A stretch of DNA of 64,000 nucleotides from Perna viridis (lineage: Eukaryota), in contig CM074514.1 of assembly GCA_037379345.1 (NCBI GenBank), positions 37,634,001 to 37,698,000 on the forward strand, in the 5' to 3' direction. This document shows, in pieces, positions 1-64,000 of this stretch (its first letter is position 1; the number at the start of each line of letters is the position of its first letter). A program made the translations under genes and the position numbers. The notes under the pieces were generated by a model that was not told the origin of the DNA, ran no database searches, and saw only the letters and a list, made by a program, of their open reading frames with translations.

Positions 1-96
1 CAAGATACTTTGATGTTTACAGGAGATTGATCCCAAATGCTGAATACAAACGTTCCATTGATTTGTAAGAGTGGTGCCCTAGATCTACCTCCTGAA
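1..96. mobile_element. MITE family B, right end (cut by the window edge)
   Basis: ...aatgctgaatacaaacgttccattgatt...CCCTAGATCTACCTCC. Confidence 0.7.
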
Positions 97-221
97 TAAT
101 TTCATTAATTTTCAATGCTATGGATATTTTAAAACAATTTATTAATTGTATCGCAATCATTTTGTGAAATGGTCAGGTTTTGACATATCCTGTATTGTAC
201 ATAGTATTGTTTCTTTGGTAT

Positions 222-624
222 TTAAGTAGCTGTCTTTGTAAGAATCATGCAAAATCTGAAAAATGTGATACACCCCAAAAAAGACTACATATTTTTATTT
301 TTGTAAATAAGTTGTTTTGTGGATCTATATTACAAAATGTGTTATAATTCATTCAAATCTACCTGCTCTTAGGAGATAATCAACATTGAAAATCCAATAG
401 ATTCTATTGTATTTGATTGTCATTTACAGAGTTATCTCCCTTACTTTTGAATTCTACAGTGCATTCTATACAATTTTATCTCCTATGAGCATGGGTCATA
501 TGAAATACCAAATGTTAATTTCTGTTTACTAAAGCATTTTAAACAAGATGTCAAAAATAAAAATATGTGGGCTTTCCAACCATGTATCATATTTTGCATG
601 ATTCTTAGCTGGAATGCTACTTAA
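222..624 (+). mobile_element. MITE family A (~395 bp, TTAA-flanked; Kolobok/piggyBac-type target site), copy 1
   Basis: TTAA-GTAGC...AAGAATCATGCAAAAT / ATTTTGCATGATTCTT...GCTAC-TTAA; 3 near-complete copies in the window. Confidence 0.85.
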
Positions 625-664
625 AATTTCAAGTAGTATAGCTATTATTTGATATTTTTCATAG

Positions 665-3600
665 AATACACATGTTGGAAGAACAAGTTAAAGATGTAGA
701 GGTGAAATCAGATGAAAGAGTTTCAGAAGAACAGAAAAAATATAAGGACATTCTGGTAAGAATATCTTTCAAGGCAGTACTTTGAGGAAAATCAAGTAGC
801 ATGTGCACTATTTCCTCCACTGGCCTAATAACTGCTTCCGGTGTATGAACATGTATCACTACCCAATAAAATCTCTTCTTTACTTGTAAAGAAATCTATC
901 ACCACATGCATACATTCTTAATAATATTTGCAAAGGACCCTCAAGCATTTAAGGGAAATGTGTTTACTTTTTGTGAAGAGGCAGAGTTTCTTTTGAGTAG
1001 ATATGAAAAGCTTTAGTGAAAATTAATGAAAACAGAAAAATGTTTTCAATATCGTAGTAAAGGACAAAGAATTTTGAAAAATCTTAACATCATTTTATTA
1101 AGCATATGATCTATCAGAGTTGTTTTCTTATACACTTTCTTTGTAGTTTCTGTTTGATTGCAAATTAAGTTCTACTGATTGTGAACTTCAGTACTACTAT
1201 AATTTCAGTATTTTGCGACTGTTTCGAAAGAATATGGCAAAATGTGTAGGTTGTAATTATGTAGTGTAAACAAGCCATCTACTGTGCCAGCAGAGATGAA
1301 ATGGAAGTCAGATGTATCACTGTTTCCATTAAAAAAACATAAAATGGCTATCATCTAACAATAACATCTTATGTAATTGTCACGACCTTCCACAAGGTCA
1401 TTACTCCATCTTTCAAAGGCCTTCACACTACAGACAATGCTTTTATGTTTCCAGAGATAGCTAAATCCAATAAGGAATTTCCAATATTTTTTACATTCAT
1501 CAAAATTCCATAGTGTTCACCTGTAGAATCAATAGCATTAATTAACTCACCTGTATTGATTTTTGTACTATTAATTCCATAAATGTTAGATAGTTGATTA
1601 CTAGAATTTTGAAGCTTCTGTTCATTTTGTAGTCTCGGCAAGAAAGAGAAAAATCGGAACAAATGGAGTATTTTACACAAAGGTTAGTACCAGTTATTAC
1701 ATTTGTATTTAAATCTTTGGGTTTTCACAGATTTCTCAACTATACAGTAAATGAGGCTTGAGCAGAGTTCTCTCCCATGTTATGTAAATAATGCTTCCAC
1801 CTTGAATATCTTCTGCTGCTCACATTTACTGGAGAAGCTTAAAATTCAATTGGATCTAATATAAGTATACATGATGTATAGGAAAGGACCGTCAGCAACA
1901 TCATTTATATTTATATGCTCTGAAACATTAGTAGCATAAAGTCTTTCTGCAGGAAGTGGCCTCTTCCAGATATGATGTATGTAATAAAGAGGTGATTGAA
2001 CTTTTTGAGCAGATAAACAGCATGTTTTGTGGGAAGTTTCACATATTCCTGTTGGTTCAAGACATTGCCCATATTAACCTAACAGTGCAACATAAAAAAA
2101 GGCAGTAAAAACAGCTCCGTCCTTCACAAGCAAATCATATCTATGCTGAAACATTGGACAGAAATCTGAAAAAAATTCTGTATAAGTGAAATAATTAACA
2201 AATTTGAAGGCAAGACCCAATTCGTCACCAGTATTGCATTGAAATTACTAAGATTACTGTGAAAGTATTATTGTCCGTGGGGTACTAATTTTTGTTGTTT
2301 TCATGGGTTGGTAAACCATGAAATTTGGTTCCCAAGGAGAGGAAATTTCTCAGTCGTTGGATTGATAGAGATGTCAAATCCACAAATTCAAGAATCTGCG
2401 AAATGATAATTTTTCCCAAAACAATGAAAATTGGTACCCACGAATAAATGTACTTTTACAGTAACTAAAAAATATTTCTCTGGCTCTCTCTTGTCTCTTT
2501 CTTGGGTGTTTTTAAAGCCCCCTTTCAATAAGCATATCAATAAGAATTGAAATAAAAAAGTACTTTCCTCATCATTTAAGAGGTTAAAAGTCCACCATAA
2601 GGTAATGATTCATTCATATTTTTTTTTGTACATTTTTCATGTTCAAGCTTAAAATATAGAAGCCACATACAGAAGACAAGTCAATAGTTGTTCCCCAACA
2701 ATGTTTTTTTAGGGGGCAATGTATAAAATTGTCTGTTTTTTAATTCCCTTATTGGCTAACTCATCCATTATCTCCCAATGGACTTCCCATGAAATTTTTC
2801 ATGTAGCTAAGCTATCATATATAGATGTACAAGAAGTAATGTATTTATAGCCAGATATTTGTAAAGGGGGATAATCCGACTAAAGAATTTGACATGTAAA
2901 ATTGGGTGTCGTTCTCTCACAGTTCTATTTTAAAACAACATTATGATACTTATTTTGCGATAATGTATATGTTACTTTAAATTTCAGGCTGCAGAATTTA
3001 GAAAAGGAGAACGAGCTACTTAAAATAGAAAATCCTAAATTAAGGAGCGAGTTGGATAGATTGAAAGTCGTAAGTTAAAAATATTCATTGCAATTTTTGC
3101 CATAGACAAATTCATGGTTAAAGATATTTCAGAAAAGTTATTTTTTAAGAAAAGAATTCAGACAAATTTATCCTTAAAAAATAGAGCTCTAACAAGTTCA
3201 GGGATTAAGTACAGACATATTTATGCTCTTAAAGAAAGTTTTTATACTAATACACTGTAGCGTAGAAACAAAAATGAAGTTCAGTGTGTAATAACAACCA
3301 TTCCCCCACTTGGTAGGATGTGATTTAATGGAACAATAGGTTTATTTTAGTTCAAAGTGGGGTTATAAGACTAACTGCAATAATTTCATATCAATGTAAG
3401 TTTCTTCATAAGTTTCAGAGTCAATTGGTCAAATTAATGGTATTCTAGGTTTAAAAGTATGATGCACGATGCAATTACCCCAATAAAAATTGTCATGTAT
3501 ATTTTATGTTACAGAAAATTTTAAAGAAGACATTTTTACATTATGATTTAAACATATGGTTTGTTTGGGTTTTTTTTCCCAGGAAAAGTTAGCATTGGAA

Positions 3601-6600
3601 GACAAATATACTGAATTACAGGTGGAATATAATGCTGTTATGAATGAGAACTCTGATTTTAAACTTAAATTTGACAGAGAAAGGGAGTCAACAGGCCAGG
3701 TATGTTACAGGCACAATTTTCTCTGTTCTTTGGGCATTTATATTTCACTCACAAATTCATTTTTTAACAGACTTTGAAGTGTTTTGGTTCTCTTTATGTT
3801 TCTTTAAAGGGAATCATTTAGTTATTCAAGAAATCTTGAGTTGCAACCTAATGCTTCACACAGTTGATTGAAACATACAATCAAGTTGAAACTGTCAGTT
3901 GAAAGTTTTAAGTAGCATTTCAGCTAAGAATCATGCAAAATGTGATATATGGTTGGAAAGCCTACATATTTTTATTTTTGATATTTTGTTTAAAATGCTT
4001 CAGTAAACAGAAATTAACATTTGGTATTTCATATAACCCATGCTCATAGGAGATAAAAATTGTATAGAATGCACTGTAGAATTCAAAATTAAGGGAGATA
4101 ACTCTGTAAATGACAATCAAATACAATAGAATCTATTGGATTTTTAATGTTGATTATCACCTAAGAGCAGGTAGATTTGAATGAATAATTACATATTTCA
4201 TAATATAGACCCATAAAACAACTTAATTACAAAAATAAAAATATGTAGTCTTTTTTGGGGTGTATCACATTTTTCAGATTTTGCATGATTCTTACAAAGA
4301 CAGCTACTTAACTAATGGAGAATATTAGTAAAATTTAAAACGACTGATGAATATTGGCATATTTCAGCTTCTTGATGAATTAGGCAAAGAACTTGGTGAA
4401 CTACGCCAATACAAAATAGACGCAGAGGTTAGACCAAGGGGAGATAGTCAACTCCAGACTCAGGGCAAATATCAAAATCTTCAACTAGAAATAAACAGAC
4501 TGAAAGAGGTAGGTGCACAGTAGGTGCCCATAGGAATGCCTGCTTCCCTAACCACTGTGTGGTTCTGTGTGTAGCTTTCTTCAGGCTGTCTTATGGGTTA
4601 ACATATTAGTTGCTGGTTTTATTGTTAATTTGGTAATCTGGACGTTTTTACATAGTTGAAAACTTTCTCATTATATATTTTTGATGTGTGGTGCATTTTA
4701 AATTTGGTTATAATTTATTTCACCATAAAACAACCTGTTTAGGTGTTGTTTTACACTTCTGCACACTCAACAAGTAAATCACAAAAACTAGTGAAAATTC
4801 TTACACTGAGACTTAAAAACATTTTTATAAGGTAGACAAAGTACAGTAATTTTTACTGGAAGAAAAAAAATGAAAAAGATACATGTATGACAATATTTTG
4901 CATTACCCAAAATAACTGATTGATTTCCATCAGGCTTTAACGGTGGAATGGAATACATTATCACAGGTTTGTATCTTCTCGATGGTTTGCTGTGGTATGC
5001 TTGTCCAACCTTCTTGTCACTAGCATGTAGTTTTAACACCTTTTTTTTTAGACATTTCATATTTTTTTTTCTTTTTTTTTTTTCTTTATTTTCTTTTTTT
5101 TTAGTTTTTGAGTAAATTACTCCAAATGTTTTGGTAAACATGTGCCTTTTTGCATGTATATCATCTGGTACACATTATTTCCTAATCCTGTTATGGAGTA
5201 TAAGATACATTTTGGATTTGTTGTATGAATCACTTCTAAATATTTTTTTTATTATCTCCCCTTTCAGTTCTTACTTATTATATATTTTATCTGTTTAGAT
5301 GGCATTGATGGACTTTTATCCTATTTTCCTTGTATAATTAAATCTTTACCTTATCCTCTTTTGAAGTATGCAGTTATTGCCATGAGACTGAATTGGGAAA
5401 ATTGTTTCTTCTTATTATCTCCCCTTTCCTGTTCTCCTTTGAGGTTATGATTTCTTTAATTCAACCATGAGAAATGCTTGCATGAGGTTGACAGTTTTGT
5501 TTAATCTTTTGTAATATTCTTTCTGTAAATTAACAAAAAGATATTTTTGAAAGTGATTGTTATCTTTGATTTTTTTTTAAATTAAACATTTTAACAGCTT
5601 AAAGAAGTGCATGCAAGCTTTAATTTTTTGTTGTCTGCTTTTCTGAACTTTTTTCTTACAAATGGATATTTGACTCAGCTTTCTTTGTCTAGATTAAGTA
5701 GTGTTTAATAGCCTACGCACAATCAGTTACGTATTATGAAATTGGCTGTTTCTGTTGTCAATATATTGCATGATAAATTTGTTGTATGGAGATAGTGTCT
5801 AAAGATAGGTCTTTATTGAAGTGTAGTGTAGTATTTTAACTCCTTTTTACAGCAAGAAAATTAATTTCAGGGAATTATGATTTAATGACCTTTGTTTTGT
5901 AGATAGCAGTGATTTATTGAATGTTCCCAGTGTAAAAAATTTCAATAATTCACACTGTGAAAAAAAAATTTGGTAATTTCTCTCTCAGACTTTCTCCTGC
6001 CCAAACGTCATAACAGGAATATCAATGTGTCAGTCACAAAATTTAAAATTTGTTTTGAAAAAAGCAATTAATTAATGTGGAGATCTATATGATAAATAGG
6101 ATAATCAATTACCAAAATATAATTACTTTTGCCAAGAACACTTGTTTAGGTAACTCATGTACAGAACAAGTAATATATCAGTTATTCACTCATTCCAATA
6201 AAGTACCTGATGAACTTTCCTAGATAGTTAAGGGAGTAGATCTAGGGTAAGGATAATGTTTGTATCATATTCAATTTCACCAAAGTCTATCAAGCTTTCA
6301 TTTGAGACAGAATGAGGTCAGTCCAAGTTAATTTGATGCTTACATGAGATTGATGTAAAATGCTGATTACAAACGTTACAATGATTTGTAAGAGTTGTGT
6401 CCCTTACCCTAGGTCTACCACCTTAAGGGAATTATGATGTGCTCTGTTCTCTCATTCTTCTTAGAGTTCATCTATTGTAAAAATGTAGATACATGTAATT
6501 AATATATGTTATTTTTCATATGCGAAATTGCATTTTTCCTATATCAAATTTGCACACTGTTTTGTAACGATGAAGCAGTTCTTTTTTCCATAATGCATTA

Positions 6601-7942
6601 AGTTCTTATCTGTATCAGTTGTTGAAAAAACTCAATTTCTCTTTTAGGAAAACCGAGGTCTGCATGAGTTGAATGAAGACTTGAATGCTCAACTATTGTC
6701 TAAATGTATAACAGAAGGGCGAACTTTAACAGAAGGTAGTCAGGAACAGTCCCTTGCGTCAGAGTTAGAACACCTTACCAAAACAGAGGTAAATCGACTG
6801 AATATATTAACAGTGAAACCTATCTAAATCATACTCACCTGAAACCTGTCTAAACCATACACTTTTAAAATCCATTTATATTGACTTAAATGTATTTTGA
6901 AACCTGGTAAACCAAACACCTGTCTAAACAGAACATTTAATTAAATCCAAAGGGTTCGGTAGAGACAGGTTTCACTGTAGAGGCATTTTCAAGAACAAAA
7001 TTGTGACCTAAGAAAACCATGCAATCATAATATAAATACCGATCTGTAGACTGAATGCCTTAAGTAGCACTTCCGCTAAGGATCATGCAAAATGTGATTC
7101 ATGGGTAAAAAGCCTACATATTTTTATTTTTGATATTTTGTTTGAAATGTCATAGTAAACATAAATAAACATGTGGTTTTTCATATAACCCATGCTCATA
7201 GGAGATTAAAATTATATAGAATGCACTGTAGATTTCAAAATTAAGGGAGACAATTCTGTAAATGGCACTCAAATACAATAGAATCTACTGTATTTTCAAT
7301 GTCGATTATCTCCTAAGAGCAGGCAGATTTGAATATATAATTACACATTTCATAGTATAGACCCATAAAACAACTTTATTACAAAAATAAAAATATGTAG
7401 CCTTTTTGGGGTGTATCACATTTTTCAGATTTTGCATGATTCTTCCAAAGACAGCTACTTAATACAATAGAAGATGAAGAATCTGTACAAATATTGATAT
7501 CATTTCGTATTAAGTTTCACAATGTTTGCAGCGAGGCAGACATGAACTTTGTAGTTTGCATGATTCTTACAAAGACAGTTACTTAAAATGCAAGTTATGG
7601 GTGTCATACAGTGTTTTGACTGGTAATAATGCCTTTTATAAAGACAGCTACTCACTACTGAATACATACATATATCCATGATGAGATGAGACCTGCAGAG
7701 TAAAAGATTTAATTTTGTTAAATTGAATTTTTATAACTTTAATTTTTGTTGTATCCACAGAAATACTAGTATTTGAGACTTTTAAGGAATGGCAGTTTAT
7801 TGATACTTTTTGCTTTTTCTTTCAGCTGATGAGTAAAGTTCAAGAACAAGAAGTTGAAATCATTAGACTCAAAAGTTACATAGACAAAATATTACTGGCA
7901 ATTTTAGAAAAGAATCCTTCAATACTGGAGATAGTACACTGA
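665..7942 (+). CDS. RAB11FIP4: Rab11 family-interacting protein class II (FIP3/FIP4/nuf-like), 3' part; gene begins upstream of the window
   Basis: GT-AG exons 665-755, 1633-1682, 2988-3069, 3583-3699, 4368-4508, 6648-6788, 7826-7942 join in frame: IHMLEEQVKD...SRQEREKSEQ...LLDELGKELGELRQYK...ENRGLHELNEDLNAQLL...SLASELE...LMSKVQEQEVEIIRLKSYIDKILLAILEKNPSILEIVH*. The C-terminus matches the Rab11-binding domain (RLxxYIDxIxxxIxExxPSILE) after a long coiled coil. FIP3 versus FIP4 cannot be resolved. Confidence 0.9.
2255..2463 (+). mobile_element. MITE family C (~210 bp, TA-CTGTGAAAGTA TIR; Tc1/mariner-type TA TSD)
   Basis: TACTGTGAAAGTA...TACTTTTACAGTA; homologous to the 15475 and 34660 copies. 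Confidence 0.75.
3908..4311 (-). mobile_element. MITE family A, copy 2 (inverted relative to copy 1)
   Basis: Reverse complement of 222-624 with few differences; TTAA on both sides. Confidence 0.85.
4934..4966 (+). CDS. candidate 33-nt cassette microexon of FIP3/4 (ALTVEWNTLSQ)
   Basis: tttccatcag|GCTTTAACG...TCACAG|gtttgt; phase 0-0, matching the flanking exons; no stop; downstream TGCATG cluster. Confidence 0.55.
6228..6426. mobile_element. MITE family B (~200-215 bp, TTAA TSD, TIR GGAGGTAGACCTAGGGTAAGGG)
   Basis: TIRs and TTAA on both sides; 7 copies in the window. Confidence 0.8.
6811..6977. mobile_element. Tc1/mariner-type MITE (TIR CAGTGAAACCT); a related end at 49120-49214
   Basis: CAGTGAAACCTATCT...AGACAGGTTTCACTG-TA, with internal repeats of acctgtctaaac. 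Confidence 0.65.
7060..7462 (-). mobile_element. MITE family A, copy 3 (plus a terminal fragment at 7556-7586)
   Basis: Same orientation and length as copy 2; TTAA on both sides. Confidence 0.85.
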
Positions 7943-10372
7943 TGAAGGTTCAAGTTCATGTTTTACAGTGAAATCAGGCTTTTCTGTGATAACCTGCTCA
8001 GGTCATGAAATACCATGTTGGTATGGTGACCAGGTTCAAGGTCATTTTGGTATTGGTACCAAGTTCAAGGTCATATATGAAAAATGCTGTTTCATTAAGA
8101 TGGCAGTGTATGCAAGTGCTTGAAATTTGGAAAAATATCTTTATTTCGTCCACACAAACTATCAAGCCTTGTCCATTGTTGAGATTTTTTTTATTGTTAT
8201 CATAAATGAAAAATAGTAAAAAGATATTTTTTTTAATTCATTTACATGATTTCCCATTGTCAAGATCAATGCATTACTTATCCAGGGTAGGAAATGAAGC
8301 CAAACGTTGTTTGGAAGATAATGATGCATTAATGCTTTAAGGTATCAGTGCACTGGTATGGAAGAAGTCTCATTTTTTGGACTTAACTTCAGTGTTGATT
8401 ATTTTAATATTTGTTTGAATACTGTCACATACGGCATTTCATAAATTTACAATGCACTCCTTCATTTGTATGTTAATTGTATGCATTTATTTGCTATGTG
8501 GCATTTTGTGGGTTAATTGGGCAATGATGTGACTTCACTTCAGTTTGCAGAGTCTGTATAAATGATTGGTTAACAAATGAATACATATATGTCATTTGTA
8601 ACAAGTTTGAATTCATTTCTTGTGATAGTGCTTACGTGTTTTTTCATTTGGTTCATTCAAAAAAAAAAAATTCCTACATTATTGTTTTTTTCATTGTTCA
8701 GCAAGATCATAATCTTAAGATTGCTTTTGCAACAATGCAAAATATTCTATTTTCATCAGCTCTTGATAATAAGATGGGTTTTATTTGTCTTGATAAATTT
8801 TTCTGTAATTTTCTGCTATTTCATTTTTCGTCATGGTGGCTTTGCTAAATTTGTAAATGTTTCTCATAATTGAGTTTTGACGGCATACATGCCATAAACA
8901 TATGGAAAATCTGAGGATGAAGTATAAGAAACCATATGATATTTGTAATTCCTTTTCTGATCCAAATTTGTTAACAAGTCTAGTCTTGAAATCAATGTCT
9001 CTCATAATGACTATACCAACGTTTTTTGTAACTTTAATTTATTTCTTAATTTAATTATTGAAAATTGTAAACACCTGTGTAGTTTTATACCTTTTTATAC
9101 ATATTTGTGTAGAAAAATGATGAAATCATGGCATTAGTGTCAAAGTCTGTATTTTTAATTTATCTTATGTAAATGTTATTATTTTTATTCATCGTCTTTT
9201 CTTTGTAAAATTATGTTTTGTAAAATACGATATTTTGATATTACTTGTTGACATTGATGATATACAATGTAACTGTTTCCAAACAATTTGTTCAATGATA
9301 TTTGGAGTGGCAAAACAGTATATCCTTTATCCTTAATAGCTTGAGATGCACATATCCAAGGGCAGATAATTAAGTTTATTATGTAAGATCATTTTTTTTT
9401 TCATTACTGTTTTACGATCTAGATACAGCTTAAGACATCAGATATTGATAAAAGACGGATTTAAGAGAGCTTACCCTTAAAAAAATTTATGGAAAATATA
9501 CATGTACATGTATTATTGTCCTGATTAATATTGGTAAGAAATTTTTTTGCTTTGTTTATGTTTAAATGTGACTAGTTTGACCATTTTCTTTACTCTGCAC
9601 TAAAAAGACCATTATCAGGACCACAAATCATGCTTTTCATTTATCCAATGTTTTCATGTTTTGGAAGCAGCAACACGATTTCTACACAAACAACATTCCA
9701 TTTTTCCTTGCCTTAACATTTTATACTTGGATTTATATTTTATGGTACATGAAAAGCTAGCTGTGATTCTGGTCAAGTTCTATTGTCTTTCTGTTGTACA
9801 AAATGCATTTGTAACAGAGTTATATTGTTAGCCATAAAATGAACTTCAAAATGAAGCTGTTATCCCTAGTGAAAGTTTCACAATTTGTTAAAAATAATGG
9901 CTAAAATGATCTCGATGATTATGTTAAAGGAATTTCCTGTCAGTTCTGAAAATATATTTTTTACACAACTTCTTCTTGATTCCATTATAGTTCAATAAAT
10001 CAATTTTAAATCTGGCACACTTGCTTTTTTTCAACTTTTCAGTTCTGAAAAAGGCCAACAATGTCATTTAAAAGGGTTGTTTTACCCAAATTTTTCACGT
10101 TGAACAGACATACATATTTTCATAATGAAGCTGCTCACTGGTACTAATGACAATTTAATAAAAAATATTGATATTTCTATAATTTCAAGTTTACCTCAAT
10201 TCAGTTCATATATGTAAACTTGAATTCAAGCTTATGATATTCATACCTGAATTGTTGCAGCATGTATAAAATCACAAAATAAAATGTGAAAGTATTTTGT
10301 GTGTCTCATTTCATCAATTTTATTTGACTGTGTTTTTAGACAGAGTGTATTATGGTATACCGGTGTCTGACC

Positions 10373-10374
<2 letters not shown>

Positions 10375-10403
<29 letters not shown>

Positions 10404-10470
10404 GTAAAGCTTTATTTTGAGAGGATAACACAGTTAGTGTACAAGAACTAATCTTCCCCGAGGCCCTCAT
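10375..10470 (-). mobile_element. 3' tail of a LINE/SINE ending in (ATT)n; appears as an (AAT)n microsatellite on +
   Basis: Minus strand reads gagggcctcggggaagattagtt...tatcctctcaaAATAAAgctttact(att)n. Confidence 0.5.
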
Positions 10471-11873
10471 GCAACACAAATGGAGTCAGATATTATATAC
10501 ACACGTCTGTCGTTCACACTTAGCACAAAAAAATGATGCAACAGATTTTCACGAAACTTTGGAGAATGTTTTTCTTTTCTATTTAAATGTGAGATTCCAT
10601 TCATTTTTTTTTCAGGTTTTTGATCCTCCAGGATCAAAATACCTTATGTCATCAGTTCATATCAGAAACTTTCGTACTATTTATGAACCCATATTTTTTT
10701 TTAAAACAGTAAAAAAGTGTATAAATCAGTCGAGTGTGACAGAAAGTCAGCGAAGAATACAAAAAGTTGCAAGCTTTATACCTTCTAAATCAAGACATTA
10801 CACTTTACAGGTGCATTCCAGGGACAACTCACAACTGTACTTGCTCTGCTGCTTATGAAATTACTGTTTTTCGTAAAGTTTGGTTATCTATGACTTTCCC
10901 AAGATAAAGTTTTTTTCAGTTATAATGACAAAATTTTGCCCCAGAATCTTTAAAGCCCAGTTGGTTGTTCCCTCCAAATTTTATTTCTAAAAATACATAT
11001 ATGTTAACCTTGGAACAGTTCTTGTAAGAGGTTCTTCCCATTGACACTGTCTCGTGGGCAATGTTCATGTATAAGCAAACTGTACATGTCAAAATTCAAT
11101 TATTTAGTATTTTTCACAGAAAAAATAGTACTTTTAACCACAGGAAGATTTTAAATTTGTCATTGGATTTATGGGAGTCTCCCTCCAATGTGGCATGATT
11201 AACTGGTATGATATAAACCCTGACACTCTACTTTGTTACAAAAGCCAATGCCAAATAGCGTGTTTGTGTGCTTGAGGTGGGAACCAATTAAAGACAAGTG
11301 AGAATCAAAAATTTGTAAGTCCTAGCATTAGGTAGGGACAACAACGTTTTAAACACATACTTGAAATGGAATGAAATCACCTAGGGTATGTATCAATAAT
11401 CAAACTGCAAGTATTGTAAAAATTTAACACAAAAAATAAACAATGATCAAAAGAACCCCAGTCTAATTAAAATTAGTCCCTCTGATTTTTAAGGAAAAAA
11501 ATGCTAGGTCTAATTTTAATTAGACTGCAAGAACCCAGACACCAACTTGACATGGAAAATTATTGTTCACATACAATGTAGATACTATCTTCAAACAAGC
11601 TTGTTAAATATGCTACGCACTTCAGCTGCATTATCTCCCATTTGCAAATATCCAGAGATAATCATCCATTATCATGTACATTTACACTATAAGTCTTCCT
11701 GTAAATTTTCATCAAAATCCATAAAACAACAATTTTAAGGAGAAGTTGTGCTTACTGGTACAAGCCAAGGTATATGGAGGAAAGTTATTCCTAGGTATTT
11801 TTTTACCCTCTCAAATCTTGAAAAGGATACAGTTAAGATAAAAAGTTCAATCTGACTCATTTCAACATGTAAT

Positions 11874-12995
11874 TTATTTTATAATATTCTTCAACATATA
11901 TTTTAAGGCTGTTGGAATGGGCAACAAATCAATATTAGAGTCAGAATATTGTCTCAAATGCTTCAATATACAAAAACTGCTTAATTCTTGCAAAGTTCTA
12001 GGCATTGAAGCATAATATTTAAAAATCGACACTAAAGAAGGATTATTAACCAGAGATGATGGATACCGATCCTCCTGTATCCATACTTCCCTGCTACAAT
12101 TGTATCCAGAATTTATAAGTAACATGACTATATCGTGGCAATAGTATTCACAAGCTGCTGTAAACAGGGGCGAGCCTTCAGCACTTGCATAAAAGTCTGC
12201 ACCTAACTCAATGAGACACTTGGCATTATCATAACAGTTATGAGTACATGCTATATGGAGAGCTGTATTTCCTTCACCATCTCTTTCATTTAATGGAACT
12301 TTATTTTCCACCAAATAGCGGAGGATTTCTACTTTGTGTTTTTTAATTGTGTACGATGATATGTGTAAAATGTTATCATTGATAGGAGTCTTCAATGTTA
12401 ATGAAGCATCTGCTTCATGCAGCACTTTTACAATGGATAAATGGCCATATGCCGCAGCATGGTGAATTGATGTCCATCCATCATCATCAACAGCGTCCAC
12501 ATTAGCCCCATGTGAAAGTAAGACCTGAGCTGCCTCATGATGATTTAGGGCAGCTGTGCAATGTAGAGGAGTGAATCCATCTATCTGTGTTGCATTTACA
12601 TTGCATCCTACAGAAATTAAATATTGTAATGTATGAATGTGTCCAAATGAAGCTGCCCAATGTATAGGAGTTCTTCCCTCAGCATCCAAGCTTTCAACAC
12701 TCGCATTATTTTCCACTAACTTCCTCACACATCCAGTGTAACCTTTAGCTGATGCAATGTGTATTGGACGTTTTTTCCATTTGTGGTCAGTATAATCAGG
12801 AGTATCTAGATCACACTTGCATTCAATTAAAATACTTAGAACATCTTCCCTACCATTTGAAGCTGCTTCAACAATTGGGGATTTTCCATTGTATAAAAAT
12901 ATTGGACTTATCTGCTTCCCATAGATTAAGAATTTGACATGTTCTGTATCATCCCTAGCAATAGCATCCAATAGTGAAATTTGATCATTTGGCAT
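11874..12995 (-). CDS. ankyrin repeat and SOCS box protein (ASB family), 373 aa, single coding exon
   Basis: About 8 ankyrin repeats (GRTPIHWAA, GFTPLHCTA, GNTALHIAC) and a C-terminal SOCS box PRTLQELSSFCILKHL...IDLLPIPTALKYML. Acceptor tttcag| at 13027-13032 on the minus strand, 31 nt before the ATG. Confidence 0.93.
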   Translation of the reverse strand: MPNDQISLLDAIARDDTEHVKFLIYGKQISPIFLYNGKSPIVEAASNGREDVLSILIECKCDLDTPDYTDHKWKKRPIHIASAKGYTGCVRKLVENNASVESLDAEGRTPIHWAASFGHIHTLQYLISVGCNVNATQIDGFTPLHCTAALNHHEAAQVLLSHGANVDAVDDDGWTSIHHAAAYGHLSIVKVLHEADASLTLKTPINDNILHISSYTIKKHKVEILRYLVENKVPLNERDGEGNTALHIACTHNCYDNAKCLIELGADFYASAEGSPLFTAACEYYCHDIVMLLINSGYNCSREVWIQEDRYPSSLVNNPSLVSIFKYYASMPRTLQELSSFCILKHLRQYSDSNIDLLPIPTALKYMLKNIIK

Positions 12996-13097
12996 AGTAC
13001 AAGGCCTTTAGCTGTTAACCATGTCTCTGAAATGACATAAAATTGAGATCCATTTTATTTACTAGTTTATTACATTATAATTCATGAGATTTAACGG

Positions 13098-13295
13098 AAT
13101 TGTGTACGAGATGTGTGTTCTGTTATCACTGATAGCGACAAGTCTTCAATGTTAAAGAGGCATCTGCCTCATGTAGCACTTTTACAATAGAAAAATGGTC
13201 ATATGTCGTAGCATGGTGAATTGATGTCCATTCATTATCGGTGACAGCATCCACATTAGCCCCATGTGAAAGCAAACACGAGCTGCCTCATGATG
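13098..13295 (-). pseudogene. degenerate partial copy of the ASB ankyrin coding sequence inside the ASB 5' intron
   Basis: Direct repeat of 12345-12543; translates SHGANVDAVTDNEWTSIHHATTYDHFSIVKVLHEADASLTLKT, flanked by frameshifting indels. Confidence 0.85.
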
Positions 13296-14154
13296 TATCA
13301 AGAGTATGAAGAGGCTCCAAGGAAACTGAATTTTTCACCTGGGAGACATTAATCCAAATTCCTTTTTAAAGTTATTGTGGTAAATGTACAATTTTTTTTA
13401 ATAGTAAACTACTGGTATTGTACCACTTACAGTTCTGTTATAGTTTCCTTTGATTGATCTTAGGGTATGAGCCAAGAGAGACAAATTTCATTAATCTAGG
13501 AAAATGGGGTGGTGGCAATAACTGCAACTAGGAATTTTTTATTAATTTCTGTTTTTTTCTACTCAACGTGTATTTCATTTCTCTCTAACCATTACTGGGT
13601 TGGTGACAAGAAAAAAAATGCAAAAAATACATGTATCTCAAATGTCCTACATTTTTGTCTGCTACAACAATTGTAGCCCTAATGGTTCTCTATGATTTAC
13701 CTCTTGCATAGTTTTTCTCTATCTGTGACTATTGTTTTTGAGTTACATGTACATACAATGTATATGAGCCAAACAGGTGCAAAAAATTTGGAAGCTGAGG
13801 CTGCCATTTTGTATTGATAGGAAACATGCCAGAAATATTTGAAAACTATATGTACATTTCCAAAAGATAATTGTGATAAAAAGGAAAAACTATGATATGT
13901 TTTCTGTATAATGTGAAAGACTTGTTGGATGCAAAGTGATGGCATCAAAAATAAGAATAGGGAAATGATAATAACCTATTACACAGACTGTGAAAACTTC
14001 TCATGTAGTCTTATTCTTTTTATACATTGTCTATTTTGTAATCAAGCAAAACTGTTTCCCTTTCAAAAAAAGACTAATCGATCTAGATTTCAAGTCAAAA
14101 TTATTAAGGTGACACAATGAGTTTACAAGAAGAGAAAGGAGTTTCTGTTGCCAT

Positions 14155-14372
14155 TGAAGGAGGCAGACCTAGGGTTGGGGACACAACTTCACAAATCATT
14201 GGAATGTTTGTATTTAGCATATGACATCAATCTCATATAAGCATTCAAGTAACTTGGACTGATTTCATTCTGTTTCAAATGAAAGCTTGATAGGCTGTGG
14301 AGAAATTGAATATGATACAAACATATCACTAATTTCAAGAGTATGTCCCTTACCTTAAGTCTACCTCCTTAA
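14155..14372. mobile_element. MITE family B
   Basis: GGAGGCAGACCTAGGG...CTACCTCC-TTAA; internal orientation opposite to the 6228 copy. Confidence 0.8.
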
Positions 14373-15474
14373 TCAGGCTCTACAACTCTTCCCATCACCT
14401 ATGGCTAGTAAAATCTAGCCTCTCCAGAAAGTTTGTGTGAATTTTGCAGGTTGCTTTCTACTGTTGAAGAATCTTATTTCCATGACAATCTTTCTGAATT
14501 TGCTTTAAAGTGTCCATTTTACCATGATGGTGTCTTTCTATCCATATTTTCTAGCGGTATGAAGAAAACTTTTTTTTTAAAAAACTTAAGACCCTTGAAA
14601 TAGACCTACTGTAACCTTCTTAAGGTAGACATATTAGACAAAAAAAGACAAAAGGCAGAGCAGTTTTTTCTGTCATCTCGCAAAACCATGCATATGTATG
14701 TATTTTCAATAATATAATAGTGTTTGAAACGACATTAAAATTTGTATGGTTGATTACAAACATTATTATACAAAGCCTCTTTCAAGGAGGGATAATTGGT
14801 GGGAAAAATTATTTCATAGGGGAGATAACTGGAAGGAAAATATTCTATACAATTGTAATGGATGTGTGTTAGTTCTACATGCAAGTTTCTTATTAGTTTG
14901 CAAAATAGTAAAAATTTCCTCCAGAAAGGCAGAATCTATACAAGATATTGTTAAAATCAAGTTCAGTGACCACTGTTTTTTATACCAAAAATTTTACAGT
15001 ATATTCATCAAATATAATCTTTGAGAAAAATATGAAAATCTATGTATTACAATATCAGGTATGATCTACCTGAACATGCTTAGATTGGCCTTTATTTTTC
15101 AAAATATTGCCCATATCATTTACAATGTATGCTAATAAATCATCAATCAATATTTATCGAAGTAGTTACTTTATCTTAATTAAAACATTGAAGAGATACT
15201 ACATGAATGATTAATCAATCACTATCGTTTGTAAACTTATTATACAAGTATTATAAAAGAAAAAAAAAATTGGCAGATCAACAAAAATCAATAATCAATT
15301 TACTAGTCTAGTGAAGATTTATACCCTTTTATTTCAATTAGAGGGTTAATTATTCAGTCACAGTAAAATGATAAATGTTTATAAAAATGTCACACTTAAA
15401 AGTAGATTTCAAACTATATAAATACACTGAAATAATCTAGTTTTAGTGAATGGAAAAAAATATTGGGCATAATC

Positions 15475-15684
15475 CTGTGAAAATGCTATTGTTCATGAGG
15501 TACCAATTTTTGTGGTTTTCGTGAATAGGCCAAACCAAGAAATTTGGTTCCCAACGAAAAGGAGATTTCAAATTAGATGTGTTAAATGAAAACCTCAAAA
15601 CCATAAATTCCAACATCCATGAACTTGTGTTTCTTCCCTAATCCATGAAAATTGGTATCCATGAATTTAAGTACTTTCACAGTA
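15475..15684 (+). mobile_element. MITE family C
   Basis: Shares aatttggttccca and atgaaaattggta; ends GTACTTTCACAGTA. Confidence 0.75.
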
Positions 15685-16479
15685 GTTCCAAACGTTGGGG
15701 GAGGGGGGAATATTTGAAACAACAATTCCAAATGTTTGAAAGGGGTTTAACATCAGTGCCCTGCTCCAGTTTAAAGACAATCTGAGACCCTTTACTTTGA
15801 GAGTTCTTTGTGAGGTCTAGATTTTTCCAGAACATGCACTGTCACTTGATCTGCCAGACAGGTTTTCATGTTTTTCAGTTAATTAGAACTGATGATAACA
15901 AATGTCTATATAGCTTTCTAAATTTATTCTAGGACTTTTGACTCCACTAACAAACATTGAACCCAGTGAGTTTTAAAATATCATGCCATACCAGAGTTGA
16001 GTGGAAGTCAAACCAAGACAGGTGAGACAAAATTGAGACTAAATTATAGTATAAACTGTACATATGATTTTTGATAGTAGTTTCTTAGTGTATGATAATA
16101 ATTACAATGTAAAGCACTACTGGAAGGGCATGCATGTATGTTAAGAGTCATTAGTCAGGCCTGAGTGTTCCTTTTTCAAGTAATGAATTTAAAAAAATAG
16201 TGTTACTGGCACCATACAATTGTATTTAATAACAGGTCTATGCTGATGCTAACATTTAACATCCAGCTTAACACATCCATAACCATCCACACACACACTA
16301 AGTAATCAGTAATCTCTTATGTCACATGTGTACTGTAGCTTCTTCTCTTAAAATACTGTCACATTTTTCTGCACATGCTACTAAGTACTTACAAAATTTC
16401 CAAACTAAATTAAACTAGTGAACTTAAAAATTAAGAATAAGATTGAGTTCAAAACTATGTACATGTACATAAGGAGGTG

Positions 16480-16950
16480 TTTAATGACTGTAAGTTGAAA
16501 TGGCTGTTTTGAATGACTTGACTGCGTCACTCATAACAATGTTTGCTGGTATACTGTTCCATAATTTGATGGTTCTTGGTAAGAAAGATTGACCGACACT
16601 GAGGAATTTGGAAAGATAATGAGTTTAAAGTTCAGGACTATCAGAGGGCTGGAATTAACCAGTCTGTTTTAGTAACGGCAACTAGGGAATAATTAATTTT
16701 ATATAACATTATTAATCTTGTGTCTGACCTTCTATGAGCTAGGCTTCTTTTATATAGAAGTTTTATCATTTTGGACACAAAAGATGCATTGTGGTACCAA
16801 TTTGTCACAAACCTAGCTGCATGCCTTTGTACCATTTCAATTTTGTTTATGTCATCTATAATGTATGGATCCCAAATAGAGCTGGCATATTCCAATGATG
16901 GCCAGACTAAAGATTTATATGCTTGCTCTTTTACTTTGGTGGAACTGGTG
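16480..16950 (-). mobile_element. 5'-truncated non-LTR retrotransposon fragment (CR1/L2-like ORF2 C-terminus)
   Basis: KEQAYKSLVWPSLEYASSIWDPY...IEMVQRHAARFV, then SFLPRTIKLWNSIP; interrupted by a stop. Confidence 0.85.
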
Positions 16951-17188
16951 TTTAAAGGGGTAAATTCACTAACACTAATTTCTGGCCTACTATTTTGCCA
17001 AAGGTTCAACTTACATTCATAATATCTGAAATTTTCTGTTTGCCCATTTTAAAGCTAAAATACTATCTGAATACTGATATACAGAAAATATAGGCTGTAG
17101 TGTCATAATTTAGTCACGAGGAGGTCACAAATCTCTATTTCTACACAGTTGTCACAGAATTTTCACAATACTGAAATTAGGAGCATCT

Positions 17189-17440
17189 TTTCCTCATTTG
17201 TCTACCCCGGACTTGACTTTTTTATGAGCAACTCGGCGAGTGTTTCTAGAAAAGCAGAGGACGCTCTCCCTAACGGTGCACCTGGTCCATGCTCCCAGTT
17301 TTTAGTGGAGTCCGAGTTGCTTATTTACTTTTGTTACTTTGTATGCATGATTTTAGTTACTTTATGTTCTTTGTTGTGTATGTCTGTTTTCCATGTCTGG
17401 TCTTTGTCCCTGGATTACATTCTTTTGATTACCGCTATAA
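17189..17440 (+). repeat. interspersed repeat family F (also 22670-22860; diverged inverted copy ~55420-55590)
   Basis: Shared CGGTGCACCTGGTCCATGCTCCCAGTTT...GTCCGAGTTGCT...CATGTCTGGTCTTTGTCCCTGGAT. Confidence 0.8.
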
Positions 17441-18152
17441 ACTTTAATCCAAAAATACAGAGCACAAACTATGAACAACAAAATCTTTTTTCAGGAGTTG
17501 TGATTGTGCAGAAGGCCTTTTTTCTATGAATATCAAAGAGTTGGACAAATGTGATATGTATTTTCTACATAAAAATGTCTCATGAAAAAGCTTTTTTAAC
17601 ACAATTTGAATTCAAATTTCTAATGTTGATTTATTTCCATATACAATTTTTCTGCAACTCAAACTTTTACATCGATGGAACTTTGTTTTTAACAAAAGCA
17701 CGTATCCATGTACTGAATGAAGCAATTTTCAATTTTATTTGAAAGACTTTAGTTGTTGGGGCTAATTTTGATATTTTCTGAACATAGGAGTTCCTTCAGT
17801 TTTTAGCTGTTTCATATAATCATTGTATATTGTCGGTACATATTGTAAAAACGTTAGATTAATTATACAAATAAAGAATGGTTTCTGGAACAAAAGAGTA
17901 AACAATTACCAAGAAAAATCTTTTGAGTCGAATATCTGGCAATCATTTGTTGATGTTTACATTTTGACACGAGTTGTTCCCCCTTGGTCAAGGAATTAGA
18001 AAAAATAGTGTAGAAAATAGTGCGGTGATAATATGCTTTAGTTGATCGACAAAAATAATTTCATTAAAATATTCACAATAGTAAAAAATAAAATTTTTAT
18101 AGCATATAAAATATTTTACTTTGAAATATACTCATAGAGATTAGGTAATTAC

Positions 18153-18318
18153 CTGAAAACAGGCGCGGAGTAATATTTACACACTAAAGAGTGTAAACGA
18201 GGTCACTTGTGATTGAGGTTACGCCACTGTTGGCGCGGGATTGAAAGCCGGCTAGTTTCTGATTGAAACATTTCGAAATTGTTGCGGATTGTAATACAGA
18301 AAGTCACAGAAAATTGTT
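18153..18318. promoter_or_regulatory. putative bidirectional promoter and first non-coding exons of ASB (-) and Lgl (+)
   Basis: Local CpG-rich patch. Minus-strand donor CAG|GTAATT ends an exon at 18153. Plus-strand donor GTAAGT at 18319 pairs with acceptor tttacag at 18457, 17 nt before the Lgl ATG. E2F-like TTGGCGCGGGA at 18230-18240. Confidence 0.55.
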
Positions 18319-18474
18319 GTAAGTTTTCATAAATATTTTCCCAGTCTTGATTATAAACAAAGTAAATTTATCGATCTCTTTGTTCGTGAAAAGTAGCCGA
18401 CGTTGAAAATAAAATCCCTATTTTCGCTTTCATCTCATCTCATTTGCATTTTTACAGGTGCTTGAAGGGTGAGG

Positions 18475-21400
18475 ATGTTTAAATTCTTAAAGAAACATCC
18501 TCCAAAAGATAGTGAGGAGAGAGAGAAATTAAAGAAAGAGCTGTTTGGCTTCAAAAGGGTGAGTAGTAAATTCGTAGTATATTATCTGATTTGTATGCAG
18601 CCATATTGAATGAAGTTGAAATGAATGACAGATGACTCATATTTAGAGATAAACAAAAGGGGCTACTGAGGGGTAATTAGATTACATGAACTCTGCAATG
18701 ATACATTCGATTCCAGTAAGATCAATACAAAGAAATGATGCATATATTATCAAAATAAGGTAATTCCACATAATTTTATGTAATAGTAAATGACATCATC
18801 CATGGGCATGGAGTCTCAGACTCTAGGATTATATAAGGTAGGATTTCTTATTTTACAATGGAACTCCAGTATATTTGTTTAAATTTACATTAAGCATTCT
18901 TAGAATCTTTACATTTAGCAATTTTGATGTAGTTTTTGTACTTAAAGGCTGGACTTTTAAGCTGCAAGTCTCAACCATCATGCTGTCTCAGTGTCTATTT
19001 CTAGATGCAATTTCAGTACCTGTATACTGTCAGATAGTTATGATATAAAGGAGAGCTGAGACATTAATCCCTCTCATGTTGAATTGTCACTTGTTTTTAA
19101 AAAAAAAAAAATCTGCAGGAAACATACATATACATGTACATTTATATTGTACATTTGGTACAATGGCGAATAGTTTTGAAACCAATGTGACTGTCATTAC
19201 ATACCATGTTCATGCATTTCTGATAAATACGACTTTGTCAATGGATTCTAGTAAAATTTGATACAATGATTGGGCATCATCTGATACGATTTCAAAGGAA
19301 ATAATCCAAATGATTAGGGATAGCCTTTTAGTGTGCTTCTTCAAATTAAGCTTTATGTTAATTACTCTGTGGCTACCTGGTGTCCATCATCTCCTTAGAA
19401 GTATCTAAATGTACCCAGTGTGCATGTGCACATGGATTGGACCCTGATTAAAAAAGCTTTTCAATAGATAGCCTCAGTTTTGATATTGAATGAGTTGATG
19501 AGCTTGTCACTGTGTACATGACAAGTACAACGTACATGTATAGATTATGTGAAGGTGCAGGAAGAAAATCACTATTGGATACAAGTACATTATGAATGAA
19601 ATGATTCATCACAAGACAATACAATATATATGACTGAGGTGTCAATACAATACAATACAAGTCTAAATACATTTTTTTTTCAAACAATTGATGAAATTAC
19701 TATGCAAATAGTTAAGGACATGTCTTCTGAGGAAAAATCCATTAATCTTTGTCAAGATCAGAGATACAGACTCTAAGAATGAACCCTGGCTTTAACAAAA
19801 TTCATCATTTCTAAATCTGTTGAATATTTTTTATTTCAAATTGAAAAAAATTATTTAGGACAAATGCTTTAGTTGATCATATCAAAATGTATTATATCAG
19901 CACCCTTGTATCACAAGATGTGGTGTATAGCTACAGCCCTTATGTATGTGTTCATGTATGTCAATCACAGATTTTTAGTAGTACATGTACTAGAGCTGTT
20001 GAACATTGTCTGATCTTACCCTTAATATTAGTAGGGATAGGTTCTGATTGTAATCAGGAAATATGATACAAACAAATGCACAGTACAATTAATAGTAACA
20101 TGAAATATTGAAATATATACTTGTGCAGCTCACAAGACTGAAAATTGTCTATTATGTTCATGTACTTGAATACAAGGGTCTTTAAGTCAGAGTTGTTGTT
20201 CATTGTTTAAATTTTAAGAGTCGTGTAGATTTTGGTGGAGTACCAAATGTCCCAGCTATATATGTATCTCCATTTGCAGCTTAATCTTCCATTTGATATG
20301 CCCTCTAGCCTTCTGAAGAGTGGGATATACCCTACTGTCAACACAATTTCTCCACTCTCCACAGTGAAATCACCATTTCAAAAATTGTAATTAAATTCTC
20401 CTGTCTTTATGCAAAGGTATATTTAATAGTTCTAGTAGTTTAATAACATTTCAGTAAAGGACAAAAAAAAGATATTGAAATTGAGCAATGTTATCATGGG
20501 TTTTACTTTGATGGAGTCACAGTGGAGGACATGAGTGACTCCACTGTGAAGAGTGGAGAAATTAAAATTTTGGTTGACAGTAGTATAATTACTGCTCTGT
20601 TACACTGTAGGCTACATGAACCAAGAAATGTTAAAATTACTTTCCCACATTTTTACCTTACATGTGCAATAGCTATACATGTATTAATCAAAATTTTACC
20701 TAAATTATATGAAGGTGTGCATATAACAGGGATGGAAATTAGCAGGGACCCAGTAGCCCACGGCCCCTAAATTTTGACATAGGCTAATAAATTTTTTTTT
20801 AATCAGTAGCCCAGTTGGCTACTGAAATATCCTCCAATTCTAAATAGAAATTAGCTCTGGGCTAGCAGTATTATAAGTTCTTCTGGATTCGGTTTTTTAG
20901 GGGCCAGATCGGCCAATATGCAAATATTGCCAATTTCTGTCCCTGCATGATCTAGATTCTTTGTCTTTAAGTTCAACCTACATGTACATGTATATTTCAA
21001 GAAGGTGCCCTCATATCCTAAATTTTCAGCTTTATCACAGTGATATATGTATATACATGTTTGTTTGTACTTATACATTTGTATAAAGTTTACCTTCATG
21101 GGTATTGTATTTTAATTAAATTTAAAACAGTTTTGAGTATTTGCTCACTTCAAAGGTGTACCATTCATTTAAACTCATCATGTGATTCTCACCTGAAGCT
21201 CATGAATTTGAATTACAGAATGTTTATTTGTTGTCGTTTCTTTTTTTTTAGTGTACGGAACATGGATTTATCAACAAACCTTCTTGTATGGATTACGATC
21301 CTAAACTCAAGCTGCTTGCCATTGGAAACAAACAAGGTTATATAAAAATGTATCCTTTATGAGGTATAATTATACTTCAACAGATTGAGAGACTGTACTG

Positions 21401-24400
21401 TAGTCCCGAATTCCCATTTCTCATTACCTGTGCAAAGTGAAAAAAAGCCCAAGAACTCTTGTTTATTTTGAAGGTTGTTTTTATTGTGTGACAGTTAGTC
21501 TTTTGCACACCCTTTTCATGTTCATCGCCTGAATATAGCTGAAATATTGCTGCTCTGGCATTAAACCCCAATAATGAATGAATCCTCCCTTTTCTGTTTT
21601 CACATATTTTAAAAGCCATGTACAGTACTTGGGTTTTTTTATGTAGACCTATGGATTGTCCTTCTGTTTTGATAACTTGAAAGTATATTTACATGATATT
21701 TGCTACTATATTTATAAATTTTAGTTGTGATAAACTTTGTAAAAGATGCATTCATGCAATTTCATGGTATCATACTTGTTGCTTTAGGGAATACCAAGTC
21801 CCTTTATATGTATAATTGTATACATCTAAATGCATTTTTTTTTACCCAATTAAGCTGGAAATGTTGTGGCTAGTTCATTGAACCCATTCCCCATCCTATA
21901 TTTAAATAGGGTAAATGTGTCAAAGACCAACAATAATAATTGTGTTGTTGTCAAACAAATTCAATCTGGGTTGTTAATTGAACATATCAGTTCACAAAAC
22001 ATCATAACATTGGTCACACATTATGGTAATAGTACACAAAACAAATCATTTATTGTGACTTAGACTTTGACAATGTTGAAACTCTATGTTCAGGTTCCCA
22101 CCTGTTACCAAGAATTCAATAAATGAATCTGTAGCTAGCTGAGTAATACAGCTGTTACCTCAAAATTATTACAGTATCATGGGTCCATAATGGCTAAATC
22201 TGTCCTGGGCCCTTTTGGTTTTGTCTTGGGGTCATTTATGGTCTAAATATTATGTATAGTGTACATGTACAATTCTTCATGTACAAAAATATGCAAGGAG
22301 AAAAATTAATTATTGTTTTAATTTTGTTTTAATACATGTATGTGAGAAGAAGTCAATGTACTGATCATTAATGGTTGTACTGTAGTCTGTTCATTTGTTC
22401 ATGTGAACATGCATGTATTAGAGAATGCCCATTGAACAACCCCAGAAATTTCACAAATCCTGTTCAGGTTATTCAGTTGAGTTGTATTTTCTGTGTACAT
22501 GTGCATGCAGTAAGGGAAAATGGTTTAGGCATGTTGCTGAAAATGTTATACACTGACTGATCTCTAAAATTCCCAACCCTAGTCACCAAAAGCAAGTGAA
22601 ATTTAGTCTAGGAAAGAAATATTCATTCCAAACCTTCCATTACCCTACCCTTACCCTGACACTTACACTACCGGTGCACCTGGTCCATGCTCCCAGTTTG
22701 TAGTGGGGTCCGAGTTGCTCATTTGCTTTTTTTATTTTGTATGTATGATTTTAGTGCCTTTATGTTCTTTGTTGTGTATGTCTGTTTTCCATGTCTGGTC
22801 TTTGTCCCTGGATCACATTATTTTGATCACCACTATAACCTTTGTTCCCTTGATTACTCCTTCCAAAGGAAAGCTAAAAAAAATTTAATGGTCTTTACAG
22901 GCTACTGGTACACAGTGGCTAGTGGATTAAGGCCTTGACTAACAGCGTTTTTTCTCAAGAGACTCTGAGTGGATGCATGTTTTTAACTTTCGGTTAATCT
23001 CATCAATAATCAATGAAAATCACCAGTGTGTATGTCCTTGTAAGACAGGTACAGATTCACAGGGATTGAATTTCAGAATTTTTTTCCACTAGCTAAATTT
23101 AGCAAGTACTGAAAATGTACACTCGCTAAATTAAAGATTTTGAGGTTATTTCTGGACTTCACCTAAAAGACATATAGCATTCCACTAGCAAATTTTAGCA
23201 ATGGAAATAATTTCTACTAGCAAAATTGAATTTCAACTCGCATTTAGGAAGTATTTCCCCTTAAATTCAATCACTGATTCATAGGGGTGGACTTGAGTTA
23301 TTCCCACCCATGCAACAAAATTTGGTGAAATATATTTTGCATGAAGTCTAGATAATTTACAAATTCTTTTAAATTTAAAATTTATCAAAGGCAAATTTTA
23401 AAGGAATAACCAAAACAACATAGATTAACTTTAAGAAATCCGAATATCATTAAAAAGTGCCTATTAAGCAAATTCTGCTCATTTGCAACATTAAAATTCC
23501 AGTAGCTTTGCCAGGCTTTTTTTATGGTACACCACTGTGCATAATTTCAAATCTCACTGATATGATGTATTTGAAACTCTGCACTCTTTCATAAGTTACA
23601 GGAAGCTTTTACTACTGTGCCCTTTAAACAAGCATTTAAAATTGATTAGATGCAAGCATGTTGCCTGAATGCAATTACATGCTGCATAATTTATCTACAT
23701 GTAGCATTTATTACAATTTAAACATGCATTTGTACATGTAGATCTTAATTAAATCTTTTCTGAGCCACTGTTAAATGCACATACAAATGTATGGTACTGC
23801 TTATATGGGCCAGGGTACATGTAAATTTTCCCCTGTGTAGTAGTAATCAATGCTATTTCATGCATACATGTATATAAACATGTACATGTATGTAAATTCA
23901 TGAATTAAAATCTCAAGTCTAGCCACTGCTGAATAACTTTTCAATAATATGCCATGGAATGAGGCCAAGTATGTGGATTATTATTATTATGAATTGACAG
24001 TCAGTGGGTGTTTGTGGTTAAATTTCATAGGTGTGTCTGTGTCTCATTGTAGGTGTTATTTTGATGGCTAGGGGGTGTCAGAGGGATTATAAAAAAAATA
24101 ATTTTTGAAGACCATCTTTGGCAGTGTAAGTTAATTAAGTGCAAGAGGCTCATTACAATTTAATTGCTTAATCAGCATTTTACATGCATGTAGAACTTTT
24201 TGACAGATGTCTTGTCCACATTAGAAATAAACCAAACCACCAGCTGACAGTCGGTAATAAGGTTGTGTAAACATTGTTAGAATGAATGTGTGGAATGTTT
24301 GGGATGGCAATGAAGCATGCCATGCCTTGATCATTTGTATAATTTATGGTGTACATCATAAAGGTTGGTTACGGTCATGTATCTTGACCTACATATGTAT

Positions 24401-27400
24401 ATATATAATAACAAAAAGAAGCATTTCGACTATCCACTTTACTTCATTTGGCTTGGATGTTGGTAATAAAGGGTGCATTCAGACCAATTGTTATATTGAC
24501 TGCCACTATATTTATATACTATGTGTTGATAGCTTGGCTGCATTCCTCAAATGCTGTTTTAGCTGATCAATACTAAAATTATATTGTATAAGATACTAGC
24601 TTCATTTGGCTATGGCTTCTTTGCAACAGATGGCATGAAATTGAAATATTTGATATTTTATAATGGAGTAATAAGTTTTATTTTACACATTTTCGGCACT
24701 GTAGGATAAAATTGCAACAAATACAGGAAGTTGGTCTTTAACATTTGAAATAGGTCATGTGTATAATAATTGCGAGTAAAATTTTCCATAAAATTGTTTA
24801 CTTTTGAAAGGCTATTTAAAATATGGGGATGGTAGAATGAAATCATTTAATGTTATTTTGTACATAAAAAATCTCTTTTGACTTCCCTCTACTCTCAGTG
24901 CAAACTTATTTTCCTACATTCGTTAAAAGGCTTGATTTTGCTTTCATTGAAAGCTCGTGAGAAAAAAAAAGAATCGCACAAATAAAGATTTTGACAATTA
25001 AAACAGATTTTAAAGGTTTATTTTGTAATGCAGTGGGAAAGAGTCAGCTTTGTTGTATGATTAATGCATTGAGAACCTTTAATTTGGGGGTGGCTATTTA
25101 CATGACAGATTTTATAATGTCCCTTTAAGCCTTATCTATGGGGACTGTATATGTCAGGAAATTTATCTCCATTCTTTATTCATTAATTTTGATTTTTGAA
25201 GAACTTGGTAAACTAAGGAAGACCATTCCTGTCGTGAAAGATTGATATTGTCTAAACGATGATGAGGTCTCGAAAACCTTCATGGCATTTTGAATTGTTG
25301 GTGACCCTTTGACTTTTTACAGATGTCCTTATTAATGTGTGGGAAAACAAATATATTCTTACTATGAAGACATGAAGTTACAGGACTTGAGTGGCTAAAT
25401 TCTAAGCGCTAAAGGAAAACTTGTAGTCTACAATCTCCGAACAGCATGCCATTCCAAAGGCTCGTGGATAAAAATTAGCAATAGCCCGTGACTACTAGAT
25501 TTTGAGCTGGACTACCAAATTTTTGGGTAAAGATTAGCTGTTCACTGACATATAGAAAATATAAAACAAAAATATGGTCTGGGATACCAGCTTGTATTTT
25601 CATGTTTTTACCCCTGAAGCTTCATTGTAGTTATGGACTGTCCAACTGCATACAGTAAAAATTAACTGTGTGTTGTGGATGTAGTTATCTAGGTTTGCCA
25701 TTTTGTGCTGACCTTAAGGATAATTGAAAATATGTTCAGGGAAAGTAAATACTTCACAACACATATAACTTTTCTAAAGTTGGAAAGGGGTTTGAATTGT
25801 GTAGTCGTGAAGTAAATCTAATTCCCTGTATTTAAGATGCACTGTTTTCACTAAATTATCTATAACTTCAAATACTTGAAACCTGCTCCGAATGCTACAT
25901 TTTTCCAACACTACCTCTTTTATACCAGGTGTGTACATTTATTATTGTATCCTTAACTTCTCAAAGATTAGGGCAGCCTGGAGTAGAATTCTGTGGAGAG
26001 CTGAAGAGTGGAGCTTCTGTCAACCAACTGTTCTTTCTTCAAGATGAGGTTTGTGTTCTGTTCAAACTCCTCTTAGTACTGTTCATACACTATACATGTA
26101 TAAGTACATGATCATACATGTATTGTGAATTAAATGATGTTTTAGGAAAACATTTGGATAAACCATGCAGATTAGAGAAATTTATAATCCTTAAATTTTG
26201 AAAAGGGGAGGCCAAGCTATTATTTGTCCAACTTTTGCTAGATTTTACATGAAATTTTCCAAAATTTTCAAATGGGGAGGGGGTTCAACCCCTGGATCTA
26301 ACATGACCAGGTCATGATAGTTTGAGTAAGCAACTGCTCATAACAGGGAATTACAAAAAGAATTTTTTGGAAATGATGAGGCAGTGATTTATTTTGAAAG
26401 GACTGATTGTTTCTTCAATAAAGGAATTAAATATGGACAGCACAGTAATGTGTGCATCCTGTTCTTTTAATTTTGCCTTTAAGCATACACATTGTACATG
26501 AGTTTAAATATCAACCAAATTAATTGAAAAAAATGTCCCATTTAGAAAGTTTTATTGGGCCATTTGAATTTGATGGTGGATAATGGTTTCACAAATTGCC
26601 CTGTCCAGAACAGATCAATCAATATCTGCTAAATGTTGTGCCTCCGGGGTGAATTAACATGTTGGCAGCTTTCTCTGTTCTAAAACACTGAAAGTTGTGA
26701 TTTTGAATAAACCTTTCCGAATGCCATTTTACTGTATTTATTAAATTTTGTTAGGGCCATTTTCTTTCTTTTAAGGCACAGCAGGCAAATACCTAAACAG
26801 GTACACCATACAGTGTTCCTACTTGCCGAAAATTGAGGGACACAGCACCCCCTTACTTTTGATGTGTCTTGCTGCACTTCAGACAAAATTATTTCATTTC
26901 TTTTAGATTTCATTGAAATGCAATTATGCCACATTCTGCTTTCTGTCTGGGTGAAATTCCTGTGTAAAATGTACTAATATAATTAGGGTTTAGCATGCCT
27001 ACTTTTCTCTTTTCAATTTTCAAGTTAGATGGTATATAAGTACTTAACAAACTGTACCATGCAAAAATCCTTATCTTCATTTTCAGTCACTCCTGTGTTA
27101 ACTATAGATTGGTTTTAAATCTATGATGTAACGTTTGATTTTAACTGTCATTCGCAATCCTCTTAGTTTTATTTATTAACTTGAGGCAAAGAGATTAGAT
27201 ACATGTATTATCACATGTCCAAGACTGTTAATTTAAGGTTTAACCTTCCATTTAGATCTGCTGCCCAAAGTGTAAAATTTTGAACCATTTTGTACCAAAC
27301 CCAATCATCAAAGATTATGCTGGACACTTGAAGTATATCTTTATTACTTCATACTATTCTTTCAGATTTACTCAAATGAATGGGTTATTGTAGAAAAGTG

Positions 27401-30400
27401 TGAAATTATCTAGCAATGATTACACAATTAAAGATCTGATAAATTCATCATAATGCTTGGATTGCTTTATTTATTCAGGTCATCTGATTATGGTCTTTCC
27501 CCCTAGGCTTTACACAAATAGGAGGAAATTGATTTGAAATAGACATTCACCCATGCTGACAGCTATGCTTTTTTACCTTGTTAAGTGTCAGAATTTGATG
27601 AAGTATAAAGGCTGATTCCCTTTGATTCTTCATATTTTGCATTCTTACATGTATCCAAATTTAAGGGGTGACTTTCTGAAAAATTGTTAATAATGCATCT
27701 GTTGTCACTATTGTGTATTGCATGGTTGATAATAAGTTAACATTTCCTTTTGTATCCTGTCAAAATATACATATCTGTCTGTATTCAGTATATACAATTC
27801 TGTGGTATAGTGTGCTCAATTCAAAATTTTAAATTCTTTAAAACTTTAGCTTAACTGTCGTTATTGATGATCTTTATTTTTTGTGACATTTTGGTCAATT
27901 AAATTGTCCTCGACAAACGTCTGGGGGTTATTTTAACATGATGGATTACTATTTTTTTTTTCAATCTTTTCTGTTAATTGCTTCAAAACCTGATTATTAT
28001 CCAAACCACATCAAAAGTTAAGTTGGCAGCCTCACCTGTAATTATATCATAAATACCTGTACTTTTAACGATCACTCATGAACTTTGTCCCAAAGAGCAG
28101 GTGTAATTTAGTCATTTTGAAAAATTGAATCAAGGTTTCAAATTTCAATAAAACATGCTTTTTTCCAGGGTCGGGTACTGTCACTATGTGCAGACAATAC
28201 TATCACATTATGGGAGATAAATGATAAAGGCGAAAACACAGTCCTTGAAGATGTGAAAGAATTTAAATTCAGTGCTGAAGAAAGGTAAACATTCATTAAT
28301 ACAGGTAAAATACAGGTACGCTTGGTGAGATTATCTATTGTCAAGGCAGTTTGGTCTAGCGTTATCTGAGCCAGGCTGGATTTTTATCTATAATTAGTTA
28401 AAATCATATAAATCATTGATAAATTAAGGTAATTTCCAGGTGGCCCCTAGTTAGCTTGACCCATCCACAGTTGAATAATTTTTGTTAAAGACCTGTCCAA
28501 TCCTCTTAACCATGTTTAGAAATTTCTTGAAAAAGGGGGGCAGTCATGCTATCATAGGTTTTATTGTTTTATATTAATTGCTGTCATAAGACTATCCAAA
28601 TAAACATCTTTTGATTATCTTTTAAAACTATTAAGATGGTTGTCTTGTTTCTCACACATAGGTGATCTTCTTAAGCAAATTCTTTTAGAACTAGATTTTT
28701 GAGATTTGATGAATCATGCACTTGAGCTCTGATACAAAATGTTTACCCTTTAATGGGTCAAACTTGTAAAGTCTGATGAATGCACTGGGATGACATCTGC
28801 CTTTTAACAATTAAAGTTGCATGTTGGGTGAAATTTATCCTTTATTGAACAAAGACATTAAACTCAGACCACCAGGTGAAGTTTAACTGAAGGTACAGTA
28901 CAATTATGGTGGATTGTACCATATCCACTTTTCCCGGATTCAAGGTGGCATACAAAGGCTATTCTGTAAAATTCCTATAAAACACTAATCTACTTCCAAG
29001 GAGGCAATATTTGATTAAACAGGAATCCAGTTAAAATTCAAAATCACTTTTACAAGTGATGAATAGATGTTCAGTTTGTGCATTGCATGGGTATTGTTTA
29101 TGCTTAAATAATAGCCCTGTTATGCTGTGCAAAATAAGTTTTTCTCATATTTTTTAAGCTCATCTTATCTGACATTAAGGTACATTGTGTTGGTACATTT
29201 ATTTTCACATCAATTGTACATTTTTACACTAAATCCTAAAATTTAATGCATATTTATTAAGTCTTTGTCTACCATGAGCTAGTAGAGAAAGCAGAATTAA
29301 AATTATCTACAACTCAATTGATTATCCATCTATTTAGGAGTCTGGTTGGGTGTTATAACAATGGTATCGTTTATAGGATTAAAACTAAGAATACCATAAC
29401 TTTTTGGTGGTGAGAGTTGTTATACACGGAATCATATAAGGGCAGATAACTCTGGCAAAAAGCACAATTTTTGACATAAGATAGCACATCAGTTATTTGG
29501 AATTAAGAGGAGCAGTTTGTTTTGAGTTGGAAATACGTTAACAGATAGGTGTGTTTGTTTTTTTTATTTAATTTTTTTTTTAACATGTTTCAACTTTTTT
29601 CAAAATTTTATTCTTTTAGAAACTTTCTCATCAGACTAGACAGATTTATGTCCCCTGCTGGTAAATTTACACTATATTTATTTTCTTGTGCATATTTTGC
29701 CTCAGCAGCTGTTACATAACAAAGCATTTTGAGCTTATAACTTATTTACATTTAGTTTCAAGTCATTGCATTGATATAAAGTACAGCAAATTAAGAAACT
29801 TTTTTTTCCAAATCTATTCCTCAATTACTGGATTGGTATATTTCCATTAGCAACAAGCATCTGAAGAAAGCAGTAGATTGTTACCTTGTGATTTGTACTT
29901 GTAAAATAATAAAATCAATGACAATATATTATGTATCCGATGCTTTGTAACTGGTCACCTGGAAATTACCTGTGTCTTTTAAAATAGTAGCAGTGAAAAC
30001 TATAAATTGGTGCTGTCAGAGAGAAATTCTATACATTCTAAACTTGAGATGCAAATTCTATGAATCCCCTATTAACTGCTTGATTGATTTGCATAATGCA
30101 GTAAAACCTCTCTGAACAAAGTCTTTATTCTGTTGCTTTTAGCTAAATGTTAGGTTTCTTGAGTATTTCATATAACTAATAGTAGGTCAATGCTAAGAAA
30201 TATTGGTAAGAAGTGCCCTGTTTCATTTACAAAATTCAACTAGGATTTTCTTCAAATCTTTTATTTTCAAGCTGTCTGATTCGTAGTAGTTCAATGTAAG
30301 GAAACACTCAGTTTTTAGATTGTTAGCTGAAACCAGTTTTAGGCTTATTGTTATGTTTGTTTAAGGAGGTAGACTTAAGGTAAGGGAGACAACTCATACA

Positions 30401-33400
30401 AATCATTGGAATGTTTGAATTCAGCATTTTACATCCAACTCATGTAAGCATCAAAGTAACAAAGATTGATTTAATTTTGTTTCAAATGGAAGCTTAATAG
30501 GCTTTGGTGAAATTTAATATGATACAAACCTTTCACTAATTTCAAGAGTTATGTCCCTTACCCTAGTAGTGAGGTACTTGGTTTTTGCAGGATTCATTCT
30601 TAACCGGTTATACTGTATGACTATAAAGAAATGGAAAAATTTTTATGATATTTTTATTGATTATGATACAAACCAGAGTCTAGACTTCCATAATCAATAA
30701 TGTGATTATTTTATACAGAATGTAAACAATTAGTGAATTTCTTAACTGGTTTAATTTGTTTTTTTATGTAGAAATCAATGGTAATTAATCATTATAACAG
30801 GTAAAGTGTGATTAATCATTGGATATTTACAGATCATGATTTCACATTGTTTGTTTATTGTTCACTTCTAGTCTACGTTGAAGTGCCTACTCGGCACACA
30901 ATTGCATTTAAAGGAAATGATACCTGAGTCATAAAAAACTGAAGTTCTCTTGGTCATTCTGTTGTTACAATACATGACAACCGACCCCTTTTCTGGTTTC
31001 TATATTCAGGGTTTTATTTAGACTTTTTTTAAGTGTATTGTCAGGTCGTAATCAGGATGGTGAAATTGATGTCATCAATAAAACAATGGGAAATTGGATA
31101 ATTATTTTTTTTGTTTCCCTGAAACCAAGTTTGGAGACGATATGAATTAGCTAGACCCTGTCTGTTTGTTTATCCCTCCATCTGTTAGTCTATCCCCTTA
31201 TTGTTAGCTCACCTACAGATATGACTGTATGTCATTTTTTTCCCATAATTTGTTGAAATGTAAGTGAAGTAACAAGGACAAGACATGTTCGTAAAGTCAA
31301 AATACAAATTGGATCATGACAGAGTGTAATTGTTGCACTCATAATAGTAATGGGTGTATTTTCAGTTATGAGTGTTTTAAACCACTTATAATTTACTCAT
31401 ATCTTTGCTTTTTCAGCAAATTCAAGAATATTTCAGTATGTTCTCTGACCGCAAACAAAGAGTACTTATTGATAGGTACAGAGATAGGCAATATCTTCAT
31501 GTTAGACGTGAAGACCTTCCAACTGTTAGACCAAATCATTTACCAAGAAGTTGTCATGCAAAAGTAAGTAGAATCTTATTTCAGAGCTCGGAAATAAACC
31601 AGGGATGATTTTTTTTTTTTGCCTTTTTTAGCAGAATTCTGCCATTTCAAATCTGGATTTTACCATTACGATTCTTTTTTTTACTTTATATTTGCTTCAG
31701 ATTTTGTCAATTTCCGTTTTGTAGACCTAGTAAAATCGTCACTGATAAACGATAGCAATGACTATTTGGCAAAGATTTTTTAAGCGCAGATCTTTGGATA
31801 GATATATTAAAATTTGCATTCATCTGTCTAATTTATGATGTTATATCGTGTACTGTTGTAGCAGTAATTAATTTCCAGTGTTGACTATTTCTAAGTTTGT
31901 TGCTGAGGACTGAGATTGATAATTGTAAGTAACACATCTAAGCTTAAATATGACTAAATGTGGAATGGTTTTCATTTTAGTGTCCCTGATGACTTCAAAG
32001 TTAATCCAGGTGCAGTTGAAGCCATAGTAGTTCATCCTTCAAACCCTGATCAGGTAAAATATGATTTGCATTGTACATGCATTGAGCTACATTTAAAATT
32101 CTTTATCTGTCCTGTGCTAACTGGTTTTGACCTTAAGAATTTTTGATTTTGTACTTAAATTTATCGGAACTATTTTATTACATATTTCTAATACATTTGT
32201 GTGTTTTGAGTATGCAGCATAGTTTTTGTAGAAACTGAATAATGGAATTTTGGCACTCAAAACTAACATACTTGAGACATCTTGTAACTACACATTTCAC
32301 TTATTTGAATATTTTCTATACAGGTATTGTCAAAAAAGAAAATTTAGGTTGAAATAAGCCATTTATTCCTGCTTATGAGAAGGGAGACAACTGCTACTTA
32401 AACATATTTACTTTTGGACACTTTAAAAATGATGCTTCTTTCATACTGATTTTGTAAAACTGAACTTTAACCTCTAGCAAAATCAATTTTCATTCACCAC
32501 CATACAAAGTGGCAGGGTATAATGTGAACCTTCTAAAAAGTTACATGTCCATCCCCCAATGTGGTCCAGTTGAAAACTTGAGAACAGACCATTGACTTCT
32601 TTTTTAAACTTAGCACAGTTGTATAGTACGATAAAATACAGTTTAAGTTTATTTTTTTTTTCAGCAAAATAAAAATTTGTAGTTTTCCAGTTAGGCCTTT
32701 TTGAACATTTTGTCATCACCATTACATGGCAGGGTATAATTTAATTTTCCATTAATGCCTTATTTATTAATTGTCTATGTTCTAGGTTCTCATTGGATAC
32801 AACAGAGGACTGGTTGTGTTATGGGATAACAAGAATAGCAACACTGTACAGACATACAATGCCACACAGGTATTGTTTGAGCAAGCTTTTATGTTTAGCC
32901 AAATAAAATTAATTAGTAGGTGTTCATCCCCTCTACCATAAAAATTGACCTCTTTTTTTTTAATTAGGCGGGAGTTTCAAAATCAGGATTTTTTTCATGT
33001 CAGTTTTTAGTATTGAGGTGCTATAACACAAAAAATCTTTCATTTCTTAGTGAATTAAATGATGTTTTTTTTCTTTGAAACTGGTGTGGCAATGGATTTA
33101 GAACATATCTATCCTTAAAATAGCCAAAATTAGGCTGGTAAGGAATAACATATAAAGAATAAAATCCTCCCACCCTCCCCAAATTTTTTTTTGAAGGTTG
33201 GATGAAAATTGACTATTTAAGTTTACTTGGCCTTACTGGGAAACTAAGCAGAGGTGTTCACCTTTACAGATTCTCATAAGTTTTTGTGAAGTTAGATCAC
33301 AAATAATGCTCTTGGGATTGTGAATCTCTCTATAGTACATGTATCTATGTGAAAATTACACTAAGTTCAGTAATTTACGGATCATTTTCATAAAATACAG

Positions 33401-36400
33401 CTGTTAATATGGATTGTCTTATTGAATAACAAGAATGGAAATGGTGAGTATGCTAAAGAGATAACAACCCCACCTGGTTATCCTAAAAATTCCCTTGGAC
33501 CCTATTAAAAGATGTGTTGAGTATGATCCCTGACCCATGTCATACTCAGGACTTTGAACTTTTGTTGCCAGAATGCTTCTAGGCCAATCACACATGAAAG
33601 ACAGATTTAGCTATGAATGGTGGGGTCGGAGTCAGAATAATGTGCAAGGCTGTTGTTTCTGGGAGTTAACACACAGTTAAAATAAATTATTTTATTCATC
33701 ATATTTTTTCTTTTGTTTTATAGCAACTAGAATCCCTGTGTTGGCATAGAAATGGTAAAGAGTTTATGAGTGCACATATAGATGGAAGTTACACAGTATG
33801 GAATGCTGCAGACTCTGCCAATCCTAAGGAGGCTCCACTTACTCCATATGGTAATTTCAAGTAGTGTAGATTCTATTTTTACTATTGGTAGATTTTCTTA
33901 TAATGTAAACCCTACAAGTTTTTTTTCCGCTAGTGAACTTTTGTGGTTAGAAGCAATGATTTTATAACACAGCAGTTTGACTACCAATTTAAGAATAGTC
34001 GTATTTATCTTGTTCAACCTCTTCCATGTGTAAATTTAATGTTATATTTAAGATTCAAAAATAAGAAAGGAACTGGGTCATAGATATTTAAAAATAAAGA
34101 GGAAAGTGACGTTGATCTGTTTTTTTTGTTTTTATTTTTATTTTTAATTTGTTTTTTTTTTGTTTTTTGGTTTTTTTTTTTTCGAGGGATGGGTTTATAC
34201 TTTCTCGAATAACTAAGTGGCCTAAAAGTAATAGGATAATTAATTGGAAAGAGTGAATAACCAAAATATCACAAGTGCCAAAGAACGCCTAGATTTAACT
34301 AGTGTGCGGAGCTTGTTGGCATGAGTGATCATATTTTGGTTATTCACGATAACCAATTGATCATCCTATTTATTATACAGACTTCCTCCATTATTCATTG
34401 TTATTTTCAACATAAATTTAAAATTATTTGAACAGTGAATTGATATTCATGTTGTGACGTTTTGGCGGGAGAAGCGCAAGAGTGAAATTAGCGAATTTAT
34501 TTCACAGTGTGAATTATCTTTAAAAAAATTACACTGGGAACATTCAGTATATCACTGCTATCTATATAAGTTATTGTCTCTTGATTTACCTTAGTGACCT
34601 ATATAACAATGTGCAGATAAACTTTAAAATATTCTACAAACTCAGATGAAAAAATGAACTACTGTGAAAGTACTATTGTTTGTTGGGAACTGAATTTTGT
34701 GGTTTTCATGGTTAGGCCCAACCACAAAATTTGGTTCCCAACAAAATGAAAATTTTCATTGATTTGTATACAGAAAACTTCAAAACCATGAATTCAAGAA
34801 TCCATTAACTTGTGTGTTTTTCCTAAGCCATGAAAATTGGTATCCACAAATTAAAGAACTTTCACAGTATAACGACATGTATATTGTTTTTTAGGTCCAT
34901 TCCCGTGTAAAGCTATAAGTAAAATTGATTGGAAGACAGCAAAATCGTAAGTATTCTCTAGACTGATATTTGGTACTTTATCTCAGTTAGGTTGTACATG
35001 TATCATATCTTTTACCTGGTCTTCAGCCAAGTTTAGGAAAATTTTGTTTCAGTTGGGCAGTACTTGCATGTTTCTGACCTTGCAAATAGTTTTTTAAACT
35101 CACGATGATATTTTCATATGGTCTGGCTTATTTAGTTGCATTCCTTGAATGATATGTTTAACAATTCATTAACAACCTATTGAAAAATCTTTGTGTGATG
35201 TAATTCAGTTGTTATACCCCAGTCAGCAAGTCTGTGGTATATTAGAACTTCCCTGTCTGTCAAAATTTCGTCACAAAAATCTTGGCTCCCACTGGAAAGG
35301 TAGATTTCAAATTTGGTATATTGCATTATATTGAAAAGGGGCATGTTGAAAGTGATTTTGTTGTCTTATATTAACTTCCAGTATGGGTGGGGGTATACCT
35401 TTCACATCAACGCATGCCATTTCATGTATAATTATCATTTCTCTTGAAGGGATCCATTCATAATATTTTCCGGTGGAATGCCTCGTGCCAGTTACGGTGA
35501 TAGACATACCATTAGTGTTATGGAAGGTTCCAATAATCATGTAGTGTTTGATTTTACATCTAAAGTCATTGACTTCCAAACATTGGGTCGAGCTGATGCT
35601 AACGAAGAGGATGATAGCAGTGGTGAGTTTTGAAAAATAGGGAATTAATGTTTCAGTAATGAATCAATGTTTCCAAAAACTGGTCTTGTTGGATAATCCG
35701 AGAAAAAAAAATGCATGTAAAAAATTCTGATTTCAGTTGTCCTGACCTATGTCCCATTTCAAATACAAGAAATTTGGGATATAAGATTTTAGACTGCAAG
35801 GGACATATTAAATGCTATGCTTTGCTCTGATTGAATAAGCACAGATAAAAAATGTTCCTATACATTGAATACAGGTGGGAATACAATGTTCTTAATCGAT
35901 TTATATCATAAAAAGATACATGTTTTTAAAAAAAACTAATTACAATAATTTTATTCTATTAATCAACCAATCTGTGTTACAATTCTTTAAAAAAAAATTG
36001 CTTAAGTCAGTTTGACACAAGAATAATTTGATCAATTGCTTGCTATTGAAGAAAGATTGTGTTTTACAACCTTGAAAATAATTGCCAAGGATGTATCCTA
36101 CATGTACTATTTCATTCCAGAATATGACGAGCCCCATTGTTTAGTAGTCCTTTTAGAAGAAGAGTTGATTGTGATAGATTTAGAGTCTACCAACTGGCCA
36201 TCTTTCCAGAACCCATACCTGAACAGTTTACATTCATCACCTATCACCTGTTCACATCATGTTGCTAACGTACCTAGCTCACTATGGCAGAAAATAGAGG
36301 ATGTTGGAGAATCTCAGTCTAAATCATATTCGAAAATGGTAATTGTATATATTGAAATACTAGGATTTGTTTTCCTTAAGGATAAACCAGACTGATAATT

Positions 36401-39400
36401 AGTCAATATGCCAAGCAAAAATATAAGTGTTTCCTATTACGCCTTTGAAGAAATGGGTAGGTAGGAAGAGAATTTTGGGTTTTTTCCTCTTTTTTTTTTC
36501 ATTGCATCCAAGGGAGAAACCTTCTGACTTCCATCAGTGCTTATTGAAAAGTGATAACTTTAGGGTACACTATACTTAGCTGAAAAATAGGATGGGTAGG
36601 ATGATTAGAAACATACAATTTTTTTTTTAGCTCACCAGGCCGTAGGCCATGTGAGCTATTGCCATCACTTGGCATCCATCATCATCGTCATCATTAACCA
36701 TTCTTCAAAACTCATCTCATCCGACACTACTGGACCAATTTGAAGCAAACTTGGTATGAATGTTCCTTGGGGTATCCTGCCTAGAACTGATGTGGGGAGT
36801 TTGTTGAGAAACATGGCCGCCGTTACTAAAAATAGAACATAGGGGTCAGACAGTAGTTTTTCGCATATATCTCCAAAACTGTTAGGTTTAGCTTAATTAT
36901 GAGGTGGGTAAAAGTGTTCAGCATGATGAGATCTATCTGGTCAAATTTTCATTTTAATCTGTTAAGCCATGTTGGAGTTGTTGCCCTTTTTCGAAATTGT
37001 TTGCTATTTTTAATGTTATTTCTTAGAAAGTCTTCTCCTCTGTCACTACTTGACCAATTGGAACCAAACTTGGTATGAATGTTCCTTACAATATCCTGCA
37101 TAGAACTGATGTGGGGAGTTATGATCTGTCAAAAAACATGGCTGCCATTACTAAAAATACAACATAGAGGTCGGACAGTAGTTTTTCGCATACATGTATA
37201 TCTCCAAAACCATATTATTAGGACTGCAAAAGTCTTCAGGGATAAAAGTTGTCAGATAATTCCTGGTAAGAGTTAGTGTCCTTGAAAAGGGAAAAATGGG
37301 GGTTTTTTTTAGTTTTCAGCTAATTACTAGAAAACTGTGATAAAAATTCTTCTTAAATTTACTGCCCTTGAAAGACAAAATTCAACCAGGTGAGCAATTC
37401 AGGCTCCTAGGAGCCTCTTGTTTATTTGCCCTTATGTTCATTTCTTGTATATATTCGTATTAAGAGATATTCACTCAGTTACATGTATGTTCTGCTGGTT
37501 GTATAAACAGATCACTATTTTAGGTCATTGATATTTTGTAGGAGTGGCCAATCAATGGAGGAAAGCTTAAAGGTGCAGAAGGAACTAGTAAAGATTTATT
37601 ACTTACTGGGTAAATGTTTTAAGCCTTACTAGTTTCCGACAGAATTCGATTTCTGTAAATTCTTCTCCTGTCATTTTACTTTTCAACCAAAATTGGATTC
37701 TTGTGTAGGATGGAATGGTTTGAATTATTTCCCCACTCAAGATAGTAAAATTAAAACTTTAAACATGCATGCTGTATCAAGCATTGTGAATCAAAACTTT
37801 TGATTAAAGTTTAAATATTTTGTATACAACTCAGATAATTTAAACAGTCTGGAAACCAGAAAAAGGCCTTGAGACTTCCAAAGCCTTTATCTGTCACTGT
37901 TAGAACACTATTAGATTTTCACAATAAAACATAAAATGCTTCCTTATAGACACGAAGATGGTACAATTAAATTCTGGGATGCCTCAGGTGTGTCTATGCA
38001 GCTCATGTACACCCTTTCAACAGCTGCCATGTATAATGTTGAGTTCCATTCTGGGGAACAAAACTCACCTGAAGTAGAGGAAGAGTGGCCACCATTCAGG
38101 AAGGTAATTAATTTGACAGACTTATCACTTAGGTTAGTAAAAGTTCAGTTCTGGAAAACTTTGGCTAGTTCATGTTTCAAGAAAAAAAATACAAAAAGCC
38201 TCTTTTAAGAAAGAATTATACACTATATACTTCTCGTAAAATCATTCCTGATACTTACTGCCTATAATGCTCTTGATTAGTAGGGCAGTAGCCAGTGACT
38301 TAAATGCAAGGTGCAAAAAAAGGTATGTTTTAATTTTTTATTTTTTTTTAAGGTTGGTATTTATGACCCATTCAGTGACGATCCCAGACTAGGCATACAG
38401 AAGATTTCCATGTGTCCACTAAGTGAAACATGTGTTGTTGCCGGCACAGCAGGTCAAATCATGGTTCTACAGATGGAACGTGACGAAAGGGAATATGAAG
38501 TGTCATGCGACACCATGAACATTGTAAGCGATCGTGACAATTTTGTGTGGAAGGGTCATGAAGCATTGAAGTCAAGAGAAGGAGAAGTTAAATATACTGC
38601 TGGTTACCAGCCAATAGCCATGATTCAGTTACACCCTCCAGCTGCCTGTACGGCTCTAGCATTCCATTCTGGATGGCAATTGTAAGTATTGTAACATAAA
38701 ATAATTACACCACTGTTCAAAGAGTGGTTGGTTTATTAGATTTTGATAGCGTTGATTTACCGAATGTTTTACCGTGTAAAAATTTTTGATAATTCACACT
38801 GTGAAATAAATTTGGTAATTTTGCTCTGGCACTTTTTCCCACCAAAACATTACATGTATATCAATCCGTGATTAACACAAAACTTGAATTTTATGTAGAA
38901 AATGGCAACAAATAAGGGAGAAAATCTACATTATAAATAGAATAATCAGTTGGTTATACACTCTTTCCAATTAATTATCCTATAAATCACTTTGTCCTGT
39001 GAAAATTTCAATTTAATTATTTTACTGCCAATTGACAGAATTAAACAAAATTTGGTTTATAACTTAATATAGTTGGGGCATTTGTTGTATGGGGTTTGTG
39101 CTGCAGTCAAATATTTGCAGGACTAAGCCATTTTTACAAAGGACAAGTTTGATTTTTTTATTTCTTAAGTGGCATATGCTTGCTTGCTCTCCAATATCAG
39201 TTTCTCTTTTTAAGGGAGTGCTGTACAAGTTTAGGGTATACTTAACTTCATTTTGATTCTCAATCTGTTTTCTCATAGTGTCATTGAATTATTATGATAT
39301 AATGAAACAAAACATTTTTCATAGGCTAAAGCTGAAGCATACCTGCTTAGGACAAAAATGTTTATAACCCATACAGTTATTCAAACCTTGGCTTAAAAAA

Positions 39401-42400
39401 AAACAAACAAATAATGGTTATAATAGATGCCATTATTCTTCATAGAAATATAAACCAGATAACACTTCATATAATAGTAAATAAACAAATTGCATGTTTG
39501 CACATATAAATAATTTTCCAATTTTAATCAGAGATCCTTTTCTTATTCAGGATTGTGCTGTATTAATCTTCTTTTGGTACTTTGTTCATGTCTGTGGAAC
39601 AGTTAATGTTTAAAGGGAGATAATTCTGGCATTTTTCTTAACTAACAATGACTTTTTTTTTTTTTTCCAGAGTTGCTATGGGAACAGCTCATGGTTTTGC
39701 ATTGTTTGATTATGCTCAGAAGAGACCAGTAGCAACCAGATGTACACTTAACCCTGATGGTAAGGTCTAAGCTAATTATTCTTTCCCCTCGGCAAATGCA
39801 TGAAAAACTTCATGCCTTGTATGAAAATCAAGAATCCAAGAATCACACGAGGACTTCTTATTAGTAACCTTTCATACATGCTGTTTGTGTTTAATATTTT
39901 GCATTTTCAACAGGAAATTTTGTAATGATAAATAGGAAATGTGTTGGTTGTATATTGTTGAATTTTAAGATATACTGTCTAAGTACCAATTTCAGTTAGG
40001 TTGGTGGCACAGAGAATCTATTCATTCAAATTCCCATCGAGAGGGTATGTTTCAATTGAAAATGTTAATTGTCAAATAATATCCAAGAATTCAAGAGGTC
40101 ACAAAAAAACAATAGTTTGCCCAACCATAAAATTGATACCCACAAATAAAATTACCTTCTCAATAATCTTTCTCATGAAAGATTTTTTTATTATCATATT
40201 GCTGCATTGCCAGAAAATGTAATGAATACATCCGTTTTTTAGATATGACTGGTACTTCAGACACCCCCATGTCTAGGAGGAAATCTCTGAAAAAATCCTT
40301 GAGAGAATCATTCCGTAGACTGAGGAAGAGGCGGTCAGAGAGGAGACAAGATAAACCCAAAACTGAACACAAGACGTAAGTAGTATCAATGATGTTAGTG
40401 CTCAGCAGTTGATGTGTTGTAGTGATGAGGAATATTGAAAATAAGTTGGGAGTCTAGGAATGCTTTAGCAGATACACAGAACATAAAACATTCTTTCAAA
40501 AAAAAGAGATTTTTAGCACTTGATCTTGTAATTGATTAAGTTGTGTTGATCATTATTAAGAATTATTTGAACACTAAAAATAGTATTACATTAGCATTGG
40601 AATCTGGAACTTTACAATTACGTTAGTTTTAGTTTAAAGTCTATATTCAGGACATGGGTTCTCCTTGTAAAGCTGAAAGGGCTATTGTTACAGGGTCTAT
40701 AAGTCAGTCATTACACTTTTTGAAGTTGTCTTACCATATGAGCAGTTTGAAATGTTGACTTGGTTTCATGTCTTGTTGTCTGTTAGGCACATTGTCTTGC
40801 TTTTTTTTTCTTTTTTCTTTTTTTTTGCAAAACTCCTGAATTTTAATTATTGTATCTAACATTCTATGTAATCTATGATTAAAGGATGTTTTCATGTCTG
40901 CTTGTTTTTTCTTTGCAAAAGAAACAAAAATTGATGTGTTTTCCCAAGTAATATAAGTTATTTTAAGGGACAAATGTCATGTATTGCTCTACTTCAGCAA
41001 TTTTAACAGTACATTTTTTTTTTTAAATTAAATCAATTTAGTGCTGAATATTGATTATATGACTATACTTATCTGTGATATGTTCGTTGAAAACGTGATT
41101 TCCGTTTTTCTATACCAATAGAGATGACAAAGAAAAGAAATCAGAAGATGATGGAAGTTCATCACCATCCAAGAGTCGGGCATCTCCTGGAGCTGGGGCA
41201 TCACCAGAGACTCGACCTGTTGAGAGACAGATTGAAGCCAGAAATCCAGATGAGGCAGTAGGCTCTATGGTTCGGTGTTTATATTTCGCAGATACTTTTG
41301 TAACAAATTGTGAGTATTTGTGACTTTTTCCCATTCTTTGTAGCATCTGGTAATATATGGTAGGTAATTTTCAATGGATGCTGATTTAGGGGTATTTTGG
41401 TGGTCTGTCTAGAAGTTAATTTGAATTAGTAGCTTCAAGGTATTAGTGTACCACTAAGCACCCACCAAAATTAGAGTCTGAAAAATGTTTTGTTACACCT
41501 TTTTGCCACAAAATTGTGAAAATATTCCGCTGTATGGTGTAATCAGATGAGATGACCAGGATATCATTGGAATTATCAAAATTGTATAAAAGTTGATAAT
41601 CAGTCAGTCTTAAAAAAAATTAGCTGTAATTTGTAAGTAAAACAGATGCCTTAATTGTTAATAATTCAAAGAAAAAAAATCATTAATGCCCTAATTCCTG
41701 TACAAGATAGTATATTCAACATTTTTCATGTTTTGTACAATATGAAGAGCCTTTGACTTATTTTGAAGGTGATATGCCAAAACTCTTCTATGTCCATAAA
41801 GAGGTAGACCTATGGTCAGGGACATAACTCTTGAAATCTGTGATATGTTAGTGTCATATCCAATTTCATCAAAGCCTTTCAAGCTTTCCTTTGAAACAGA
41901 ATGAAATCAGTCCAAGTTACTTTGATGCTTCCATGAGATTGATGTGAAATGCTGAATACAAACATTCCAATGATTTTTATGAGTTGTGTCACTTACCCTA
42001 GGTCTACCTCCTTAATTACTATCTTAAAACATTATTCTCTTTTCTTATATTTTAGCCACAGACAGTGCTCCCTCATTGTGGGTGGGAACCAATGGTGGCC
42101 ATGTCTACATCTACACAATGACAGTACCAACAGAGAAGAGAAACCAGACAGACGTAATAGCTGTTATCGCAAAAGAAATAAAAATAAAACACAAGGCACC
42201 CGTCATACACATAGCTGTTGTTGACACTAAATCTCGTGTTTTACCCGAACCATTAGAGGTGGAGAATGAACGAGCCAAGGCAGCTGACTACACTGGAGGG
42301 CATCATACTGTAGTTATTTGTACAGAAGAACAACTTAAAGTGAGTTATGGACTAAATGTTTATGGTGAATTGTCTAGAAATGTATAACTTTATTTTTGCA

Positions 42401-45400
42401 AAATGTGCAATATATTGGAGAAACAATGGAAGCTGTCAAAGAGTCCAAATATTAAATATTGAGTAGGTTTCCATGCCTTCTTGCAGACTCTTACCCAGGT
42501 AAAATAGTACATTTTTTGCGTGATTCATATTAGTGGTGGTCCAAGGTCTGAGACCCTCTAATTCTGCCTTGGGCCTTTTAAATTTTACTTACTTAGGTCC
42601 TGGACCTTCAAACCTTTTCATTGACACTTTCATTGAGGACACTGATTCGAAAATAAATTTTAAAACAAATTTTAATATCTGGCAGTGAACATTAAACTTT
42701 ACTTCAATCAATCAATCACACTTAGTACAACTTCACAAATTTAAGGGATATACAACACCTAAGGGAATAACTCTGTAAAAATCAGCAGGACATTTTATTT
42801 TGTGATATTCTGATATCTAACTCAAAGCATCTTAGTGATCAAAAGTTTTTGTTTGTGAAGCTACAGTATGTTTGTTGAAATTATTCCCATGAAACATGTG
42901 GATAAAATTTGTTGAAATTTATATATTTTGCTTCTTTCATCAAAGTAAAACACTAAACAAAATTTCAAGAAATTTAAACGAGCCAAATAAATTTAAGTGA
43001 TGATGTTAGGTAGGCCCTTAAGAAGTTTAGTTTGTTATGACAAGCACTGCTATTAAATTGTAGTGATATCATCTTAAATTTGAAATAGCAGTACTTTCTT
43101 CTGTAGCACAGCTCATTTTACCTTTTCTCATGAAAAAAAAAATTTATCACTACTAAAGTTGACTGTGCTAGAAACCTCAGCCTGTAATTGCCTTAGAGAC
43201 TAAAGTTGATTGTGCTAGAAACCTCAGCCTGTAATTGCCTTAGAGAACTTACCAGGACAGATGTTATGTTGACTTGTAATGTATTGTGATATTTTCTACT
43301 GCTTACATTTTCAGGTATTTACATTACCACATTTGAAGGCTAAGTGGAAGTACAAAGTCACTGCTTTAGATGGATCTAGAATTAGAAAAGTAGCATTTAT
43401 TAATTTTAGAAGTAAAAGTGGTAAGTTTTACTGATAGTGTATACAGTGCAGCCTCGATATATCACAACCTTTGGCACCAGGCCAAATTTTGGCGATAGAT
43501 CGAGGAAATATTTATGTAGAAACTGTAGTCATTTTATGTTATCTACATTAGTATTATCACTATGTTTTTATGGTAAATACTGTCATAAACCTGATTTTCC
43601 CGAAGAAATAAGTGGTCATTAATTTGGTGATGTCCAGGAGGATAGGACCAGCTGCCAAAATTTGTCTATGCCATACTTTAAACAGTCTTTGTCAGAATCT
43701 TTTCAAATTGTGGTATGTTGTGCTAGGAATATATATATGAAGGTCTGCACTGACTGTTTACGGTTTTCACTATTATAGTTTTTGAGTTACTGACCTATTT
43801 ATAGTGAAAACTGGACTAAGCAGGATAATCCAGCTTGCTGTCAATTTGACAGTCTGTTCGTTTACATTTTCAGATGAAAACTACAATGAATTTGACATAG
43901 CTGTTTTAACTAATCTAGGAGATTTGAGTATTTATTCTGTAAGTTCACTTAGGCAGCAGTTAGTAGCATCAGCTTTGAAAAGAGAAGATATCACGTAAGT
44001 TTAAAATCGTTCATTTTAAGACATTGGTTATAGATGTATCTAGGAATTGGTCTGGAGGTGTCCATCCATCAGATTTCTCTTAAAATTGAAAATGAAATAC
44101 TAAATATAAGCAAATAAGTCAACATGGCCCCAAAGATTGGAACCATGTAATAGTGCTGTTTGAGTGTTTTTCTTCATGTAATTTTTCCTTGATCCATTCT
44201 TTACCAAACTGGACAATTGCTTGACCCATCAGATCAAGATTGCAGGTTCATCCTAGTGTTTGGTTTCCAAATATCAGTAATTGATTTACTTTCTTACTTC
44301 GTCGGCTGTGTGCCTTCTGACACATAAGGTCTCCACACATTACCAATCTTTGGCCAGTAAGTTTGCCCTCTCCTCCTCTCCCTGGTGTACACTTGCACTG
44401 TAAGTTCTTTGTCTGAGATAACCCACCAGCTGATTTTTGGTCAAACTGATTATTGTTTCTTGTTAATTGATGAACTGATTATCTACTCTTCTATGTATTT
44501 GCTTTAGTGGAAGTTGAAAATTGTTTATTCTCTGTTAAAATGTCTTTTAATTTAAACTATTTATCTATTAATCTTATTTATGTATTTTATTCTGTTTCAG
44601 TGGCATTTCATCATTCATCTTCACACGTCATGGCCAAGGATTCTACCTTTTGTCTTCATCTGAGTTTTCACGTGTCACACTTTCATCACGTAATAGTACC
44701 GAACCCTGCTGTACCGTAGAACTAAAGGAGGGCATGAGACCTGAGCCTGAGCCAGAACCGGAACCAACACCTGAGGTTGTTGTTGATGCTCCTAAGGATG
44801 GGGAGGCTGAGGATAAAAAAGAGTGAGTTGTCACAATGCACTGTCCTCTTGTCATTCTCATATCATTGACAATATTTCACAATTAATAATCAAGAGTCTT
44901 AAGAATATATTTTTTGTAGTGCATAAATATATCTGTGTGTAGATAGGAAAGCACTTCATTTTCATCCATGGAAAAATCATGTATAAAGAAGATCATTAAA
45001 TTTCACATTACTAAGTTGAACAAGAGAATTTTATCTTGCAGGTACTGCATTGCAGTGACTTCCTTTTTAAAATTTCATTTACATTGGCTTAAAAGAATAG
45101 TTTTCATTGTAATAAAATGCTTACAAATGTGACTGTTAGAATAGGATGAATTATAAAACTGAAGTAATCCCCCTTTGATTTTGATAACATAGTTCAGAGA
45201 CCAGTGATATCAGACATTGTCTATCTCTAAAACACTGCTATGAAATAGCATTTTTGAGTTTGTCTCATTCTTTCAAAGTATGAAAAGGGTATTACTATTT
45301 TATCTAATTTAAGAAGTTGATTTCTTGAATGATTAATTATAACCAGGACAAATGGAATCATTCTTTAAGGAGGTAGACCTAGGATAAGGGACACAACTCC

Positions 45401-48400
45401 TAGAAATCAGTGATATGTTCGTGTCATATTCAATTTCATCAAAGCCTTTCAAGCTTTCCTTTGAAACAGAATGAAATGAGTCCAAGTTACTTTGATGCTT
45501 ACATGAGATTGATGGAAAATGCTGAATACAAAAGTTCCAATGATTTTTAAGAATTGTGTCCCTTACCCTAGGTCTACCTCCTTTATAGACTTAATATTAA
45601 AGAGACCTTGCTGGTTTCAGGGTAATGTGTTTGCCTGAAGTGTAGCAGGCTGTGTTGGTTCAATCCCCAGCCAAGTCACACAAAAGACTTTAAATTGGTG
45701 GTCACTGCATTCCTGCCAAGTACATGGTATATACGGGGATAGTGTGACGACTGGCTGGTTTGTAGTCAGAATAATGTGTCCAAGTGGGGTGACGTGCCTA
45801 CCAGTGGGCTGTAGCTTCTGTGTACTAGCACAAAAAAAAATCCATCTCTGAGTGTCAAACTATTACAAAGCAGGGTCTGTACAATTTGTCAATAGTTCAT
45901 ATTCTGAAATGCGTATCTGCCATTTGATGTTAAAACATAATCAATCAGTTATATTCAAGAAATGTACTTGTAATTTATGTTAACAGCGAAGAGCGTCGCC
46001 TAACCCCTGAAGATCGTTATAATAGTGGAGATATTGTGGAAGCATTGAATGAATCACAGTTGAATGATTCACAAGCCAATTCTACCATCCCTGATGGTGA
46101 TGTAACACAAGACAGTGTTCAAGTGTTAGTATCCCAACATGTTACGTTGGCTCTGATCCTTTTCGTTTTGTTTTGAAGTTTCAGAAGGATGTTAATTTAG
46201 AGTAAATTTTTGTACTTACTAAATGGCTAAAGATTTTGGTTCTATATACATATACTTAATTACTTAATCCTTCTTGTGCCTTCAGGTGCATAATGCCAGT
46301 TGTCCCTATTTTTGCCCTATTTATATAACTGGCTTGTTAAAGTCAATTTTGAAGATGTTCCACAAACTTGGCCATACCTATTCATAGTGATTCTATTGAA
46401 AGAAAGTATAAAATTAATTTAATTTCTGACATAATTTCTTTGGTCTTGTTTGAAGATGTTAACATTTAACTATGAATTAAGACACATTCTAAATTTCTAA
46501 AATGAACAAAAATTACTATCCATCTGAAAAATGGTCATATCTTGAATTAGATATATTCACAAAACTAGTGTATGAAATTATTTGTTTTTATTTTACACTC
46601 AAGATGACCCTTGAAGTTTGAACTTCGACCTTTTGATATCCTTCTGAAACCATGTGCACTTGTTGAACCCCATCTAATTTACATGTAGTCTTGTGATACT
46701 CACCATGTGACTAACTAGTTTCTGTTTCTGGTAACCTTGGTAACACTTGGTTTTGGAGCTTCTCTTTTGCATGCTAACTGTCTTGGGTAGTGCTTTTAGA
46801 ATGACGCCTGCTTTCATCAGTCGTTCTGTACTAATTTATTTACTATTTTCTAATTAACTTGGCATTGTTGGATTTTTTTTTGAATTCCACGATTGGTTTG
46901 AATTTTACAGTAAAATCGTAAAAACAAGTTGCTTTGTTTAATAATATTACACAATGCTTGGGAGAATTTAAACTTCAATTTTAGATTTCCTTGTTTCAAG
47001 AAATTAGTTATTAAGGGAAAGATCATCTTATTTTATGATCCCGTGATTATTACATTCCTCTGATCTTGATAATTAATTGACAGATTTTAAAAGTACTCGC
47101 TTAAGTATGTGCAAAAAATACTGTCATTTGACTATCGCGGTGTGACGTATCCAATATTTTCCATTGAGTACAAATGTAAACGGCTATATTTCTCAATTTT
47201 AATTGTTCCAATGAATTTTCAAGGCAGGAAACACGCTCTAATAAAAGTATGTGAAAAAATTAAACAATTCATTTACCAGACTGTCATGGAACCAGTTTGT
47301 AAATTCCTCCAACTTTATTACAAGTAACCAAAAAATTCAGTGTTTTCCATAATTTTTGAATGGCACCTTGCTTACTGACATAGCACAGCTCTTTTGGCCT
47401 TCCTCCAAAATTATAGCATAGTGCTCATAGTGCATTTGAACTAAAATTAATTACTAAAGCACAGTGCTAAGAAATCATAGCACTGTGAAGTACTGTGCTA
47501 CAGGCTTGGGGAGAACACTTGAGTCCAAAATCAGCCCTGGCATGATAAACTGGAAAAATCAAACCACAGCTTTCAATGTTTAAAAAATCTGATGCTTTGG
47601 TGTTGATGATACTAACATGCACAGTTTTGTGATTCATTTGCTTCTGCAATGTTTATAGCTTTGCATTGGTGATGGGTTTATAGTGCTGTATTTGTGTTGT
47701 CTTAAAATATAATTTTGTACCATCTTTTTTTCAGATTGTTCACAAAACTTTTTGTGGTATACAATTTCATTATTATGAGCCTCATCATTACATCATAATG
47801 TTTTAAAAAATCATTTGAATGTTCAGACATCCCAGTATTATTTTGACTCAAATTGGAATTTATTTTTGCTATGATTTTGTCGTTTTTTCAGGTTTCTTGA
47901 AACATCTATTAAAGATTTTCCTCTGTTCTTTTGAGTTTAAACAATTTGATTGGTTAAATAGACCTTTTTGTGCTAATTTTCTGTGCAGGAGCAGTTGGTA
48001 CTTCCATGGGGTAAATGCTACAACTTGGTGTAAAAACTACATCAGTTTTCAACCAAATTTTTACAGGAATTTCAAAGAATGGATATTAAACAAAGTTTTT
48101 TTCACCATTTTTTCAGAACATCATTTATGACACTATGAATGTTGATTTCAGTTTGCAAGAATCTGTAGTGGAATCATCAACCGTGATCACATCAAGTGAG
48201 ACCACGACCATTACTACAACTGAAGAGACCGTCACTCACACGGTAACAGCTGGTGGTGATGGACCTGGTTAGTATCTGTAAATGTCCTCGTTTTCTTTAA
48301 GTGTCCTTGTTTTTCTCATGGTTGTTCTGGCTATTTTACTGTGTCATGTGGAAAATTTCTATTTTTTGTGTGTGGTGTTTTATTCGATTGTTTAATAATG

Positions 48401-51400
48401 CATCATGGGATTTGGATCTGTAGCTACCTTATTCATCTGTTCTTAAAATTCTGTGATAATTGAAATTATTTCAAACAATTAAAGACACCCATTTAGTGAC
48501 CTTTTAATTACAGTGATACCTGTCTTAACCTTCCGTGTTCTTGGATTTTTCAAAATTTTAGGGTTCCAATGGGAAAACTTTAAGTGAAGATAAACTTTCC
48601 CACACTTGAAGTTTGATTTCCAAACTGAAAGGAAATGCAAGGCCTAACTAAATGTTTTGATATATTGATTTAACACTTTAATCCTTATAAAAATTCAAGT
48701 TTTCATCTTGTCAAAGTGAAAGGGAGCTTGATAAATAACTTTCCCTTGCAAAAATTGCGCTCGCCCCTGGTGACATAAATAGTGGAATCTTAGAACACTG
48801 CCTTTTTTGATTGTAGAATTTGTTTGGATTGGTTGATTAAGGAGGTAGACCTAGGGTAAGGGACACAACCTTTAAGAATCATTGGAACGTTTGTATTCAG
48901 CATTTTACATCAATTTTATGTAAGCATTAAATTAACTTGGATTCATTTTATTCTGCTTCAAACAAAAGCCTGAGAGGCTTTGGTGAAATTGAGTATGATG
49001 CAAACATATCACTGATTTCATAAGTTATGCCCCTTACCCTTGGTCTACCTCCTTAAATTTCAGTCTAATTTGGTTTGAAAACATTTACACTGAGAAGAAG
49101 TTGTTAAATTATTTTAAAAAGTGTCTGGTTGAGACAGGTTTCCGGATTATCCAGGGTTCAGTTTGGACAGATTTCCAGATTATTCAGGGTTTGGTTTAGA
49201 CAGGTTTCACTGTATTTCATTTGAATGAACTATTCTATAAATAGCATGAATATTTCGCACCCTATTTATTCATATGTGTCGAATTTTATGTTGAATGTCG
49301 TGCACAATATCTCACCTTTCTATTCATAATTTCAAACACGCATTTACTATTCAGGTCTTAGTCATTAAATGATAGAAGAAGCACCTTAGATTGCATGTGA
49401 AAATACTCAAGAGACCATTTATTTATATCATACTCATTTACTGATTTTAGAGCTTGGGAGCATGGCTTTATAACAAGAGGTTGGAAATTTTTTAAATGTT
49501 TTATACGTGCAATGCTAAGCCCAGCAACTATTATGCTCATATCATTTTATATTTATTTATGTTGTCCCAACAGAAACTGTCAATGTCGATGATGATACGA
49601 AATCAACACAGCCGATTGTAACGACCACAACCCAGGTGAGAAGAGAGAGACAATAAAACAAAAAAATTCTGGTGGTAGTTCATTTAACATGACCTTTGAA
49701 CTCACAATGCTCTCAAATGCTTAGTTTGCTAAGTTTCATTTGTTTGATTTGCTATTTTTTTGTGTTAATGGTGTTTTTGTTTTACAATCTTTATTAGGCT
49801 TTAACTTTTAAGCTGCCTTTAAATAGTGCATTTGAAATGACAACAATCCCATTCTCAGTGGATTTGTTCAATTTCATTTTGAAGAATGGCAATAACTGTC
49901 AATCATCCATCATCTGACCAGGTGAATGAATGCAGGTTCTTACTTTTTAAGCAGTTGATTATTTTATTTCTATATTCTTGAGAACTTAATTATGAAATTC
50001 CACTAAAAAAAAACTTAAAATTTTTAAGTTATGTGGTTTCATTTTTTGTACACCCTGCAAACAGAGTTTGGGGGTATATAAGAGTCACCCTTTCTGTCTT
50101 CGTCTGTCTGTCCACATTCCAACTCCTCCTTAACCAATCAAGGCATATTTACGATATTTTATAGGAAGGTTTGGTATCATGTAGATGAGCATGAAGGAGT
50201 TTAGTTATTACTGGCAGAGGACTCCAAAGGGAAATAACTGAATCTAATGGTTATTTATTTAACTTCATTTGAAGCTGGGGGTATTCTATTTGTGAGTTAG
50301 CTGACACTATTTCCAGTTTTTATGCCCCACGACAAACAGTCGGGGGCATATTAATTTACCCTTGTCCTTCCATTCGTCCGTCCATCTCGATTACACATGA
50401 TCATGGCTTGTCCAAAATCTCCTTGTACAATTTTTGAACTACATCTAAAATATTTTAGAGGATATTTTTACATGTGATGAAGGGGTGCAGGGCCAAAGGA
50501 TTTTGATTTTTGTGAAATATTACGGAAGTTTGTGACAGTCATTTTCATCAGAAATAGGGCTATATGGCTTGTCCGGCTATCTCCTCCTGTCAGTCTGTCC
50601 ATCAGTCCTCTGTTTCTCATTGCAAGTATTTTTGCAGTGCTTAGCCTAACATGCCAAACATTTACTACATCAACCAACAGTACATAACCTTTCTGAATCT
50701 GCAGACCATGTCTTCATACAAAAATTAACATGTTGTTAATTTGGTAAATCTAGCAAGCAGGGGCATCATTAGTGTCTTGCAGACACATTTGATTTACACT
50801 TCAAAAAATCACTGCTAACAAATGACGTGGGGGCTCCTGTGACAAACAGGGCTTCTAGTTATTGGTATAAATTTCATGGTTGTAGGAAGAAGAATATTTC
50901 GTTGGATACTTAATTTTCTGGTTTGTGGGTTACTATTTTATTTTTATTTTTAAATAGACATAGAATTATTACTAAGCCAACTCATTTTGTGGGAGATTTA
51001 AAAAAGATATATAAAAAAAATAAATTTGTTAGTTTATTGCAGTGTTTCACAATACTGACATTTGAGACAGAAATAAATTTAGTGACGAATGGAATTTATA
51101 CCTGTTAATCCCCTCTCTTTAGGAGGGAGACTCCTGCTTCTTATGTCAATCCCTGTTTGATTTGAGTCTCCCAGATGGGAGACACAAATCTCCCTCTCAC
51201 AAATTTCTCCCCTCAAAACCTCTGTCTTTGCAGAAGTATTAAATATTGCACACATTATGTTCTAAATGGCTTATTAAAATAAAATAAATACAATGTTTAT
51301 AATAACAACCAATCCTTTTGGTGTACTAAGTACTGTAATTTTGATAAGATAGATTTTTATATGTTTGTCTTATCTTTTTGCAGGGACTTGGATTTTAACA

Positions 51401-53254
51401 ATATTTTCTCCTTTTTTTTTTTTTCTTTTTTTTTTTTGGTAAAAAAAGATTTTCATGCTATGTTTCCCTCTTAGAAAAGCTAGAGAGAGAGATCACCCTC
51501 TTTGAACATTCAGTAGATTAACTGGTATGGGAAGTACATATCTAATACATCCCAAGTTTTCATTTCACTGATTGTAAGTCAAATTTGTTTAAATGAAAAA
51601 TGCAGGAAACATTGCTACGACAGTGTTGAATTGAGTTGATAAGAGTTTACTAAATGCCACTTTTACAACAGCTGTTTTTGTCGGAAAGATGGAAAAGCTG
51701 AGAATAATAAACATTACTCTGGTTAACACTGGCGTATACAGTCGACTCCACTTAATCGCATATCGCTTTATTGCATATTTCGGTTATTAGCATAGTTTTC
51801 TCCTGCACAAAACCATTTCCATTACTTGACTATTTATAGATGAGAAACACATGGTTTTACTTATAAATACACACGACGTAAAGAAGGTCAATAAACAAGA
51901 TAAACACAATATATATTATTATTTATTGATAAAAGAACAATACAATGTGAAGGTCTATAACAATATAATACCAGATCAGAAATGTTGGACAGTGATATCC
52001 CTGGTTGATCCACAGTATCATCGTCTTACCTGAACTCACACTTCCGGTAAAATCGTAATTTTCGGTTATAAGAATAGCCCGGTTATTTGCATAATTTTTA
52101 CTGGCAAATAGGCTATGCAATTAAGCGGAATCTACTGTAGTAGCACAAAAGCCATTTAGCACTAATGAAACCAATTGATTGGTCATTTGACTGTTCAATT
52201 AAACAATTAGGGGTGACAGGACATCAACTGTGCTTTATTACTTCTTCACCCATTACACATAAACAATGCAGAGATTCAACATTTTTAAGCTGACTTTCAT
52301 CTGTGGAGATAATTGTTCATTTAATTATCAGATATATGGTTCCTTATCACCAAAACCATGGTAAAAAGTACTTCAAGAATAAAAATGAAACCACAGTAAT
52401 ACACAAGTACAAATATGAGATAATCAACTGCTTGCAGTGAAAGATTCTGCTTCTATGATTTATATAGTAATATCACATCAAAGAAACAATTTCTCCAATC
52501 AACATCTGAAGTGGTAGGGAATGAGAATTTTTGTCCAAAAATGAAGTATCTTACATTGATGTTACAGAATTTTTTTCTGGTGTCAAAGAAAGTTCTTTTG
52601 TAATCTTCCTTGGAATTTGCAACTGCATTTTAATTTTTATTCCTTGCGAATTTTAATGATGTCTTGAATATAAGAAACAATATCTAAGGTGATTATTTAA
52701 GGATATTGTGTCACTCTTCCACCTGGTGTTGGATGGTGATTTAAAGAGCCTACTCATTACATTAAGTTCTGTGATTTTAAAATGATATTTACTCAGTACT
52801 GTAAATTCCAGTAGCTTTGTTTCATAAAGACAAGGTCATAATCACAACATTTTAAACTGAATTAGATTTTTGTTGATGGAGATGAACTCAGTTTTTCTTG
52901 AAATTGCAAGAACCAAACTGCATGAATGCATACAGATACATGTATTTTCTGAAATTTAAATAATTATGCTACATGTAGCTGAAGCATACAGGAGAAAATA
53001 GTACTAACATGTCCTAATTTTTTTCTATTTATGTTGTGCATTAAAATATATTTAGATAAATTCCACTACTCTGTTTATTAAATATTTTTAAGGGGAAACA
53101 TTTATTTATTTGTCCACAGGTAACAACTGATGTTAAACAAGTGCACGATAAAATAGTGGAATTGACAATAACAGAAGATGACACAGCTCTTGCCAAGGAG
53201 AAACTTCAGGAGACAGAGCAAGTGATTTCTAACGAGACTCCGGCTGTCAGTTAG
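18475..53254 (+). CDS. LLGL1: lethal(2) giant larvae protein homolog (Lgl/LLGL), WD40 polarity protein, ~1132 aa
   Basis: 25 in-frame coding exons: 18475-18558, 21252-21349, 25967-26048, 28169-28284, 31417-31563, 31981-32053, 32786-32869, 33724-33850, 34895-34946, 35450-35622, 36121-36338, 37542-37609, 37950-38103, 38353-38681, 39671-39759, 40243-40375, 41122-41309, 42056-42339, 43315-43420, 43874-43994, 44601-44822, 45987-46124, 48152-48267, 49574-49635, 53120-53254. Hallmarks: [73 protein letters not shown], and the aPKC polybasic site [21 protein letters not shown]. No C-terminal R-SNARE, so not tomosyn. The last 4 exons are less certain. Confidence 0.95.
20332..20583. mobile_element. degenerate MITE
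   Basis: CTACTGTCAAC..AATTTCTCCACTCTCCACAGTG / CACTGTGAAGAGTGGAGAAATT..GTTGACAGTAG inverted ends. Confidence 0.6.
21350..25966 (+). other. U12-type (minor spliceosome) GT-AG intron in Lgl
   Basis: 5' splice site GTATCCTTT at 21350; branch site TCCTTAAC at 25950-25957, about 10 nt before the AG; no polypyrimidine tract. Confidence 0.9.
22670..22860 (+). repeat. interspersed repeat family F, copy 2
   Basis: Aligns to 17272-17440. Confidence 0.8.
30361..30566. mobile_element. MITE family B (right TIR truncated)
   Basis: TTAA-GGAGGTAGACTTAAGGTAAGGG...CCCTTACCCTAG. Confidence 0.8.
34228..34560. mobile_element. hairpin-bearing repeat family H (inverted partial copies ~5915-6125 and ~38770-38985)
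   Basis: atttcacagtgtgaattat core shared by three copies; long internal inverted repeat at 34230-34370. Confidence 0.65.
34660..34869 (+). mobile_element. MITE family C
   Basis: TACTGTGAAAGTAC...ACTTTCACAGTA. Confidence 0.75.
36625..37422 (+). mobile_element. non-autonomous Helentron/DINE-1-like element
   Basis: T-run then TAGCTCACC...GTGAGCTA 5' inverted repeat; (CAT)n microsatellite; two internal tandem units (caaacttggtatgaatgttcctt); 3' subTIR GGTGAGCAA and terminal palindrome AGGCTCCTAGGAGCCT. Confidence 0.8.
41800..42015. mobile_element. MITE family B
   Basis: GAGGTAGACCTA...TAGGTCTACCTCC-TTAA; near-identical to the 45365 copy. Confidence 0.8.
43153..43246 (+). repeat. 47-bp tandem duplication
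   Basis: ctaaagttgaYtgtgctagaaacctcagcctgtaattgccttagaga x2, one mismatch. Confidence 0.9.
43444..43752. mobile_element. degenerate Tc1/mariner-type MITE
   Basis: TA-CAGTGCAGCCTCGATATAT...ATATATGAAGGTCTGCACTG. Confidence 0.5.
45365..45585. mobile_element. MITE family B
   Basis: TTAA-GGAGGTAGACCTAGG...CCTAGGTCTACCTCC. Confidence 0.85.
45605..45950 (+). mobile_element. tRNA-derived SINE (more decayed relative at ~33500-33690)
   Basis: A-box-like TGGTTTCAGGG, B-box GGTTCAATCCC, body motif agtcagaataatgtg shared with ~33630, aatcaatc tail. Confidence 0.65.
48837..49056. mobile_element. MITE family B
   Basis: TTAA-GGAGGTAGACCTAGGGTAAGGG...GGTCTACCTCC-TTAA; inverted relative to 45365. Confidence 0.85.
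50042..50862 (+). mobile_element. cluster of decayed Helentron-like elements
   Basis: T-run starts (ttttgtacaccc..gggggtata; ttttatgcccc..gggggcata) followed by (gtct/gtcc)n microsatellites and ctagtt/ccagtt ends. Confidence 0.5.
51737..52139. mobile_element. pogo/Tc1-mariner-type MITE, ~400 bp, TA TSD
   Basis: TA-CAGTCGACTCCACTTAATCGCATA ... TATGCAATTAAGCGGAATCTACTG-TA (20/24 TIR match). Confidence 0.8.
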
Positions 53255-54925
53255 ATACAAACAGGGCTCTGGGCCCTGGTATGGCACTAGTTCTGACGGT
53301 TGTGTATCCAGAAATAGAGACCAATTAATTCAATTGTGCTTCAGCTTCAAGTTTCTTGTTTGTTGTTTGTCAAAGGACAATTTTACAATGTGATTTATTT
53401 TGTAGGCATTCCAATGGAAATTTTAAGGTGTTCAGTATGCAATTCTTTTGTTTTGGATGTATTGTTTGATTGCAAATTAGACTTTTGAAGGTTTTTTTTC
53501 TAAATCATGTGCGAGTGTTAAGTTGTCAATGGGATTACCCCTTTTAGACAAAATAGTAACAAATAGCATTGCTATTTTCAGAACAAGAAACTGCTGTAGT
53601 TACTATTTATAGATTAAACTTCTCTCAAACATTGTATATGATATGGAAAAAGAAATCTATGGCTTATTTTTTGTTCAGTACTAAAGTTTTGCTTGGACCA
53701 ATTACCAATGTCTTCCAAGTATTGCATAATATGTAGAATGGTATTGAAATATTCAATTTTTGTTTCAGTAGGTGAATTTTATGGGAATGGGTTTTTATAA
53801 TGGTTGTGGTTGATGTCCTAGTATTTGACCCCATACACTTTGTATTATTTTATGAGACTAGTGCAATCTTGTAATATTTCATAGAAATGTTTTCTTTATT
53901 TAATGTGATCATTTTACATAACAATGTAATACGATTGAGGTGGGTATTAATAAGATAATCACTGCTGAAAATGCTAATACACTTACTGGAAATGCTATGC
54001 TATTCGACTCCATTGGCCAGGGATTTTGACAGTATGTACAAGTTTTCACCCACAATACCCTTTTTTGTGATTTCTGCTTTTGGGCAGTTTGTTATTTTTG
54101 AGTTCAAGCACCTTGAAAAGACATATAATCCACTTTAAGTAATGTTAACCAAAATATTTACATAAGATATAAAAATTATGCACAATAATAAATTTTATAC
54201 TTACTCCAATTGTGCTACTTTATATTACGCATTTCAAATAATACCTGTTCATTGTATTGAAGTTAAAGGAACAGATGCATAAAGAAAATGTAGGCATATA
54301 GAAATGTTAAAATTTATTAAATTGTCCTGCTGTGTTTATCTTCACCCTTGAAGTGTATTATTTCTGTATGAATGATGTCTTGTATTAGTGCAGAATAAGG
54401 TTGTATTTGATTTGACTAACATTTTAACTAATTAAATATTTTTAAACAAATTCATGTGATGCAGATTTTTATTTTTTTAAATAAGCTTAAGATAGTTTTT
54501 TTTTCTCTATGCATTTTAAGCGAGCTTTCGATGGCGTTATGTTGAATTACATTTTAGTGCCTAACATGGTTGTTTTTTGTTAAACGATTGCTGAAAAAAA
54601 TATATATTTTTTGAATTTTTAAAATTGTTTAGTTAAGTAGCTTTAGGAAAACTTTAGACTCTTTGATTCATGTATATTTTAAATGGTTTCCTATTTTAAG
54701 ACATAAAAAGAAGTACAAAAATTTGGAATTATTTCTTCTTTTTTTCTCTCTTGAACTAATTAACTTAAATAAAGATTTATGAAACATTTGCTTTTTTAGT
54801 ATTGTAGTTAAAAAAAACTTTACCAAAGAATTGTCTAATACTTCTTCAATTTCATTTATCATAGATCATAAGCTATTCTGATGTTTCTGAATATTAAGTT
54901 CTTTCTTTGTATAGAAACATCTACC

Positions 54926-54931
54926 AATAAA
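54926..54931 (+). terminator. likely Lgl polyadenylation signal
   Basis: AATAAA followed by a U-rich tract (tctttttgttcttttt), after ~1.7 kb of AT-rich 3'UTR-like sequence. Confidence 0.45.
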
Positions 54932-56030
54932 ATGTATAAATTTAATCTTTTTGTTCTTTTTCATGACTAAGATGAAGTGATATATCTTTGTGTCGCCTGT
55001 CATGAAAGGTGAGACTAAGGTATTGCATTTATGGTGTCAAAAACGACATTAAGGTTTTTAAATTCAGTCACCTGATAAGATCTGTTTAACATGAACCACT
55101 TGGGCTTGGTCAGTCTTATTTGGTATGTAGATAGCATCATTACAGTTCCATATTTTGATGTTTTCTGATTCGGTCAGTTTAACATGAGCGATTGATGCTA
55201 GATCAGTTGTATTAGTATCACTACGTGAAACTTCGTATCTGCTAATAAAGGAATAAGAAAGGGAACCAAGATTCTAGCGGAAATTAAAAGAATATATTCG
55301 AGAAGTGTTTACTTACACAGTGTTCTCTGTATTTTTTACGAATCATGACTGCAAACCATTACAGATATAGATATCTCTATAGTACTGATGTAGAAATTTC
55401 AGAATTATATGGATCAATTCCCTAGTATATGGTGAAAAATGCAGATTATCATCAAGTATCAACTGGTCTAATGTTCCAAGGACATAGGCAAACACAGCAA
55501 TGAACATGAAATATCTAAAATAACTACACAGAAACAAAAGTAAATAAGCGACTAGGGCTCCGACTGGGAGCAACGGTAGGGTTAAGTCATGAATATACCC
55601 CTGCAATCATGGTCTATTGACTTTGAAATTTAACATTACATCATTTCAAATTTTGAATAACAGGGACAGGTGAGAAAATGGTGATACACCAGAGAAGCAA
55701 GCAAGTAAAGTAGAAATGTCAATAGTGGTATACCTATTTCTACTGAGAAAAAATCTGCCTGTCAGATGATCTCTTGTACAAATTCACGGAAGTCTTCAAA
55801 GTCGCTAATCGTCAAATATTCACTGTCAATGATTTTGGCTTATTTTCAGCATCCGAAATGGTAATAATGTGATATGCTCTAAAATCGGGTGACTTCCGCG
55901 AAAATCTTGGTTCCCTTGATATTATTGCGTACTCTTTCGTAACCGTTATGACCCGAATGTTTTCAATCATGCGGAACAAGATTAAACCAACTAGCAATTG
56001 CTATATATAGATATTGGTGTCTTGATAATA

Positions 56031-56422
56031 TATATGACCTTTATATAATCAATTGTAACGAACGCCTGTGTTTGAATCGGAAACTGGGTTATATTAAATA
56101 ATGCTAACCGATCATTTTATCTTTTAATGTTAACTTTCCTTTCTAATACAAGCAAAAAACACGCATAGACATGTGTATGATATGTTTTGAAAAAGATACG
56201 CTGTAGCGATCTTTGGGTCGCTTATGATATTGACCAGGGAACAGTTGAGGAACCAGATTAAACAGCTGGCAATGAATATTCATAGATAAAAGGGCGTGCT
56301 AATGTATATGACCTATATAGTCTTGTAACGACCCTCAGTGCCTGAATCGAAACTGGGTAATTTTCAAAGCTAACCGATTATTTCATATAAATTTCCCGTT
56401 CTCATACAAGCAAGAAACACAG
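56031..56422 (+). repeat. degenerate ~125-bp direct duplication (56031-56163 / 56305-56422)
   Basis: tatatgacct..ttgtaacga..tgaatcg..aaactgggt..gctaaccgat..atacaagcaa..aaacac in both copies. Confidence 0.75.
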
Positions 56423-57621
56423 GTATATTATACTTAAGAGGTACATTTTTATTTCGTATGAAGCTAGAACTATGACGCTGTGGCGGTAAACACGGCGATG
56501 ATCTGCAGCATTACGTGGCGTATACTTACATATTTATGCAAATCATATGCAAATATTAAGTACTGAAATTACGAGTGCAGGAAATATTATCGACTTGAAA
56601 ACAAAGCACTAGCAATAAAATCCCACAAAAAACTGGGATAAACATCAGGTGCTCCTAAAGGGTAAGCATGTCCTGCTCCTTTATATTGCAAGTAAGTATA
56701 ACCCGATAATAGTCTAGCAGCAATTATGCAGATCCGCTTAACCAATGAATTAAATGAGATTAATACTTGTATGATTATTTGAAAATTCTACTACATCTGA
56801 TTGACTCTACTTTAGGATTGACAACTAGTAACGAATATTTTTCGTTTTAAAATCAACAGATTTTTCAATGCATAGGTCTCATTTTAGAAAGTCGGCGTAA
56901 TTTGACCGATTGAATGGACTCTCCTGTTTAATCAAAATAAATGGGGATCAAAAGTTTATCTTTAATATCAGATTAGGTTATAGCCCAGACGTCTTATCAA
57001 GGAGATTATAAGTAGAGCCATTTCTAATTTTCTGGCAGGATTTATTATAAGGATTACTTTCTTTAGCTCATTTTAACACTAGACTTAAAATCGGGGGATC
57101 TGATTTACTAATACAGACTCGTGCTAAGTAAGCCTAAAAATACTGCTCTTTGTGCATCCAAGACCGTGTTCTTATACTGAATAGTTGAACGGGAATAAAT
57201 ACATTGAACAAAAGAGAACTAACTTTAAGTAAATATTATTTTACAGCTTTGTGTCTTCACTATATAAAGCAAGAGAAAGTCCAAAAATAGCATATAATAA
57301 TCTGCAGCTCAACTTGTTTTAAATTCCAAAACAGAATTTAGTGCACCCAAGTTCAAAAGATTAATTACATATTACTTACTGTAAACTGTGAATAACATAA
57401 ACACCACTGGATATTTGAATATTGGTAGCTATAAGACCAACATGTTTTATGTGTGCGTATTCGAATTTATTAAAACAGTGACATTCAACGGATTCAGCAT
57501 TGGTCAACGTGACAGAATGACTACTTAATGGCTGCTAGTTTAGCACTGAGAAAGTTCAAATTACTGCATTATTACTTTGTGTGAGCTGTTGAATTCTAAT
57601 TCTGTTCCAAGTTGTCCAACA

Positions 57622-59004
57622 ATGTCTTCGATTGTAACATATGAACTGTTACACACAGAAGAAAGTACAAGTGATGAAATAAACGAACTCGTTCGGACAG
57701 TAGAAGAAAAAACTTTATTGCAACAACGGCGGTCGATGGCCGTTCGCGTAAAACTACAAGAACTTAGCGATAGGCGAAATAAACTGGACGCACAAAGACT
57801 CGACAGACTTGCAGATTATGGCGTTAATGTAGATTTAAAAGGCATCAAAGATGAGGTCCAAAAATCAATTCAAGAGGAGAAGGAAAGATATCTCCGTGAA
57901 AGACAATGCAAGGAAATGGACGAGGAAACAAATGCTGAAGATATACGTCCCGCAAGTCCTGAAATTGAAATACAGAACACACCCGCAATAGGTGTCACAA
58001 AAAATCCAGACGACCAGAACAGACTGGGTAAAGTGATTGGAAATTTACAAAATAACCAGAAACAATTTGACAAAGAGAATAAAACACCAAGCTCAAAACA
58101 AAGACAGTCATTCGTAACATCAACTCAAAACAGGACTATGAACCAGACGAATGAAGCTCACCTGGAGAGACGTAGCTCACTAACTCCTGGTGGCCCTTGG
58201 GGGTCCCAGAAGCCTCCTGAAAGACGAAGTTCGCTTACTCCGAGTGGACCACAGAAAAATCAAATTAATTCAGGTAAGCAAAATTTACTCAAATCTGCAG
58301 GAGCTCCTACACAAATGTCTTCAGATAGGCGAAACTCGCTGACTTCCGGTGGAGCGATTGTGAAAAATTTTGAAAGGCGAAATTCTCTCATCAATAATGG
58401 CACATTAAGGAATAATGTAGAGAGGCGAAACTCACTTACTACTGGAGGAAATTTGCCAGACAACATGCAACCATGGATGAGTTATTCCTTTACATCTGGC
58501 TTAACTCCTAAACATAGCAATTATTCAGAAAGACGCGATTCAATTAATTCAATTGAGGCGAATACAAGCAGCAACCGTTTAGGGAGGCGAAACTCTCTAA
58601 CTTTTAGTGGAACTACCGAAAATAGAACGATTTTAGAGAGACGAAAGTCAATTACTTCAACCAGTCCCCTGGTCAACAGAATACTTTCTGAAAGACGTAA
58701 TTCACTAACAATTGGAGACATTCCTACTAGCAACATGCCTTTAATGAGGCGCAATTCGCTCACTTCCGGTGGAAATATGATGGCAAAAATGATGGCACCA
58801 GAGAGGAGGAACTCTTTAAACACGACAAAAGGAGGTAACAGAAAGTTATCCGTGAAATCATCAAAAGTCAAGAGACGGAGTTCTTTCGGGGGTTCATTTC
58901 AAAGTGAAAAATCAAAAATATTGAATTCACTAACTGCTCCGTTAGAAAATAGGGAGTTCAAGAAAGCTTCGAAGACAATTTCAAATGCTTTAAAATTCGT
59001 TTAG
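57622..59004 (+). CDS. uncharacterised intronless 460-aa protein: N-terminal coiled coil plus a disordered tail with a periodic RRxS(L/I/F) array
   Basis: 1383-nt open frame from the first ATG (ACAATGT; the ORF-track start at 57577 is TTG); 12 RRxS-hydrophobic motifs; protein-level homology to 59795-60166. Confidence 0.85.
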   Translation: MSSIVTYELLHTEESTSDEINELVRTVEEKTLLQQRRSMAVRVKLQELSDRRNKLDAQRLDRLADYGVNVDLKGIKDEVQKSIQEEKERYLRERQCKEMDEETNAEDIRPASPEIEIQNTPAIGVTKNPDDQNRLGKVIGNLQNNQKQFDKENKTPSSKQRQSFVTSTQNRTMNQTNEAHLERRSSLTPGGPWGSQKPPERRSSLTPSGPQKNQINSGKQNLLKSAGAPTQMSSDRRNSLTSGGAIVKNFERRNSLINNGTLRNNVERRNSLTTGGNLPDNMQPWMSYSFTSGLTPKHSNYSERRDSINSIEANTSSNRLGRRNSLTFSGTTENRTILERRKSITSTSPLVNRILSERRNSLTIGDIPTSNMPLMRRNSLTSGGNMMAKMMAPERRNSLNTTKGGNRKLSVKSSKVKRRSSFGGSFQSEKSKILNSLTAPLENREFKKASKTISNALKFV

Positions 59005-59794
59005 GATTTTATTTGGCGTGTATCTGGAGGTTGCCATACACACACCAGTGTAACTGTGGCGGATCGATTCAGAGGTTTTGCAAAAGGGACCGTATTGCTT
59101 ACTTTTGGTTTTTGATCTTCCTTAATTTTTCCAAAGGCGATATTCCCCTAAAGATCCAGTGACGGAGTCGGGGTTTCCTGAGGTTGAAACCTCCCTGATC
59201 GGAAAATTTCATTTAAGTCGCTAAAATTTTTTGTAAAAATGAATAAATATTAGCCTATACCCTCTTTCCAAAATCTCTAGGTCATAACCTATAGCCGAAA
59301 TCAACTGGTTTATTCCTTAAAACTATGTGCTACTAACACTATTTAATGTTGACTAATTGATCAACTTTGAGTTTTTGCAACGATAATTTGAAGTCTTTCT
59401 TCTCATCCAAGCCAAAGTTATCATTCTTTGCATATGCAACTAAAAACAACGTGCTATAAGAATCAAGGTCCCTCTCGGCACTTCTCGTTACACATAGACC
59501 GAGTAGCTCCGATTGTCGCTTAGCATTCAATTTATAAATTGAATTTTATACATATTTTAGGGTCACCTAACTCTTTTCAGTTTTAAATTTAAATATTCCA
59601 CTGTGAACATTCACAATGTACATAGTGAACCAAAAGTTAAGATTTCTCTTTAGTTTGACCAACCATATGAATAAATACGAAAGTAAAACTTAATGCACTG
59701 GAAATTAATTAGGAAACACATATTTTAATTAATAATCCAGACCTACAACTTATATACTACTGCTTCACAAATTTGTGTTATTTCGTTTTACCAA

Positions 59795-60166
59795 ATGTCA
59801 GTCACGTCGGATTCAACTGAGGATCTTTACAAGACCGGCGAAAATGCGGACGACGAAGAATTAAAAAATCTTGTTAAATCAGTGGAGGAAAGGACAGTTC
59901 TGAGATTAAAAAGATCGGCGAAATTTGAAGAAAAACTGAAGGAACTTACCAAAAGAAGTTACAAACTGTATCAGTTGAGGTTAGTACGACTTTCAAAGAA
60001 AAGAGATCATCGCAAATTTAGACGGACAGAGAATGGCGTTTGGAAAGTACCGGAAGTTGATAAAGTTCAAGGAAATTGTTGCTATGACAATGCGCTGGAC
60101 GTGGCGCAGAATCTAAACGATCAGGAAAGACTTAACGAGAAACTTAAACAGCTGCAGACTTTCTAA
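59795..60166 (+). CDS. short tandem paralog (123 aa) of the 57622-59004 gene, N-terminal domain only; may be a pseudogene
   Basis: EELKNLVKSVEERTVLRLKRSAKFEEKLKELTKRSYKLYQLRLVRL aligns without gaps to DEINELVRTVEEKTLLQQRRSMAVRVKLQELSDRRNKLDAQRLDRL; second block LDVAQNLNDQERL versus IGVTKNPDDQNRL. Confidence 0.7.
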   Translation: MSVTSDSTEDLYKTGENADDEELKNLVKSVEERTVLRLKRSAKFEEKLKELTKRSYKLYQLRLVRLSKKRDHRKFRRTENGVWKVPEVDKVQGNCCYDNALDVAQNLNDQERLNEKLKQLQTF

Positions 60167-62215
60167 GAGACGACAAAGGAAAACACAAAGTGAAGATGGG
60201 GGAGCTGGGAATTGTTTTGGGTTCTGTAAAAAAGACATTAACCCGAAAATATAGTACATATGATAATGCTCCATCATGATATCGTCACGCTATCACGTCT
60301 ACGACTTGCTGTCATGATTACGACACGAGTTTTAGTAGCTTTAAATGGAAATACAAAATAGGTACATTAGTACATTTTGTACCTTAGAACCAAATTGTTA
60401 TGAAATATGAAACTTTTGTTTTTAGATTCTGCCATAACGATTGTTTCTTTCTTTCTTTCTTTTTGTTTGTTACGTTATGTTTTGCTTGAATGTCTTGTTT
60501 TGCTTCTAGTACTAGCATTTGAGTTGTTGTCACTTCTATATGTGCAAGCTGTATTGCTTTTCTTTTAGTTTTGTTACATTTTTCGTATAGCTAGATTGAA
60601 TAGAAAAATAGAAAAATATTTCCAAGAATCATTTTTTATAAAAGTGTATAACTAAGTTCTTGAACTTAAATGCAGCTTATTATTTACCGGTAAATGCACG
60701 TCTGGTGTGCGAAGGAGATAGCGAAATTTTAAACATTCTCTTGTGGCATAAAATAAACTATGGTATTCAAGGACAATCGCGAAGTTATTTGTACAACATT
60801 GACAACTTGCTTTAAAAAAACACCAAAAATTTTTTAAAAGATACAGTTTTGACTGGCGCGGATTCTTTGGGACGGAACCAGCATACACCCCCTAAAACAA
60901 GATAAAAAACATTATTAAAGCTTGATTTTTCACAAATTCTACTCCCAAAAATTTATCTGGTTTCGCTTCGCTCCACTTTTTATTCTTTTTTCTGTTCCCT
61001 AACCTAAAATCCTGGATCCATCCTTTCGTGTTATCGACACGAACGCGCATTTGCATTCTGGGTTTACCCGTTTAGAGAGCGGCTCGTGTTTATAGACGGG
61101 ATGTGATATTTCTGCGCGTCAGGAAATGTTGGTCATTAATGTTTTTTCGTGTCGTTATTTGACTTTTTAGTTTATTTTGGTATGTATACACTACTTGAAG
61201 ACCTTTTGGTTAGTATTTTCTATTTTTATAAAGGTTATTGTATGATGGAGCATTTGTTGCGTTTCAATATATCTGTTCCCTTTCCTAATGTTTAAGGTTT
61301 AGAAGGCATGCCATGTAGATGAGATTCATTTTTTTCGTGTTAGCCACGTCTTGTATATTATTACTTGTAATATTCTAACTTAGTGATATTTGGGCTAGGG
61401 TGTTTGCTCTTTTCTCTGTATTTTTCATGCCGACGGCTGATTTGTTCTTTCTAACAGTGCATTTTTCTGATATAAATTTTTCAGTAGTAATACTTTCGCA
61501 GCACATCTTCATTCTTAAAGTTTCCGGTTCATACTGTGTTGCTAGTTAGTTTTATGTTTCTATGCTCTGTAACTGATTCTTTCTCAGTCTCATTCTGTTT
61601 TCTTTATTTTGTCCCTGACTTTTCTTTTTACCTCAGTTAGTTCTGATTTTACTCCTATTAGTTTCGTTTTCAATCTATCTATTCAAAATGTAAGCATTTA
61701 AACAATAATTTATTGATTCACCGAAAATGTTATTTTAACAAAAAGATGACCGTACAATTATCCAGACAAACTGTTCAAAAGTACAAAACAAAACCGACTT
61801 TATCGATGAAAACAACAACAAAAACGTCCTGTACTCGTATTAATTTTCGCGGATTTTGTCAAACGAACATGTTCGTAAGATTGATATTCGCAGTTTTGAA
61901 AATAAATAAAGGTTCCATATGGTTAAAATATAAATTTCGGGGATACCTATCTATCGCGCATATTTGTCCACCGCAATAATAGCGAAAATCTGTACATATA
62001 GAGAATTGATATGTCAACAGTTTGAAAATAGTCTGTACAACATTTAGACTGCTATTTGGTTATGTACGAAAGATGCAGGCTAAAAAGCTTTAACGTACTC
62101 CTGCAAATACGTGGCATTCATTTACGGTGCTCACGCACTCATTTCTTTTAAAATTATGTGACAAGGCATCGAAAAGTAGGCTAGGTTGTAAATCCGCGTT
62201 TTTCCTTCAGTACAT

Positions 62216-64000
62216 CTACGTAGCCGCCGTAGCTAATGGAATGAGGAAAAATATGGCAACAACAATAGTACCAATAATAAACAAGATGAAAAAGAAAGCA
62301 TCGAGGACTCCTCCGACCGTCTTCCATTGGATATCATCAAGATCATAGTCATAATTTAATTTAGGTGGTTCGTCGATTTCTGGATCTTCCATTGGATCTG
62401 GTTCTACTTCCGGTATCGCTTTATCCCCACGCCATTTCTTGCATTTTCGGCATGTTAGAAGGGAAGTAATGTGCTTTATCCATTTTGGAATCTTTGTCGA
62501 TTCATTTTGGTGATATACACGTAAAGTCATTATTGTAATTACAGTCGAAAGAGCACTCATGACCAGCATGAGCGTCAGAAAGTAACAAAGCAGAGACATC
62601 GGCTGTGAAGCGGGAGGCAAGTTCTCCGAAACCATCGTCAAGAACACTGCAAATGTCAGGAAGGCCGTGACAGCATAGCCAACTCTTTCACCTGAGTCTG
62701 CCGGCAGCAAGAAAACTAAACCGTTCAGAAGACCCAGAATTACAATGGGTATAACCATATTGATGAGAAAGTAACCTGGACGTCGTTTGATGTTCAGGGT
62801 ATATGTCAGGTAGGAAGCACTGTTAAATGTCTCGTTGATCACTGATGTACTAGTCAGTTCCCATTCGACATTTGTCTGGAAGTGTTGGGTATCGATTTCT
62901 GTTTCAACACTCTCCAATGTCACCTGAAAACAACGGCTAAATAGAAGTGTTTGCAGGTGCGAGTTTACTTTGTATTAGTTTTTTTTTTCAAATAAGCTAT
63001 CATCGCGGAGTAATCACACTGCTAAAAACCACGGTATTTCTTACATAAAAAAATGGTTAAAGTAAGATAAAATACCGAATTTAGTCGATCAAAAATCACA
63101 AAAGCTTGTCTATTTTTTAAAAAAGAGGGCTAGCTGGCACCGATGCATAGACTTTCAAAAAACCTATTACCAAGTACGCTTCTATATAACTTGACGTAAC
63201 TTATTATTACGAAAGTGATGTGTTAAATTTCATGCATCAAAACAAAAGGCTTGCAATTTTATGAGTTGGCAAAACAGCAGCGCCATACTAAATTTGAACA
63301 CCATCGCTGTTGTATATATATACATATATATAAAGGTCTGAAAACTTCCCAACGATGTTAGAACTGTCAAATTTGCGATGCAAATTTTTGCTCGTTCCCT
63401 CCGCGGGACTCGAACTCGTACCGCTGTGACATCTATGGCAACATCGCATGCACAGAGTCCAATGCCCTCGGCCAGCTAGGCTATATAAAATATAGTGGTC
63501 TAGGGCGCTGGACTTTGTGCAGGCGGTGTTGCCATAGATGTCACAGCGGAATTTTTCAGACCTTTCTATATGTTTACATATCTTTCCTGTATCAATTTGA
63601 TCCGATGGAGCAGTGTAGCGAATAGAGTCGTCACATTCTGAGACGTTTGATAAATTGTGTTGTATTGCACCCGAGTTATGGATAAAATCAGTGAAAGCTT
63701 TAGCGAGATTTTCGAGATAAAGACTTTTCTATCATGACGCTATAAGAAAACATTGTCGCAAATCAATGGCTACCGGAATAATGCGAAAATTTGCTATCAG
63801 CGAAAGATACCAAACAACTTATATTGTAGCGTTTATGAAAGAGAAATAAAGGTTTGAAAAACACACGCTAGATATTATTGAAATTACCTGGTTGTCATAG
63901 TAACCCCATGGAGTGAATTTCACCTCGCAGGTCTGGTTGTCGAAAGGATAGAACGAAACATCGACAGGGCATCCAGTTCTAGAAACTACTCCAACGGTCC
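62216..64000 (-). CDS. nicotinic acetylcholine receptor-like Cys-loop channel subunit (non-alpha), 3' part
   Basis: Exon 64000-63888 gives TVGVVSRTGCPVDVSFYPFDNQTCEVKFTPWGYYDNQ (Cys-loop C-x13-C). It splices in phase 0 to exon 62923-62216, which encodes NVEWEL, pre-M1 KRRP, M1-M4 and LPADSGER. Confidence 0.93.
63329..63570. mobile_element. foldback made of two head-to-head tRNA-SINE-like segments in the nAChR intron
   Basis: 48-bp arms 63421-63468 / 63502-63549 (43/48 match); outer arms AAAGGTCTGAAAA / TTTTCAGACCTTT; minus-strand B-box GTTCGAGTCC at 63406-63415. Confidence 0.7.

What the first reader, a model, noticed from the sequence alone, without database searches (positions are those of the whole stretch)
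57622..60193. Unrecognised tandem gene pair: coiled-coil protein with a 12-site phospho-array next to a paralog lacking the array
Seen: two intronless same-strand ORFs about 790 bp apart share a ~46-aa helical block (ELVRTVEEKT..RS...KLQEL..R..KL...RL.RL versus NLVKSVEERT..RS...KLKEL..R..KL...RL.RL) and a second block (V.xN..DQ.RL...LQ). Only the long gene has the RRxS tail. The similarity is clearer in protein than in DNA, which suggests an old duplication under coding constraint. I do not recognise the family. Inference: a kinase-regulated long form plus a short form that could heterodimerise through the coiled coil as a decoy or constitutive partner.
Basis: partly seen in the sequence, partly recalled or inferred. 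Interest (0 to 1): 0.78.

Follow-up and report, generated by a model that had tools for sequence, protein, structure and literature searches.

The report
Mussel-only phosphoprotein gene pair
Two neighbouring intronless genes form a small, unnamed protein family found so far only in mussels: the long one has grown from 3 to 12 copies of a motif that fits a kinase target site, and the short one is an old, conserved copy that never carries that motif.

Summary
The long ORF (57622-59004, 460 aa) and the short ORF (59795-60166, 123 aa) lie 790 bp apart on the + strand. They share an N-terminal helix (27/65 identical, E 2e-8) and a second helical block. Only the long one has 12 RRxS sites; shuffles give 0.5.

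Both are real genes. A profile search of 1.84 billion proteins found four further clusters: three long-type proteins of 242-254 aa, one an uncharacterised Mytilus coruscus protein, and one short-type protein of 128 aa. No Pfam, PDB or fold match exists.

In M. coruscus the long gene is also a single exon beside the same cys-loop receptor gene. Long orthologues carry only three RRxS sites, so this genome expanded the array to 14 units of about 18 aa, two of them decayed. Synonymous sites are saturated while the motif E-R-R-N/S-S-L/I-T is kept.

Short and long forms separate cleanly on a tree (100/99). Both evolve with dN below dS. Two probable RNA runs carry an unspliced transcript of about 750 nt from the short gene. 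The long gene is barely detected.

My best reading is a mussel-restricted helical protein whose disordered basic tail is a multi-site PKA/PKG-type kinase substrate. That part is inferred. The decoy-heterodimer idea was not tested, and the unequal expression weighs weakly against it.

The parts
57622..59004 (+). Long gene: single-exon CDS of 460 aa plus stop
   Evidence: ORF. Start and end coincide with those of the orthologues P0003, P0004 and P0007. A 99%-identical protein, P0001, sits on a colinear Logan contig.
57634..57816 (+). Helix 1 (aa 5-65): the family's most conserved block, shared with the short gene. It contains an invariant R-S (aa 37-38).
   Evidence: AF2 helix 5-65 with pLDDT 93-97 over aa 21-60. 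BLASTP E 2e-8 against the short gene. Invariant columns.
57835..57936 (+). Helix 2 (aa 72-105): present in long forms only
   Evidence: AF2 helix 72-105. The GxxxDxxxIRDEVKKT block is conserved among long orthologues.
58006..58053 (+). Helix 3, the 'second block' (aa 129-144), shared with the short gene
   Evidence: AF2 helix 129-144. N128, L135 and L142 are invariant in 7 sequences.
58099..58110 (+). Decayed ancestral site A (QRQS, aa 160-163). Orthologues have RRKS or RRNS here.
   Evidence: Alignment A2 and the site lists.
58165..58884 (+). Array of 14 units of about 18 aa (aa 182-421). Twelve units keep E-R-R-(N/S)-S-(L/I/F)-T-x-G-G.
   Evidence: Site list and shuffle test. Per-position pN/pS is 0.0-0.3 in the motif and about 0.8-1.0 in the linkers, with pS about 0.7-0.8. 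TRF finds no DNA tandem repeat.
58276..58287 (+). Decayed unit (KQNL, aa 219-222). A K219R allele occurs in other individuals.
   Evidence: A 35-aa gap in the site spacing, the unit table and the SNP list.
58477..58488 (+). Decayed unit (MSYS followed by FTSG, aa 286-289)
   Evidence: A 36-aa gap in the site spacing and the unit table.
58930..59001 (+). Conserved C-terminal basic block (aa 437-460, L.AP.E..EFKK.S..I.NALK..)
   Evidence: Aligned with the P0003 and P0004 C-termini. tblastn and tblastx hits lie at L010 10535-10723.
59242..59247 (+). Putative poly(A) signal AATAAA of the long gene, 238 nt after the stop
   Evidence: Pattern scan only. It has no read support.
59678..60432 (+). Extent of the short gene's transcript contigs (723 and 748 nt, unspliced). 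The strand is inferred from the ORF.
   Evidence: read laying records 7 and 15, at depth 20.5 and 10.6, in runs X11 and X12. The flanks have zero depth.
59795..60166 (+). Short gene: single-exon CDS of 123 aa plus stop
   Evidence: ORF. Orthologue P0006 is 128 aa and 47-50% identical. Identical protein P0002 occurs on 3 contigs.
59819..60007 (+). Short-gene helix 1 (aa 9-71)
   Evidence: AF2 helix with pLDDT 89-95 over aa 21-60.
60086..60160 (+). Short-gene C-terminal helix (aa 98-122), equivalent to the long gene's helix 3
   Evidence: AF2 and alignment.

Best explanation
These are two real single-exon genes of a small protein family that public databases hold only from mussels (Mytilidae) and that has never been characterised. 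The ancestral long form is about 240-250 aa. It has an acidic N-terminal module of three helices, a disordered basic tail with three R-R-x-S sites, and a short conserved basic C-terminal block. In this genome the stretch between the second and third sites was duplicated repeatedly, long ago, into about 14 units of 18 aa. Twelve of them still read E-R-R-(N/S)-S-(L/I/F)-T-x-G-G. The first ancestral site has decayed to QRQS. The short gene is an old paralogue that keeps only helices 1 and 3. It is conserved in at least one other species and is expressed. The proposed mechanism is inferred, not shown. The RRxS-hydrophobic sites would be phospho-acceptors for a basophilic Ser/Thr kinase such as PKA or PKG, possibly a CaMK-type kinase. 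Graded multi-site phosphorylation would neutralise the tail, which carries about +32 charge at pI 11.7, and so switch its binding to a partner or create phospho-dependent docking sites. The conserved helices would provide self-association or partner binding that both paralogues share. The short form would then perform the helix function without kinase control.
For: Shown by tool results:
- The pair is homologous.
- The family consists of only 6 clusters among 1.84e9 representatives. One is M. coruscus CAC5417403.1, annotated 'uncharacterized'.
- Microsynteny is conserved: a single-exon long gene is followed by a minus-strand cys-loop receptor gene whose protein is 70-90% identical.
- Three RRxS sites are conserved in every long orthologue although overall identity is only 36-50%.
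- The window has 12 sites where 0.54 are expected.
- Motif positions that were not used to define the sites (-1, +2, +4, +5) have pN/pS 0.35. Linkers have 0.8-1.0, and synonymous sites are saturated.
- dN/dS is 0.25 between two close long orthologues. For the short orthologue pair pN is 0.31 against pS 0.81.
- Short and long forms split at 100/99 support.
- The short gene is covered by unspliced contigs of 723 and 748 nt in two runs that cover only discrete, gene-sized parts of the region.
- AF2 predicts long helices with pLDDT above 90 in the shared block.
- There is no hydrophobic segment, and the acidic head (pI 5.3) contrasts with the basic tail (pI 11.7).

From established knowledge: R-R-x-S/T followed by a hydrophobic residue is the PKA/PKG consensus.
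Against: There is no phosphorylation data of any kind. The kinase reading rests on motif resemblance alone. Expression of the long gene is almost unsupported: one 213-nt contig at depth 3 in X11, and no reads in about 20-24% of two raw RNA-seq runs. Within-species SNPs in the long CDS are 8 nonsynonymous to 2 synonymous. That fits weak constraint outside the motifs, though none of the SNPs hits an RRxS core. X11 and X12 are only guessed to be RNA. 'Coiled coil' is not demonstrated, because the heptad scores are modest and the AF2 monomer shows only long single helices with pTM 0.33.
Confidence: 0.55

Rival explanations
1. The short form heterodimerises with the long form through the shared helix and acts as a decoy or constitutive partner of a kinase-regulated long form.
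For: The helix is shared at 42% identity, with conserved hydrophobic positions. The two genes are adjacent on the same strand. Both are kept under constraint.
Against: In the two probable RNA runs the short gene has depth 10-20 and the long gene 0-3, so they are not co-expressed at similar levels there. No short gene lies within the 10 kb fetched on either side of the long gene in M. coruscus. The paralogues are old and diverged (branch lengths above 1), so the interface may have diverged as well. No multimer prediction was available.
Confidence: 0.15
2. The 18-aa basic units are primarily binding repeats, for example for a polyanionic partner such as microtubules, actin, nucleic acid or membranes. 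Tau/MAP repeats, with their KXGS and PGGG motifs, would be the analogy. The RRxS...GG motif would be a contact element first, and phosphorylation would be at most a secondary off-switch.
For: The tail has pI 11.7 and about +32 charge. The period is regular at 16-19 aa, and conservation extends beyond RRxS to L/I at +4, T at +5 and G at +8. Copy number changed from 3 to 12 between lineages, as is usual for avidity repeats.
Against: There is no sequence or fold match to any repeat family. The strictly invariant residues are exactly R, R and S, which make up the kinase consensus. In the orthologues the three sites are not regularly spaced repeats.
Confidence: 0.2
3. The long protein is a peptide precursor cut at the dibasic RR sites, releasing a dozen related peptides of 14-17 aa.
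For: Regularly spaced RR pairs flank similar short sequences.
Against: There is no signal peptide or any other hydrophobic segment. The N-terminus is acidic and helical, and the highest 15-aa Kyte-Doolittle mean is 0.45. Amidation-type G-(K/R)-R ends are absent. The conserved residues lie after the RR (S, L, T), not in the body of a peptide.
Confidence: 0.02
4. One or both ORFs are non-functional: chance ORFs, decaying retrocopies or ORFs of a mobile element.
For: Both are intronless. The long gene has 8 nonsynonymous to 2 synonymous SNPs and almost no RNA support.
Against: Each ORF is single-copy in the 723-Mb genome. Intact orthologous ORFs with the same start and end exist in other mussels at saturated synonymous divergence. 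Synteny is conserved. dN/dS is 0.25 in orthologues. The short gene is transcribed.
Confidence: 0.04

Closest known systems
Mytilus coruscus uncharacterised protein CAC5417403.1 / UniRef100_A0A6J8EBR4 (242 aa)
   Same: It is an orthologue of the long gene. It has the same MSSI... start, helix blocks and C-terminal block, a single exon, and the same downstream cys-loop receptor neighbour.
   Different: It has only 3 RRxS sites against 12 and is only 41% identical. No short paralogue lies within the 10 kb fetched on either side. It has no functional annotation.
Multi-site PKA-regulated disordered regions, such as the CFTR R domain, and small PKA/PKG substrate phosphoproteins such as the DARPP-32, inhibitor-1 and ARPP families. 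This comparison comes from general knowledge.
   Same: A disordered segment with many R-R-x-S sites. The expected logic is graded or threshold control through the number of phosphates.
   Different: There is no sequence relationship. Here the sites are a regular 18-aa tandem array attached to a helical module, and phosphorylation is unproven.
Stathmin/Op18 (from general knowledge)
   Same: A small, intronless-sized helical protein regulated through basophilic-kinase serines, including an RRKS site. The helices mediate partner binding.
   Different: There is no detectable homology. Stathmin's sites lie N-terminal to or within the helix rather than in a C-terminal repeat array, and its tubulin-binding repeats are absent here.
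Tau/MAP2/MAP4 microtubule-binding repeats (from general knowledge)
   Same: Tandem basic repeats carrying a Ser-containing kinase motif and a Gly-Gly element, with copy number varying between paralogues.
   Different: Tau repeats are 31-32 aa with KXGS and PGGG. These are 18 aa with RRxSLTxGG. Pfam gives no match.

Membership tests
Any Pfam-A family | A score above the family's gathering threshold for any of 24,736 models | tested here: not met
   The long protein matches 0 families. The short protein's only hit is YvrJ at E 3.4. Across 7 family members the best hit is FokI_D3 at E 0.009, which I take to be noise.
Any protein with a solved structure | Sequence-profile or fold similarity above background | tested here: not met
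   Profile searches against PDB sequences gave one hit at E 0.69 and none. Foldseek's best E was 6. VIA-align wide gave Z no higher than 6.5, all generic single long helices covering aa 1-68.
PKA/PKG-type basophilic kinase substrate site (a motif class, not a family) | R-R-x-S/T with a hydrophobic residue at +1 | tested here: met
   All 12 sites are RRxS and all 12 have L, I or F at +1. Three such sites are conserved in every long orthologue.
PKA/PKG-type basophilic kinase substrate site (a motif class, not a family) | The serines are actually phosphorylated | not testable with these tools
   No phosphoproteome or assay is available.
Coiled-coil dimerisation domain | A continuous heptad a/d hydrophobic pattern and a predicted or observed parallel or antiparallel oligomer | tested here: inconclusive
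   AF2 monomer models give helices of 60 residues at pLDDT above 90. The best heptad register fills only 50-57% of a/d positions. No multimer tool was available.
Neuropeptide or prohormone precursor | An N-terminal signal peptide | tested here: not met
   The N-terminus is acidic and helical, and the highest 15-aa hydropathy mean is 0.45.
Mobile-element or multi-copy ORF | Several copies in the genome | tested here: not met
   Six-frame searches of the 723-Mb assembly find only the two genes themselves. All other hits have E of 0.067 or higher and are unrelated low-complexity ORFs.

The most novel reading that the evidence does not exclude
This would be a mussel-specific signalling module in which the number of kinase sites acts as an evolvable rheostat. 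The long protein would be a multivalent phospho-switch that reversibly tethers a conserved helical adaptor to a polyanionic structure such as cilia, sperm or muscle cytoskeleton. The array would have been amplified fourfold under selection in this lineage, and the short paralogue would be the unregulated version of the same adaptor.
Probability: 0.15. Interest if true: 0.6.

Novelty: new variant of a known kind. Interest (0 to 1): 0.42.

Why it matters
This turns an anonymous 'uncharacterized protein' into a defined, taxon-restricted family with recognisable parts: a helical head, an RRxS tail and a C-terminal block. It has two ancient paralogue types. It also gives a clean natural example of a kinase-consensus array expanding from 3 to 12 sites, with the motif kept over a span in which synonymous sites saturated and the linkers randomised. 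If the sites are phosphorylated, the family would be a candidate effector of cAMP/cGMP signalling in mussels, which controls gill cilia, catch muscle and sperm. It would also be a convenient system for asking how site number tunes a phospho-switch. It does not overturn any concept, since lineage-restricted disordered proteins with repeated short motifs are common.

Tried and rejected
- **Pfam:** scans of both proteins and of all 7 family members found nothing credible.
- **PDB sequence profiles:** two searches found nothing.
- **ESM Atlas:** no usable hit for either protein.
- **Word-based protein search:** three searches found only the proteins themselves.
- **JGI metagenome contigs:** the first alignment was too diverged to search with. 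A long-form alignment matched 73 patterns but no true relative.
- **Fold searches:** Foldseek against PDB and VIA-align wide returned only generic long helices.
- **Literature:** a full-text search for the motif RRNSL found nothing relevant. A search for run accessions identified only the cold-seep metagenome paper.
- **Further paralogues in this genome:** none. The best extra hit, L007, is an unrelated GRNSLYTSGP repeat ORF.
- **Tandem repeats at DNA level:** TRF finds none in the array, so the array is not a recent microsatellite-like expansion.
- **Copy-number variation of the array:** three other contigs are colinear with the window.
- **Readings rejected:** the peptide-precursor and pseudogene or mobile-element readings, for the reasons given under the rival explanations.
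- **Checked and dropped:** the bathymodioline-type contigs L014-L017 and L021-L023 break at shared repeat boundaries and look like DNA. They therefore say nothing about expression.
- **Housekeeping:** no contig was taken for human, no N stretch was touched and no spliced model was needed.
Full report
**What is there**

On the + strand of an AT-rich (about 33% GC) animal genome lie two ORFs 790 bp apart. The long one runs 57622-59004 (460 aa from the ATG). The short one runs 59795-60166 (123 aa). BLASTP of the two gives 27/65 identities at E 2e-8 over their N-termini. A global alignment adds a second shared block near the end of the short protein.

The long protein carries 12 RRxS sites at aa 183-418. 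They are spaced 16-19 aa apart, with two double gaps. Shuffling its own residues gives 0.54 sites on average and at most 6 in 20,000 trials. The short protein has none.

**Are they genes?**

Word-based searches found only the proteins themselves. Because the claim rested on the absence of relatives, I ran the full HMM search with the alignment of the pair. In 1.84 billion representatives it found six clusters:
- the two query proteins;
- three long-type proteins: P0003 (242 aa), P0004 (254 aa) and P0005 (242 aa, a cluster of nine near-identical proteins);
- one short-type protein, P0006 (128 aa).

P0003 is Mytilus coruscus CAC5417403.1, annotated 'uncharacterized'. The P0005/P0008 cluster occurs, among other places, in a South China Sea Site F cold-seep metagenome (PMC9357000). 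I therefore infer that it is host DNA of a seep mussel. That is an inference, not a shown result.

The multiple alignment shows that all members begin at the same Met-Ser-Ser and that the long forms end at the same basic C-terminal block. Both window ORFs are thus complete single-exon coding sequences.

In M. coruscus the orthologue is likewise annotated as one exon. It is followed by a minus-strand cys-loop receptor gene. That receptor's protein is 70-90% identical to the one encoded at window 62216-62923. Microsynteny is therefore conserved, and the window's organism is a bivalve related to mytilid mussels. Its name is coded in the tools and I did not try to uncover it.

**Selection**
- Two long orthologues that differ by 9% in DNA have dS 0.10 and dN 0.025, so dN/dS is 0.25.
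- The window's short gene and its orthologue P0006 have pS 0.81 (saturated) and pN 0.31, with intact ORFs of similar length.
- On a maximum-likelihood tree of the shared module, the two short forms and the five long forms fall on either side of one branch with 100/99 support. The duplication therefore predates the separation of the species that carry them. The window's long gene sits on a long branch (1.37, against about 0.46 for P0003 and P0004).
- Within the species, four other contigs (L001, L018, L019, L020) show 8 nonsynonymous and 2 synonymous SNPs in the long CDS and 1 synonymous SNP in the short CDS. The long gene's linkers are weakly constrained, and none of the changes touches an RRxS core.

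**The array is an expansion**

Every long orthologue has exactly three RRxS sites: RRKS or RRNS, then GRRKS or GRRMS, then (K/Q)RRNS. In the window the first site has decayed to QRQS. The second and third correspond to the first (aa 183) and last (aa 418) sites of the array, and ten further sites lie between them.

With the two decayed units (KQNL at aa 219, MSYS at aa 286) there are about 14 units of 18 aa. TRF detects no DNA repeat, and unit cores are only 25-78% identical in DNA. The duplications are therefore old.

Per-position counts across the 12 units show synonymous saturation (pS about 0.7-0.8) everywhere. For the R, R and S positions pN is near 0, but that is circular because those residues defined the sites. 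The unbiased motif positions (-1 E, +2 N/S, +4 L/I/F, +5 T) give pN/pS 0.35, against 0.8-1.0 in the linkers. The motif E-R-R-(N/S)-S-(L/I/F)-T-x-G-G has thus been maintained while everything between copies drifted.

**Expression**

Only one reads call was allowed, and I laid 56200-62100 (5,901 letters, within the operators' limit). In two small runs guessed to be RNA (X11, X12), contigs of 723 and 748 nt cover 59678-60432. That is exactly the short gene with short UTRs, unspliced, at depth 20.5 and 10.6.

The flanks have zero depth, and the 3' end of the neighbouring receptor gene has depth 116-290. Such discrete coverage argues that these runs are RNA. The long gene has one 213-nt contig at depth 3 in X11 and nothing in X12. 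Two raw RNA-seq runs (X21, X22, about a fifth to a quarter read) have no reads on either gene.

Ten probable RNA runs from six studies hold 16-23% of the words of a 3-kb query. That is about the size of the short transcript. I infer, without having shown it, that they too carry the short gene only.

**Structure and family**

AF2 with the 7-sequence alignment predicts the following:
- short protein: helices 9-71 and 98-122;
- long N-terminus: helices 5-65, 72-105 and 129-144.

In both, pLDDT exceeds 90 in the shared helix, but pTM is 0.33, so there is no compact fold. Heptad occupancy is moderate. Foldseek and VIA-align return only generic long helices. Pfam, PDB profiles and the ESM Atlas give nothing.

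Neither protein has a hydrophobic segment. The long protein's head is acidic (pI 5.3), and its tail is strongly basic (pI 11.7, about +32 charge).

**Interpretation**

Several things are shown. This is a conserved, mussel-restricted, two-paralogue family. The RRxS motif is the selected element of the tail. The array was expanded fourfold in this lineage. The short paralogue is expressed and constrained.

The rest is inferred. RRxS followed by a hydrophobic residue is the PKA/PKG consensus, so the tail is most simply a multi-site basophilic-kinase substrate whose charge or docking properties change with phosphorylation. The shared helices would give the self-association or partner-binding function common to both paralogues.

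The decoy-heterodimer idea remains possible but has no direct support. The unequal expression weighs mildly against it, as does the lack of a short gene within the 10 kb fetched on either side of the long gene in M. coruscus.

The alternatives fare as follows:
- The binding-repeat reading (a basic, tau-like avidity array) is not excluded.
- A peptide-precursor reading fails for lack of a signal peptide.
- A pseudogene or mobile-element reading fails on conservation, single-copy status and synteny.

**Verdict**

The family is uncharacterised rather than of a new kind, so I rate the interest as moderate.

Noticed in passing
window 62216-62923 (-), extending beyond 63885: This is the last exon of a cys-loop (nicotinic-type) receptor subunit (Neur_chan_memb, E 3e-18). 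It is orthologous to the gene downstream of the M. coruscus long-form gene, at 70-90% aa identity. Its 3' UTR region (61696-62100) has depth 116-290 in the two probable RNA runs, far above the pair studied here.
   Followed up: partly
window 11874-12995 (-): A single-exon ORF of 373 aa with ankyrin repeats and a C-terminal SOCS box (ASB-type E3 adaptor; Ank_2 E 2e-47, SOCS_box E 7.5e-6).
   Followed up: partly
window 36036-36395 and 38311-38685 (+): These ORFs look like exons of an Lgl/tomosyn-type WD40 gene. The first matches Pfam LLGL at E 2e-7. The second has no Pfam hit.
   Followed up: partly
window 56200-56590: Many RNA reads and contigs match only 30-60 nt here and then run on into unrelated sequence, with loose ends at 56202, 56204 and 56242. 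The stretch behaves like a short dispersed repeat that is transcribed from many loci.
   Followed up: no
L007 1027-1848 (G000:C12:36794601-36795422, +): A 273-aa ORF made of about 17-aa units reading (E)(V/M)GRNSLYTSGP(L)CSNT. It came up as a weak hit (E 0.067) to the array. It looks like a translated tandem DNA repeat and is unrelated to this family.
   Followed up: no
window 58521-58871 (-): A 116-aa antisense ORF with repeated SE(F/L)RL. It is simply the reverse-complement reading of the RRNSL array and not a gene.
   Followed up: yes
window 16641-17009 (-): A 122-aa ORF containing ...SLEYASSIWDPY...MVQRHAARFV.... From memory it resembles the C-terminal region of non-LTR retrotransposon ORF2 fragments. 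Pfam gave no hit.
   Followed up: partly
L012 301-816, compared with L011 181-567: The short-form orthologue was called once as 171 aa (P0015, with an upstream in-frame start) and once as 128 aa (P0006). The family alignment supports the 128-aa start.
   Followed up: partly
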